The notes: generated from the sequence alone by a model not told the origin. A stretch of DNA of 63,940 bases, filler included, from Globobulimina sp. (GCA_003354225.1; 29 parts of 29 records of this genome joined end to end with filler, not necessarily neighbours in it); one strand, 5' to 3'. Numbered from the whole stretch's first letter, positions 1-63,940 are shown. Numbers and translations: made by a program.

Positions 1-2
1 CC

Positions 3-940
3 AAAGTGACTGAGAATAATATGGGTTTGTATATGAAGCAGGGCGCTGTTGATGCTGTGGATGATGACGATGACTATGATGATGATGATGATGATGGGCC
101 GGGTGGTGCTGAAACCGTTGATGAGTCACAGACGCCGTATGTTGATTGTGTCGGGAATGTGGAGGATAAGTTGAAAAAAAATGGTTTAAAATATAAATGC
201 AGTCCATTAGATTTATCAAAAGAAGCACGAATATTTGATGAGATTTATACACAATTTGTAGCGGACAATAAATTGGAACAAAAAGATGATAAAACTGATT
301 ATTTGCATAAAAAACGATTAATTACATTTGTGGATAGAAGAAAGGCGAAAGGTGGTGATGACGAAAACGAAGAGGCGAAATCAAGTATTTATATGTATGA
401 ACCTCCGCAGAATTGCCATATTATGGCTGATAATGCAGTCCCAGGTATTACACAAATATTTGTTTTGTTGTATTGTTATATAATATTTGATTATTTATAG
501 AATGGGGCATATCGGCGTCAAGAACCTGTTTATTGCCAAATATGCAATATGGTGACGGGACGGATGCGATCGGCATTGCGGAGTCGGATAATTCAGAGAA
601 AAAAGAGAAAGATAAAGAGAAAGAGAAAGAGAAAGATAAAGAAAAATTAAAAAATTCGAATATTGGCGCTAGCTTCCATTGTAAAGCGGGATTATTAACA
701 TTTAGTTTTCATGTTAAATCGGAGGATGTTATTAGGTGTTATATGTATTGGAATGGGCAAATTATTCGATTTATGCCGGAAGATATTAAGACTGTATTGC
801 CGAAGATGTTTAATATGGAATTTGAAGGTAATAAGGCTTACATTACTGATAAGGATCAAGTGTTGGATGAAATGATAAAAGAAATGCAAAGAATGCTTGT
901 TGATGATGAATTTGAAGCATTTCAACAAAGTTATGCTTGA
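3..940 (+). CDS. Hypothetical acidic protein, 5' partial, one intron (445-500)
   Basis: A 56-nt GTATTA...TTATAG intron joins ORF 6..500 to ORF 533..940 in frame (VP-E-WGISASRTCLLPNM). Confidence 0.75.
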
Positions 941-1070
941 AAAACAAGTGTAATATATCCCTGTTCAGTCGAAAATAATAAGTGCTACATTTTCACAATT
1001 TTGTACACGTAACTCTTATTCTTAAAGTTTTGCTGTTGACACAGAGAGTTTTTCGATTAATCTGACAACC

Positions 1071-1771
1071 ATGGAACAGAGTTCCAAATTAAAAAAGTCC
1101 ATTGATTTGCAGAAGAAGAAATGCTTTGATGATATCAACTTAGGATATTTGGTCTGCGGCTATGTGATGGATGCGGCAAAAATGTTTGAAGATATTCATA
1201 AGCCTTATTATAATATTCCTACACTGATAACATATATAATTCTGGCCTACATTTACGAACACTTTTCAATGTATGGTAATTATATCAAAGTAATGGATTT
1301 TAGAAACTGTATTTTCGAGCACATATAAATCATCAGAATCCACTGCCTATGGATCAGCCATAATTGACTGTAAAACAAATAGGGATAATACATATTGTTG
1401 GACATTTCAGTGCGATCAAACATATTTTATTGTGATTGGTATTGATGACTGCAAAGCAGAATGGATAAATGATAAATTTTATAAAAAACAGTGGCATACA
1501 TTTTGCAATCAGTAATACTGGATTTAAATATTACACACATCCAAACTATCCAAAAAATATAATACAAACATACAATGTTTTTGGATTTCATAAGGGAGAT
1601 ACAATTAAAATGAAATTCAATGTAAGACAGAAAACATTAACATATTACAAAGATGGCATTAAAATTGCAAAGTTTGTCAATATATACGTAACAGATCATA
1701 TCAAGTATAGAATGGCCGTAAATTTGTATAGTGCTTCACAAATAACATTGCTTCATTTTAACATCACATAA
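1071..1771 (+). pseudogene. B30.2/SPRY-like domain gene broken by two +1 frameshifts
   Basis: Three successive frames give ...IPTLITYIILAY... / STAYGSAIIDC...YCWTF...IVIGIDD / ...GDTIKMKFNVRQKTLTYYKDG...YRMAVNL. The shifts map to homopolymers (~1312 TTTT, ~1483 A6). Confidence 0.65.
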
Positions 1772-1907
1772 CTGTGAATATCTCTTAGGTGTTTAATACC
1801 ATATAATAACAGATGACTACTTGACTACTTGAATAACAGATGTCTCTCGCGGGAATTAAAATTAAGTAAAAAAAAAATGAAAAAACATCGTATAAAAGAC
1901 ACCAAAA

Positions 1908-2108
1908 TTAATTTTTTGTGATAATGACAAAAGTAATAATAGATAAACAATTTAATTTATTAAATATATCATTTGAACATCCAAAATATCCATTATAACC
2001 ACCTTCGTTTAATACAGCATACTCTTCTCCAATTTCATAGTTTGCTTCTTCAAATAAAAAACTCCACCAAATGTTAATGGATGATATTGTTGTTATTCCA
2101 TATCCACC
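1908..2108 (-). CDS. 3' fragment of a hypothetical protein
   Basis: Open from the contig edge: GGYGITTISSINIWWSFLFEEANYEIGEEYAVLNEGGYNGYFGC... Confidence 0.35.
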   Translation of the reverse strand, partial: GGYGITTISSINIWWSFLFEEANYEIGEEYAVLNEGGYNGYFGCSNDIFNKLNCLSIITFVIITKN

Positions 2109-2110
2109 AA

Positions 2111-2210
2111 NNNNNNNNNNNNNNNNNNNNNNNNNNNNNNNNNNNNNNNNNNNNTTAATTAATTAANNNNNNNNNNNNNNNNNNNNNNNNNNNNNNNNNN
2201 NNNNNNNNNN
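2111..2210. other. Artificial contig linker N44-TTAATTAATTAA-N44 (first of 28)
   Basis: Identical 100-nt spacer with stops in all six frames; starts at 2111, 4321, 6531, 8741, 10951, 13161, 15371, 17581, 19790, 21999, 24208, 26417, 28626, 30835, 33043, 35251, 37459, 39667, 41875, 44082, 46289, 48496, 50703, 52910, 55117, 57323, 59529, 61735. Intervening contigs shrink from 2110 to 2106 bp. Confidence 0.99.
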
Positions 2211-2215
2211 AGCAA

Positions 2216-3319
2216 ATGAAATTTCGGAAGGGGCACTTCCATGACACATTACCATCGGAAATTATAGGCCAAGTATATTTAGGGACTGTGTTTCATGCGT
2301 GGAACGATAAAATATTACAAAAACTGAATATTAGCCATACAGTGTGTTGCATCTCCGGCAGAATTGATTGCAATGTGAACGCCAAAATAAAGCGTTTAAT
2401 GATCCCAATGGATGATAGAGGTCTTTCGAGTTTAACAGAAAAGATAGCGGAAGCATTCCCATTTATATCTGCTGCAATGCAACACAAAAAAAACAATATA
2501 TTGATTTATTGTAAATGTTCGGTGAATAGATCGCCCACCATAACTGTTGCACTTTTAATGTATTTTATGCAAATTACATTAAAAAAAGCATATGGCATTG
2601 TATCAAAAAATCATAAATTAATATGTTGCCATCATAATTACATGCATCAATTAAGAGAATATGATAAAAAATTATATGCAAACTATTCCACAAAACCGGA
2701 CGAATTAGAAACCACTCAATTACTGACTGAAAACAAAGAGAAAGACGAACAGAAAAAGCCAGATAAGTTAACGTTGCCATCCAAAATTATTAATCATTTA
2801 TATTTAGGAACAGCCAATGATGCCATTGATGAGAATATATTGAAACAATTGAAAATAACACATGTGATTTGCTGCATTTCAGCCAGTATAAATTACAAAT
2901 TTAACCTCAATAATATGGATATAAAGCGGTTAATGCTTCCAATGGATGATAGAGGATATTCTATCATACAAAGCGAAGTGAAGAAAGCCTATCCGTTTGT
3001 AGTGGATGCATTGGAAGATGAGAAGAATAATATTTTACTGCATTGTAGAAGTTCAATTAATCGATCGCCCACAATCACTGTTGCGATATTAATGAAATAT
3101 AAAAACTTTACATTGAAAGAAGCGCATAAATTAGTTTCAGAAAAACATGCATTGACATGTGTTCATTATAAGTATATGCAGCAATTACGGGAATACGATA
3201 AGGAATTATTTGGAAAGTATTCAACAAAAGTTGATGAATTGGAAACTAATAAATCAATGATAGAGAAGGTAAGACAGAAATTAAAAGCCCAGAATACAAC
3301 GGCACCATTGAATTATTGA
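2216..3319 (+). CDS. Protein with two tandem dual-specificity phosphatase domains
   Basis: Internal duplication: PSEII..VYLG / PSKII..LYLG, PMDDRG twice, CX5R loops YCKCSVNRS and HCRSSINRS. Confidence 0.85.
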   Translation: MKFRKGHFHDTLPSEIIGQVYLGTVFHAWNDKILQKLNISHTVCCISGRIDCNVNAKIKRLMIPMDDRGLSSLTEKIAEAFPFISAAMQHKKNNILIYCKCSVNRSPTITVALLMYFMQITLKKAYGIVSKNHKLICCHHNYMHQLREYDKKLYANYSTKPDELETTQLLTENKEKDEQKKPDKLTLPSKIINHLYLGTANDAIDENILKQLKITHVICCISASINYKFNLNNMDIKRLMLPMDDRGYSIIQSEVKKAYPFVVDALEDEKNNILLHCRSSINRSPTITVAILMKYKNFTLKEAHKLVSEKHALTCVHYKYMQQLREYDKELFGKYSTKVDELETNKSMIEKVRQKLKAQNTTAPLNY

Positions 3320-3371
3320 CATTTTGTTACTGTACAGTATTTTTTTTCTAAAACGTTTTTGATACAACACC

Positions 3372-4320
3372 ATGAGAAGTGTATTGGTTGCCGCAGCATT
3401 ATCACACATTGCTTCCAGCGTCACCGTCACGATTAACCCAGCCTCCATTGGTACTTTCACGATCCCACCACGTCTCTTAGGTGTAGGTATAGAATATTTA
3501 AATCATGAAATCTATGGAGGCGGTCTATATTCCCAAATGATATTTGGTGAATCATTCGAAGAAGCAGGTTCTACAAAATATCCATATCATATATGATATA
3601 CAGTATATCCTCCCATACACCCACACAAAATTAAAAAACAAAAGTTGGCACATATAGCCCAGGAGGAGCAGTAAGCATCGCTTCCGCCACCAACCCCGCG
3701 GAGAAACTTCGTCATTGTAACTATGACCTTTACATGACCGCCACCGATGGTTCCCAGGATTTTGCCTTCAAAGCACTCAGTCCCGGTTTAAATGGACAAG
3801 CCAACACAGTCTCATTCCAATCCGTCAATTATCCCTCATATTATATCTCAGTGGACACCAGCTCCGGCGTAGAAGCTGGCAGATTGGGCATCGTAGACAC
3901 TGCCAATACCGCCGCATATCGCGATGCCAGTACCTTCAAACAAGTAGCGGCCTTAAATGGTAATGCTGCACAACATTCATACCAAGCGTTTGGACAATAT
4001 AACGGATATTATATCGCCTCCAATGGCCGTTTACAAGGTCCTTGTTCCGGTGGATATCGCTCACCTGATTCAGATATTGTATTAGAGCAAAATCCAAGCA
4101 ATAAAGCTGCAGCTTCATGGAGTTTAGTGCGAGGTGGAGGTCAGCCGCCGTCTGAAAACGGCTATGTTTCGTGTGGTGCTGGCCGGGCTAGCTCTGGTGT
4201 GCAGGTATCAACAATCAGCAAAATGTGGATGGCGGACTATACCGGCAGTGGCAATGCAGATTTATCCCCTTGGGAAAAGCGATTTTTTGAGCTTCCCATG
4301 GGTTTTGTTTACTTAATATG
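3372..4320 (+). CDS. Secreted GH51-like alpha-L-arabinofuranosidase N-terminus with AbfB/CBM42 domain, 3' partial, intron 3568-3644
   Basis: Signal peptide; EYLNHEIYGGGLYSQMIFGESFEE (GH51 N-terminal motif); LRHCNY, SFQSVNYPSYYI and DASTF (CBM42 repeats); the 77-nt intron restores the frame. Confidence 0.75.
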
Positions 4321-4624
4321 NNNNNNNNNNNNNNNNNNNNNNNNNNNNNNNNNNNNNNNNNNNNTTAATTAATTAANNNNNNNNNNNNNNNNNNNNNNNN
4401 NNNNNNNNNNNNNNNNNNNNGTAAAGCAAATACAAAGAATGGTGCTGCTCTCATTACAAAATTAGGTCTAGATTCTATGGAATAATGAAACTATTAAAAG
4501 AGAAAGTATATATAAAAGAGTATAAACCGAAAAGTACAAATGCAAAAAAAGTTAACAAGAGTCACATTCATTATCGCTAAATGTGACTGGTACTTGTTTA
4601 AGTTGTTTCCATTACAGTCCTCGA

Positions 4625-5790
4625 TCACATCCAAACTAACCTTGGGTTTTTTAACAACATTCGTATCCAATCATCCTTAACGATATCTCCATTACAATCA
4701 TCATCCAAATAACAAACAATTGCATGACATTCAGAATTGGACAGTTCCAAATTTGCTTCAACAGCTAACCTCGCAATATCCTCTGGACCAACTCTCCCAT
4801 CTTTATCTTGATCCATTTCATCAAATCTCTGCGAAAATATTTTACTTAATCCATCTCCATCATCGGTTACCTTTTTATCTACAATATCAGCATCTTTTTG
4901 ATCAATATCTACATTCAAATCAACATTAACAGAAACACTTATATCCACATTGAGTTGTGCACTTTTTTCAATATATGCATATAAACCATTATATTTCTTT
5001 GCAGCCAATAGACCAAAAATAAAATAAAAAACAATTAATACTGAAATATATATCCCAGCGATCCATGGAATTGTTCTAAATCCACCAGTCATTTCACTGA
5101 AGCACATTATCACCAAAATTACGCAATACACTGCTTTTCCCCACATTCGAGACAGTAATTTCAACCATTCGTATAAAGCTAATTATATACATCAACATAT
5201 ATTAGCAATATTAATGAATTAAAACATATGATATTCTATCAATTTGCAAACTGATTTCTACAAACTGGTTGCAGAAATTTGTAGAAATCAGTTTGCGAAT
5301 TATCGGATTTACGTTGCATACCCAATTGAACTTTCTGCAAAATTCGTTGTCTGCGAACAATTGCTGATGGCATTTCAACCAATAACAGTGTGACAGCACC
5401 ACAAAATAACAGTGCAATCACAAAGAATTGTGTGAATGTGCATTTTGTGATAATTAAATCAGTTACACAGCAGCCCACTAAGACCCAACCGCCTATCCAT
5501 CCAAACAAACCAATTGGAAACCAATTGTAACCTAAAAGTATTAAGTATGGTATATAAAAGTATATACATATAATTGACATACATTTATTACATGCAACAC
5601 CAACACTTGCTACATAATCTTGTGCATCTTTTTGCTTTGGTACACCTGGTTCTAATGCTTTTTGCTCTTCTTGTTGCTGTGGTGCTGCTGCTACTGCCAC
5701 TGCAGCTGGTTTTGGCTTTGGTTCTTCTGCTTGATTGGGTTCATCAACATCAGATCGTAATGGCACATTTTCCGCTGGTTGAGCTGCCAT
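4625..5790 (-). CDS. Multi-pass membrane protein (COPI-associated/TVP15-like) with C-terminal EF-hand pair, intron 5179-5321
   Basis: Splice gives KVQL-A-LYEWLKLLSRMWGKAVYC; about 4 hydrophobic segments; EF loops DQDKDGRVGPED and DDDCNGDIVKDD. Confidence 0.7.
5241..5301. repeat. Intronic hairpin, 24-bp stem, 13-nt loop
   Basis: AATTTGCAAACTGATTTCTACAAA versus TTTGTAGAAATCAGTTTGCGAATT, 23/24 complementary. Confidence 0.9.
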
Positions 5791-5902
5791 GTTAAAAGTC
5801 TAAAAAAGAGATCGAACAAATTTATCTCGTTTTCACAGTTTCATTATCGCTAATTCGTGTCAATTATGCAGCTTCTGAAAAGTATCGTAGTCCAAATCAT
5901 AA

Positions 5903-6493
5903 TTGTTAATTATCATAGATCCGAATATTATTTTATCCGTTAATGTAATGAAGATTCTACATATTTTGCATATGTTGTTAATGGTTATCATTCCCAAATT
6001 ATGTCAATCAATACCTGCGAATTTTTTATTACTACATTCAGTTATTTTAGTAGACGGATCATGTACATGTACTGTGGTTGAATTGGCACAATATCGATTA
6101 GAGGACAATTACCTTTATGGATTTCATTCGATATTTAGTGGATGGCATATCGGCAAAACTCAAGAAAGACGAAAACAAATGATTTCTTGGAATATGTACT
6201 GGTATAAATCTTATAAATTAAACGGGTATTTGAGGCGAGCTCAGTGGACTTCGATTCCTGTAAAAAGTAAAACATTTGGAATTTACGGTGGTTTTTTCAT
6301 TGTCAATACGAATCCGTGGACAGAAAAAAATGGAAATGGATATGCTGAGAAACAAGCATTTTTAGTTTGGGATGACGAAATACAACAATTCACCGTAAAA
6401 ACAAAAGAAAACTGCCAAGACCCTATGGAAAATAGTGAGTGTCTGTGGGTCTTCGATGCAGGATTTGTTTCCAAATATGTTCATTATTATTAA
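5903..6493 (+). CDS. Hypothetical protein, start uncertain
   Basis: 196-aa ORF in AT-rich DNA with a Trp-rich globular C-terminal part, followed by an A-rich tract; no family recognised. Confidence 0.4.
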   Translation: MLIIIDPNIILSVNVMKILHILHMLLMVIIPKLCQSIPANFLLLHSVILVDGSCTCTVVELAQYRLEDNYLYGFHSIFSGWHIGKTQERRKQMISWNMYWYKSYKLNGYLRRAQWTSIPVKSKTFGIYGGFFIVNTNPWTEKNGNGYAEKQAFLVWDDEIQQFTVKTKENCQDPMENSECLWVFDAGFVSKYVHYY

Positions 6494-6630
6494 AAACAAA
6501 AAAAAAAAAAAATAAATATTAAATTGAAAANNNNNNNNNNNNNNNNNNNNNNNNNNNNNNNNNNNNNNNNNNNNTTAATTAATTAANNNNNNNNNNNNNN
6601 NNNNNNNNNNNNNNNNNNNNNNNNNNNNNN

Positions 6631-6848
6631 TCGTCTGTTTCTGGATCTCGTGATGTGATGATGGTTGAAATAATATTATTAATATTTTTGGCAGCATTAA
6701 CTGGTTTTGTTTGGTTTTGATGCATAGAAAGAAAACCCGCCAACATAATTGATATTATTTGGTTCTGACCAACGTTATTGAGAAATACATCAAATTCTTT
6801 GTCATCTAATTGATTGACACACAAACGAAATCTTATTGCCTCTTCCAT
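6631..6848 (-). CDS. Hypothetical protein N-terminus, 3' partial
   Basis: ATG at 6848, open to the contig edge. Confidence 0.55.
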
Positions 6849-7227
6849 CTGTCTTGGAAGTGATATTTGGAGCCTCCTGGTGCCTGCAGAGTGGAGAAGA
6901 ATAGATGCTTCTGTTACAAACCCAAACAGATATTTTATGAAAACTCTACAGTACTACTTCACTAACACCACAAACCAAAACAAACATATATTAAACAGTA
7001 CTACTTCAATCCTTTAAGAAATCGGACCAATTAATTCTTATTTCGTAGACATACAAATAGAGCTGTTTCAGGCATACTGCTTTGAATGTGTGCCACGACT
7101 TGAATGTGATTATTAAATATACTCAAAAAAAATATACAAAAGCAAACACACATCAAAAAAAAAACAGACAAAACTCGATCGATGTGCATTTTAATTATTT
7201 CTGCAACATAAAAATGCTAAAACTGTA

Positions 7228-8740
7228 TCAATGGGAAGAACTAAAAAATTTATACAATTCCTTTTTAAACACAGCATTTTCATGTTTCAGTACAATTTTA
7301 ATTAAATATTTCAGATAGGATTCAATTTTTTTTTCCATTCTTTTAATTTGTGCTCTATTTTTATTTTGTTTCGAAGCTTGAGAGGATGTGTATGGTAGTT
7401 TTGATTTAATTTTTAAATTATTATTTTTTCCTTTTCTTTTTTTAGTCATAAACGAATGTAAATTAATTAAATCATTGTATGATTTATCAACATTTAATAG
7501 CTGATTGTTTCTTAATTTCAATTTAATTTGATACAGATCCTGTTGGTATGTGTTAAGATCCATAGTCGAGTAATCAATGGCCATTGAATGCGTAATAAAT
7601 TTCGGATCACGCATAGTCACCGAAATCGGCGTTTGTTCATTGATTTCAAATCCAAAATTACCAAAATAATTCTCTTTACTTAAAATTAATTTATTTGCAT
7701 TTTCATAATCCATTTCCAACCGAAATCCGATACTTTCAAATTTAGTTTGAAATTGTAACACGATGTCGCATAAATTATCATTTTTATTTTTAGAATCCAA
7801 TAAAATATCATTTAATTCAATACATTGCAATTTTATTTTTGTGCTTTTTTTATCATTTGAATTCATGGAACATAAACGCAACATATTTGTCATAATTTTT
7901 TTGTTTAAATAATGCGATGATATCGTCATTGATGAAATATTTACAAACATTTTTTGTATATTTTCAATATTTAGCGAACAAATCCCCTTTGAATCATTTA
8001 CAAAAAAATTCAATAAAAATTTATTTTGTTTAAAAATCTGCAGAAGTTGAGCCATATTAATATTTATTTTACTTTGTTTATGACAAAAATGCTGAAATAA
8101 TTTGAACATTTCAATCAAGTCATAACCAGAATGAATTCTATTTTGTGGGAAAACAACAGATTGAATTAACTTTACTAAAACCTCAGCTTCTTCGCTTGTT
8201 AATGCAAAGGGAATATCTGTTGAGAGTAAAATGCATTGCATAATATATATCGAATGAAAATAAACATAATAATTTGCAAATGTTTTTAAGTTAATAACAG
8301 AAACAATACGAAAATCCACATTGCTGCCAAACAATATTTGCTCGCGTTCTGATTCCATATTTTTGAACCATGTGCTGTCAATAAACTTTGTTTTCAATCC
8401 ACAATTTGTTAAATTTAATATTATTCCACTGCAGCTATTATCGATATATTGCTGATAATTATGGATTACCTCAAAACGCGATGTGGCTAATATGGGACAG
8501 TGAAATGTTAAGTATATATCTTTTAATATAATTTCTTTGTCTTTGACGTTATTGTAATTAACTAATCCATGATAAAAGTGATATTTTTCCATAACCATTC
8601 CATATTCAGATACGGCATTCGATAAAATCTTTGCAAAACAAACGAAATTGGCATGATTGACACATTCGTCACCGAAATATGTAGCTTTGAGTCTCTGTCG
8701 AAAATGGTCGAAATTGACAAAAAAATACAAACAAATGAAT
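7228..8740 (-). CDS. Protein with degenerate ADP-ribosyltransferase-like domain, 5' partial
   Basis: 500-aa ORF with the motif order FYHG...PILATS...GIILNL...FIDSTWF..ESEREQILFG, resembling the R/H-S-ExE ART fold. Confidence 0.5.
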
Positions 8741-8842
8741 NNNNNNNNNNNNNNNNNNNNNNNNNNNNNNNNNNNNNNNNNNNNTTAATTAATTAANNNN
8801 NNNNNNNNNNNNNNNNNNNNNNNNNNNNNNNNNNNNNNNNTG

Positions 8843-9226
8843 AAGTTCACAGCAAAGGATTTGAATAAATTAGGTATTGATGCCACCAATGACGGCGAGA
8901 AGAATAATGACTGTGAGCGCATATTGCATTATATCTCAAAATGCAGAAAAAAACAAAAAGAAAAGCTACAAAAAAGGAAACAGACTCAGGAATTAGAGAG
9001 AAAAAAGAAGTTATCTCAGAAAATACAAATCGCACCGCATGCAATACGCGCATTATCCGACCCGGCAAAGAGTGACAGATTAAAATTTCCCAAGTCTCCA
9101 CCTCGTGCACAGCCCAAATATTATACAAATTATAGGAATAATAAAAATAATATGACTGCGCACCCACAGCCGCAACAGCAACAGCAACACAACAACAACA
9201 TGATTCATATTCAAATTGTCCTTTAA
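8843..9226 (+). other. Inverted continuation (second half of SAM domain) of the minus-strand gene at 9203-10950
   Basis: KFTAKDLNKLGI...DCERILHYI completes the SAM domain begun on the opposite strand. Confidence 0.65.
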
Positions 9227-10950
9227 CACGGAATGGTATTTGGAAAACCTGCACAGTCCAACACGATCAAACCAACACAGACAATCCGGCACCGTCCATC
9301 TCTCGATTTTGTCTTCCAACTCATCCACAGATGCTGTATAAATATAATTCAATTTCATAAACAATTCGTTACATTTATGCTTACAAACTGGTAGTTTCTT
9401 GTTCTTCTTTTCCAAATTTATTTTATCATTTTGCAGCGTCAATAAGTTTTCCTGCGCATTTTTTATTAATACCTCCAACGCATTGACTTCATTGTCAATC
9501 ATGGCCGACATGCCTTTAATTTCATTCTCTTCATAATTGAAGCCGTCGTCCACCATCGTATGCAATGCGAAATAATCCACATTTTTGTCATTAGTTTGAA
9601 TGAATTTCGCCATATCCTTTTCAATCAATTCCGTATTAAAAATGGCCACATTTACAGAATCACTCCATGCCGATTTGATTTCCTTTCGTATTTTATTTGT
9701 AATGCCGCGGATCCGCAATAAACAGTTGGTGGCCACCACCGGCTTACTTACGTCATTGTGGGTGGTCGGGATAATTACAAAATTGCTTAAATTGATGGTG
9801 ATGCAAATTGGCGGCTTATTCACATTAAAAACACCCAATAAATGCGTGCTGGGATCTAGATATTCTTTCCCTTCATGATCACCATCACTTTGCTGGTTCG
9901 CCAGCTCTTCCTCTTCGTGTGTTTTATGTGCTAATTGCTGAGAAATCTCATACTTAACATACTCGAATTGTGCTCCAGTGGGCGGCTTCCAGTCTAATTG
10001 TATATAATTGCCACATCGATACGACACGTTTAAGTCCGTGGGCGCTTTCGTATCATTTAGCAATGTCGTAATTAATTGGTCCACCTGCAACAATGTCAAA
10101 TAATGCCACTGTACTATATTTTGTTTAATTCTTTGTTTCAAATCATCCGTATATTGGATGGACTTGATTTCATTTTGCAAATTCAGCAAACATTTCAATC
10201 GTTGCTCAATATCTGTATCCAAATCAGCAAAGCTCACACCACAGAAATCCAACAACAATCCCAACTGTTTCGTTATGTCCATATTACTGCCGATAAACTC
10301 CAACGTTTTGACCAATACATGACCAGATTTCAACTGATCATGAAAAATACAAAAAATACTACTCAGCCACGGCTTCAATGTCTCGCTCAGAAATATAAAT
10401 TTCTCCTTCTCCACTTCTGCAATATCTTCCTGATCAATTTCCTTTTCCTTGGATTCCTTGGATTGAACGGATTGCTTTTCTAATAAATAGGCGCGAATCA
10501 CATCATTGCAGCGCAATCCATACACAATAATTCCGGAACACTCTTCGAATATCATCGTGATCTGATTATGCAACAGATTCAGTTTATAAATATTCGTCCC
10601 CTCTTCATTGATCTTGTCATACTCATTCATAATATATGCCAAATATAAATCAATTCGAGACTCATCTTTATCCGGTTCCAGATCCGTCTCATTGTTATAG
10701 GTCAACTTCAATTCATCCTCTTCAATCTCCATATCGCCGTCATCAAATTGCATCGGATTCTGCCGCTTTGGCGATAATATCTGCGATGCGTCGGAGAATA
10801 AACTCGTATCATAATCGTCGATATCCAATATCTGCGGTAAATTTACAATATTCAACAACAACACATCCCAAAAGGAGTACATTTCAATATCTCTCGAGAC
10901 ACAGCAATACAGCGACAACCAGCTCATTATCTCCTTCTTCTCCTCAAATG
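9203..10950 (-). CDS. FN3 + coiled-coil + SAM domain protein, interrupted by an inversion
   Basis: APTDLNVS...IQLDWKPP...YEI...RIRG...SAWSD (FN3); WTVPDCLCWF..VGL..Y (SAM start); the last ~40 aa of the listed ORF are antisense low-complexity sequence. Confidence 0.7.
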
Positions 10951-11413
10951 NNNNNNNNNNNNNNNNNNNNNNNNNNNNNNNNNNNNNNNNNNNNTTAATT
11001 AATTAANNNNNNNNNNNNNNNNNNNNNNNNNNNNNNNNNNNNNNNNNNNNTATTAAATATCCAAAAATAAAAATATCAATACAACAAACAAGTGATAGTG
11101 AGGGATCGAGACAAGATTTATTACTTTTTGAATGTATGTGATTGTTTGTTTGGTTTGTTTTAATTTAACGTCAAACAAAATATATATGATCGATAACTTA
11201 TTAACGTCGAACAAAATTATTCGGCCGTGGCGCAAACCGGAACTAACCGCAAATGAATACTTATTATATAATTACGAGAGCGATGCTGAGCTTGAAGGCA
11301 TTCAAAAGCCGTTGAATGAGTTTGTCATTCAATTTGGTAACTTGCTGAAGTAACTTGCTCTCAATCTGGGCACAAAACCTAAGAATTTAAAAACACTCTG
11401 CTGCATTTCCATA

Positions 11414-13160
11414 ATGGGTTGTATCACTTCCGGAAACAGACAAAATAACTCATTAACATTTCATTTCGCAGGTATCCAAATACCAAAATCACGAAAAAGC
11501 ACATTAAATATATCAAAGAAAGTACCTATTATTACCATCGATTCGTCGTTAAACACAGACGACACAATATTAAATTTAAAAAAAATAATTCATAAAACGT
11601 ATAAAATACCATCAGATAACAACATACTAATATTATACTCGAACATTATTATATCCAATGATGACGCATTAACATTGAAAGACTTTGGTATCACCAACAA
11701 TTCCTTACTGTTCTTAGCAATAAAGACAGAAAACGCTATCGATACTAGTACACCCTCACTGACCTCAATTACACCGCCACCACAAAATCTGTTAGCACCA
11801 CGATTATTACATAGAATTAACACGCCACCACCACCAATCCAGCCAATTCTCACTTTCCCACCAACCACTACTATCCATAGAAATCTTTCAATCCATAGAA
11901 ATCTCACACAGCTCAACAACCGACCAACACATCACCGTACTCCAAGACTAACCCATCACATTCAACCGATACATGCCGACGCATTCAACTTGGACGATTT
12001 ATGTGACACAGACACAGATGAAGAAATTTTCCATATGTTCAGCCTGATGCCAACTATTCCTGCCGCAGCTGATAACTTTCCAAGTTTCCCAACAACGCCA
12101 ATACCAACGTCACCTTCGCCGGAATTTCGTCCATATTCGTTGCCGCCAGGCTTTCGTGGTACGTTTAGAAACCGCAGCGCCTTACGTCTCAGCAACGAAT
12201 CGCCCTCTCCGTCTCCGGAACTACCGACCCTTTCGAGACAACACGCAATACGCTCCGAACGAATTGAGACAACGCTGCCATTTTTCCCTACAATCAAACC
12301 TACTTTGACTGACATTAAAACGCAATCAAATTCAAATAACTTGTCACCAACACACAGTAAGTCAGCGTCGCAAAGTAACGATTTAACTCTTACAACAGAT
12401 ATCGATGCCTGTTCATTGCAGCCAGTCAAAGGGTTTGATATCATAACCCAAGAACGTAATGTTTTAGGTTATAAAATGCCAAACTGCGCGCATTTTATGA
12501 ATAAGGATTCGTTGTATCAATATGCTGCGAATACATTTGAAGATGGCGATGTTTTCCTGCACTGTCCACACTCATTGGATGATGACAAAGAGCAGAAATA
12601 TGATGAATGGCGTTGCAGTCAATGTACCTTTACCAACATGATGGAGCTCTCAAATTGTACCATGTGCCTTGCTGCGAAAGTTGATGCTAAAACACTTTGT
12701 GCTGCTCAATGGGACTGGGCGCCGATTAAAAAAATATTAATGGCGCATGATATTGGAGCGGAGCTGGACTGCGTGGAAAAGTTAACCATTTTGGAATTGC
12801 TCTCTGCGCGGAATAAACTGGAGAAGGAATGCAATGTTCAGAAATGTCCAGCTTGTGACACATTATATTGCCGGGACGGTAATGATGGTAAGATATTGGG
12901 GAAAATGTCGAATTCGAGCAATTTGCAGAAAGTATTTAAGACAAAGTGTGTGCTGTGCCGTGAGGTTTCATTTTGTTGGGGCTGTGGTGTGCAATGGGAA
13001 GGTGAGCATTTTTGTGATTCTTCCTTCAGGTCGGAGTTGATTGAGATTTTGAAGGATGCGAAGACAAAAAAGATTGGCGAAGTGGAGAAGGTACCGTCCA
13101 TCCGATCGTGTCCTGGGTGCTGTCAATTGATATTTCATTCCGAAGCATGCAAACATATGA
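11414..13160 (+). CDS. UBL-domain RBR E3 ubiquitin ligase with RanBP2-type zinc finger, 3' partial
   Basis: MGC N-terminus; UBL (TILNLKKII...TLKDFGI); MPNCAH..CP; WRCSQCTFTN...CTMC; IBR CPAC...C..C...FCWGC...H.C; RING2 CPGC...HSEACKHM. Confidence 0.85.
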
Positions 13161-13448
13161 NNNNNNNNNNNNNNNNNNNNNNNNNNNNNNNNNNNNNNNN
13201 NNNNTTAATTAATTAANNNNNNNNNNNNNNNNNNNNNNNNNNNNNNNNNNNNNNNNNNNNATAAGAGAATATAATGAAGTAGGAGTTTGGAATAAGGACA
13301 GTCTTCCGGAAATAGGATTCGAAAAAATTCAACTTTTGTCAGCAGTATTTATTCTCAAAATCAAAATCTTAATGAATAATGTATTAGCAATTCAAAGGTT
13401 TTTTTAAAATAAGATATAAACCCGATATCAAAATAAAAAATGCTAATA

Positions 13449-15316
13449 AAGGGTGTTGAAAATGGTAACCAAAAACAAAGCGCATAAACTATAAATACAG
13501 TCACTTAAAGCTTGCAATCACCTCTGTTTTAGTATATCGATTTAAAATCGTTAACTCATTAAAATAGAACATAAAACAGAGGGAATATGCATCAGAAAAA
13601 TATCAGGCGATTAATCAATAAACAACTTCAATATAATCATCCTCACTGGAAAAAGATGAAGAAGAAAGCCAAAGCGAATTTGATTAAACAGATCATGGAA
13701 GAAGTTAAAAATGATTATGATTTTACCCAGGATTTGAACATTCCCATCGAAGAACTTACAGGCATTGAAGAACAAATGCCTACTAAAGGGATTATAACGA
13801 TTGCTGAAATGGCTGAATATATAAATAATTATTACAGTGATAATCTTTTCAATCTGAACATTACAAGAAAACCATTTTCCGAGATTGTAGATCAAGAGCT
13901 TATATTCATTGATGATCTACTTGATAATGAAATTATCAATAGTCTTCTTGCACCTGATGGCTATACAGCTTCCCACAGGGACATCCATCCCTATCAGTTG
14001 TTTAGAATGGAGCTTTTAAAAGTCATAAAGTACCCTGAAATAAGTTACAGGAAATTCTGTACTGAAGAGTATTTTGGCCCGGAAAGGAAACAAAATAGAA
14101 GATTTGTCGGATTACCATTAAATACAAAAAAGATCATTCATCATACAGAACTGTGTCATTTTCGAACCGGGTTATCTTTCCCCAAATTGATGAATGTTCT
14201 TGTTTACATTCTTCATTATTTATATAAATCCGGGAGCTTAGAAAATTCGTTAGTGCATGGAATTGATTCATCAGAACTCCCATCGGAAACCAACTATCCC
14301 TTATGCACAATAAAAGTCAAAGGCAAAAAAGTCCGGATTTACTCTGACCCTGACTGTGATTGTGGAAAACGTCGAAACAAAAGAGATAAGTCTCAGTATG
14401 TTATTGGTTATCGAATACACACGCTTACAGCAATCAATCCTTCCACAGGGCACAGTTTCCCCTTGGTATCTCTTGTCGGAGCAGCGAATCATCATGATAG
14501 TCTCTTTTTAACACCTTTAATCAAACTTGCACAGACAATGGGCATCGACGTAAAATTGCTGACAGCAGATCAAGCCTATCATGATAGCGATGGTTCTGTA
14601 CTTGAGGAGACCGGGGTTTATGTCATAGCACCTCCGTCTAAAAAAGCCGTACTTCCTGAGAATGTTTTGGAGTTTCCGGTGAGAGTAACCTGCAATGATT
14701 CATGTGAAATTCCATTAAGAATTCAGGGGAGTTCGCAACATGGACATGAATTCGGTTGTGTTGCTGAATCTGGAGAATGTATATTTGAATCAAGTTGTCC
14801 AAAATTCAGAAACATTCCATTTGATACCGGATATTTTCAACCCATGCCTACTTTTCTTGAAATGGCTGAAAGAGCAATAGACATCCGCAAAAACTGTGAA
14901 AGACCATTTAATCTTATGAAAAAAAGAGAGGGCCTTGAACAGACAAGAGTAAGAAGTCAACATGGAGTGGTTGCCCGTTCTACATTTACAACAATTGCAA
15001 CATTATTGATTGAAATGGCTGGGACAAGGCAAAAAAACAAAAAAAAAGATGATAAACAAAAGGAGTTATTTCCTGCCACAGGATAAGATAAAGGTTGCAA
15101 CACACACATATTAGATTTTTTTCTAAGCTGATTGCTTTGCTTGTTGTGCTATGGCCTGAATATTATGATGAACCGCTCTTATACGAGTTTTTAAAAGGTT
15201 AAAAACAGAATCAGGTCATATAGTTAACAATTTGAGTAAAAAAACTTAAAAAATATAATTCAAAAACTGAAGGGGCTTTATTTTTCTTTGAAAAATGGAG
15301 AGGCTTCAACACCCTT
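13449..15316 (+). mobile_element. Complete bacterial insertion sequence (DDE; IS4/IS5/IS1182-like), 1868 bp
   Basis: Terminal inverted repeats AAGGGTGTTGAA (13449-13460) and TTCAACACCCTT (15305-15316); direct repeat TAATA at 13444-13448 and 15317-15321; single transposase ORF. Confidence 0.85.
13587..15086 (+). CDS. DDE transposase
   Basis: GIDSS, LTADQAYHD and RKNCERPFNLMK (R-x3-E-x6-K signature); intronless; GAGGG Shine-Dalgarno-like motif just upstream. Confidence 0.88.
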   Translation: MHQKNIRRLINKQLQYNHPHWKKMKKKAKANLIKQIMEEVKNDYDFTQDLNIPIEELTGIEEQMPTKGIITIAEMAEYINNYYSDNLFNLNITRKPFSEIVDQELIFIDDLLDNEIINSLLAPDGYTASHRDIHPYQLFRMELLKVIKYPEISYRKFCTEEYFGPERKQNRRFVGLPLNTKKIIHHTELCHFRTGLSFPKLMNVLVYILHYLYKSGSLENSLVHGIDSSELPSETNYPLCTIKVKGKKVRIYSDPDCDCGKRRNKRDKSQYVIGYRIHTLTAINPSTGHSFPLVSLVGAANHHDSLFLTPLIKLAQTMGIDVKLLTADQAYHDSDGSVLEETGVYVIAPPSKKAVLPENVLEFPVRVTCNDSCEIPLRIQGSSQHGHEFGCVAESGECIFESSCPKFRNIPFDTGYFQPMPTFLEMAERAIDIRKNCERPFNLMKKREGLEQTRVRSQHGVVARSTFTTIATLLIEMAGTRQKNKKKDDKQKELFPATG

Positions 15317-16205
15317 TAATAGATTAAAAAACTTGATAGGCTATAAAAAATGGAATGATGATCAATGATANNNNNNNNNNNNNNNNNNNNNNNNNNNNNN
15401 NNNNNNNNNNNNNNTTAATTAATTAANNNNNNNNNNNNNNNNNNNNNNNNNNNNNNNNNNNNNNNNNNNNACAAATGTATCTATTTGCAGAACAGTGAGC
15501 AAATCCAGTCTTCCAGAAGGGTGGCAATAACTCAAAACACCAAAAGAGGAGAAGGCAGGCATATGATATCAAGTGCCTTGAGATCATCTATTGCGTCGGC
15601 AAATTGCGTAGCAAAGGTCCTACATTGTCAAAGTCCGCCATTTTGTGAAGTCCTTCAAATCCTAAAGCGGTCCGTCAAAGGTCCGCATAAGATGTGCATG
15701 ACACAGGATGACGCATGACAGCGCTCAACTCACTTTGGTACTGTAAGGACAAAAAGGACGAACAAAATAGACGTTAATCGATGCGACGCTAGACTTTCTC
15801 ACGAACAATTGCCACTTTATTATGGGAATATAATATTTGCATACCATTGTTCTGTCATTAGACATCAAACTGTAAACTATACAAGTGCCTTCTTGATACT
15901 TTTATCATTAATTGTTTATTGAATTGGTCGTGTGATTCGCTCCTCAGAGCAACTTCAATATTATAAAGCTATTGTGTTTTCCAGTTGTCATTAAGGTACA
16001 CCTTTTATTGTTATGCATCGTAGTATAGCTTTTCTCTGAGTGAGCTCCGTTTTGCTGTTATTGCTCTCGATATTGCAGAATCATCGTCACCATTCTAACA
16101 GTATTTAGTGTGGTTATAGCTGTCTCTTTGGCACCCGTGAACCGAGTTCTAGAGGTTACAACTAGGCAGTAACAAATCACATTATTATACTTATTACTGT
16201 TACAG

Positions 16206-16216
16206 TGGTGGCAGCT
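16206..16216 (+). promoter_or_regulatory. Putative primer binding site complementary to tRNA-Leu 3' end
   Basis: TGGTGGCAGC is the reverse complement of GCUGCCACCA, the 3' end of eukaryotic tRNA-Leu(AAG-type). Confidence 0.55.
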
Positions 16217-16276
16217 AACTTGTGTTGTGCTATATTGTGTTACGTGCAAACGGACCCTTCACAGGTTCAGTAGCTA

Positions 16277-17563
16277 ATGAACAATAACTCGGGTACAAAA
16301 AGGCATAATATGGGAGACAAATCGTCAGAGAAACAATCGTCGTCGCGTCCAAATACTCGAGCAAATGCTCATGCAAATGCCAGCGCGTCCAAAATTGGGA
16401 ATAATTCGACTCCTGCGTTACCAAATGCGACAAAAAGTAAACGGGCAAGTAAATTAGCCGAAAATCGTGACATAGAAAAGGAGACGCAAATTTTTTCGCG
16501 TTCGGTTGACGATCAGGCATCTAACAGTGAAAATGTGTTGACGCAAAACGTTATTAATAGTCCAGACGATGTATTATTGACGCCATTACTTACGACCGAA
16601 AACGATTCGACCACAACGACGCCAAAAGGGGATGGGTTGATTAAAACGGTAGATAACACGATTGTTGATGTTTCCCCCCCTTTTCAGACGTGCAAAAAAC
16701 CGGACGAACCGTCAAGTCGTTTGCCAATAGCTGAGTCGACCGAAAAGGACCCAATTTCTATTTTACAGTCACCATTAGGGGGCCCAGGCAAACCTAAAGC
16801 TACATCGTCTAAAATGAGTTTTGCGAATCCATTTTCGGGCTTATTTGGCCGTGCTTCATCGCGTAGTCAGTCGGCAAATCAAAATGTACAGGATACACCG
16901 ACTAAATTACAAGCCGATGATGAAGTCGATCGTTTGCGTCATGAAAATGCACAGTTAAAATCGGCGAATGCGCAAAATCGAACAGATTTAGAAAACACCA
17001 AATTGGGGAAAAACGATCTTGAACACATGTATCAAGGTTTACTGGACGGAAAAGATGCTAAAATCGGTGAACTACGTCAACAAAAAAACGTAGCAGTGTC
17101 TAAAGTCGATAAATTGACACGGAATCAAACGGTACTATTAGGTAATCAAACGATTTTGACCGAAACTAACAAAGAAATCGAGGCACGCATTTTGCAAATT
17201 GAGTGGGAAAATGCACAGCGATCGCAATCTAGAGCTGACAGTATTAATAAATATTCAAAACCTTCTTTTCAGAAAATTTCTAAAGCTCATTCAACAACCC
17301 AAGATCCAAATCAAACGGGTAAGAAGGATGTTATTATTGATAATGTGCAGCTGAAGCCTCAATGTCAAAGTGGCCCAATTAAAATCGGTCAAAATGTTTC
17401 TAAAGATACCCAGTATTCATCCACATCGATTTGCACCATTCCGCCGCTGCCTCAACCACCTTTGGTAAAGGACACAGGTAAATCGGGGGCAAAATCATTC
17501 TACATAGATCAGATCACTTCCCCCCGTCATACCCCCTTTAGATCGCCAATTTACTGCGCATAG
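16277..17563 (+). CDS. Disordered/coiled-coil protein, possible gag/ORF1 N-terminal part
   Basis: 428 aa, intronless, coiled coil at about aa 210-315; the +1 frame stays open past the stop to the contig end. Confidence 0.55.
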   Translation: MNNNSGTKRHNMGDKSSEKQSSSRPNTRANAHANASASKIGNNSTPALPNATKSKRASKLAENRDIEKETQIFSRSVDDQASNSENVLTQNVINSPDDVLLTPLLTTENDSTTTTPKGDGLIKTVDNTIVDVSPPFQTCKKPDEPSSRLPIAESTEKDPISILQSPLGGPGKPKATSSKMSFANPFSGLFGRASSRSQSANQNVQDTPTKLQADDEVDRLRHENAQLKSANAQNRTDLENTKLGKNDLEHMYQGLLDGKDAKIGELRQQKNVAVSKVDKLTRNQTVLLGNQTILTETNKEIEARILQIEWENAQRSQSRADSINKYSKPSFQKISKAHSTTQDPNQTGKKDVIIDNVQLKPQCQSGPIKIGQNVSKDTQYSSTSICTIPPLPQPPLVKDTGKSGAKSFYIDQITSPRHTPFRSPIYCA

Positions 17564-17680
17564 ACAGACTAAAAGTGTGANNNNNNNNNNNNNNNNNNNN
17601 NNNNNNNNNNNNNNNNNNNNNNNNTTAATTAATTAANNNNNNNNNNNNNNNNNNNNNNNNNNNNNNNNNNNNNNNNNNNN

Positions 17681-19780
17681 TTTTGAATGAGTTACATAAT
17701 AAATTGCATTGTTATAAGCTCGACACATAAACCATTTCCATTCACATTGTAATTGTATATCCGTATCATTATTGTCATTATTATTATTATTATTTGATTG
17801 TGATAACACAATATTTTTATCATTCAATAAATCTATGATATCTATAAAATATTTTTGCGTTTTTTCAATTTCATGTAATTGTGAACCAATCCATAAAATT
17901 ATTAATCTCCGATACATGAATGCTTTATAAATATTTTCTTTATTATTCAAATCAAAACAATTATTGTTCAATATTTTATCCATTATAATTATCCCAAATG
18001 CATATTTATTTTCATTATCAAATCGAAACAAATAATGTATCATTTCCATATATTCCATTTCATAAACATTGAAATCACATTTTTTGATAAAACATTGTAA
18101 ATCTTCTTTATTTTCATTTATTATTAACAAACATTTAAATTGTATCAAATTAATAACTTTTGCAATTTGTAAATTATTATTTATCATATTTTTGCATTCA
18201 TTTATTAGCAATAAACACCGTTTTGAATCATTTATAGCTGTTTCTGTCTGTTTTTCGGCTGATTTTATCTTAAATATAATAGCAAATAACTCACATAATT
18301 TCATTGCAGTTATATCTGGTGCCGATTGTTGCGATTTTGGTATGCGATCAAATAATAAATGCGCACTATCAAATGCATCACAATTATCATTCAAATCTGC
18401 AATAATAAAATCCCATAAATTATGAGCAAAATATTTAATATGTTTAATATTAATTATATTTATATTTACACTCCTTTTTAAATATGATTTCATTTTCTCT
18501 TTTGATTTATCATTATTTTTAATACATTTTTTTAAACATTCAATGATTTGTTTTAATATTTCAACATTTTCTTCAGTTTCAAATGCTTTCTCTAAAATTT
18601 CTAACGTAAAAAATAAACAATTTTCATGTTTTATTGATTGGGCCACAATGGATATTAATATTTCTTTTGAATACAATGGATTTTGTTCAATTTCATGAAA
18701 TATTTCCTTGGCTTTCAAACAATTATTTTGTTGAAAATAACATTGTATTTCACATACCAAACAACTGAAATTATTTTCGCCCGTTTTATTATTTATTTCT
18801 TTTCCTTTTGATATCCATTTTAAAGCTTCATTAAATTGTTTTAAATCAATGCATAAAACAGAAAGAAATCGCCAAAAATCAGTGCTTGAAATGTCTGTAT
18901 TTGCTGGTAAATGTTCGATAAAATTAACTGCCACACTCAAAAACCTTAAACTTATTTGTGACTGTTGTATGGATTTAAAATGAATTGCGATATTCCAGAT
19001 TTTCATAGCAATCGCAATACGCATTGACTCTGTCCATTGTTGCGGATTTTTTATACTTACTTTTGTAATTTCAGCCATAATTTGAGTTTTATCGCCAATA
19101 TCAACTGTTTTTAGACATAATTTCCGCAATAAAACGGATGGATTTTCTCCAAATCGACCACTTAAAATATTTAGTGCTTGATCTGCGATGTGATATTGTT
19201 GATAATTTTGACATGAATCAACAATTTGTATTCCACTCTCAATTGCAATTTTATTTGTTTTTAATGGCTCTAAGATATAATTTGAAATTTGTTCCTTTTT
19301 CATCGTATCACTCGATAAACATAAAACACATCGAATATGGACCAAATGTGTCCATAACTCGCCACTTTCTTTGTCATTATCTATTTCTAATGCATTTATC
19401 GTATCATTTATCACTGCAATCGGCATAATTAATGATTTTTTATTAATATTTTGCTGTTTGCTATTAAATAAATACAATCCTAACACTATTCTACCAATGA
19501 TAATATTTATATAATTAATATCTTTTATATTTTCTGCGTTTATGTCAGGATTGTTTGTACTTTGTGCAATTTTTAATGCGGCAACAAAACAATTTGCAAC
19601 GTAAGTTTTATTATTTTCACATTTAAATTGTGTGAATGCGATGTTATTATATAAACTCATTGCAATTCGTAATAAATGTTCAATGCAATGCTGCGATGAT
19701 ATTGTTACTATTTCAGTTAATATTTCATCCACAATACTTTCGTTTTCCTTTTCTTTTGTAATATAAGATTTTATTTCCAT
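17681..19780 (-). CDS. TPR-like protein resembling meiotic ZIP4/SPO22/TEX11, 3' partial
   Basis: All-helical; motifs IWNIAIHF, RFLSVLCIDLKQFNEALKWI and EWKWFMCRAYNNAIYY in the order seen in TEX11/ZIP4. Confidence 0.55.
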
Positions 19781-19889
19781 TATTTTTAANNNNNNNNNNN
19801 NNNNNNNNNNNNNNNNNNNNNNNNNNNNNNNNNTTAATTAATTAANNNNNNNNNNNNNNNNNNNNNNNNNNNNNNNNNNNNNNNNNNNN

Positions 19890-20952
19890 TGAAGAACGGA
19901 AAGCTGAGAATGAGACTGATCCGTATCTCCACCTCCTCCTAATTCTGATAATTCTCTCTGCCAAGCGGCTATATCAACGGTTGATGGATTTGCAACGGAT
20001 GCTGGATTCGGAGTATTTGCACGAGATCCGGTCGAATCAATATCAATATTACTGTCTTGATTTGATGCATCTTTTTCTTTTGAGTCGGATGATGTGTCTT
20101 CGTTTGATATGTCAGCGATTAGTTTGTTGGGATCCAATATCGCTGTCTTGTATGCATCAAATATCTCTGCCGTATTGACCCCTTCCTGCAATTTACTTAT
20201 CCATTGCCCTAAACCACGCCATTCGATCTCAAATGTGTTAATTTTATAATGGACTTTTACTTTTTGAAGACCAAAGTCACGGCCTTCGTACATTTCCAAG
20301 CTCGGAGTATTGTGAATCGTCACTTTCCTCTCTCCATTACCGAACCAGTCATTCCATGTTTTTATTGCTAATCTCCAGATAAACTAATTAACGAAGTGAT
20401 ACTAATGAACTCATCCGGACCATCAGGATTTGGATGATTTGATGAGCCTTTTAATGATTTCAATAACGTGTCAACTAAATTGAGAGTTGTATAATCCAAT
20501 TCTTCTTCCAACCACGTTGCTAATTTCGTTTCCATGATATTGATCACGACTGATTTTATATTCTCGATCACCTCCCAACATTTCATCTGTCCCATTGTCG
20601 GAGTGATCCTCCCATTGCCATCACTTTGTGATATTAATGGATGTGCTTCATTGTCAATAATGAGGCTTCCTTGTGCGCATTTACGTAATGTGCAATAATC
20701 CGCACTTGAACCTTCACGGACTACTTTATAAGCAATTTGCTCCACGTCACCGACGACTTTCTTGATCTCATTAAAGGATAATATCAACGATATGTCGTCG
20801 TAAAACTCCAATAATGCATTATTTACTGTGAAGTCTGGATCAGTTTGTGCCGGTGCACTCGGTAATTTTGCTGTTGCGACGATGCTATTCGCAATGATTC
20901 TTTTCATATTCGTGTGGCGTAAAGCCTTTCCTACATCGATAGATATCGACAT
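19890..20952 (-). pseudogene. Unknown protein with one frameshift near 20370, 3' partial; possibly retroelement ORF1
   Basis: Adding one T at GAT^TAGCA joins ...SLSGD to LAIKTWNDWFGNGERKVTIHNTP...; intronless. Confidence 0.5.
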
Positions 20953-21371
20953 CTATCGTTTCTTACGAATATTATTGATAAACAACTGTTTCTTACGACT
21001 GTCTGCTAAGACTATGGTACTTCACTAAAAACAAAAAGAATTCTAAAAAACTTGAAGATATAAAGAAATAAATAAAAAGAATGTTATATTCTATCTTCAT
21101 CTTTCACATAAAACCCTTGTTCCACGTATACAACATTGTGTTTGTTTCTAGAAAGGGTTATTTTCAAACAAGGGTATATAGTTTCGACGTTTCGACAAAT
21201 GCTGTCTTCGGTATCTTTTATTTATAAAATATTAATTATTGAAGCAAGCTTAGTAGAAATGGAATTAATATTTGTATACCCGTGTTTGTAATATTATAAT
21301 ATCTACTTTTTATAATATTACTAACCAAGTATTACCATCGTAATATTACATTATACCGAAAATTCAATTAT

Positions 21372-21520
21372 AAAGAGCATCCGGTCTTCAGCGTCAGATT
21401 TTTATTGGAGTAAGGTATAAGCAAACCGTTTCTGGTGACTGATAAAGGTAAAAATAATATAGGTTTGCCTTCGTTTCTCAGAAACAATAAAAATCTGACG
21501 CTGAAAACAGGATGCTCTTT
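21372..21520. repeat. 149-bp foldback, 36-bp arms (MITE-like)
   Basis: 21372-21407 versus 21485-21520, 34/36 complementary; inner GCAAACC/GGTTTGC pair. Confidence 0.85.
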
Positions 21521-21883
21521 GTTCTGACTTTGTTCTGGATTTGCAAACCCAAGACAAAGTTATAATAAGCCCAAGACAAACCTATAGCAAACCGTTTCTC
21601 TAATGCATGCAACTTATCTTTTGGAATACATCGGTTTTGCAGAGTACATTTTTTTTACAGAATATACATTTTCGAACTTAGCCAGGGTGTTAATTTTGCT
21701 GTTTTTTCTTCAAGATTCTGTGCGCGATGGTGAACTTACTTAAATATTATCTGGACGTACACACATTTGTAGAAAGGAATATTTAATATTACTACTTTCG
21801 AAACGATGCAACTTTGTAAGTGTGACTTTTAATTTCCTAAAAACAGTACTTTTTTTCGATTTTTGGATTTCCGTGAAAAAAAT

Positions 21884-21994
21884 AATTCCCATGATTCCAT
21901 TAAAAACAATATATAATTCCGATGATTCCCTTGAAAACAATAAATCTTTTCAACTTTTTTCCGTCTTTTTTTCAAGGGAATAATCGAAATTATT
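21884..21994. repeat. ~30-bp unit, two direct copies plus one inverted partial copy
   Basis: ATAATTCC(C/G)ATGATTCC(A/C)TT(A/G)AAAACAATA twice, then TTTTCAAGGGAATAATCGAAATTAT. Confidence 0.7.
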
Positions 21995-22098
21995 GTTTNN
22001 NNNNNNNNNNNNNNNNNNNNNNNNNNNNNNNNNNNNNNNNNNTTAATTAATTAANNNNNNNNNNNNNNNNNNNNNNNNNNNNNNNNNNNNNNNNNNNN

Positions 22099-23237
22099 TT
22101 GAATAATTTATTTACAATCCCCTCCGCAAAAAACTGAATCCAATATTTTGGACGATGGCCAGCAAAGTGTAAAATGGAAGGATAATGATCCATTTTTTTA
22201 TTATACCAACCATTTTCCCTCAATTCGAAGCTTGAAGATTTTAAAGCCTTTAACGTATCTTCAATAGCAAATAGTGGCAATTTGGATGTTTTAAATATCA
22301 AAGAGTAATAATCTAAAACCATATTGATATTAACAGATTGGTTAAAATAATACGCATAAATAAGCCCTTGATCCCCACCAAACTTATTTCGCATGTTAGT
22401 GACATTACGACCATACGAAACAAAAATGTTCCTAAATTGCTCAAACATTAAATTGACATCATCCAAATATCCCACCCAACCACCTCCATTTAAAAATACT
22501 CCGTAGATCTCCAATTCCTTTGGCGCAGCGGTGACAAACTTATAACACCATGTTCCTGATGGAAAACAACTGTCTGCGGTGGACCAAATCACTTTATTTT
22601 CATATTCTTGTTTTTGGTTTAACTCAATAAATTGTTTCAAAATATAACTATAATTTCTTTGGAATATTACATCATATGCATCGACATACATTATTATAAT
22701 CGATTTTTTTTGTTGTTTAATGGTATATTTTTCGTCCAAATATTTAATATACTTTGATAAAGCAATCAGTTTTGCTGTGTGTTTCAATGATCGTCTGCTT
22801 TGTTTCTTCATTTTATCATTAAATGTAAACTCAAAACCATTCCCCAAATATTTTATGTTAATATTTAATTGAGCATTAATACGAACACAATTACAAAAAT
22901 AACCCAGTTGGTGATGTCCAGGAGGAGGGAATGTAAAATATGATAATATATGCAATTCATGTTCAGTATCTGCGTTATTATTGACTTGTTTCTGTAATAT
23001 ATTCAATTTGTCATTTATTTGATTGATTTCATTTAATTGTCGTTGCTTTAAAGATTCCATATCTTGCAGAATGACCTCCACTTTGTCAAATAATTGGTTA
23101 TATCTTTCATTTATATTACTAGACAGCAACAGGTTGGTCATATGTGTTGAAACAAATGCAGAGAAAAATGTCGATAACACCACTGTTAACAAAAATGCTG
23201 AGAATAACCAGGCAACTTTCATTGACTTTAATGCCAT
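22099..23237 (-). CDS. Type II membrane GT-A glycosyltransferase (PLOD glycosyltransferase-domain-like), 3' partial
   Basis: N-terminal TM and coiled stem; YVDAYDVIF, CFP, FLNGGGWVG, DQ, LDY, ILHFAG. Confidence 0.8.
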
Positions 23238-23280
23238 TTTCCTTGAATAAAGTTTTTTTTTTAACAAAAACTTACTCCGA

Positions 23281-24207
23281 ATGATACGAACTAGGACTGA
23301 ATGTTGTTCAACTGTGATAAACCAATGGATCAGATTCTGGTTAAAACATTATTTCCCTGTAGAATTAGTTAAAATTATTATTGAATATGCATTATTTAAA
23401 TTATCAATAAGGATAACAAGAAAGTCAACAATACAAACAGATACATTACAAGCACACAATTTACATATACGACAGATACAAGTTTATGAAAAATGCAATA
23501 ATTTCAAAGAAAGATTATGTGATTTATCATTTTATGATGGTAGTGAATCAATAAAAAATCCAAGAAATGGAAACGATAAAAAATATTTACCAGCAACAAA
23601 ATGTATTGATGGCGATTTAATATCATATAATAACATAACAATATTAAACTGGTCAAACATCATTGGATGGAATTCGATATCGATAATTTAAGCGTTGGTG
23701 AAATAAATAACGTTTCGCGAATAGTAATATATAATCGATATGATGGAAGAAATGGATATTATGCTGAAAAACTTATGGGTTGCGATATAAATTTATATTA
23801 TGATCATAAATATATTGTACATTCATTTAAAATTCAATCAGAAGCTCCAATAACAACATATAATATAAATCCAATTCGAAAAATAATACCAAAACAAATA
23901 CAATTATTAATTACTGGTTGGATAAAAAAACAACACTTTCAAAAAATAAATATTATGAACAATATTAATGTGCAATTGATTACGTTATATTATATGCACC
24001 CATTTGAAGATGATACATTGTATGTTATTGCTGCACATTCCATTCAACCAAATGTTAAATATACAAAATATTTAGAATATAAAGTAAATGATGAGACTGA
24101 ATTATTAAAACAAGACAGTAATTTTTATGCACATTCAAGGACGCGACTGATTAAAGTGGATAGAAATCGATATCAAAAATATTATTCCCAGGTTGTATAT
24201 GGTGATA
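23281..24207 (+). pseudogene. Discoidin/F-type-lectin-like domain gene with frameshift near 23633, 3' partial
   Basis: ATKCIDGD..SYN in one frame continues as HHWMEFDI...VSRIVIYNRYDG...EKLMG in another. Confidence 0.55.
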
Positions 24208-24307
24208 NNNNNNNNNNNNNNNNNNNNNNNNNNNNNNNNNNNNNNNNNNNNTTAATTAATTAANNNNNNNNNNNNNNNNNNNNNNNNNNNNNNNNNNNNN
24301 NNNNNNN

Positions 24308-26415
24308 TCATCACAGGATAGAATTAAAATAATTTTCTGACAAATTCCAAGAAAAAAAGAATCTGCCAATAACGATATTATTTTCGCATTCCATTTGTTT
24401 ACATGTTTTAGTTTGCCGTGGCCATAAATTATTGTTCCAACAAAGGAATGAAAGTAAACTTCCCTCGCTTCCTTCGGCTTATTTTCCTTCCATTTGAGCT
24501 TTGCATAGACCTTCAATTCGTAAATAAATCTATAAACAAAAAAGAAAACCAATGCACCGACTCCCACCACCGAAAAATATGTGTAATATTCCAACTGATT
24601 ATATTCCACAAAATCTAATGACAGATAACAAACTCGAATTAAATAATTGGTAAACTTGATGATTTTCTGCGAATCGATAAAACTCAGTGAATCGGCGGAA
24701 AACGAGGTGGCTTCGGTTTGGGTGTCGTCAATCTCTGCGCCATCGGTGGTGGTTTGATACGCAAAAATTGAGAGTTGGAATACTTCGTAAAATAATAAGA
24801 AAATTGCTAGGATTGAGCCTAAATTCAATTTAAATTTCTGTGGCTTATATCGCTGTTCGTTTGGTTTCAGTTTCTTTCTTTCTTCGAAGGATTTGACGCC
24901 TCTCCAAGTCCCAAACAACTGCAATAATAAAATAATAAATAAATACGACGATATAAACCAAATAATTACACTGTCATTCTGCTCATAGAAAGGTATTATA
25001 AAATAAATAATAAAAATGGGATAAATGACTAAAAATATGAACATAAACAAAGATCTTAATAATTGGTTTAGAACTCGCATAAAACGTTGCCATTTGGTTT
25101 CTAATTTTAGCGCAGCCTCACGGATTCCGACATTTTTTGAGGTGGTTTCGACTTTACTCATTCGCACAATCAATAAAAAGAAGCAGGACGGCAAAATCAC
25201 GCAGATTGCCACAATTACCACCAATAAATATGTCAGCGGTGTTATTAAGATTTTGAATGAATTTATCAGCACAATTTTGCATTTTTGGCCTTGATCCGAT
25301 GGCTCCAATGACTGCACTTCGATCATCAGCAATAACTCCGATAATAAATAAAACATATTTTCTAAATCAGCAAAAACATTATCAATTAACTTTCGCGCGG
25401 CTTTCCAGTCAGCAATTTTTTTATTAATTTTTTTGAGTATTTCGCCAATTCGAGTTTTTTTCATTTTCGTTTGTAACTCCATTTCGTGCCTTTGTTTTTG
25501 TAACGTTTCCAATTCCTTTTCTTTTCTTTCTTGTTTCAATTCCTCCGCTTCCTCTTCCTCTCCCTTCGTTTCTTGCAATTGCTCAGATTCAGAAATTACA
25601 GAAACTGATCCCTTTGACTTTGATGATTCTGATTCTGATATCGATCTACTTTTTATTTTTAACATTTGTAATTCCTCACTCCGTTCACTTTCATCATCGT
25701 CATCATCTTCATCTTCCTCTTCATCACTGCTTTCTGCCCTTTTTATGTCTGCTGATTTCTGTTCAATTTCTTCAAAAACATCATCCATCAAAAATAAATC
25801 CGCATCCATCGGAGCAGCAAGCATTTCTGGTTCTGGTTCTGGCTCATAATCAAATCCAGCAACAGCAGGAACAGCGGGAGCCACAGCACCATACAAATCA
25901 TCACCAATATCACTATCAATTGATACTATCGGCTCTTCTTCCGGATACAATTCTGGTTTTGTTTCTAATTCAATTAATTCCATCTCTTTTTCTTCAAAAA
26001 AAGTAAACTCCAACTCTTTTTTCCCAATTTTCGGCATTTTTATTTTTGGCATTTTAATACTCGGCATTTTTATGCTCGGTCCACTAAATCCGCCGCACAT
26101 TAATCCACCACGTCTTAGGTTCGACCGAATTAGTATATTTTGAATATCCCAAAAGTGTTTCTGCATTGTGTCGTGATCCAAAGCACATATAACATGACAA
26201 AATATAACACGATTCTGGCATTGATTAACTTCAATAAATGCGTCCTGAATAAATCTAATCGCAGCGTCATAACATTGCTCATAATGTTGTTTGTCTGCGT
26301 CTGCATCCTCAGCAATTGCTTTATAATCAGGTCCCTCCCATGGTTTCCCTCGCCATCCCGCCTCATCACTAAAACATGAACTTAATGATATTTGCGACTG
26401 TATTTTCTCCCGAAA
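24308..26415 (-). CDS. G-protein alpha C-terminal domain fused in frame to acidic linker, coiled coil and multi-pass membrane region; partial at both ends
   Basis: Frame is open from the contig edge: FREKI..QISLSSCF...AAIRFIQDAFIEVN...IFCHVICALDHDTMQKHFWDIQNILIRSNLRRGGLM, then no stop for about 600 more codons with 5-6 hydrophobic segments. Confidence 0.75.
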
Positions 26416-26516
26416 TNNNNNNNNNNNNNNNNNNNNNNNNNNNNNNNNNNNNNNNNNNNNTTAATTAATTAANNNNNNNNNNNNNNNNNNNNNNNNNNNN
26501 NNNNNNNNNNNNNNNN

Positions 26517-27473
26517 TGTTGTCGAGTTGCTTCGGGTTTTGTTGTGTAAATTGCTGCGTTTCTGCGTACCGTGGGGTGGGTGCTGGGGCATGGATAAATT
26601 GTGCGTTGTTTAGCTTTGGTGTGAATCGGTTGTTTAATGCGTACGGCGCGGACGGACGATGGTTATGTACCTGTCGATTATGTGGATTATGTGGAATTGC
26701 GCTGGAAACAATATATACGGAAGGAAAGGATTATAGTTTTCGTAACTTGGTAAGGAGTCGTAGTGGATGGGCGATGTACGAATTGCGGCTTGAATAAGAC
26801 CGTTTGTGTAGGCGCTGCGTTCATGGATTGCTGTCGCGTCGTTGTAGCGTTGTATTGTATGTACAAATATATGTGTTTATGTATTATACCATGATTGGCT
26901 GTGATTGGATGGATTGGATGCTGCCAACCTATATAGTGTGCGGTGTAATGTACAGGGGGTCGCAATGCGCAATATCGCATAATTTGGGTATTGGCCGGTT
27001 GCATACATTGGGTCCCGTGATTTGGTCGAATCGAAATGGCGAGCTGTTGAAACTAGGATGGTTTGCTCGGATTTGCGTCATTATATGCGGTGAGGTTATG
27101 GGCGGTGACGATGAATTATTAATGGCTCCGATAGTGGGCATCTTTTATAGATGGTGTTTTGTTTTGGCTTTTTGTATTTTTTGTTGCGTTGTTTGTACTT
27201 AACAAATAGTGAGGGATCTGTAGGTGTTATAGTTGAATTATTGGCAGAATTATTGGAAGTGGAACGCAAGGAATCAGGCGATTCGCCAATGATGTGATTA
27301 ATGTGATTATTGGTATTGCGTAAATGGTTGGCGTTTGGAATGGGAATACCTGTGAGAAATGAAGGGGTGTTATTATTTGAATTATTGCTTAATAAATTCA
27401 AATTCATTGGGTTCATTCCATTCATATTCATAGGATTCACAGTGTTCATTGAATTCATTTGATTTTGATACAT
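26517..27473 (-). CDS. Asn/Pro-rich low-complexity protein, several short introns, 3' partial
   Basis: MYQNQMNSMN... exon, then exon MPTIGAINN... after an AAAG acceptor, and further short exons; boundaries not fully resolved. Confidence 0.45.
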
Positions 27474-27793
27474 TTGGGTGAGGGGAGTTAGTTTGAATGC
27501 AATGAATGAATTGAATGGGGTTTACTGTCGTTTCGACACTTGTTGAATGTGAGTAAAAAATTGGAAAAAAAAAAAAAATGTTACCAAAAAAAAACATTGC
27601 TAAAAACTGCAAATATTAATTTGAGATGTAGCATGGCTGCTTATTAGCTATTAAATTTATAATTCAATCTCGTCGGAACATTATTGCTGACACACACAGA
27701 TCGAATAACAGAGAGTTTGGCATATTAAAGTATATACAGAGTTTCTTTGTTATTACGTTAGATATAGCTGTAATTATATAGTTACAAATTTGC

Positions 27794-28625
27794 TCAATGC
27801 ACAACCTCACGAGCATCATCATTATCATTCTCTTGGTCTGACAATGAATCCTCGATATCCTCGATATTCAGTTGAAATGAAGCAGTTATCGAATGAAATA
27901 TTGCTAAGACTGATTTAAGGAATTCGGCAGAAATCAATTGAATGCCAAACATATTTTCATCCAAAGCTTTTATGTCTTGAATTATCGTATCAATATCTTT
28001 CGTTTCTAATTGATCTGAAATCTCGGAAATACCAATCAATATTCCCTCACATAACAACGTTATCATATTATCAATCAATTTATTTCTATACACTTCCAAT
28101 ACTTTTAATACATGTTCATCATCGTCGCCATCATCGCCATCATCTTTTGCGATTGACATTAAATTTGGATTATTATTATATTCATCAATTATAATCAACT
28201 CAAATCCGCAGTGAATATATAAATAACTCGCGATTGGAAGGAGACAGTGATCGATACATTCCTTATGAGTTATTTTTGTATGTTGACCATTTGAAGAATT
28301 TTGTGCTCCCTTCTGTATATTTGGTGATATTTCCTTTTGATAATAATCCGATAAAACAGCTAAAAATTCCTGTAACGTAGCAATATAATCTGTGCATTGT
28401 CGTTCTTTTTCTAATAACAATTTCATCGAATTCGAAGTATTTAGCAAATGCGACGGCATATCAATGAGATCATGACCGCCCATAAACCGATTGCATAATC
28501 CATACAAAGCAGAATCTCCATCTTCGTCAGTTGAGATAAACAGATTATTTGCATTTGCTTTCCCTGCAAACGGCAACAACACCGGAAACCTGTTGATATT
28601 GAACAAAAACATATCAATCGCAAAT
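27794..28625 (-). CDS. Hypothetical protein, 5' partial
   Basis: ORF of 272+ aa running from the contig edge. Confidence 0.6.
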
Positions 28626-28727
28626 NNNNNNNNNNNNNNNNNNNNNNNNNNNNNNNNNNNNNNNNNNNNTTAATTAATTAANNNNNNNNNNNNNNNNNNN
28701 NNNNNNNNNNNNNNNNNNNNNNNNNGT

Positions 28728-29636
28728 GATATCAATGATAAAGGAAGAATTGGTTGTGACATATTAAAAGATAATTGGTCCCCTGCTTTGACACTATCAA
28801 AAGTATTGACCGTTTTAATGGATTGTTTTGTCGAAGGTGGCAATTCTGGCGATCCATTGGTACCAATAATTGCCAGACAAATGGAACAAGATTTGCCTCA
28901 ATTTGTAAAAATTGCAGCCCAATGGAATCAAAACTATGCAGACGGGGCGGAAGTTCCAAGCGTAATTAATGCAGCAACTTTTCAAGAATTTTTGCCATGG
29001 CAGGAATATCATGCAAATAAAGATGAAATATTAAATACGTTAAAGAATATGGGGTTTGAACATAATTTAGCACTCAATGCATATAATTCGTTTCCAAATG
29101 ATTTAAATTCAGCGGTTACAGCATGTATTCGGCGTGGGAAAGAAAAAAAGGAAGAAAAAAAGGAAGACATTATAATTAGCACGATATCAGACAGCGAGAG
29201 TTCAGCCAAACACTTTCATAATTTTTTGGAGGAAATTAATATGGAAAAATATTTCGACAACTTTCAACAAAATGATTGCTGTGATATGAACTCAATCCAA
29301 TATTTTGATAATGAAACTTTGAGAGAAGATATTGAGATTAAAAGTAATATTGCAAGGAAGAAATTTTTAGGGAAATGTAATGCAATGAAACAAGAAATGA
29401 ATCAATTTAAAAATGGGTATGGAATTTCATCAATTTTATATAAACAATTGGCAAAATTTGGCGTTGTTACTGTCGATATATTGTGTGTGGCGGTGAAAAG
29501 TAAATCAGATATAAAGAACAAGTATGGAATTGAGAATGATAATGATTGTGATTTGTTGTGGAATATTGTTGAGAGAGACAAATTTAATGCCGTACAAAAT
29601 GAAGGCAATAATGCGAACCACATAGATTTGACATAA
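28728..29636 (+). CDS. Ubiquitin-conjugating (E2)-like domain + UBA + two SAM-like domains, 5' partial
   Basis: DINDKGRIGCDILKDNWSPALTLSKVL...DPLVPIIA...AAQWNQNYA (UBC); LKNMGFE...DLNSAV (UBA); FLEEINMEKYFDNF (SAM). Confidence 0.8.
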   Translation, partial: DINDKGRIGCDILKDNWSPALTLSKVLTVLMDCFVEGGNSGDPLVPIIARQMEQDLPQFVKIAAQWNQNYADGAEVPSVINAATFQEFLPWQEYHANKDEILNTLKNMGFEHNLALNAYNSFPNDLNSAVTACIRRGKEKKEEKKEDIIISTISDSESSAKHFHNFLEEINMEKYFDNFQQNDCCDMNSIQYFDNETLREDIEIKSNIARKKFLGKCNAMKQEMNQFKNGYGISSILYKQLAKFGVVTVDILCVAVKSKSDIKNKYGIENDNDCDLLWNIVERDKFNAVQNEGNNANHIDLT

Positions 29637-29750
29637 TATTATCATTGTTTACCTTTTAATTTGGGGTAAAATACAACAATTGCTAATCAATCCAAAATAA
29701 CAGTGTTTTCAAAATAACAGTGTTTTCAAAACAACAGAAACAAGTGTTTT

Positions 29751-30421
29751 TCATTGAGAAATCATGAGATCCAACAAAGGTTTGAGTGTGTTGTAAACCA
29801 ATTGTCCAAATTGAGCATAACCAACAGCAGAAAAATGTAAACCATCTTTATCAAAAAATTGTGACCGTTTGTCCTTATCCAATGAAGCAATGTGTTGGAA
29901 TAAATCGACCACACGTTTCTGCTTTCTAATAAATTGGTTAACGTCGTTTCTTGTTTTATCAATTTTGTGACTTGGATGTCGGCACTGCGGCACTGTGATT
30001 GTGTGATTGCAATAAGTTGACAGTCATATGTGCCGCAGTATTATTTTTGTTAATGTTTGGCATATTATTTTTGGTGTTTTGTTAATGTTTGGCCATCCGA
30101 TATCATTAGTTCCACCTAAAAACACAACAATATCAAATGAATTATATTTTAATGTGTTTGAAAGTCTATTTAACATTGTATTTGTCACCAATTCTCCATC
30201 CACACCTGACTCGATAATTTTTAATTGTATGGAATTTGCGTGATGTTTTTCAATCAAATATTTTAATGTATTACTGTATGGAATATGACTCATTCCATAG
30301 TTTATAGATATCCTCTCGTTAACGAATCGCTAAAACATAATATACTAATTTCATTCAACTGTGATGTTGTTTTATTTTCAGGATTCGATTTTTCATCTTC
30401 ATTATGATTGGCTTGTGCCAT
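29751..30421 (-). pseudogene. SGNH/GDSL hydrolase pseudogene
   Basis: CFSDSLTRGY, SGVDGE, LGGTND, DGLHFSAVGY; frameshift near 30305, internal stop at 30024-30026, 8-bp duplication CAATCACA near 30000. Confidence 0.8.
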
Positions 30422-31236
30422 GTTTCAATTTTATTAAATGTGTATAGTTTTCATGCACTGTTTTTCGTTTCATGTTTCAGTAATCTTAAAAAATGTTTGT
30501 GTTTGCATTCGGATTTATAGAACAAAATGTTTTTGTTTGCGTTTATTATTCCACACATAACACAATTATTATTTATACAAGTTTGTTTTTATATTGTTTT
30601 ATAAAAAAAATAAATACAATAAAGCATTGCTTGTGCGAGTATTCAACCAAACAGCCCAACAAGCAGATGTATACAACTGCATACAATATCACGGTGCTGG
30701 AGAACTTTGATGGAACATCTTATGAGCAATCATACGATTTAGAAATAAATGACTTATGCAAAAAACTATTCACAAAGGATATTAATCATGATAGTATTGC
30801 TGAAGTATTTTACGTTTCTGATGATAAAATTGGCNNNNNNNNNNNNNNNNNNNNNNNNNNNNNNNNNNNNNNNNNNNNTTAATTAATTAANNNNNNNNNN
30901 NNNNNNNNNNNNNNNNNNNNNNNNNNNNNNNNNNAAATATAAATTTTTACTAAATAACACAAAAAATAAGAAAATAATTATTAATAATGTTGAAACAATG
31001 GATTTGGAATCAATCAATTTTACACAATTGTTGCATGTGAACGAGAGCCCCCATTTTCAGATATAACTTTTTTTTTCTTCTTTGCTTTTCTAAAACAACA
31101 AAAATATATAAATAGACCAAGTATGACGAAAACGCAAGAAGTGGCGTGTGGTTAGGATCCAGATAGCATGTGCCATTATTAGTACATTTATTTAGTAAAC
31201 CAACGAAAAGATTTATTTATTTAAGCTGAACAATTG

Positions 31237-33042
31237 ATGAAAGGAATGCAAACGAAACAAACTCTTTCCAGTTTATTTTGTATTATACTCATTTTGCATC
31301 AGAATGATGCTGTTTGTGTTGAAAATGTAGATGAGTTTGATCCATCATGGATTAAAATAAACAAAACTAATCCACAAAAGCAAATTACATTATTATTTGC
31401 ATTAAAGCAAGAAAATGTTGATGGTAAGTAATATTTATTTAATTTAATATAAACAGCATTATGTATATTAAATATATACACATTCTATAGTTTTAATTAA
31501 TAAATTAATGGAAGTATCAGATCCTAAGAATTCAAATTATGGCAACTATTTATCGTCGGATGAAGTAAATAAAATTGTTGAACCATCATCGAATACATAT
31601 AATACAATAAAACAATGGTTAATATCATTTGATATCCATCCAACAAATATCACAAATAAAACAAATAATGGTGATTTTTTGAGTGCATTAACAACCATTC
31701 AAATTGCCGAAAATTTGTTAAATTGTGATTACTATGATTATTATAATCAAGTATTATCAGAGTATAATTATACAGTCTCCAGAATGGACACAAATTGTAA
31801 TTACAACATACCATCGACAATTGCACAGCATTTAGATTTTATATCACCGACAAAACGATTTCCATCTATTAAACACACGAATAATAATTATAATGATATT
31901 GATATATCCAAACCTGCAGTATACGCACAGCCAACATACTTATCACAATTATATCAAATAAATGGTACAATCGGACAATCAGCAATGAATAAACAAGGAA
32001 TTGCATCGTTTTTAGGTGAATATTTTACTGATGCCGATATTGTAAGTTTTTGGAATGAATATAATATTACTGATAATAATATTAATTCTACAATATTTAG
32101 GAAATCAAATAATAACTCACAAGCTCAAGGATATGGAAGGGAGTCAACATTGAATGTACAATATATGACCTCAATCGCTCCAAATATAACCACTGAGGTA
32201 TGGTACACTGCAGATATGAATACATCAAATAATATTGTCGGTTACGAACCATTTTTAACATTTTTATTGGATATTATTAATGCCAATGCTTCCGAGGCTG
32301 TTCCATGGCTATTTATTATTGCTTATAATGAATACGAATTAAACTTAGGATCTGAATATTGCACCAGATGCAATATAGAAATGGCAAAAGTTGGAACAAT
32401 GGGAATATCATTGTTGGCAATGAGTGGCAATTATGGCACTGGCTCAGATGATCAATGTTGTTCAAAAACGCCGCTAACATTTTGTCCCACCTTTCCTGCG
32501 TCATCGCCATACATTACTTCTGTTGGAGGTACAAAAGGTGGTGTTATTGGCAATGAGCCAACGGGAGAAACAGGATGGCATCCATCAGGTGGTGGATTTA
32601 GTGATTTTTTCGCAAGACCACAATACCAAAATAAATCTGTAATAGATTTTATAAATTTATCTGAAGCAATGAATCAATTACCAAATGAATCATTTTTTAA
32701 TATGTCAGGGAGGGGATATCCGGATATCAGCGGATGTGCGGATATGTATTATATTATTTTGAATGATACGTTGGATATGCAAAGTGGGACAGATTGCAGT
32801 GTATCCACAGTCGGTGCTATATTTTCATTATTGAATGATATTCGTTTTGAAAATAATATGTCTGCTTTAGGATGGTTGAATCCATTGATTTATGACATTG
32901 TATTGGTGGATGAATTGGCATTTAATGACATAACATGTGATTGTCCAAATAATGCATGTATCGGATCTGGATTTCCTGCAATAAAAGGATGGGATGCAAG
33001 CACTGGTTGGGGCACCCCGACTTTCTCAAAATTAACAAAATA
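31237..33042 (+). CDS. Tripeptidyl-peptidase 1/sedolisin (S53)-like protein with substituted catalytic residues, intron 31424-31490, 3' partial
   Basis: Signal peptide, prodomain VSDP..NYGNYLS, FPASSPYITSVGGT, SGGGFS, GRGYPDIS, LGWLNP, GWDASTGWGTP. Confidence 0.9.
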
Positions 33043-33143
33043 NNNNNNNNNNNNNNNNNNNNNNNNNNNNNNNNNNNNNNNNNNNNTTAATTAATTAANN
33101 NNNNNNNNNNNNNNNNNNNNNNNNNNNNNNNNNNNNNNNNNNA

Positions 33144-35099
33144 TCGTACAGAAACATTAATGATCCAAAGTATTCGAAAGAATATGATGATAATACACAA
33201 CATACAGAAGGAAAAACAGAACAATCTGATGACAGTTTATTATCGTCTGTAGACACCAATGAATTGTTAGCATCGCCAAATAGATTGCAGCAGCTCGATA
33301 ATCGTAATATAATTATTCATCAAGCACCAAATAATAAAAGCGAAGCAAGTCATAAACAGTCCTCTGGCAGCTATCACTACGTAGAAACATTAAATACTTC
33401 GAGATCACATAAACTTTCCTTTGATTTCGACGAGGAACTCCCAGCATTACCAACGAGTCACAACGGCACAAAAAGTAAAAAAAGTAAACACAAACAAGGT
33501 AATTATAAAAAGAAGACAACGAATAATAGTAAAAAAAAAGTAAATGTGCCAGCAGTTTCATCGTATTTCTCCAATAAGTATTATGACTCAATGCATATGG
33601 ATCGACATCATATGTATTCTAATTATAATTATACGCCAACTTCGAGATCTGTCCCGTCGTCGTATAGCTATTCCTATTCCGGCGATAATATCACAGGAAA
33701 ACTAAAAAATAATAACGTAGTTTTACCATTGGTTTCTATCAAAAGCAGTCCAAAAACAAAAACTCGACAAAAACACAATAGTCTCAAAAATAATTCGCAA
33801 ATGCAAGTTCCAGGCAATTCGAAAAGAATTAAAAGGAAATCTATGCCGCAAACACAAACACAAAATAAATCGCGGACTTTGACAAAGAAAAGTAATAAAA
33901 AACGCAAAAATGGTAATGTATTGCACTCACATTCACGTCTTCCAATTGCAAGCATTCCGCCCATACCAAATAATATAAATGAGAATAATACGAAATCAAT
34001 ATCCTGCGTAACCTATGACTTTGACTGCGATTCAGATCCTATCCCAAAACCTGCATCGTATAGAAATATGCATAGCGGCAACGTCAATAAGAATAAAATA
34101 AAACAAAATCAATCTGTTGTAAATAACTTAGAATTAACAAAGGAAAACCTTGAGAGATTAAATGCGAACAATCTGAATAATATGTATAATGTAACCGATT
34201 CGACATCGAGTGATGGCTCGGATGGCTCGGATCAACTGCACAAACTGGAAAAGATCGGCAAACAATTGCGAGAAATCAGCATATTGGCCGCAGCCGCACA
34301 AGATTGCAGCAGTGGCGATAACTCATCGATGATGGTGCAGGCAAATCTGAATACAGCTACAGCTAAAAAACAAGCAAATAATACTAATTATTTAGTGACA
34401 GTAACACATTGCACGGATGAGAAGGAGGCCTCTGATGATTATGATAATTCTGTGAATTTAAGTTCCACCGATTTTGAGTCGCATAATTTGGATGATTTAT
34501 CACCAAAATATCATTTGCAGGCCGCTCCATCCACACAGCCGGATGATTCCATTGCTATTTCATCTACAAAATATGACGCAAAATCCGTAAATAACCGCAG
34601 GGTATTACCCGTACAATCGCAACACTTAAAACATGTGTATTATAAATCAAAAAGGAGACGAAAATTGAGGAATAAAATGAAATCGAAGCAAAATAGGAAA
34701 TATAATGATTTGCCATTGCAACCGCAACAACCATACATTAATGATGATGGCGATACGTATACGGATCATACGTTTTCGGTCTTATTAAATGATGTGTTAA
34801 ATGACGATATAATTTCACATCCAAATGGTAGCGGTATGGATGATACAAACCATATCCAGGTCTATGACGAAGAAGAAAAAAAACTGCAACTCACTTTAAA
34901 ATCTACCAATCGGACATCAAACACAGTGACGTACGCAGATAGCATTGAATTAGAGCAGAAACTAAATTTTATTCATGCCAATCAAGTATCCAGCCGAGGC
35001 GCACCTGAGAAAGGAAATCTTCCTTGGCACATTCTCCAGTCAAGTGTGTTACACAACCCAGATGCTACAAGAAGTAAAACCCATTTCCCTGTAAATTGA
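33144..35099 (+). CDS. Ser/Asn/Lys-rich disordered protein, 5' partial
   Basis: About 650 codons open; base composition changes near 34985, so the 3' end may be chimeric. Confidence 0.6.
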   Translation, partial: SYRNINDPKYSKEYDDNTQHTEGKTEQSDDSLLSSVDTNELLASPNRLQQLDNRNIIIHQAPNNKSEASHKQSSGSYHYVETLNTSRSHKLSFDFDEELPALPTSHNGTKSKKSKHKQGNYKKKTTNNSKKKVNVPAVSSYFSNKYYDSMHMDRHHMYSNYNYTPTSRSVPSSYSYSYSGDNITGKLKNNNVVLPLVSIKSSPKTKTRQKHNSLKNNSQMQVPGNSKRIKRKSMPQTQTQNKSRTLTKKSNKKRKNGNVLHSHSRLPIASIPPIPNNINENNTKSISCVTYDFDCDSDPIPKPASYRNMHSGNVNKNKIKQNQSVVNNLELTKENLERLNANNLNNMYNVTDSTSSDGSDGSDQLHKLEKIGKQLREISILAAAAQDCSSGDNSSMMVQANLNTATAKKQANNTNYLVTVTHCTDEKEASDDYDNSVNLSSTDFESHNLDDLSPKYHLQAAPSTQPDDSIAISSTKYDAKSVNNRRVLPVQSQHLKHVYYKSKRRRKLRNKMKSKQNRKYNDLPLQPQQPYINDDGDTYTDHTFSVLLNDVLNDDIISHPNGSGMDDTNHIQVYDEEEKKLQLTLKSTNRTSNTVTYADSIELEQKLNFIHANQVSSRGAPEKGNLPWHILQSSVLHNPDATRSKTHFPVN

Positions 35100-35350
35100 T
35101 GACTTCCATTTCCATAATGAACTGGAATCCCAATGCCTCGATCGACTGCATTCCTCATGGCCATGACCAACGGGTCAACCATATTCATGGCTGCAATGGT
35201 CTGATTGATCGCCCACATGTGGGCGCCCAATGCGCATTGGGCCCAGTCTANNNNNNNNNNNNNNNNNNNNNNNNNNNNNNNNNNNNNNNNNNNNTTAATT
35301 AATTAANNNNNNNNNNNNNNNNNNNNNNNNNNNNNNNNNNNNNNNNNNNN

Positions 35351-37017
35351 AATCCAAATCCAAATCCAAATCCAAATCCAAATCCAAATACAAATCCAAA
35401 TAATGTCAATATTCTAAAAGCATTGGCACATAATTCATATTCTAATTGCAGGAAACGAATATTTCCATTGAAATCTAATCACGATCCAATTGCAATTGAT
35501 TTAACCGCTCAGCGACGAATCAAAATAAACGGAAACAATGACGATAACAAGTTAAAAATGTTTCTTTCTATACGCAAATTCGCAATGAATACTATATAAA
35601 TTATAGTGTGGAGGCGAAAAGGAGTAACCGTGCCTGGAGTGATTGTGATGAACGGGAATTAATAAAATTAAAATCTTTAGCAACATTCACATGGAACCGT
35701 ATTGGGGAATATTTACAACGTACCGGCGCTGCGTGTCAGTTACATTGGAAAACAATGAAAAATCTGAATACAATTAAATCACATATACAATATATTAAAT
35801 CGCAGAGCAACAACAATGATAAAAATTATAATAAATATGATAATGATCACGTCGATGATATTGCTTTATTAATATCGATTGATAAGGTTTTAAAAACTAA
35901 TGCTTGGCACAGCAATATGTTGGATGTATTGTATAACAATAATAATAATCACAATATTAAAAAAGAAATTGTTAATATGAATAATGAACCACTTCCAAAC
36001 ACAAATACAAACACAAACACTCTGATAAATCATATCAATATCAATCATATCAAACAACACAACGCTTCTTCTTCGTCATCATCATCCGCATCAATCTCGC
36101 ATTCAAAATCTAAAAAATCGCATTCAAAATCTAAGAAAGATAAAAAATGCAAAAAACATAAGAAAAAAAAACATCACCATCACCACCATCATCATCGACA
36201 TCACCATAAAATTGATAAAAAAAATAAACACTTAAATAATGATTTGGAGGATATAATGATTCCAAATGGATATTATGTCCATGGCCAACAAGAAGAAGAA
36301 GAAGAAGAAGAAGATGATAATGGTCGTAGTTCTCGATCCAATGCAAGGTGGACTGGCCAAGAAGAAGATACTTTGATAAAAATGATGGCACAAAGTAATT
36401 CTTTGCCTGATATTGCAACAAAATTAGGGCGGTCGATAGCTGCCATCAATCAGCATCGATTAGCCATGAAACATAAACATGCAAAATCACTCAATGATAG
36501 CAGTGATAATGAGTCCGCAGCGGATAATGACTCAGATGACAGCAGTGATGATGACAATATTCTACGTAGACAACAAAGCAAATCAAATGTTGTATTAACT
36601 CCAATAATTACACCAACCTCATATGTTTCACCACCAACAAATAGAGATATAGCTGGTATCCCATCCTACATTCAGTCGTATGGCGACCCTGTAAATGTCA
36701 GCAGTACAACAACAACAACAACAACAACAACCACAGCCACAGCCACTACATCATCATCACCACCATCACCACCATCCACACACAGCAACACTAATAATAA
36801 TCCATTTAAATGTATGCCAGTGTTTAATGTTCATAATAAACGATCGTTATCGGCACCAAATTATTTAAATGCAAACAATGTATTTCTTCCTCCAAATAAA
36901 AAAGCAAGATTATCAAATGAATTATTACCAACCTTATTAATTAAAGAGAACACAAACAATCAGAATGAAGAAAGCATTGCATTGCCGAGTTTAAATGCAT
37001 CATTTCAATCAACGTGA
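35351..37017 (+). CDS. Myb/SANT-like repeat protein, 5' partial, intron 35551-35606
   Basis: WSDCDERELIKLK...WNRIG..LQRTGAACQLHW and WTGQEEDTLIKM...IATKLGRS; the first exon begins with an (AATCCA)n = (NP)n tract; poly-His and poly-Thr runs. Confidence 0.8.
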
Positions 37018-37221
37018 TTTCTTTTCACTTTTGACTTTGGTGTTGAATTGTTTTTGTTTTCTTATTTCATTTCCTGTATTTTGCTAAAATTTAACAATAA
37101 CTGAACTGAATAATATTGTTTTAATATTAAATAAGTCGACTGACAAACTGAACTTTGAAAAACAATTTGTTGCATAAACTTTAAACATCGCTCCCTCAGT
37201 CGTTGAGATTTGAACTAAGAT

Positions 37222-37458
37222 ATGTTGGCTGTGGATGAATATGGTCGTCCATTTATAATTGTGCGCGAACAGGCAAAAAAAACAAGAGTCAAAGGAATTG
37301 AAGCACATAAATCAAATATTTTGGCAGCTCGAACAATATCTAATTTATTGCGTACATCATTAGGCCCAAAAGGGATGGATAAAATGTTAGTTAGGCCGGA
37401 TGGTGAAATAACGGTAAACAATGATGGTGCGACAATTTTAGAAAATCTAGACGTTGAA
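37222..37458 (+). CDS. CCT5: Chaperonin CCT epsilon subunit, 3' partial
   Basis: [43 protein letters not shown]. Confidence 0.93.
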
Positions 37459-37558
37459 NNNNNNNNNNNNNNNNNNNNNNNNNNNNNNNNNNNNNNNNNN
37501 NNTTAATTAATTAANNNNNNNNNNNNNNNNNNNNNNNNNNNNNNNNNNNNNNNNNNNN

Positions 37559-37847
37559 ATAAATCATATAATTCATCACGAAGAAAGTCAATGTCTTCTT
37601 TAGTTATTGGAAATTCTGAACCATCATCATCTGCTTCAAATGGCCATATTTCTACAGAAAATGCAATAATTAAATAAATTCCAAATGATAAGAGTATAGT
37701 AAGAATTACAAGAAACACGATTTTCATTGGTTTGTTTGATTTAGCATCAAATTCAAATAAAACACTATCTTCAATTCCTAACGGCGATTGCTTTTGTTCA
37801 ACCAAAGGTGTTGTTGCAGTTTCTTGACTTTCTTCAACAGCTGCCAT
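37559..37847 (-). CDS. Type II membrane protein N-terminus, 3' partial
   Basis: MAAVEES... followed by one TM helix; open to the contig edge. Confidence 0.55.
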
Positions 37848-38030
37848 GGTTGAGTTCGTTCGAGAAATGCACACAAAAGGATGTTTTTTTGCATTAATTT
37901 TATTTGAAGTGAAATGGCTTCCTTCATAACCACGTTTGGTATCTAATATAGTGAGATTTCATGAGGAAACTCTCTGAAAACAAAATAAATCATTACAAGT
38001 AAAAGAGTCATACAAACGAGAAACACATAA

Positions 38031-39431
38031 TTATTTAGGATCCATCCATGGTTGTAACGTTTTTAATTTTGGATCAATTAAATTCCACAAATCAATAACT
38101 TTAAATTTACCCAAATCACGAACCCCTAAATGATGAATTGTTGCAAGTGTCAATGCTTCAGTTTCTGCTGAATTATAAACTTTAACCTGTTTATTTGCTA
38201 ATGCTGAAGGTATCATTTTTTTAAATTCATTTTCCGTGATATTGGCATTTAATGTCGGTGTTATATCACACATATCTTCATAGCAATTACCGTTTGAAAA
38301 CCGTGGATGTTTCGGAGAATGATGCTTCATAAATTGTGGCCAATGGGTAGAGGTGGCACCATTTATTGCGTACATTAAACTGTTTTTAAATGCCTTATAT
38401 GTCCGATATTTGTTGGGCGCCATACATATAAAACTTGCAATTCTTTTCATTTCATCAGTATTATGATTATGGTTTAAAGCATCTCCATTTTGATGAAATA
38501 CTTTGGAATCCCATACTAAAAACGAATTCTTTGGTACATGAATTCTGAATGAATTGTCCATTATTTTTTGTTTCCTTTCTATATATTCCTCATCTTTTCC
38601 GTCATCATCATTGATTAGTACCCAATGCTTCATTTTTGTTTTTGTTTTTTGTGCCAATGAAGTCCAATGTTTTGTATGTGATTCCGGTGAACAGATAAAA
38701 GAAACAGTATTTTTATTTGTTTCTGTATAATATAATGCGCCTTGAATAGATTTAAAATCCCAGCCAGCAATTTTCACATTTTTCTCATTGTAAATGGATT
38801 GATCCGCATGAAGCCATAAAGTACGTTTATGTTTGGCATTATTTGGAGTAATTGCAATGGAATCAAAACTGCAGCATAACTCATTTGAATCACAGCCATG
38901 AAAATGGGCAAATATTCGTTTAATATGAGGTCTTAAACGACCGAAATGCGCAAATCGACCATGTGATATTCCGAATTGTAATCGTATGCCATTCGAACTC
39001 CATCCCGGCAATTGTTTATTGGAGAAATCTGATAATTTGTTTAAATTTGCTATATTTTGTTTATTTTTATTGATTTCTTTCAAATCGCTTAATAATAATT
39101 GCCTTGCTTCCATATTTTCCTTTTCGTCGATGACATTGCTAATCACTGCAAATCCATTTTCGTTGAAGAATGTTAATGCTGCGTCTAATTCATTCATCTC
39201 ATACATACCACCATTTGTTGCATGATCCCATATTTTTTGGCATGTCCATTTGGCGAATTTTTTCTTCTGTTTCTTTTGGATTTTGTTATTATTGTCATCC
39301 ATTTTATAATCATCTTTTGCTTCATTTTTTGATAATTTTATTTTCTTTTTTGGGTTTGAATGGGAATTTGAATTTGCTGCAACTGGTTGTGTTTCAAAAT
39401 ACTGCTCCAAACGTCTTTTCTTATTGGACAT
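38031..39431 (-). CDS. Phytanoyl-CoA dioxygenase (PhyH)-like Fe(II)/2OG oxygenase
   Basis: FFNENGFAVI, SFD, WLHADQ (HxD), SIQG, VWDSKVFHQ, distal R, TSTHWP; basic NLS-like N-terminus. Confidence 0.85.
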   Translation of the reverse strand: MSNKKRRLEQYFETQPVAANSNSHSNPKKKIKLSKNEAKDDYKMDDNNNKIQKKQKKKFAKWTCQKIWDHATNGGMYEMNELDAALTFFNENGFAVISNVIDEKENMEARQLLLSDLKEINKNKQNIANLNKLSDFSNKQLPGWSSNGIRLQFGISHGRFAHFGRLRPHIKRIFAHFHGCDSNELCCSFDSIAITPNNAKHKRTLWLHADQSIYNEKNVKIAGWDFKSIQGALYYTETNKNTVSFICSPESHTKHWTSLAQKTKTKMKHWVLINDDDGKDEEYIERKQKIMDNSFRIHVPKNSFLVWDSKVFHQNGDALNHNHNTDEMKRIASFICMAPNKYRTYKAFKNSLMYAINGATSTHWPQFMKHHSPKHPRFSNGNCYEDMCDITPTLNANITENEFKKMIPSALANKQVKVYNSAETEALTLATIHHLGVRDLGKFKVIDLWNLIDPKLKTLQPWMDPK

Positions 39432-39766
39432 GGTGAAAGGTGCAAGGTGAACAGAAACGAAGTTTAATTTTAATTTACTGTTTTCTGGAATATTTTAAGA
39501 ACTCAAACAATCAGCATGTCAGCTCAACGATTGGTAGTGGGTCAAAATGCAAGCAAGACTTAAGTACGATTTCAAACTCACAGATTGCTGAAACATCTCT
39601 GTGAGTCTGACTGTGAGCGATTGAATGGGTTATGATATTATTTCCCAAAAAATTAAATGAACACAANNNNNNNNNNNNNNNNNNNNNNNNNNNNNNNNNN
39701 NNNNNNNNNNTTAATTAATTAANNNNNNNNNNNNNNNNNNNNNNNNNNNNNNNNNNNNNNNNNNNN

Positions 39767-41622
39767 GCGCATTCGGCGTCAGCAGAACCGACCGGATTTG
39801 CCGGTGGTTTCGGGCGGAGCCATGCGGCTGTTGTATATTGCCAGGCGCACTGGAGCCAACTGCCTGGACTGGGCCTCGTAACAATGACTATACACATTCA
39901 CACACACAAAATATGCATAAAACAGAGTGGGAAATGCAATGTGTTATATATTTATGTGACAGTGGAATAGAACAAAAACGTGGTGAGATAGAGCAATGTA
40001 TGACGTATTACATAGTTGTTGTTAACATGTGTCTGTATTCAACGACAAACACACAAAAAATAGTATTTTTATGCAATATATAAAGCAGAAAAGAAAAAAT
40101 ACGCACAACCTGTTCTTCGACGTCGTGGTTTGAGGGAGGTTGAATTCGGCCAAATTTCCAGTAATAAAATCCGAAAAATATCCCAGCGAACACCGCCACG
40201 CACCCGAACACGATGATAATTGTGATCCAGTTCAAGGACGTGGTGCTTTCTTTCAATGAGTAAAAAATTAGAGTTTGCTCAGAATAATCCATGGAAACTA
40301 ATAATTGTTTTAAGAAAGGCCGACCTAAAAATAATACGTAATCAGTGTCCGTGGTGTAATCGGTATCGCCGTCATAGAAAAATAAGATTTTGTCAGAGGA
40401 TACGATATCGGCTCGAAAAAAGGAGATATTCCAACTGATTTGCTCCATATTGATGGTCATATAATTCATTATCGAGTCTACGTTGTCACAGACGCGTGTG
40501 GTGTAATTGCAATTAAATGACTTTTCGTCGGATTTATCGATTAAATGCCATAACGCTTTTAGCAGAGTTTCAGTCTTGGCATAGATTGTGATGTATGGCG
40601 AAGCGGCATCTATGACGCCTTTGAAGGATTGCACTGATAATGCCGGAGTGCCGTCGATGGCCACTGAGATATTAAACGTCCATCTTAAGGTAAGTCAGTA
40701 CACAGTCATTATCTAAAAAATTAAAAAAAAAACTTTTAGTCTGGCTTTAGCTTCTAATGTAAGAATGCAACAAAAACTTGTATCGGAAAACCAAGGATGA
40801 AAACAGTAGCAACACTTTTTTGTGATGCCAGAAACGTAGAAACAAAAAAATGTTGCTACTGTTTTCACGTTTTGATGCGGATTATTTTTATTTTTTGATG
40901 CGATTTGTGTTGCATTATTAACCCAGACAACAGATCTTTGAGTGCAAGGATGATCAGCATACATTTTATTTAATTCCTCATTGGACGTTACAGAACATGC
41001 GGTCGCATTTGATACATTATTGATATATGACGAGGATGGCACATATACTCCAAAATATAATCTATTATTACCAGCATCAATGGACATGCTCTTATTTTTA
41101 ATTTTGTCATTTGCATATAACGCAGGTACGATATTACTTAATCGATCCAAGCATAAAAAACCTGATAATGTCTCATTGTCGGTGATGCTGAAATTTTTGG
41201 GGGCGATCGCAAATTCCTTTTTTTTTATGATTTGGTGTGTTTGGTGTATTTGTGAGTGTGTTTAGGGAATATTTAACTGTGTCATTCATTGCATTGTTGT
41301 TAATATACAATGTGTCAGTGGCTAAATTGATGAATACTTCTTGGTTTTGATAGGAGAATGTTTCTTTGGTTCCTGTTGTTGTAAAGGTGCTTGATTCTGA
41401 GGGTATGAACTTTGGGTTGTTGGTCTTTGCAGAGCCATTATAAACCCATGACGTGTGATCCGTGGTATCCACTAAAACATGGAATGGCTGCGGTGGCGTA
41501 CCCCATTCTACCTCGATATTCAGATAGTCCTCTTTGGAGGTGGTGGTGTGCACTGCTATTATTTGACTGTGTGGCTGATATACAAACAATGATAGCAAAA
41601 TAGCTTGGCACAAAGTTCCCAT
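39767..41622 (-). CDS. Pepsin-family (A1) aspartic protease-like type I membrane protein, multi-exon, degenerate
   Basis: Signal peptide, GTPPQPFHVLVDTTD, SSTF, VIDAAS, FLGRPFL, C-terminal TM; intron 41217-41277 and a second intron near 40713-40922; the simplest splice leaves an in-frame TGA near 40696. Confidence 0.7.
40798..40867. repeat. Intronic hairpin, 26-bp stem, 18-nt loop
   Basis: TGAAAACAGTAGCAACACTTTTTTGT versus ACAAAAAAATGTTGCTACTGTTTTCA; the single mismatch is a G:U pair on the transcribed (-) strand. Confidence 0.9.
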
Positions 41623-41974
41623 GGTATTTTAAGTACAACCTCAGTGTTATAAGATTTAGGAGTAAGGATATATTAATAGAGAATTATGATTATGGTTACG
41701 AAGTATTATGGAGTACTATGATAGATACACACAACAATCCTCAACAATCAAAACAAACTAATCAAATTTATTACATATTTTTTTTCACTTGCAAGAAAAC
41801 TGTGTGCGCGTTGTTCTTTCGACTGTGGGAGACGAATTTGGATGGTTTGTGTTATCTATTTTTTCGTGTGCGGGNNNNNNNNNNNNNNNNNNNNNNNNNN
41901 NNNNNNNNNNNNNNNNNNTTAATTAATTAANNNNNNNNNNNNNNNNNNNNNNNNNNNNNNNNNNNNNNNNNNNN

Positions 41975-42773
41975 TTATAATGTACTTTAGTGCAGACTTT
42001 AATTTCAAAGGGGCTTTCCTGTGCGACAATATTCAATGGGATAATAATTTTTGTTATAGCTTTAAGTTTAACATAAAATATTAGGTTATTGCTTCTCTTT
42101 TAGGTATGCATGTGTATATATGTCAATATATTGACGCCAAAAGCTGTTTTTTACCTGTTGTTGTTGGTGATAGTGTTGGAAATCCAGTAATATGTAAGTT
42201 GGTGAATGTTGCGCGTGCCATATATGTTCGCAGCCCAACTGATCCAAAACTATATTGACTGTTCGTTGCGCTAAAAACTGATTTATTATCCATGGAAACA
42301 GTAAACTGATCAACTGCAACTTGAATCTTTACGAGATAATCAGTGGAAAACGCTATATTTATGCTTGAATCTGTTTTTAATTCTTCAAAAGCATTGTTAA
42401 ATATTGAGAATGATAATGACTGTTCCATATGCAAGTACACAGCGTAGTATTGACCAGAATTCGTGTCGTCACCAATAGATTGAGCGCGAAATATTATTCC
42501 TGCCCATGAATCACTACAACCATATTGAGATGCAACATTTATCGTACATTCGACAGTGTAATCAGTCCATGTTGTATTTGATGCTAACCATGTAACAGAA
42601 CCTTGGTCACAGGTCGTCTGTGATAGGGTGCAATCGGTAGTATATGACCATGATCCAATACTGTTGGCTGTGAATTGGTTGTACTGACAAAGCCAGTTTT
42701 TTAGAGAATGTGTATGTGTGATAAGAGTGATTGCTGCGTATACAGTGAAATAATACCACGGGACCATCATCAT
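41975..42773 (-). CDS. Secreted/surface protein with ConA-like (DUF1080-type) beta-sandwich and Pro/Thr stalk, 3' part unresolved
   Basis: Signal peptide; WTDYTVE, AGIIFRAQ, YYAV, GSVGLRT, ATFTNL; probable intron GTAAAA after PTTT. Confidence 0.65.
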
Positions 42774-43352
42774 GTGTTTAGCAGCTAAACGTTTTTCTGT
42801 GAACTACAAAAAAAAAAGTTTTGAACTACGAGAGTGTCTGTGATAAAAGAAATGTATAAACAGCAATCCGGTGTTGATGCGGATTTTAATGATATTCACT
42901 TTTATTCAAAATTAAAATTGCTGCAATCAAATGTATGTTGTTTTATTTGTGTATGCATGATAATGCGTTATATATAGAATGTTGTTTTATTTGAATGTTG
43001 TTTTATTAACATTGGAGGATGTTAATATTATCGATGAAAAGCATTTGATTATTGTTAAATTTGCATGGAGCTGATGGCGCGCGCATTTAACAGTATGATT
43101 GATATGACTGATATGTTTATTTTGCTTTATATTGTTTTGAGTGGTTATCAGAAAGTGCATGCGATTGGTACACGTTTGTTTTATATATAAAACAAAGCAA
43201 TGCTATATTATTGTATATTTATGCCTCATTAATGCTGATAACTTTTTTATGTACGTTGACCGCTAACCTACAATTAATATTTATACAGTCACATAATATA
43301 ATTATATAAAAGCATGGCATATGTATTTGAACAAATTGTTATTGCATGGTTT

Positions 43353-44081
43353 TTATTTATCAGTATCCATATCGTGAATGATATCATCCATTACCAAATC
43401 AACACCAACAACATTATCATTTAATATCTGCTCAAAATTGCCAGCAGTACTCGTTGCTGATATTGATTGTAATCTTGAACCTTCATCGTACCCTATTGTT
43501 GGCGCTGAGTATTTATAGATTGCATCCTCATCCTCATCCTCATCATTATCCGTTGTGTCCTCATTCACATCACATGTCATTGACTCACCTCTGGTTGTTC
43601 CATTCGTCTCTGATCCCTTTGTCTCCGCCCCCTTCGTTCTTGCGACCGAAATTAAACTGATGTCAACACTGCCTTCTTTTTCGTGTTCATAATCATTCAT
43701 ATCTATTAATGGAATGTACAGATTACTCTGCTCAGCAAACAAACGTTTCCCTCTTTTAATACGCGAATATCGTTTCTGACAAAAAAAAACAATGATAAAA
43801 AACCCGAAACATGATATTATTACAATTAGTATAATCATAATAGTTTTTTTTGTGTTTTTTGTGTTTGCTAAAGATGGAAAATATGATGGATAGACAGTGG
43901 GTGCTAATGATGGCTCAAATGTTGGCATATTTGTTGGATTAAGTGTTGGGATAATTGTTGGTATATTTGTTGGTGTCTGGGATGGACTGTGCGATGGGAA
44001 ATATGTTGGATGGGTGCTTGGTGACTCAGTGGGTATCGATGATGTCTGTGCAGTAGTCGGTGCTGTGTATAACATAAACTA
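43353..44081 (-). CDS. C-terminus of type I membrane protein with (P-S/T-x-x)n stalk, 5' partial
   Basis: PTESPSTHPT... repeats, TM helix, acidic tail. Confidence 0.75.
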
Positions 44082-44414
44082 NNNNNNNNNNNNNNNNNNN
44101 NNNNNNNNNNNNNNNNNNNNNNNNNTTAATTAATTAANNNNNNNNNNNNNNNNNNNNNNNNNNNNNNNNNNNNNNNNNNNNATTAATATTTGAATGTGAA
44201 TGAATATCTAAATATGAATCACTCATTAAATACAATTTATATTTTTCTTTTTGTGCTGTCTGTGTTTTAAATGTGGCGTTTCATTGTAAATCTTTTAATA
44301 AAAATTATTTTAAATTACCGTCATGCAACCTGGTCAGCAATATACTGCGTTTAGTGAGCAAAAGTACGGTATTTGTTTCTGGATGCACTTGACTTTTTAG
44401 GTTCACACAGTTTA

Positions 44415-44466
44415 TGTATGATTTCTGTATGTACAACATGCATAGTGAACATACAGAAATCATATA
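44415..44466. repeat. Near-palindromic hairpin
   Basis: TATGATTTCTGTATGT (44417-44432) pairs perfectly with ACATACAGAAATCATA (44449-44464); ATGCAT at the centre. Confidence 0.85.
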
Positions 44467-44552
44467 ATAAATCAAAATAATTATACGTCATAATAATAAA
44501 CTAAATATATATTTGAAATACAATGGTTTAATAATTGTATCATGTCATAAAA

Positions 44553-45401
44553 TTATTTTTTTCTCCAAATTGTGCCATGTGATAATGTATGCTGATATTT
44601 TCTGACAGTCTCTCTGATCACAAATGGTACATTTTGTTGTTTAACAAAATGAAATTTTGGTGCCAATATTTGTTTTAAGGCATCAAATGTTGAAACCTGT
44701 TCATTCTCAATAATTCTGGCACCGATCCATTTGTCTTTTGAGGTATACTCTGTTAACCATGTATACGGATCCACCAATATTAATATTCCATTTTCACTCA
44801 TTATTTTATCAATATTTTGTAAAAAAAACAATGGCGAATGCAATCTATCAATCAAATTGCAAGCAACCACCAAATCATAATCTTTATATTGCGCCTCTAA
44901 TTTATGTGCATCTCCGACAGCAAATTCAATTCTACTCAATACATCATCTGTTAGTTGCAATTCATCCGTTGAACAGCTAAACGTATCCATAATATCGCCG
45001 TGATTACATACAGTCCATTCTAAATATTTGTTTGTTTGCAATTCTTTGGCAACGTCAATCAATTTCTGTGCATAATCAATTCCGGTGACATGTTCAAATT
45101 CTTTTGCCAATTCAAATGATAATCTGCCAGTAGCACATCCTAAATCTAATGCGCGTTTTCTCTCATTTTTATCCGTATTATCAATAGCTATTTGTGCCAC
45201 TGCTTTTGGATAGTTTGCTACATCAAAATATATTTCATCGGAATAATGAAAGTGAATATATAAATTCACGAGAGCCTCTTTATTGTATGGATTATCCCCA
45301 TCCTTCTCTTCTGATGACATCTGCTCTGTGTTCAAATCCAATGCAGTGAAAATAATATATCCCACAGCACAGCCTACAATTATTTGATAGATTAGACGCA
45401 T
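44553..45401 (-). CDS. Stand-alone SAM-dependent methyltransferase matching the OvoA C-terminal (mercaptohistidine N-methyltransferase) domain, with N-terminal hydrophobic anchor
   Basis: YIHFHY, NYP, RALDLGCATGRLSFELA, GDA, NLIDRL, PYTWLTEYT, WIG, VPFVIRETVRKYQH. Confidence 0.82.
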   Translation of the reverse strand: MRLIYQIIVGCAVGYIIFTALDLNTEQMSSEEKDGDNPYNKEALVNLYIHFHYSDEIYFDVANYPKAVAQIAIDNTDKNERKRALDLGCATGRLSFELAKEFEHVTGIDYAQKLIDVAKELQTNKYLEWTVCNHGDIMDTFSCSTDELQLTDDVLSRIEFAVGDAHKLEAQYKDYDLVVACNLIDRLHSPLFFLQNIDKIMSENGILILVDPYTWLTEYTSKDKWIGARIIENEQVSTFDALKQILAPKFHFVKQQNVPFVIRETVRKYQHTLSHGTIWRKK

Positions 45402-45643
45402 TCAAGTATTGTGGTAGTACTTTTTTGTAGTAAGTATCTTGACTTTGATGGAGATTCAAATTGATTCGAGCTCGAGCGCTTTCTAAAAAAAAATGAAATT
45501 CAACAACTTTTCAAACTCACTCACCAAAACGCGTATATATTGCTGAATTTCGTACAATCAAAAAAGACAAAGTACAAAAACATAGTACCAGAAAATAAGT
45601 TGCATGCTATACAAAATAAAATAAAATAAGCTAAGATATATTT

Positions 45644-46288
45644 TTATTTATTTGGCATTAATTCGTATATTAATAACCTCGGATCAAATCTATTCAAATA
45701 GATGTTGTTTGATATTAAGCCTGAAACTTTATTGACCAATGTAATCAACGATATTCTTTTTTCATTTTTGTAATTTTCATCCAATGCATTAAGAAAACAG
45801 TTTGAAAATTGCGTATCATTTGTTTCTATCACACCAAACAATTCGTACATTTCATCATAGTCAGCGTCCTCATCCGCGTCCTCATTATCTTGTTCTTCCT
45901 CAAATTCATCATTTATACAGATAATTAATTTGGGAATTTCAAAATGTTTTAAACGTAACTTCTTTGTAAATATATTGTAAATATCCTCCATCCGTGAATT
46001 TGTGATATATTTATGTAAAATAATAATGATCGAATCATATTTGTCCACATTAAAATATTTCGAAAGGGTCAAATTATCGCTATTTGAATGAATGACCGTG
46101 AAATTATAATTCTTCTCAAACGTATCCACATATTTTGCGGTAATTTCCTCCATATCCTTTTCCTCCGCATTGCCAATTAAAATCACCAAACCATTTTTTA
46201 TTTGATTATTACTATTTTTCTGTGCTTGATTGCTATTTTTTACTTGATTGCCATTCATATTTTGAAAATTAAGTACATTTCTCGTGGA
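45644..46288 (-). CDS. Degenerate caspase-like (C14 fold) domain, probably 5' partial
   Basis: NGLVILIG...F..NYNFTV...YDSIIIILH...IPKLIICIND; lacks the HG and CRG motifs. Confidence 0.45.
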   Translation of the reverse strand, partial: STRNVLNFQNMNGNQVKNSNQAQKNSNNQIKNGLVILIGNAEEKDMEEITAKYVDTFEKNYNFTVIHSNSDNLTLSKYFNVDKYDSIIIILHKYITNSRMEDIYNIFTKKLRLKHFEIPKLIICINDEFEEEQDNEDADEDADYDEMYELFGVIETNDTQFSNCFLNALDENYKNEKRISLITLVNKVSGLISNNIYLNRFDPRLLIYELMPNK

Positions 46289-46389
46289 NNNNNNNNNNNN
46301 NNNNNNNNNNNNNNNNNNNNNNNNNNNNNNNNTTAATTAATTAANNNNNNNNNNNNNNNNNNNNNNNNNNNNNNNNNNNNNNNNNNNNA

Positions 46390-48495
46390 CAGAAAAACAC
46401 CATCATTCGGCAAAATAAGCACTTGTTGCGGTTGCGGAGCGAGCGGGATGATTTTGCAGATGTTGTCGAAGAACAATTGCAGGAAAAACGACTGACGGAG
46501 AGATATGGAGTGAGTCCATTAACGCTGGAAATGCTAAATTCAACGCATACGGTACGCAGTGATGATGCACAAATGCAGCAAACATCGCATGTTCGATCTA
46601 TCACTACACCGATAAATGCGACTAAATCGGTGGAAAATACACCTATCACTGGTCCAGTGCCAGTGGATAGGCATTGCCATTTTGCTGAAGATAGTCAATT
46701 TACAGTGGATTATATTGATAGGAATGATACAGATGAGGAGGAGGAGGAAAAAGAGGAATATATGAACATGACTGCAGAACTGACACCAGGCGGGCCAACA
46801 CCAGGTGTGTCATTTTGTTACAGTGTCCATGTTTTTTCTGAAAAGTTTTTGAGTGAACATTAATCTTTAACCATGTCTTGCATGTTTGAGGTGGACCACC
46901 TTCCAGAAAAGCTAAATTTATGCAACTGGACGATATGACACATAACGTGGTCAGGAAGCACCAGGGAGGAATTCGATCAGTACTCACGTCCTCCATCAAT
47001 CCGCACATTGTGGATAAGTTATGGCAAAGAATAATTGGCGAGAACACGGACGACATCAACATTGTGGAACAGAGCAGCGAGATCTGCGATGCGTGGACCA
47101 TTGACGAATGCGAATGTGTGCAACGCGTATTATTTGTGGTCAAGTATTACAGTCAATGGTTGTCGCACAAAGCCATGTATAACAAGCGCAAAAATAGAGC
47201 GACGCGCGATGTCTTCAACCAATTGCCGAATTTGTCACAAATAGACTTATTGTCTAAAAAAGAAGGGTACACCGCCACTATGACCGACTTTATCAATGGC
47301 GGCAAATTAAAGCATTACAATCACGTGCAACTATTAAACGACTTCTTTCATGTCAAAAAATATCACATTAGCGACCCGAATCAGACTGAAAACGTATTTA
47401 AATATTTTGTGGCTGAGTTTGGTTTTTGCGATGTCAAACATTGTGCCAGTTTTCGCCGGAACCATCGCGAGAAGTCCTTCTTTGGCCATCATAATAGGTT
47501 TCGAAGGACGGTGTATCATTTGGACAAGAATGCATTTACCGATTTGCAGGAATATGATGAACACGAAAATAATTCATATGAATTGCATGAGATTAATATC
47601 CAACAATGTTTGGATATGATTCATTCTACGCTGATACATGACTATCATAACACGACCACGGATAACTTGACTGAGTTTGCCAAACAATTATTGAAGTCAC
47701 CATTGACATTGATGGATGAGGCGGATTTGACCGAGCGGGATGAATATAGTTTCACTGGCAACACCGGCTTGACTCCACATCATGGACCGGTGGGTGGCAA
47801 CAGGTTTGTTGTTTGAGTCTCCATGATTTTGCAAGCTGCCATGTTGTCTCAGTGAAGTTTTTTTTGACCATGGCTTCCATGCAAAAATGTGAGCAGTCCA
47901 TAGATAAAACATTGCAAACTTGAACAGGAATACTGTGGGTAAATTCGAGTACGGGTACAAACAAGTCATCAATTCTGTGAGTGGTGGGCGCACTGCGCGA
48001 GTCTCTGTGATTGATGCGCCTTCGAAGAAGTCTGATATATTTAAAGCAGCACGGCCTCAGACCCCGATACCATTATCGCCGCAACAAGAAGACCCCGCCA
48101 GTTTGACGCAAGATGTGTTTTCCTATGGTTTCGGTGTGCGTTTTAGTTATTGGATCCGCGAATGGCCAGACTTTGTACATCCACAGTTCCCCACATTGCG
48201 CGATGAATTATTGGAGAATGATATATATCGAATATCTGCCTTTGAATGGGATTTATTACAGCATCGCGCTGCGATTTTTATGCAAACCAACCATGGCATA
48301 TTTGAGTATGTGGCTAAATTTAAAGGCTCTGGCAACACATTGATGAAAATAGCAGTGGACAGTCGATTGACTATCAACCATTTAATCGCACTGTATACGT
48401 ATACCAATTATCCAAATATTCGCATTTCTTTGCAAAAAGCTTGTTTACGCACTACACCGAATGAGACGTTTGCAAGTGTCCTTAAACGACACGAA
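46390..48495 (+). CDS. Large protein of an expanded family (region preceding an ART-like domain), introns 46805-46890 and 47804-47927, partial at both ends
   Basis: Both introns restore the frame; ECVQRVL..VKYY, LLNDFFHV..YH, C...C..FRRNHR, LDMIH...H, FG.RFSYW, LRDELL, HLIALYTYTN, ETF..V.KRH. Confidence 0.7.
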
Positions 48496-48870
48496 NNNNN
48501 NNNNNNNNNNNNNNNNNNNNNNNNNNNNNNNNNNNNNNNTTAATTAATTAANNNNNNNNNNNNNNNNNNNNNNNNNNNNNNNNNNNNNNNNNNNNTCAAG
48601 GAGAGTTTAAAGTAAATCCTGGTTAAGTGATATTTTGAATGAGTCAGTGAAACAAAGATTTAATGATAAAAAATGGAATATAAATTTATCAAAAGATGGT
48701 TATTACGATTGTTTGATAATTAAGCAATGATTTAATTTATTTTTTTTTGTGATTGTTTTTGCACTTTTTTTGAACTGATCGACAGTTACAAGACGCATCG
48801 AAAAATATTAAAAATATGAAAAGAAAAGCAAAGCAATTAACAAATGTAGTCTATACAAGAAAAGAATGAG

Positions 48871-50259
48871 TTATTTTTTAAACTGATTGGTGGATTTCAG
48901 TGGTTTGTATTTCCGGATGTAGTCATTTGGAGTATGGGTCAAATGCCATTGAAAGACGGATCTGTCGGAGCCGCCGACGGATATTAGATATTGGTCGTTT
49001 GCGGACCATTGGACGGAGCAGACTTGATTGGAATGTCCAGAGTAATAATGGTGTGCTGCTTCCTTCAAAGCCGGGAAGTTATGTATCCGAATATATCCTT
49101 TGTTGTCTGCCGACGCCAACAGCCTGCACTTATATTGTTGCTTTTGTTTGGTGGCTCCGTCTAAATCTAAATCTAAGTCATAGTCCGAGACTGGCGAAGA
49201 TTTCTTAAATTCTCTTCTGCTCAAACTCAGAGCATTCAAATCCGTGCCGTCCCAACCAACATAAGTTTGAAATACGCCCTCAACGGACCAGCCGGCCAGC
49301 AATGGGTCGCCGGAAAAGGCGATTTTGTCCGGATCCAACCAATACAAATAATGTTCGAAGATGAATTTGCTGCGATTCAAGAACCAAACCATCAAATCTT
49401 GATCTTTTGTGAAGGTCAATAACCACTGATTGTCGTCGCTCCATTCAATATCAATTAAACCATTACTTACATCCAAGGAGGCGTCCCATGGAATGATATC
49501 CAAATTGTAGTCGAACACCGCAGTCTCATCCGTCGGGTCGTCGGCGTGATATTTGATGCTAAAAATATGCGCAATCGCATCAATATGACCGGCCGCAAAA
49601 TTCAAGTCATCCGACGACCATTTAATGACTGTAATGTCCGTCGTAAACTCGCTGTTCTTGGCGTCCATTTGCTGCGATCTCTTGAGCTTTTTGTCGATTT
49701 TAAACGGCATTACGACCACTGCTTTGACTTCGGATAAGTTGCAATCTCTCCACGCTAAGATCACTATTTTCGAAGTGGTCAAACCGACCGCCAACAGATA
49801 GCCGCTATGACTGAAGCGCAAAAAGGAGGGCTTCTCTCGTTCATCAAACTTGAAACGAGACAGACATTCAAAGCCATTCATGTCCCATATCCGCAATGTC
49901 GAGTCGTCGGAGCCAGTGACATAAAAAGGTTCATATGGATGACACGCTAAACACTTAACATATCCATAATGGCTATCCAGCAGCAAACGGGTGGCATGCA
50001 GCTGGCCCTCCGACTGTTGCTTGAACAATGCCTTCATACTCAGCTCAATGATTTGGTTGGTCCGCAGCCCCAAATACAACACATTCCGCTTTTGGTCATA
50101 GAGCATGGTCCGCGGCGATTGCGTCTTTAATCCGGTCTCTTCGTCGCCACTTCGCGGCACATAAATCATCCGTTCTTTCACCTTTTTAATTTTCAAATTC
50201 CTCACATTAAATTGACATAATTTGCCGTCCCAACACCATTTAATATCTTTCAAAGGCAA
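48871..50259 (-). CDS. EML/EMAP-like WD40 protein C-terminal half, 5' truncated
   Basis: LACHP...VTGSDDSTLRIWD; GWSVEGVF..GWDGTDLNAL; ADNKGYI..HNFP; YSGHSNQV..V.W..ND.YLISVGGSDRSVFQW. Confidence 0.85.
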   Translation of the reverse strand: MPLKDIKWCWDGKLCQFNVRNLKIKKVKERMIYVPRSGDEETGLKTQSPRTMLYDQKRNVLYLGLRTNQIIELSMKALFKQQSEGQLHATRLLLDSHYGYVKCLACHPYEPFYVTGSDDSTLRIWDMNGFECLSRFKFDEREKPSFLRFSHSGYLLAVGLTTSKIVILAWRDCNLSEVKAVVVMPFKIDKKLKRSQQMDAKNSEFTTDITVIKWSSDDLNFAAGHIDAIAHIFSIKYHADDPTDETAVFDYNLDIIPWDASLDVSNGLIDIEWSDDNQWLLTFTKDQDLMVWFLNRSKFIFEHYLYWLDPDKIAFSGDPLLAGWSVEGVFQTYVGWDGTDLNALSLSRREFKKSSPVSDYDLDLDLDGATKQKQQYKCRLLASADNKGYIRIHNFPALKEAAHHYYSGHSNQVCSVQWSANDQYLISVGGSDRSVFQWHLTHTPNDYIRKYKPLKSTNQFKK

Positions 50260-50495
50260 AGGGCGCCTCCATTGTTATCCAACAGGTTTTCGAGTAAGTA
50301 GTTGGATTTGATGTGGCCACAATAAATATTTCGTACGTTGCGCACTGCTCCAAACACAAAGCCACAGACTCCATCTTGTTAAGACTATTTAATTACAATC
50401 ATTCGGTGACAAAGAACGTGTTCACTTTGTTAACTCTGTGCGTTCAGATACGAATTACTAAAAAATCAATTCAATAATTCACATCATAGCATATT

Positions 50496-50702
50496 ATGGA
50501 AAATAAAATATCGACGAAATCCAACGCAAAGAAACATGATGAGGTTGACAATAAATCCATGGATATTGACCTTAAAATATTTGAAGAAATATCAACAAAT
50601 TGCAATAAATCAAAGAATGAAATCATAGCAAATTGCTCCTATTTACAGCGCTTAACAATGAGCTTAAAATATTTCAATGTGTTAATAAATAATAATAAGA
50701 TG
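50496..50702 (+). CDS. N-terminus of expanded-family protein, 3' partial
   Basis: NCSYLQRLTMSLKYF matches the C..(L/V)QR...KY motif of the gene at 46390-48495. Confidence 0.55.
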
Positions 50703-50844
50703 NNNNNNNNNNNNNNNNNNNNNNNNNNNNNNNNNNNNNNNNNNNNTTAATTAATTAANNNNNNNNNNNNNNNNNNNNNNNNNNNNNNNNNNNNNNNNNN
50801 NNAATTTTTAACTATATTTTTATCCGTTGCATGTCCTATATTTC

Positions 50845-51483
50845 CTAATAACAATTCATCATTGAATATGTTGTTTTAAATTTACGATCCGCATTTTTTA
50901 TGTAACATAAAAACGGAAATTTTCTACAGAAATTGGTAAAATCTGCGTTGACTATAATGATTGGTATAACTTTGCTATATATATCAAATAACGTTTTTTC
51001 TTGTAAATATTTACAAAATTCAATGTCTTTATTTTTTTCATGAATCTCTTTATTTAAAACCACATAAATAATTCTTATTTGTTTTTGGTAGTGAAAGGAG
51101 CGTATTTCGTCAATAATTTGTATCAGTTTTGACTTTGCGTTTTCATCCGTTTTCTCTTCATCATTGCTATAATTATCCAAAATATTGAATGGGATATTCA
51201 CAAATTGATAAATTTTGTGTTTTTCAAACTCTTTTTTTGCTCTGATATCGATGAAAACCTTCCCTTTCTCGTTCCACGTAACAGCTGTAATTCTTGAATT
51301 GCTAAACTGTAACTCATTATATAATGTGTAAATGTCACAATAATCGAATTTAGCACGTTTTGTTGTGAATAAAACTGTGCTATCCACATTTGCTTTGCAA
51401 TCATCTTTTTCTTCGTTCGAAAACATTGTTTCATGAAAACGTTTCACCTGCCAGTGCATGGCAACATATTGCATTGAAAACAT
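50845..51483 (-). CDS. Hypothetical protein (fragment)
   Basis: 212-aa ORF; no family recognised. Confidence 0.45.
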   Translation of the reverse strand: MFSMQYVAMHWQVKRFHETMFSNEEKDDCKANVDSTVLFTTKRAKFDYCDIYTLYNELQFSNSRITAVTWNEKGKVFIDIRAKKEFEKHKIYQFVNIPFNILDNYSNDEEKTDENAKSKLIQIIDEIRSFHYQKQIRIIYVVLNKEIHEKNKDIEFCKYLQEKTLFDIYSKVIPIIIVNADFTNFCRKFPFLCYIKNADRKFKTTYSMMNCY

Positions 51484-51532
51484 AATTTTATCCTTAAAGT
51501 ACTACAATCCCGAAATCTGTGCCTCAATTATT

Positions 51533-52189
51533 ATGGGCGGCACTGATTCAAATTGTTGCGGAGCTCATCCACGATGCAATATTGACGCTGAGGAAGATCC
51601 AGATTTTGGCATAGTTGGAAGAAAACGAAGATCTCAAAATATAAATCCGTTTCCTATATTTCGTTGCCAATCACATTCACATTCATTTGAAATCAAAGGC
51701 AATATAACAGTTTCATCAAATTTATCTGATTATGCGTTGCCATGTGATATTACTGTAAATATCAATGGATTAAGAAATAATACGCATAAAAATACCAATG
51801 TAAATATCAATAATAACAGTTATTACACTGACAATAATTCCCCACAAATACAAAAGAAACAGGCAACAACACCGCACATAAAACAGCAACAAAAACAGCC
51901 AAAACACACAAAGCCGTCAAGCATAAATCCTGTCATTAATGTTAAAAATAACGAGGATGAGAATAAATATACAAATAATTGGATTGCGAGTTATGATCGA
52001 GACAATGAGATGGATGGTACGGATGATATCGATGGCAATGTAGCCAAAGAAGATGAAGATATGGAGAGTATTATCAGTTATTTGAGTAATGCAGAAAATG
52101 AAGAAAAATATGATTTGGATGAAATGCAGACATTGGAATTGCAGAATAATAATAATAATAATAATATATATGTAAAGCAATTCATGTGA
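51533..52189 (+). CDS. Hypothetical protein with MGG..CC lipidation-like N-terminus
   Basis: MGGTDSNCCG..., Asn/Asp-rich. Confidence 0.5.
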   Translation: MGGTDSNCCGAHPRCNIDAEEDPDFGIVGRKRRSQNINPFPIFRCQSHSHSFEIKGNITVSSNLSDYALPCDITVNINGLRNNTHKNTNVNINNNSYYTDNNSPQIQKKQATTPHIKQQQKQPKHTKPSSINPVINVKNNEDENKYTNNWIASYDRDNEMDGTDDIDGNVAKEDEDMESIISYLSNAENEEKYDLDEMQTLELQNNNNNNNIYVKQFM

Positions 52190-53071
52190 AAAATTTGATG
52201 GTCAAAATCCAATATTGATATTAAAACTGGATTCTTTGAACAAAATAAGATCCAGTCTCAAAGGCCATTTTGTCCTATTTGCCATGCTTCCCTTTGTTTT
52301 TTATGTTTGTCCGGATTCAAAAACGAATAGTCAATTAACTGAAAAAGTCTTAACATTTGAGATGCATTGTTGATTGATTCGTGTCCAACATGTATTGGTG
52401 CGTGCCTTCACATTGTTAGAGCGCGTTTGACGTTTTAGCTAATAGTGCCATTAATTCTGCTACTTGATTTGAAGTAAATTGAGTTTTGCTGCTTTAAAAT
52501 GCACAAACATCAAGCAAAATGAGTCAATGGCAACGCTTCCTTGCAAGACTGCCAGAATAGCTGTTGATTGCCATGATTGGTATTGTTTTTATTTATCATT
52601 AACAAATATAGACAAAAATAACAACACACATAACAAGCAGAATTACTTTATGGATAAAATAATATGGATAAAATAATATGTGATGATGATAAAGGACATT
52701 GAATCATGAAATACAAATTGGAATCTCTCAGGGAAAGGAATATAAAGAGGGATATATTGAGGACTTAGTCACGAATATGTGGAGGGCCTGGTGGTCGTTT
52801 AGGAGTATGTGGATGCTATAAAAAAAGAACAAAAATGTCTTGTAATTCTTGTTGTAAGGATCGTTGATTATTAATTGAGAATTGACTAAATTCTTTTTTG
52901 CACATAAATNNNNNNNNNNNNNNNNNNNNNNNNNNNNNNNNNNNNNNNNNNNNTTAATTAATTAANNNNNNNNNNNNNNNNNNNNNNNNNNNNNNNNNNN
53001 NNNNNNNNNCGCATACAATCATAGAAAATGGTGGACTGGGTAATATAGGTACATATTGATTCTCCATCGTC

Positions 53072-53587
53072 TCACACCTCACACCGCAACATGCGACTGG
53101 GAGTTAAAGTAAATTTGATGTTGGGGGAGAGTGACAAACGTTTCGAGAAGAAATCATAAATGCTGACGTCATTCCACGCAAGATCGCGTCCAAACCAAGA
53201 CAACACTCGCTCAAAAGGATGCTTTAGAGAGAGGTAAATCGATAGGAAAATACAGTAAACACCACATAAACATGAATTTGGACCTTGAATTTTCCTTTTG
53301 TTGAATCGAATGGGACGTTCCGATTTTATTAGTTTCAATATTTCTGGTTCGATATCGGTTCGTTTTTCAATACCCAGGGGGTCGAAAATAGTCAAATCGC
53401 CATTCTCGTGAGAATAAATTAAAACAAAATGCCCAATATCTTCCTCTTCCTCTTTATTAGGTATCAAAACAATAAAAATAAATGGGGGTTTATGAGAAAA
53501 GTATACATGCAAATCATTTAAAGGAATACATAGATTAAATATGTTCACATTTTTTCCCATAATGCTGTTCACTTGAACGCAGTCCAT
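53072..53587 (-). CDS. Adenain-like (C5) cysteine maturation protease
   Basis: GHFVLIY (His), IFDPLG (Asp), IQGPNSCLCGVYC (Gln, Cys). Confidence 0.88.
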   Translation of the reverse strand: MDCVQVNSIMGKNVNIFNLCIPLNDLHVYFSHKPPFIFIVLIPNKEEEEDIGHFVLIYSHENGDLTIFDPLGIEKRTDIEPEILKLIKSERPIRFNKRKIQGPNSCLCGVYCIFLSIYLSLKHPFERVLSWFGRDLAWNDVSIYDFFSKRLSLSPNIKFTLTPSRMLRCEV

Positions 53588-53589
53588 CT

Positions 53590-55115
53590 TCAGAGAAAAT
53601 CTGTGGTAACACGAGAATTAGACTGAATCAATAGTTGACTGTCGTACTCCTGTAATAAAACAATGTATGAGAGAGATCTAGTGGTAAGTATCACTCACCA
53701 AAACAAATATAAAACTCGTAGCTTCCTGGAGGGGCGATTTGAATGTGATGTGTACTTGTAAATCGGACACCTTTGGTACATCGCTAGCTTCGGTTTCTCC
53801 CGGCAGATAACTTCGACTAAGATCGAAGGCGATTAAACCATAACCACCTAAGAGCGAACAAGTTTTTAGAGAACATAATAGAAAAGAAGTTACCTAAGTA
53901 GTCTCCAATATTTAAACCGTTCGAATGTCCTACTTCCAAACTTCCGGTGGTTCGTAGCATGGTCCTGTACAATTCGTTCACATCTTTCGTTAAGTGATTG
54001 GGTTTGAATGACAGGGTAGGATAAGAATCGCCCGACGACACCAATTTCAGTTCCGATAGCTGACTCCAATTGATTAGCCAAGGACTGGAAACATTTTTGA
54101 AATTATTTCCTATACACCACCACCCATCTCTTACACTCACCTCATTCGGAAGTCTCCCAAACGTCTTCTGGTCGATACGACAAACAAATAGACACATTTG
54201 GGTAAAGGTCTGTCACCAAAAAGTGTTTCTCTGATCACCGAAGTACCGGCCACTCTACTGAACTCGATAAGTTGTTGGTGCTTGCACGGGTAGCAAGCCG
54301 GACTCGTTCTCAATTGGTTCATAATTTCGAAATGCAGCATGGGTGTGAGTTTGTACTTTCTTACGAACAACTTGATGTTGACTATAAATATGTTATTATA
54401 GCAAATAATACGATGCTACCTTACCCTTACATATTTCGATTTTCAAATTAGCTAACACTTGTTCATCGACCTCTTCTTCCACCGTTTTTTCCGGTTCGGT
54501 ACCCGTTGCGGGTATGGTTCTCGTACGCTTCACTTTGACAGTCTTCATCAACTCGTTCATCAAAAGAAAGTTGGGTTGAGAACGTACCATACGTATAAAC
54601 ACGTCCACATTTGGAATCAATAGCTTATCTTGTGTCGTAATGGGACAAACAATGGGGACGGAGATATTCAAATTTTTGGATCCACTGCACGCATTGTATC
54701 TCGAGTTAAATCCTGAATTACGTTGTACGTCCAATCTGTCGAAAAATGGTGCTTCATCTTGATAAAGTAGGTATGGGAAGTTTAGTTGTCGTTTTGTCGG
54801 TTGAGGAGTTTTGAACACATTCTCCAAGTAGGTCAAGTAAGGATATAGATTGTCGAGACCGCTGATTTGTGTGGAATTTCCCAAACGAACCGCAACCTTC
54901 TCAAACACGGAACTTCCGAAGTTGCCGATGGGAGCGAATCCCGTTTTGTTGGGGGGTATAACTTCGCCTCTTTCCGTCACAACTCTCGCTTGAAACACCA
55001 CTCTCAACGAACTCATATCCAAGAACTCGACGGGGTTGGACATTATGTTAAACGTTATCTCGCTAGCATCGTTCCACGTGGCTGTGGGTAGTAGTTCTTC
55101 TTCGGAAACACCTTC
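53590..55115 (-). CDS. Polinton double-jelly-roll major capsid protein, four introns, 5' partial
   Basis: YPYLTYLE, QDKLLIPNVDV.I...R, LFVRK, ACYP, LP, GYGLIAFDL, F..PL, EYD. Introns 54382-54430 (or -54424), 54085-54140, 53848-53893 and 53650-53698 all restore one frame. Confidence 0.85.
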
Positions 55116-55217
55116 TNNNNNNNNNNNNNNNNNNNNNNNNNNNNNNNNNNNNNNNNNNNNTTAATTAATTAANNNNNNNNNNNNNNNNNNNNNNNNNNNN
55201 NNNNNNNNNNNNNNNNT

Positions 55218-57322
55218 CATCCTAATCAGTACTTCTTTGCAACAGCGGACAATACAAAGATCACATTGACGAAGGAACAAAATGTTTTTATTGATTCAGT
55301 ATTGGAAACGTGTCGTAACGGTACTGAAGCACTACGGGTATTTTTGAGTCTAATTGGCCCTCCTGGTACTGGAAAATCCTTGACTTTTATAGTGGTAGCC
55401 AAAGCAATTTTAGATCAAACAGCTAATGACGAAGGACGAGTTAGTTTTGTCAAACTGGTGAATAAACAGATGGTCAGAGATCAAGATGTAGTAGCAATAA
55501 TAGCACCAACTCGAGAAGCTACGTACGCTTTGTGTAGCAAAGCAGTATTAATGTTGGACTATGGAATTGCAGTTATGGCAAACAAACTTCGTCGATCTGG
55601 AATTACAATCCAAGATCTCCCACGTTATCGTGTCGTACTAATGACACCCATTGATGCTTTGGGTCTACCACTGCCATATGAACAAGTGGAACGGTTATCC
55701 ATCAATCATTACATGTTCAAAGATGAAGGAGCAACACCAGACGTCAAGTTGACAAGAACAGCCTACTACAAAGTATGGGCAGAAGTGGAAGAAATAGCCG
55801 ATATCTTGGCAGTAGAAAATGATTCAAAAGGACGAGCCAATCTTAAAAAGAAGCAAAAGGAATTGGTCAAAAGGGCGAGAAAGGATTTAAATACATTGTA
55901 CAAGGAGACAATGACTTCGTGCAAATTCAATTTGATCATCATGACATTCAAACAGGGTGAAGCTTATCTGGGTAAGTTCAAAGTTGACATGCATATTACC
56001 ACATTATTAGCAGATGAAGCTTCATACGCCACGGATACGGACACCTTTATCTCCTGTCGTTTGTTAACAGACAAAGTAGCAAGACAAATTGTATTATGTG
56101 GAGATCCAATGCAATTAGACCCAGTTGTGCAAGCTCGTGCCGCATCTGGTCGAATATATGCAATCAGCACCCAAGCCAGATTAAATGACCCAGGTTCTAT
56201 CATGAAGAAGGTAATTTGTCCATACACAGTCGAATCTGCCATTGATAACTTGCAAGTCCCAGTTACGACGGCCAGACCAACAGTCATCACTCAAATGTTA
56301 ACCCAGACATTTAGACAATCGGCAATAATGGGAAATTTTACATCGGAAGCCTTCTATGAAGGAAGAGTTAAAACAGGGTTGAACGAAGAACAACAGAAAG
56401 CCAAAGATTGGGCTGGTTGGCGTCTACCTTGGGGAACCGAAGGTTTTTCATATGCATATCTGGCAGTTCGAGGAACAGAAGAAAGTGTTGACGGAGAAAG
56501 CCGAGTTAACATGAATCAAATTCGTCAGGTTGTCATACTGGCTTGGTACATTGGTGAAGTGATGAAAGCATATGAAGTGGAAAATATCATAATATTGACA
56601 CCTTATGGCGGTACAGTAGCTTTGGTGGAAGAAATGTTAGCACAACGTTGGAACAACAAACAGAAACGACCTCGATGCAAAACAGTGGACTCAGCTCAAG
56701 GACAAGAATATCCATGTGTGATTTTCCTAACAGTCCGCTGTGCAAGTTTGGACCATTTGGCAAAGTTTTGGTCTATGTATGGAAGAATGGATCATAATTC
56801 AACTGATCCTGAATTTGAACGTCATTACCCCAATTACGAACATGCTACAATTCCGAATTACACCAAGGTTTGGTTCACAGGATTCTTGCAGAATCCAAAT
56901 CGTATCAATGTGGCTACTAGCCGTCATCAAAAAGCATTGATCATAATCGGCGATCCCTTAACAGGAGATCTTAGTCTACCATTGTATTTGCTTAGCCGAT
57001 GGGCATTGGCTAATCATACTTTGTTTGAAGACGGAGTAGCAGCTTGGATCAGAATATCAGAACATAATCGGAATTACTGGTACAATGGGGAACATCAAAT
57101 GAAACCATTGAGTACTATTCGAGCAGAATCAGTAGCTAAATTGGGGCCTCATAGACCATTACTGATGTGTAAAACAGACGCACTGGAGAAATGGATGTTC
57201 GAAGATTCACAATTTCCGGAAGCAGTCAAGGAAGAAATCCAATTACCACCACAACGTCAAATGAAATTGATCACCAGAGAATCTCCAACAGGTAATGTTT
57301 TCAGTTTAAACATGATTTTTTC
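55218..57322 (+). CDS. Divergent superfamily 1B (UPF1/DNA2/NAM7-like) helicase, partial
   Basis: LTKEQ, GPPGTGKS, APTREA, DEAS, GDPMQL, FR, ILTPY, TVDSAQGQE, RINVATSR; possible intron donor GTAATG at 57292. Confidence 0.9.
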
Positions 57323-57424
57323 NNNNNNNNNNNNNNNNNNNNNNNNNNNNNNNNNNNNNNNNNNNNTTAATTAATTAANNNNNNNNNNNNNNNNNNNNNN
57401 NNNNNNNNNNNNNNNNNNNNNNAC

Positions 57425-59116
57425 ACAGTGAACAAAATAGTTTCTAAATTTAATTTTGAGCTCAAAACATCGGAATCATTATGCAAACCATCAGATATTA
57501 AACATGGCTGTTTCCAAATAATCCAAAAAGATAAATTTCATATTATCAACATTTATGGCAACAATATAGCTTCAATTATATCCGGATTAAGTTATTATTT
57601 ATCAACATTTTGGATGGTATCAATTTCGTGGAACGGTAACAATATAAACTGTTTATTGGATGGCAAATATTTACAGAATGTGAGTGCTCAATGGCCAAAT
57701 GACATAATTTACGCACGGCGCAATTTCCAATATACATATTATAAAAATCCATGCACTGATTCATATTCAATGGTGTGGTGGGATTGGAATCGATGGCAAA
57801 AGGAATTGGATTGGATGGCATTGCAAAATATAAATTTATTACTCTTACCAAAATTGAATGAATTGATTGAATACCAACTATATACAAAACATTTTGGTTT
57901 AACTCATGATGACTTGGCGCAATATTTTGTCGGACCTGCATTTTTAGCTTGGTTTCGCATGGGAAATCTCAGAGGTTGGCCACCATTTATTGCTGCAAAT
58001 GAGAATAATAAGCGACTGCTGGGTTTGTCACAACATTGGTTCAAACAGCAATTAATTCTGACATACAAAATTATTGCCCGATGCATTGAATTTGGAATTG
58101 ATATAATTTTGCCTGCATTTTCCGGCCATGTTCCTGCTGCGTTTGCTGAGAAATATAAAAAAAAAGGAAATTTTTACGATGGCTCGCGATGGTTTGGTAT
58201 GCCCAATGAATTGACACATTTAAAGTTCTTAGACGCAACGCATGATTTCTATGTGGAGATTGGCTTAAAATATCAAAAGATTCAATATGACATTTTATAT
58301 CCATTTATGAACAGTAAAAACAGTAAAAACACAATATTTTTCTGGTTGGATCAATATAACGAATTAACTCCAAAATCATCGGAATTAAAATATTTACAAA
58401 AGTCTGGCGAGAATCAATTGAAATCTTTGAAATTGAAAGAATATGGAAACATTAACATAAAATGGATAGTTCAGGGCTGGATGTTTGTTCATATGCGAAG
58501 TTATTGGAATAATGAACGGATTAAAAGTTATTTTGCTGGGATTGAGAGTGATAATGTTTTAATTCTTGACTTAATTGCAGAGAAAGGATCGATTGCAAAA
58601 GACTCGAATAACTTTTTTGGTCATGACTATATTTGGTGTTTTCTGCATAATTTTGGCGGTGGGCATGGATTATCGGGGAATATGCAAAATATATTTAATA
58701 CGTTATCAGTAAAACAAAACAAATATTGGAAAGGAATTGGAGTATCAATGGAGGGAATACATAATAATCCGATATTATATCATTCTGTTTTATATCATTC
58801 ATATTCTCATTCAGAACTAGATAATAAAATGGATTTATATCATTTATTTATTAGACAATACGTATCATCGCGATATGGCAAATATATATTTGATGCGGAT
58901 TCAAATGAAATATTGTTAATATGGAATGAATTAATTGCATTAATTTACAAATCACCAAATGGGAAATGGAGTGTTACGCGTTCGTTAATTGTAAAACGGC
59001 CAAATAAAAGAATTGTTTCTGGTGCTTCAGAATTTAAATTTATTGCTCCTAAATTAAAAGTTATAATTAGTAACATAAAAGGAGCAAGAAGTATATATGA
59101 AAGAAAGTATATTTAA
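57425..59116 (+). CDS. NAGLU: Alpha-N-acetylglucosaminidase (GH89), 5' partial, C-terminal domain mostly missing
   Basis: YYKNPCTDSYSMVWWDWNRWQKELDWMAL, GPAFLAWFRMGNL, LPAFSGHVP, DQYNE, QGWMF, WCFLHNFGG, MEGI..NP. Confidence 0.92.
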   Translation, partial: TVNKIVSKFNFELKTSESLCKPSDIKHGCFQIIQKDKFHIINIYGNNIASIISGLSYYLSTFWMVSISWNGNNINCLLDGKYLQNVSAQWPNDIIYARRNFQYTYYKNPCTDSYSMVWWDWNRWQKELDWMALQNINLLLLPKLNELIEYQLYTKHFGLTHDDLAQYFVGPAFLAWFRMGNLRGWPPFIAANENNKRLLGLSQHWFKQQLILTYKIIARCIEFGIDIILPAFSGHVPAAFAEKYKKKGNFYDGSRWFGMPNELTHLKFLDATHDFYVEIGLKYQKIQYDILYPFMNSKNSKNTIFFWLDQYNELTPKSSELKYLQKSGENQLKSLKLKEYGNINIKWIVQGWMFVHMRSYWNNERIKSYFAGIESDNVLILDLIAEKGSIAKDSNNFFGHDYIWCFLHNFGGGHGLSGNMQNIFNTLSVKQNKYWKGIGVSMEGIHNNPILYHSVLYHSYSHSELDNKMDLYHLFIRQYVSSRYGKYIFDADSNEILLIWNELIALIYKSPNGKWSVTRSLIVKRPNKRIVSGASEFKFIAPKLKVIISNIKGARSIYERKYI

Positions 59117-59343
59117 TTTAAAAGAATAATGGGTCAGTTACAGCTTAATTAAACAAACGGGAAAAGTTAATATTATTTATAAATAATATTGAAATAGAAA
59201 AGAAAGGAAATAGTATTCAACGACAGAAAGAAACTATTTCTTAAATCCCATTTGCCCGCGTGTAACGTGAGAAAAATTTCAATGGAGCCTGGAATGTGAA
59301 GAAATTTTTTAAAGGCAAACCATTGATTTGGAAATCTACATAA

Positions 59344-59526
59344 TTAACGTTGGCGACGTCTTATTTTCTTATTTTTAATCTTCTGAAAGCAAAATTTGCG
59401 GTCTTCCATCAAATGATATTTAATGGTGTTGTTGGCGATTTCCTTGGGACCACGGACGACTGTCAGGTCAGATATATTCTGACGTTCAGCAACACTGAGC
59501 AATTCTGGCATTGAAAGATTTAAGTT
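59344..59526 (-). CDS. 3' fragment of a hypothetical protein
   Basis: NLNLSMPELLSVAERQ...KKIRRRQR*, open from the contig edge. Confidence 0.4.
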   Translation of the reverse strand, partial: NLNLSMPELLSVAERQNISDLTVVRGPKEIANNTIKYHLMEDRKFCFQKIKNKKIRRRQR

Positions 59527-59629
59527 ACNNNNNNNNNNNNNNNNNNNNNNNNNNNNNNNNNNNNNNNNNNNNTTAATTAATTAANNNNNNNNNNNNNNNN
59601 NNNNNNNNNNNNNNNNNNNNNNNNNNNNT

Positions 59630-60049
59630 TATGTAAATAGGGAGAGGAGGGATAGAGACAGGGACAGAGAGCATGGAGGTAGGGAGCGAGACAGAGACAG
59701 AGAGCATAGGGATCATAGGGAGCGCCGCGGCGATTACAACAAGGATTTGGATCGGTCGCCGCGTGCTTCTCCGCGTGGTTCGAGGGGCAGAGGGTCGCAG
59801 CAACGGAAGAATGGCGCATCGCAGTCGCCGACGAGAGGCGCACAGTCTCCTTTGGCTCAGAATGGAAAGGTCAATATGGAAAATATTAAGAATGAAGATA
59901 CGAAAGGGAGGCCTGAGAGGACTGAGAAACGCGATTCGAGGTCGAAATCGCCGCATTATCAAAGCAATGGACGTCGCAGATCTCGAAGCCCGACGCCCAC
60001 GAATAGGAAAAGAAGCGTTTCGCGATCGAAGTCTCCGCATTCTCATTGA
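59630..60049 (+). CDS. C-terminus of RD/RS-rich (SR-like) protein, 5' partial
   Basis: RDRDRE repeats and RSRSKSP motifs. Confidence 0.7.
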   Translation, partial: YVNRERRDRDRDREHGGRERDRDREHRDHRERRGDYNKDLDRSPRASPRGSRGRGSQQRKNGASQSPTRGAQSPLAQNGKVNMENIKNEDTKGRPERTEKRDSRSKSPHYQSNGRRRSRSPTPTNRKRSVSRSKSPHSH

Positions 60050-60386
60050 TGATATGTACGAATATTAAAAATCTCAAAGTGATTTAAATAAAATTAAATA
60101 ACATTGTTTTTTTTTTTGAAAATGAAATGTTTTGTAATTGTTGGTTTTGGGTTTTAAAAGCAATCAATTTAATTCAATGCAAAATAAATGTTGAAATGCT
60201 ATGGTCAGTCTCTCCTTGCACTAATTTTAAAGCATAAAAAAATCATAAAACCCGATGCAATTTGGAGTATTTTGGACATAAAAATCGTTTCTCTGCAATT
60301 TTTTTTGAGGAAATGTAAATGTATAATTACAGTATAATATAAAGATACTACTAAAATTACAGTATAATAAAAAGTTTTTTTTCATC

Positions 60387-61734
60387 TCACACTGAAGTTA
60401 TCATCCGTTCATGAACCTTATCCAATATTTCTTTCAATGTCGCCTTCTTCCACTTAGGATTAAAGGTTCTGATGCAGCAAATCCACATAATATAACGGAA
60501 TATTGTTCGAAAGATCAATATGGACGAGATTGCAACAGAAATAACTGAGACAACAGACCAATTTCCAATTAACTGTCTATTTGTGATTTGAACAATTATT
60601 TGTGGCACTGTCTCTAAAATAGCTTCACTGAGCACCAAAAACTGAAATGATACCACAATATTCCGGTAGGTATCCACTTGATTGATATTTTGTTGATCTC
60701 TTTCCGCTTCTAATGGATGTCTGAATAATTTCGCTGGGAAATACCAAAAATACCAAAATAAACGGCTTAATTCAATGCTTTTAAACGGTAGGATCCTCAT
60801 TAAAAATAAACAGAAACCGATTACAAACAAAATACTAAAATACAGAAATTGCCACACATTGACTGAACAATATAACAATACATTGAGCACCAATATGATT
60901 GCAATAAATAAGCCAACCACAAACAATAAAATAACATACAATACAATAATAACTATAAAAGGGATGATTTTCAATATGTCATCATACCAAAATTCATCTT
61001 TATCAAAGAAATAAGAGCGGATTTTAGCGAATAGTATGATTTTATCTTTATTTCGTTTTACAACATCAATGGTTTTCACTCCACAGATATTGATCCAATA
61101 AAAATGATCTTGAAATTTCATCCAAACAATGAATGGAATAATTTGCACTCAACGATACAATAAAAATTGTTTCATCATACCATCGATCTACAGCAATAAC
61201 ACTTAAATCTGACAATAAATCAACATATCCCAACATTAAATAAGACCATATTCTCCATTCTTTGATTTTAAAAATAGGGTTTTTATCATCTTGTACTTGT
61301 TCCTCTGCTGATTCTCTCTTTCTTTTCCCATTCACATAAACAGAATAAGCGATATTTATCAACACCAACACTGACAAACACGCTGCCAATATTACAATGT
61401 TCTGAATCCCCCAACAAATACAAAAGTAACAAAATGTCTCTTCAGAACAAGGATTCAAATAAATGCATACATGTGCGACTCTGGCACCTCGACGTCTTGG
61501 TAGATATTCCAGACAGGCAAGGCTTGCACACCTAGAGAACGATCCACCCAGGCCAGAACTAGGGGGATGGATTCTGAAATATGAATGTTTACAGAAATGT
61601 CTCAATGCAGAAGCTGGTGCACTGAGCCCACCCCAGCATCCGGTCGGAACCAAAGGGATGAATTCAGAAATGTGAATGTTTTCAGATATGTCCCAAATAC
61701 AAAAAACTTTTGCCTCAATGACCAGGTTGATTAA
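60387..61734 (-). pseudogene. LRR-like + Cys-rich + multi-pass (XK-like) membrane protein gene with several frameshifts
   Basis: Two copies of DIS(E/V)NIHISE(F/S)IP in different frames; YVDLLSD; EAILETVPQIIVQ; frameshift near 61149. Confidence 0.55.
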
Positions 61735-61834
61735 NNNNNNNNNNNNNNNNNNNNNNNNNNNNNNNNNNNNNNNNNNNNTTAATTAATTAANNNNNNNNNN
61801 NNNNNNNNNNNNNNNNNNNNNNNNNNNNNNNNNN

Positions 61835-62718
61835 GCAGAACAACATAAATTTGTCTGTTTATCTTCCATAATTTGCAACATTTTTTGTGCGATTTTATTT
61901 GAACATAAATGGCTTCTTTCTTTAAATGATAATCTTTTCGATTTCAGTTTTTGTTGGGTGGAAACTTTGGATTTTACGGATTTATTTTCTTGTAAAAATT
62001 GGTTAACTTTATTGGTTGTTTTCGAATCAATTTTGTTATATTTGGATAATATTTGCAACATTGTTGAGATGGTGTAACAGGAATATAAATCAATATTATT
62101 ATTGCTTAAATTTTCTTTGCCGCCTTGTTGTCTGTCAATTAATACGACTGCGGATCGTACATTTAATCCAACTTTATTTAATTCGTCGACCGTCTCCAAA
62201 ACACTGGTTCCCGATGTTACTAAGTCTGCAAATAAAGGGAGTGCAAGGATTTATTATTCAAATATATATATATAGGAATTTCGGATACCTTCAATAATTA
62301 AACATTGTTGGCCAGATTGAAAAACACCTTCAATAACTTTTTTGGTGCCGTAATTTTTAACTTCTTTCCGTCTCATTAACATTGGCTGATTGTGTTTAAC
62401 TGAGATGCAGGTCGCAATTGGTAACGCAGTGTATGGTACGCCGCAAATAACGTCATCTTTTAAATTACGAACTTGATCCCACATCAAATCGCTTATTTTC
62501 TGTAACAATGCAGGATATGATACAATGATACGTAAATCAATATAGATTGGTGATAATATTCCGGATTTTAATTTAAATTCACCAAATTTTACCGCTCCAA
62601 TATCAAATAGATTTAAAACAATATTTTCTATGACATTGTCACATGGTTTCGTCGGAATGGTGGATATCGTATTTAATAAGTTATCAATGCCCTGTAAGAT
62701 AGGGAAGATAGCGGTCAT
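61835..62718 (-). CDS. UMPS: Bifunctional UMP synthase (OPRT followed by start of OMP decarboxylase), intron 62226-62288, 3' partial
   Basis: [52 protein letters not shown] across the splice, KQTNLCCS. Confidence 0.93.
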
Positions 62719-62853
62719 TTGTTTTTGGAGTGTTGGAGAAAAAAAAATGTTTAATACTTTCAAGTGAAGTTGTTTTTGAATATGTTTAGCGATTATCTTC
62801 AGATCTCTTTGAACAAAGCAACGCAGATTGCAAAACGTGGCATTATCCAAACA

Positions 62854-63834
62854 TCACTCAATGTGTGCAGTAGTCCCTTCATTGTCTGCTACATTTTTAT
62901 TATTTTGTTTCAATTTAATCACATGATTCAATATCTTCATTTTGTGACCAATTTTATCAATTTCAATTGCTTTCAATGCTTCCATTGTTAATAGTGATGC
63001 CGTATATAGATCTTCAATCCCATTCTTTATAAATACATGATAATATTGTGGTAATTTGAGAGTGTCTTCAATCCATATTTTCAACTGTTGCTGTTCTGAA
63101 TAAATATTATTACTTAACGAGTTATTCATATTTTGTTTAATCAATTTTATTTCTTCCATTAACTTATCAATTCTATCATGACTGTTGTTTTTTTGTTCTT
63201 CATTTATATTTAATTCAAAATTATTCAGCTTTTGTTCCATTTTATCTATTCTTAAATTCAATTTTTCAAATTGTAATGCAATTGAGTCAAATTTTGATGC
63301 TATAAAATTCTCGTTTGGCGAACAAACATCATCAGTTTTGTTGTCATCTTTTTTTGAAAACTGTTCTGTAATTTTTTGTTTGTCATTTTTATCGTACACA
63401 GAAAGCAATTTTGCATCCCATTTAAATGATAATTCATCATATTTTTTAATATCGTCCAGTGTCAAAGTATAATCTGGCCATCCTGGTACCCGCTTTTCTG
63501 AAGAGTTATAATATATGCTCCTATGTGGATGTCGAATGGTTATTCCATTTTGCAACAATGAAAATTGATCCTTTATCTCAATTCTTGTCAATTCAGATGG
63601 GAATACTGACAGATTCACAAAAACTGTGAATAATCCTTGGTTCTGATAACTCGCACCATGAGGATATATTGACAAATACCAATTGAATCCAAGTAATGGA
63701 AAAATAGGACTATCAAACACCTGTTTATATTTAGCTGATTTAATTCGTTGTAGAAGTGTTGCGTCCGTTATCTTCCATACGTAAGACTCATAGCCATAAT
63801 CGTTTGCTGCATAGAATGTAAATAAATGCTTCAA
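62854..63834 (-). CDS. MATH + coiled-coil + SAM domain protein
   Basis: YVWKI...FDSPIF..LGFNWYLSIYPHG (MATH); LKLPQYYHVFIKNGIEDL...IDKIGHKMKIL (SAM). Confidence 0.85.
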   Translation of the reverse strand: MKHLFTFYAANDYGYESYVWKITDATLLQRIKSAKYKQVFDSPIFPLLGFNWYLSIYPHGASYQNQGLFTVFVNLSVFPSELTRIEIKDQFSLLQNGITIRHPHRSIYYNSSEKRVPGWPDYTLTLDDIKKYDELSFKWDAKLLSVYDKNDKQKITEQFSKKDDNKTDDVCSPNENFIASKFDSIALQFEKLNLRIDKMEQKLNNFELNINEEQKNNSHDRIDKLMEEIKLIKQNMNNSLSNNIYSEQQQLKIWIEDTLKLPQYYHVFIKNGIEDLYTASLLTMEALKAIEIDKIGHKMKILNHVIKLKQNNKNVADNEGTTAHIE

Positions 63835-63940
63835 ATATATATTAGTTGCTGCAGAAGTACTGAACTCATGCTCAACATCACACCAATTTTTTCTTGAAGT
63901 TTTAAATTTTACTCTAGCGAAAATTGGGATTCAAAATGTC

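What the first reader, a model, noticed from the sequence alone, without database searches (positions are those of the whole stretch)
24308..26415. G-alpha domain fused N-terminally to a multi-pass membrane protein
Seen: the ORF track starts at 26181, but the frame is open from the contig edge and reads FREKI...CF...AAIRFIQDAF...HVICALD...FWDIQNILIRSNLRRGGLM. It then continues without a stop into (MPSIK/MPKIK) repeats, an acidic linker, a coiled coil and 5-6 TM segments. Known: this matches the G4-G5/alpha5 end of heterotrimeric G-alpha, whose NLxxxGL tail is normally the free C-terminus that inserts into GPCRs; the G5 TCA motif here reads ICA. Inference: a membrane protein carrying its own G-alpha module with a blocked receptor-coupling tail, i.e. 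a possible GPCR-independent signalling architecture.
Basis: partly seen in the sequence, partly recalled or inferred. Interest (0 to 1): 0.75.

Follow-up and report, generated by a model that had tools for sequence, protein, structure and literature searches.

The report
G-alpha fused to membrane protein
This short contig is a fragment of a real gene in which the end of a G-protein alpha subunit, normally a free tail that plugs into receptors, runs straight on into a many-helix membrane protein of an undescribed family that elsewhere carries Ras-like or SNARE modules at the same spot.

Summary
The window is a chain of about 2.1-kb contigs. On contig 24308-26416 the minus-strand frame is open for all 702 codons.

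- **G-alpha end:** residues 1-106 are the G5/alpha5/tail end of a G-alpha (Pfam PF00503 E 3.3e-7). They are 59-70% identical to about 400-aa G-alphas, which end ...RRGGLMV.
- **What follows, without a stop:** a Gly hinge, three MP[SK]IK repeats, an acidic unstructured leash, a long helix and six membrane helices.
- **Junction is not an artefact:** independently assembled contigs from three of four runs laid bridge it. A 1357-aa relative, P0017, has the same order of parts and the same junction.
- **Wider family:** three more distant proteins also join G-alpha to this membrane module. Other members carry Ras/Rap-like GTPases or R-SNARE motifs at the same position.
- **Membrane module:** no Pfam family and no match to a solved fold.

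"GPCR-independent signalling" remains inference. I found no description in print, but two key papers were not held.

The parts
24308..26416 (-). Whole contig: an internal fragment of one gene. The frame from 26415 is open for 702 codons and runs off both ends.
26098..26415 (-). C-terminal part of a G-alpha domain (residues 1-106): the stretch after G4, the beta6/G5 loop, helix alpha5 and the tail NLRRGGLM.
   Evidence: Pfam PF00503 E 3.3e-7, profile positions 263-332 of 333. G-alpha-o aligned up to its second-last residue. 59-70% identity to G-alphas of 398-813 aa.
26179..26190 (-). G5 box, reading ICAL where the nearest free-standing relatives have TCAT.
   Evidence: Alignment columns. P0017 has MNAL at the same place.
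26098..26121 (-). Tail NLRRGGLM. In free-standing relatives this is the C-terminus (followed by V and a stop); here it is internal.
26080..26097 (-). Gly-rich hinge CGGFSG. The junction between G-alpha and the rest lies at 26097/26098.
   Evidence: Same hinge in other members: AGG in P0017, CGGGGGGGGF in P0034, CGGGGGGS in P0042, and KGGGF after the Ras cassette of P0002. Bridged by contigs X1 records 6 and 7, X5 record 12 and X6 record 21.
26023..26079 (-). PSIK-(MP[SK]IK)x3 repeat. It is an expanded copy of the family's PS(I/L)S(M/L)P motif.
   Evidence: Tandem repeat of a 15-base unit, 3.1-3.3 copies, at 26027-26079. Compare PSISMPS in P0017, PSLPSISMP in P0002 and LPSLSLP in P0003.
25558..26022 (-). 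Acidic, low-complexity leash, predicted to be unstructured.
   Evidence: No secondary structure and pLDDT 22-35 over residues 102-286. 51 D/E against 18 K/R in residues 121-286. Poorly conserved even against P0017.
25324..25557 (-). Long helix (residues 287-364). Its end carries the family signature KLIDNVFADLENMFYLL (25342-25392).
   Evidence: Helix 287-364. D345, N346, F348, D350, L351, E352, F355 and Y356 are invariant in 13 sequences. In relatives the R-SNARE motif sits just before this helix.
24310..25221 (-). First six helices of the membrane module: residues 399-417, 456-474, 483-501, 528-546, 614-632 and 679-697. It includes the conserved LQxxGTxR, ExxQ and FHSFxGTIxYGHG motifs. The module continues beyond the contig.
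   Evidence: Hydropathy scan. Conserved columns. Full modules of P0017 and P0003 have 10-11 segments. 67% identity to P0002 and 58% to P0017.

Best explanation
Shown:
- The contig is an internal piece of one real gene.
- It encodes the last 106 residues of a G-alpha domain, joined without a stop to the first six helices of a membrane module. The join runs through a Gly hinge, a short MP[SK]IK repeat, an acidic unstructured leash of about 170 residues, and a long helix ending in KLIDNVFADLENMFYLL. The full module has 10-11 helices.
- The gene belongs to an unnamed eukaryotic family. The same membrane module and helix carry interchangeable cytosolic cassettes at the same hinge. A Ras/Rap-like GTPase is the most frequent cassette; others are an R-SNARE (synaptobrevin) motif, ubiquitin, or G-alpha.
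- The G-alpha of this gene derives from the lineage's ordinary free-standing G-alpha (about 70% identity). It was taken up nearly whole, losing only the last residue and the stop.

Inferred, about 50% likely:
- The membrane module is the constant working part. Its conserved intramembrane Q, R and E and its YGHG loop suggest a transporter-, channel- or enzyme-like unit rather than a passive anchor.
- The tethered GTPase is a permanently membrane-anchored switch or adaptor that recruits or regulates partners at that membrane. This replaces the lipid anchor suggested by the MGCC start of the free forms (a reading recalled from memory, not tested).
- With alpha5 continuing into a polypeptide, canonical insertion of the tail into a 7TM receptor is unlikely.
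- In all four full-length fused relatives the switch I Arg/Thr and the switch II DxxG are lost, so those copies probably do not cycle like a normal G-alpha. Whether this holds for the window's own gene is open, because its G1-G4 boxes lie off the contig.
For: One gene:
- 702 open codons in DNA of 36% G+C, with the other frames full of stops.
- Every column that is invariant across the 13-sequence alignment A3, of which the query is a member, is by definition also present in the query; these columns include the signature helix.

Junction is real:
- Contigs with 31 or more letters on both sides of 26097/26098 come from three of the four runs laid. X1 records 6 (0 differences) and 7 (20 differences), X5 record 12 (0 differences) and X6 record 21 (15 differences). 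The runs carry three study codes and three organism codes.
- X1 record 3 (24584-25479) and X5 record 10 (24845-25469) tie the membrane part to the helix upstream of the signature motif.

Same architecture elsewhere:
- P0017 (1357 aa) has G-alpha at 184-544 (E 4.3e-47), then ...NLRRGGLM-AGGPSISMPS, an acidic stretch, WKAARKLIDNVFADLENMFYLLS and about 10 membrane helices.
- P0034, P0042 and P0059 also have G-alpha plus this module.

Cassette family:
- Of 46 module-bearing proteins, 13 match Ras, 8 Synaptobrevin, 5 G-alpha and 3 SNARE.
- The Ras cassettes score best against Ras, Rap and Ral.

Descent of the G-alpha: the query pairs with P0017 inside the free-standing group (support 85).

Degenerate switches in four of four full-length fused copies.

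Module: the AlphaFold model of P0003 has pLDDT 86.8 and pTM 0.86.
Against: - Nothing shows transcription or protein. No listed holder is on record as RNA.
- G1-G4 of this gene are not on the contig, so nucleotide binding cannot be judged. Its visible part is much closer to normal G-alphas (72% to P0006) than P0017 is. It may therefore still be an active GTPase.
- The membrane half is nearer to the Ras-type P0002 than to the G-alpha-type P0017 (support 97; 72% identity). This needs cassette exchange or gene conversion to explain.
- Pieces between 25479-25598 and 25747-25930 were not among the listed contigs, and a repeat at 25507-25569 was skipped. Continuity there rests on the window contig and on collinearity with P0017.
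- The function of the module is unknown. There is no Pfam family, no solved fold and no named Atlas cluster.
- X1 may be the sample the window was assembled from.
Confidence: 0.72

Rival explanations
1. Built-in receptor. The membrane module acts on its own G-alpha as a GPCR would: it engages alpha5 or the hinge and drives nucleotide exchange. The protein would then be a self-contained receptor-transducer.
For: - Alpha5 and the tail are kept almost unchanged. IRSNLRRGGLM is identical in the query, P0017 and the free-standing forms.
- The tail always runs into a Gly hinge.
- The module has conserved polar residues inside the membrane.
Against: - The leash between tail and membrane is about 230 residues, unstructured and not conserved. 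That is a poor mechanical link.
- The same module carries Ras-like and SNARE cassettes, so it is not specialised for G-alpha.
- Four of four full-length fused G-alphas lack switch II DxxG.
Confidence: 0.1
2. Trafficking device. The family descends from an R-SNARE with an enlarged membrane anchor. The GTPase cassettes, G-alpha included, regulate membrane fusion or vesicle identity rather than signalling.
For: - Synaptobrevin is found in 8 and SNARE in 3 of 46 members.
- P0016 has a longin domain plus synaptobrevin directly before the signature helix.
- The A2 profile weakly matches the VAMP4 SNARE motif (E 0.0026).
- P0059 has G-alpha plus a weak synaptobrevin match.
Against: - No SNARE match in the query, even at E up to 10, nor in P0017.
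- The Ras cassettes resemble Ras, Rap and Ral, which are signalling GTPases (from memory); no Rab appears among the 60 PDB chains listed.
- The shared N-terminal domain did not hit the canonical longin region of P0016.
Confidence: 0.15
3. Artefact. The contig is an assembly or amplification chimera of a free-standing G-alpha gene and a membrane-protein gene, or two adjacent genes read as one.
For: - Free-standing relatives end at GGLMV.
- Paralogues share near-identical DNA at the signature motif: loose ends cluster at 25337-25389 in X1 and X5.
- The linker is low-complexity.
Against: - Words of 31 bases across the junction exist in three separately assembled runs, including two diverged copies.
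- P0017 has the same junction and the same order of all parts.
- The frame is kept over 702 codons.
- The query's G-alpha shares derived residues with the fused P0017.
Confidence: 0.03

Closest known systems
Heterotrimeric G-protein alpha subunits (Pfam PF00503), nearest solved structure G-alpha-o
   Same: The beta6/G5 region, helix alpha5 and the tail align residue for residue up to the second-last residue of G-alpha-o. The fragment is 59-70% identical to free-standing G-alphas of 398-813 aa.
   Different: - The tail is internal: 596 more residues follow on this contig alone.
- G5 reads ICAL, not TCAT.
- In the full-length relative P0017, a 170-residue N-terminal domain stands where the free forms have MGCC.
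- Switch I and II are degenerate in four of four full-length fused copies.
Plant extra-large G proteins (XLG). Recalled from memory; mentioned in the abstract of PMC5945058 listed.
   Same: A G-alpha domain embedded in a larger protein, with departures from the canonical GTPase motifs.
   Different: XLG extensions are N-terminal and soluble, and the tail stays free. Here the extension is C-terminal and is a polytopic membrane module. Not compared by any search.
Longin R-SNAREs (VAMP7, Sec22, Ykt6; Pfam PF00957 and PF13774)
   Same: Paralogues with the same membrane module carry synaptobrevin/SNARE motifs, and P0016 also carries a longin domain, directly before the signature helix.
   Different: No SNARE motif is detected in the window's protein. 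The anchor has 10-11 helices rather than one.
Membrane-anchored GTPases such as Miro, atlastin/Sey1 and mitofusin (recalled from memory), and 7TM-RGS proteins (passages of PMC3971589)
   Same: A GTPase or G-protein regulator made part of an integral membrane protein.
   Different: None of these uses a G-alpha domain, and none has this membrane module. Not compared by any search.
P0015 (813 aa): an XK-related membrane domain (PF09815) followed by G-alpha
   Same: A natural fusion of a multi-pass membrane domain with a G-alpha of the same lineage (62% identity to the query's fragment).
   Different: The order is opposite. The membrane part is N-terminal and the G-alpha tail is free, ending ...RRGGLSLV. 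Its switch motifs are intact.

Membership tests
G-protein alpha subunit (PF00503) | Match to the Pfam model at its gathering score | tested here: inconclusive
   30.2 bits against a cut-off of 48.8, E 3.3e-7. Only profile positions 263-332 of 333 can be present on the contig. The collinear relative P0017 scores 161.3 bits over positions 2-332.
G-protein alpha subunit (PF00503) | G5 box TCAT in the beta6-alpha5 loop | tested here: not met
   Reads ICAL. 11 of the 22 non-fused relatives in the alignment have TCAT. C and A are kept; the two T are replaced.
G-protein alpha subunit (PF00503) | Helix alpha5 ending in the receptor-contact tail | tested here: met
   IRSNLRRGGLM is identical to the free-standing relatives. 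It aligns to the end of G-alpha-o. A helix is predicted at residues 81-101, at low confidence.
G-protein alpha subunit (PF00503) | Free C-terminus right after the tail | tested here: not met
   596 residues follow on the contig. 24 of 27 non-fused relatives end 0-2 residues after the tail.
G-protein alpha subunit (PF00503) | G1-G4 boxes, helical domain, and GTP binding and hydrolysis | not testable with these tools
   These parts lie upstream of the contig end. A 1251-base contig of run X1 runs on beyond 26416 (record 8), but its letters are not given.
R-SNARE / synaptobrevin (PF00957) | SNARE motif before the membrane anchor | tested here: not met
   No match in the query at E up to 10. Present in 8 of 46 proteins with the same module.
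Fungal-type TRP/FLC membrane family (PF06011) | Match to the Pfam model | tested here: inconclusive
   E 0.037, 13.3 bits against a cut-off of 28.5. PF06011 does not appear among the 25 families listed for the 46 members (53 families matched in all). One Atlas cluster at rank 6 (score 0.89) has PF06011 on 25% of its members.
Unnamed family: cassette, hinge, signature helix and 10-11-helix module | Signature helix K(L/I)(I/V)DN(V/I)FADLEN and the module's conserved columns | tested here: met
   The query was itself a row of the alignments that define these columns, so the test is partly circular. D345, N346, F348, D350, L351, E352, F355, Y356, P409, R418, E423 and R432 are invariant in 13 sequences, and Q499, G502, R505 and Q547 nearly so. 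HMMER E-values of 1e-84 to 1e-168 to members. The query lies in a clade of 13 rows with support 100.

The most novel reading that the evidence does not exclude
A so far undescribed eukaryotic family of polytopic membrane machines with a plug-in socket. The socket is a Gly hinge plus the KLIDNVFADLEN helix, and evolution has repeatedly inserted whole switch or fusion modules into it: Ras/Rap-like GTPase, R-SNARE, ubiquitin, and G-alpha in at least two separate module clades.

In the G-alpha members the receptor-contact tail is wired to the protein's own membrane module. The module, not a 7TM receptor, would then read or set the nucleotide state. That would make this a receptor-independent, self-contained G-alpha signalling or gating unit.
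Probability: 0.15. Interest if true: 0.85.

Novelty: new variant of a known kind. Interest (0 to 1): 0.66.

Why it matters
The C-terminal tail of G-alpha is the element that a receptor grips to trigger nucleotide release. A natural, conserved protein in which that tail is an internal link to a membrane module is a test case for what a G-alpha can do without a receptor.

It also uncovers a family of membrane proteins with no Pfam family and no solved fold, whose cytosolic cassette has been exchanged among Ras-like, SNARE and G-alpha modules. That offers a clean natural experiment in domain swapping between signalling and trafficking switches.

If the membrane module turns out to be a channel or transporter, these would be GTPase-gated membrane proteins of a new type.

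Tried and rejected
- **Whole genome:** none is held for this window.
- **RNA:** no RNA holder is listed. X6 and X8 are only guessed to be RNA, so nothing is claimed about expression. X8 had no cover of the junction.
- **Metagenome scans:** one with P0001 and one with alignment A3. 592 and 242 pattern matches, none confirmed as a relative.
- **Fold of the membrane module (model of P0003):** the best Foldseek match against the PDB has E 0.16, and 0 matches reach E 0.001. VIA-align against 48,161 chains gives a best Z of 7.1 on pieces of about 100 residues, and 0 chains reach Z 8. No fold is named. This does not show that the fold is new.
- **PDB by profile:** only a weak VAMP4 match for A2, and Ras-family matches for the cassette of A3.
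- **Atlas:** only unnamed clusters.
- **Complex prediction:** P0017 module (712-1340) with its own G-alpha (184-552) gave no verdict. The score was 0.00 and the alignments were not used by the tool.
- **Model of the window's own fragment:** mean pLDDT 48.6. It was used only for secondary structure and disorder.
- **N-terminal domain:** an HMM built from eight relatives hit only those eight and P0142. It did not hit P0034, P0042, P0059 or the longin region of P0016. "Longin-like" is therefore not claimed.
- **Literature:** full-text searches, and passages of PMC3971589, gave no description of G-alpha joined to a membrane or SNARE module. Anantharaman et al. 2011 (PMC3396428) and the Reticulomyxa genome paper (DOI 10.1016/j.cub.2013.11.027) are not held and could hold such a description. 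Supplements were not consulted.

Full report
**What the window is.** The window is not one locus. It is 29 contigs of 2106-2110 bases joined by N44-TTAATTAATTAA-N44 spacers. The finding is exactly one contig, 24308-26416, with 35.6% G+C. Other contigs carry ordinary eukaryotic genes: a dual-specificity phosphatase, an EML-type WD40 protein, NAGLU, a UPF1-like helicase, SAM and Myb domains, and a DDE transposase. No whole genome is held, and the organism was not identified.

**The observation.** On the minus strand, the frame that starts at 26415 has no stop in 702 codons and is open at both ends. The two other frames are full of stops.

Residues 1-106 match the end of a G-alpha:
- Pfam PF00503 gives E 3.3e-7 and 30.2 bits, below the 48.8 cut-off. 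Only profile positions 263-332 of 333 can be on the contig.
- G-alpha-o from the PDB matches at E 4.3e-5, aligned up to its second-last residue.
- Ten relatives (398-813 aa) with precomputed PF00503 are 59-70% identical over this part.

One correction: the G4 box is not on the contig, which begins at the F just after NKDDL. G5 reads ICAL.

After the tail NLRRGGLM the frame continues as follows:
- A hinge, CGGFSG.
- A 15-base repeat of 3.1-3.3 copies that encodes MP[SK]IK.
- A stretch with 51 D/E against 18 K/R in residues 121-286. Residues 102-286 have no predicted secondary structure, with pLDDT 22-35.
- A helix at residues 287-364.
- Six hydrophobic segments.

**Is the junction real?** The junction lies at 26097/26098. 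Logan contigs from four runs were laid on the contig. Records with at least 31 letters on both sides of the junction are:

| Run | Record | Span | Differences |
|---|---|---|---|
| X1 | 6 | 26065-26314 | 0 |
| X1 | 7 | 26065-26314 | 20 |
| X5 | 12 | 26065-26212 | 0 |
| X6 | 21 | 26017-26174 | 15 |

- X5 record 13 has only 23 letters on the low side and is not counted. X8 does not cover the place.
- The three bridging runs carry three study codes and three organism codes. X1 may be the window's own source.
- Because these contigs are built from 31-base words, every word across the junction exists in reads of each run, including two diverged copies.
- X1 record 3 (24584-25479) and X5 record 10 (24845-25469) tie the membrane part to the helix upstream of the signature motif.
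- Pieces for 25479-25598 and 25747-25930 were not among those listed, and a repeat at 25507-25569 was skipped. Continuity there rests on the window contig and on collinearity with P0017.

**The same architecture elsewhere.**
- Among proteins of 1230-3510 residues, a search found one relative, P0017 (1357 aa, E 3.6e-168).
- P0017 has a 170-residue N-terminal domain and a G-alpha at 184-544 (E 4.3e-47, profile 2-332). Then come ...IRSNLRRGGLM-AGGPSISMPS, an acidic stretch, WKAARKLIDNVFADLENMFYLLS and about 10 membrane helices.
- BLASTP to the query gives 58% identity over 448 residues of helix and module. It gives 57% over 93 residues running across the junction.
- A full HMMER scan of 1.84 billion representatives gave 256 hits at E up to 0.001.
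- Pfam on 35 of the longer hits found G-alpha together with the module in P0017, P0034, P0042 and P0059.
- In P0034 and P0042 the tail ...GL runs into CGGGGGG(GGF).
- By contrast, 24 of 27 non-fused relatives end 0-2 residues after the tail and three have 32-58 more. All five fused proteins have 596-1529 more.

**The family.**
- Of 46 module-bearing proteins, 13 match Ras, 10 Roc, 8 Synaptobrevin, 7 Arf, 5 G-alpha (the query included) and 3 SNARE. P0028 has ubiquitin and P0060 a C2 domain.
- The cassette always lies before a Gly-rich or PS.S.P linker and the invariant helix DN(V/I)FxDLE.
- The Ras cassettes score best against Ras, Rap and Ral in the PDB (E 2e-15 to 1e-11).
- In the word-index search with the module of P0017, eight proteins were found. 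Seven carry Ras, and only P0017 itself carries G-alpha. The G-alpha form is therefore rare in the query's clade.
- The module itself matched no Pfam family with more than one member beyond these cassettes.
- Its AlphaFold model (P0003 with 46 sequences) is confident, with pLDDT 86.8 and pTM 0.86. It finds no solved fold: Foldseek's best E is 0.16, and VIA-align's best Z is 7.1 on short helical pieces.
- Conserved polar residues inside or next to the membrane suggest an active unit. They are the LQxxGTxR, ExxQ and FHSFxGTIxYGHG motifs, with R and Q invariant in 46 sequences. This is inference.

**Descent.**
- Module tree (32 rows, 360 columns): the query pairs with the Ras-type P0002 (support 97), and the two join P0017 (support 99) inside a clade of 13 rows (support 100). 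P0034/P0042 and P0059 lie in the other clade of 19 rows.
- G-alpha tree (106 columns): the query pairs with P0017 (support 85, not starred) among the free-standing forms. P0034, P0042 and P0059 form a separate group (support 98).
- The query and P0017 share DIQNIL and ALD, against DVQNIV and ATD in the free forms.
- G-alpha therefore sits on the module in both major module clades and comes from two different G-alpha lineages. That fits repeated capture at the same hinge.
- From about residue 420 onward the query is a little nearer to P0002 than to P0017 in every 30-residue window; the last, 12-residue window ties at 11 of 12. Residues 331-390 are nearer to P0017. Cassette exchange or gene conversion between paralogues would explain this, but it was not resolved.

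**State of the GTPase.** In all four full-length fused proteins the switch I Arg and Thr are replaced and the switch II DVGGQ is lost:

| Protein | Switch II | G4 | P-loop |
|---|---|---|---|
| P0017 | EAPKK | NKDD | GK(S/T) kept |
| P0034 | IPEQA | TGRD | GK(S/T) kept |
| P0042 | VPEQH | TGRD | not kept |
| P0059 | FWDQK | not aligned to NKxD | GK(S/T) kept |

The window's own G1-G4 are off the contig. Its visible part is much closer to normal G-alphas than P0017 is (72% to P0006; terminal branch 0.18 against 1.0). Its activity is therefore open.

**Reading.** An internal tail makes canonical insertion into a 7TM receptor unlikely; this rests on established knowledge of alpha5 and was not tested here. 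The family context shows that G-alpha is one of several interchangeable cassettes on a constant membrane machine.

I think the most likely role is a permanently membrane-anchored switch or adaptor serving that machine. Rivals are a built-in receptor-like coupling and a SNARE-derived trafficking role. A chimera is very unlikely.

**Literature.** Eight full-text searches and passages of PMC3971589 gave no description. Two relevant papers were not held.

Noticed in passing
P0015 (813 aa): A relative with the opposite order of parts. An XK-related multi-pass domain (precomputed PF09815) lies at the N-terminus, followed by a G-alpha with intact G1-G3 motifs and a free tail. This lineage has therefore joined G-alpha to membrane domains in more than one way.
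   Followed up: partly
P0002, P0004, P0019, P0025: The Ras cassette matches Pfam in two stretches in swapped order. Profile positions about 45-160 or 73-161 come first, and a P-loop segment (GxxGxGKS...DTAGQE) comes after. It looks like a circularly permuted or tandem-truncated Ras domain. Four of 46 members also match the permuted RsgA GTPase model.
   Followed up: no
window 25337-25389 (table 7): Contigs of X1 and X5 that fit only one side end here (25337, 25346, 25386, 25389), and one X6 contig ends nearby at 25302. This is the DNA of the signature helix KLIDNVFADLENMFYLL. Paralogues seem to share near-identical DNA at this motif and differ on either side, which would favour recombination there.
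   Followed up: partly
window 26065-26314 (records 6, 7, 12-15): Two versions of the G-alpha part occur in the same runs. In X1 they have 0 and 20 differences in 250 bases, at depths of 5.1 and 6.3. X5 shows a similar pair. Both continue into the hinge, so there are at least two fused copies or alleles.
   Followed up: no
window 25870-26017 (table 5): One X6 contig skips 146 bases inside the acidic leash. The ends of the skipped part are not GT..AG on the coding strand, so this looks like a length difference between copies rather than an intron.
   Followed up: no
window 17681-19789, minus strand: Another contig is open end to end: 703 codons at only 24.8% G+C, with no Pfam match.
   Followed up: no
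window 13575-15083, plus strand: A 503-codon ORF has a DDE transposase match (PF01609, E 6.3e-6), suggesting a mobile element in this genome.
   Followed up: no
P0092, P0119, P0137, P0153: These are long proteins (584-1097 aa) with the G-alpha at the very C-terminus and a free tail. They are N-terminal extensions of unknown content, and several have degenerate switch motifs.
   Followed up: no
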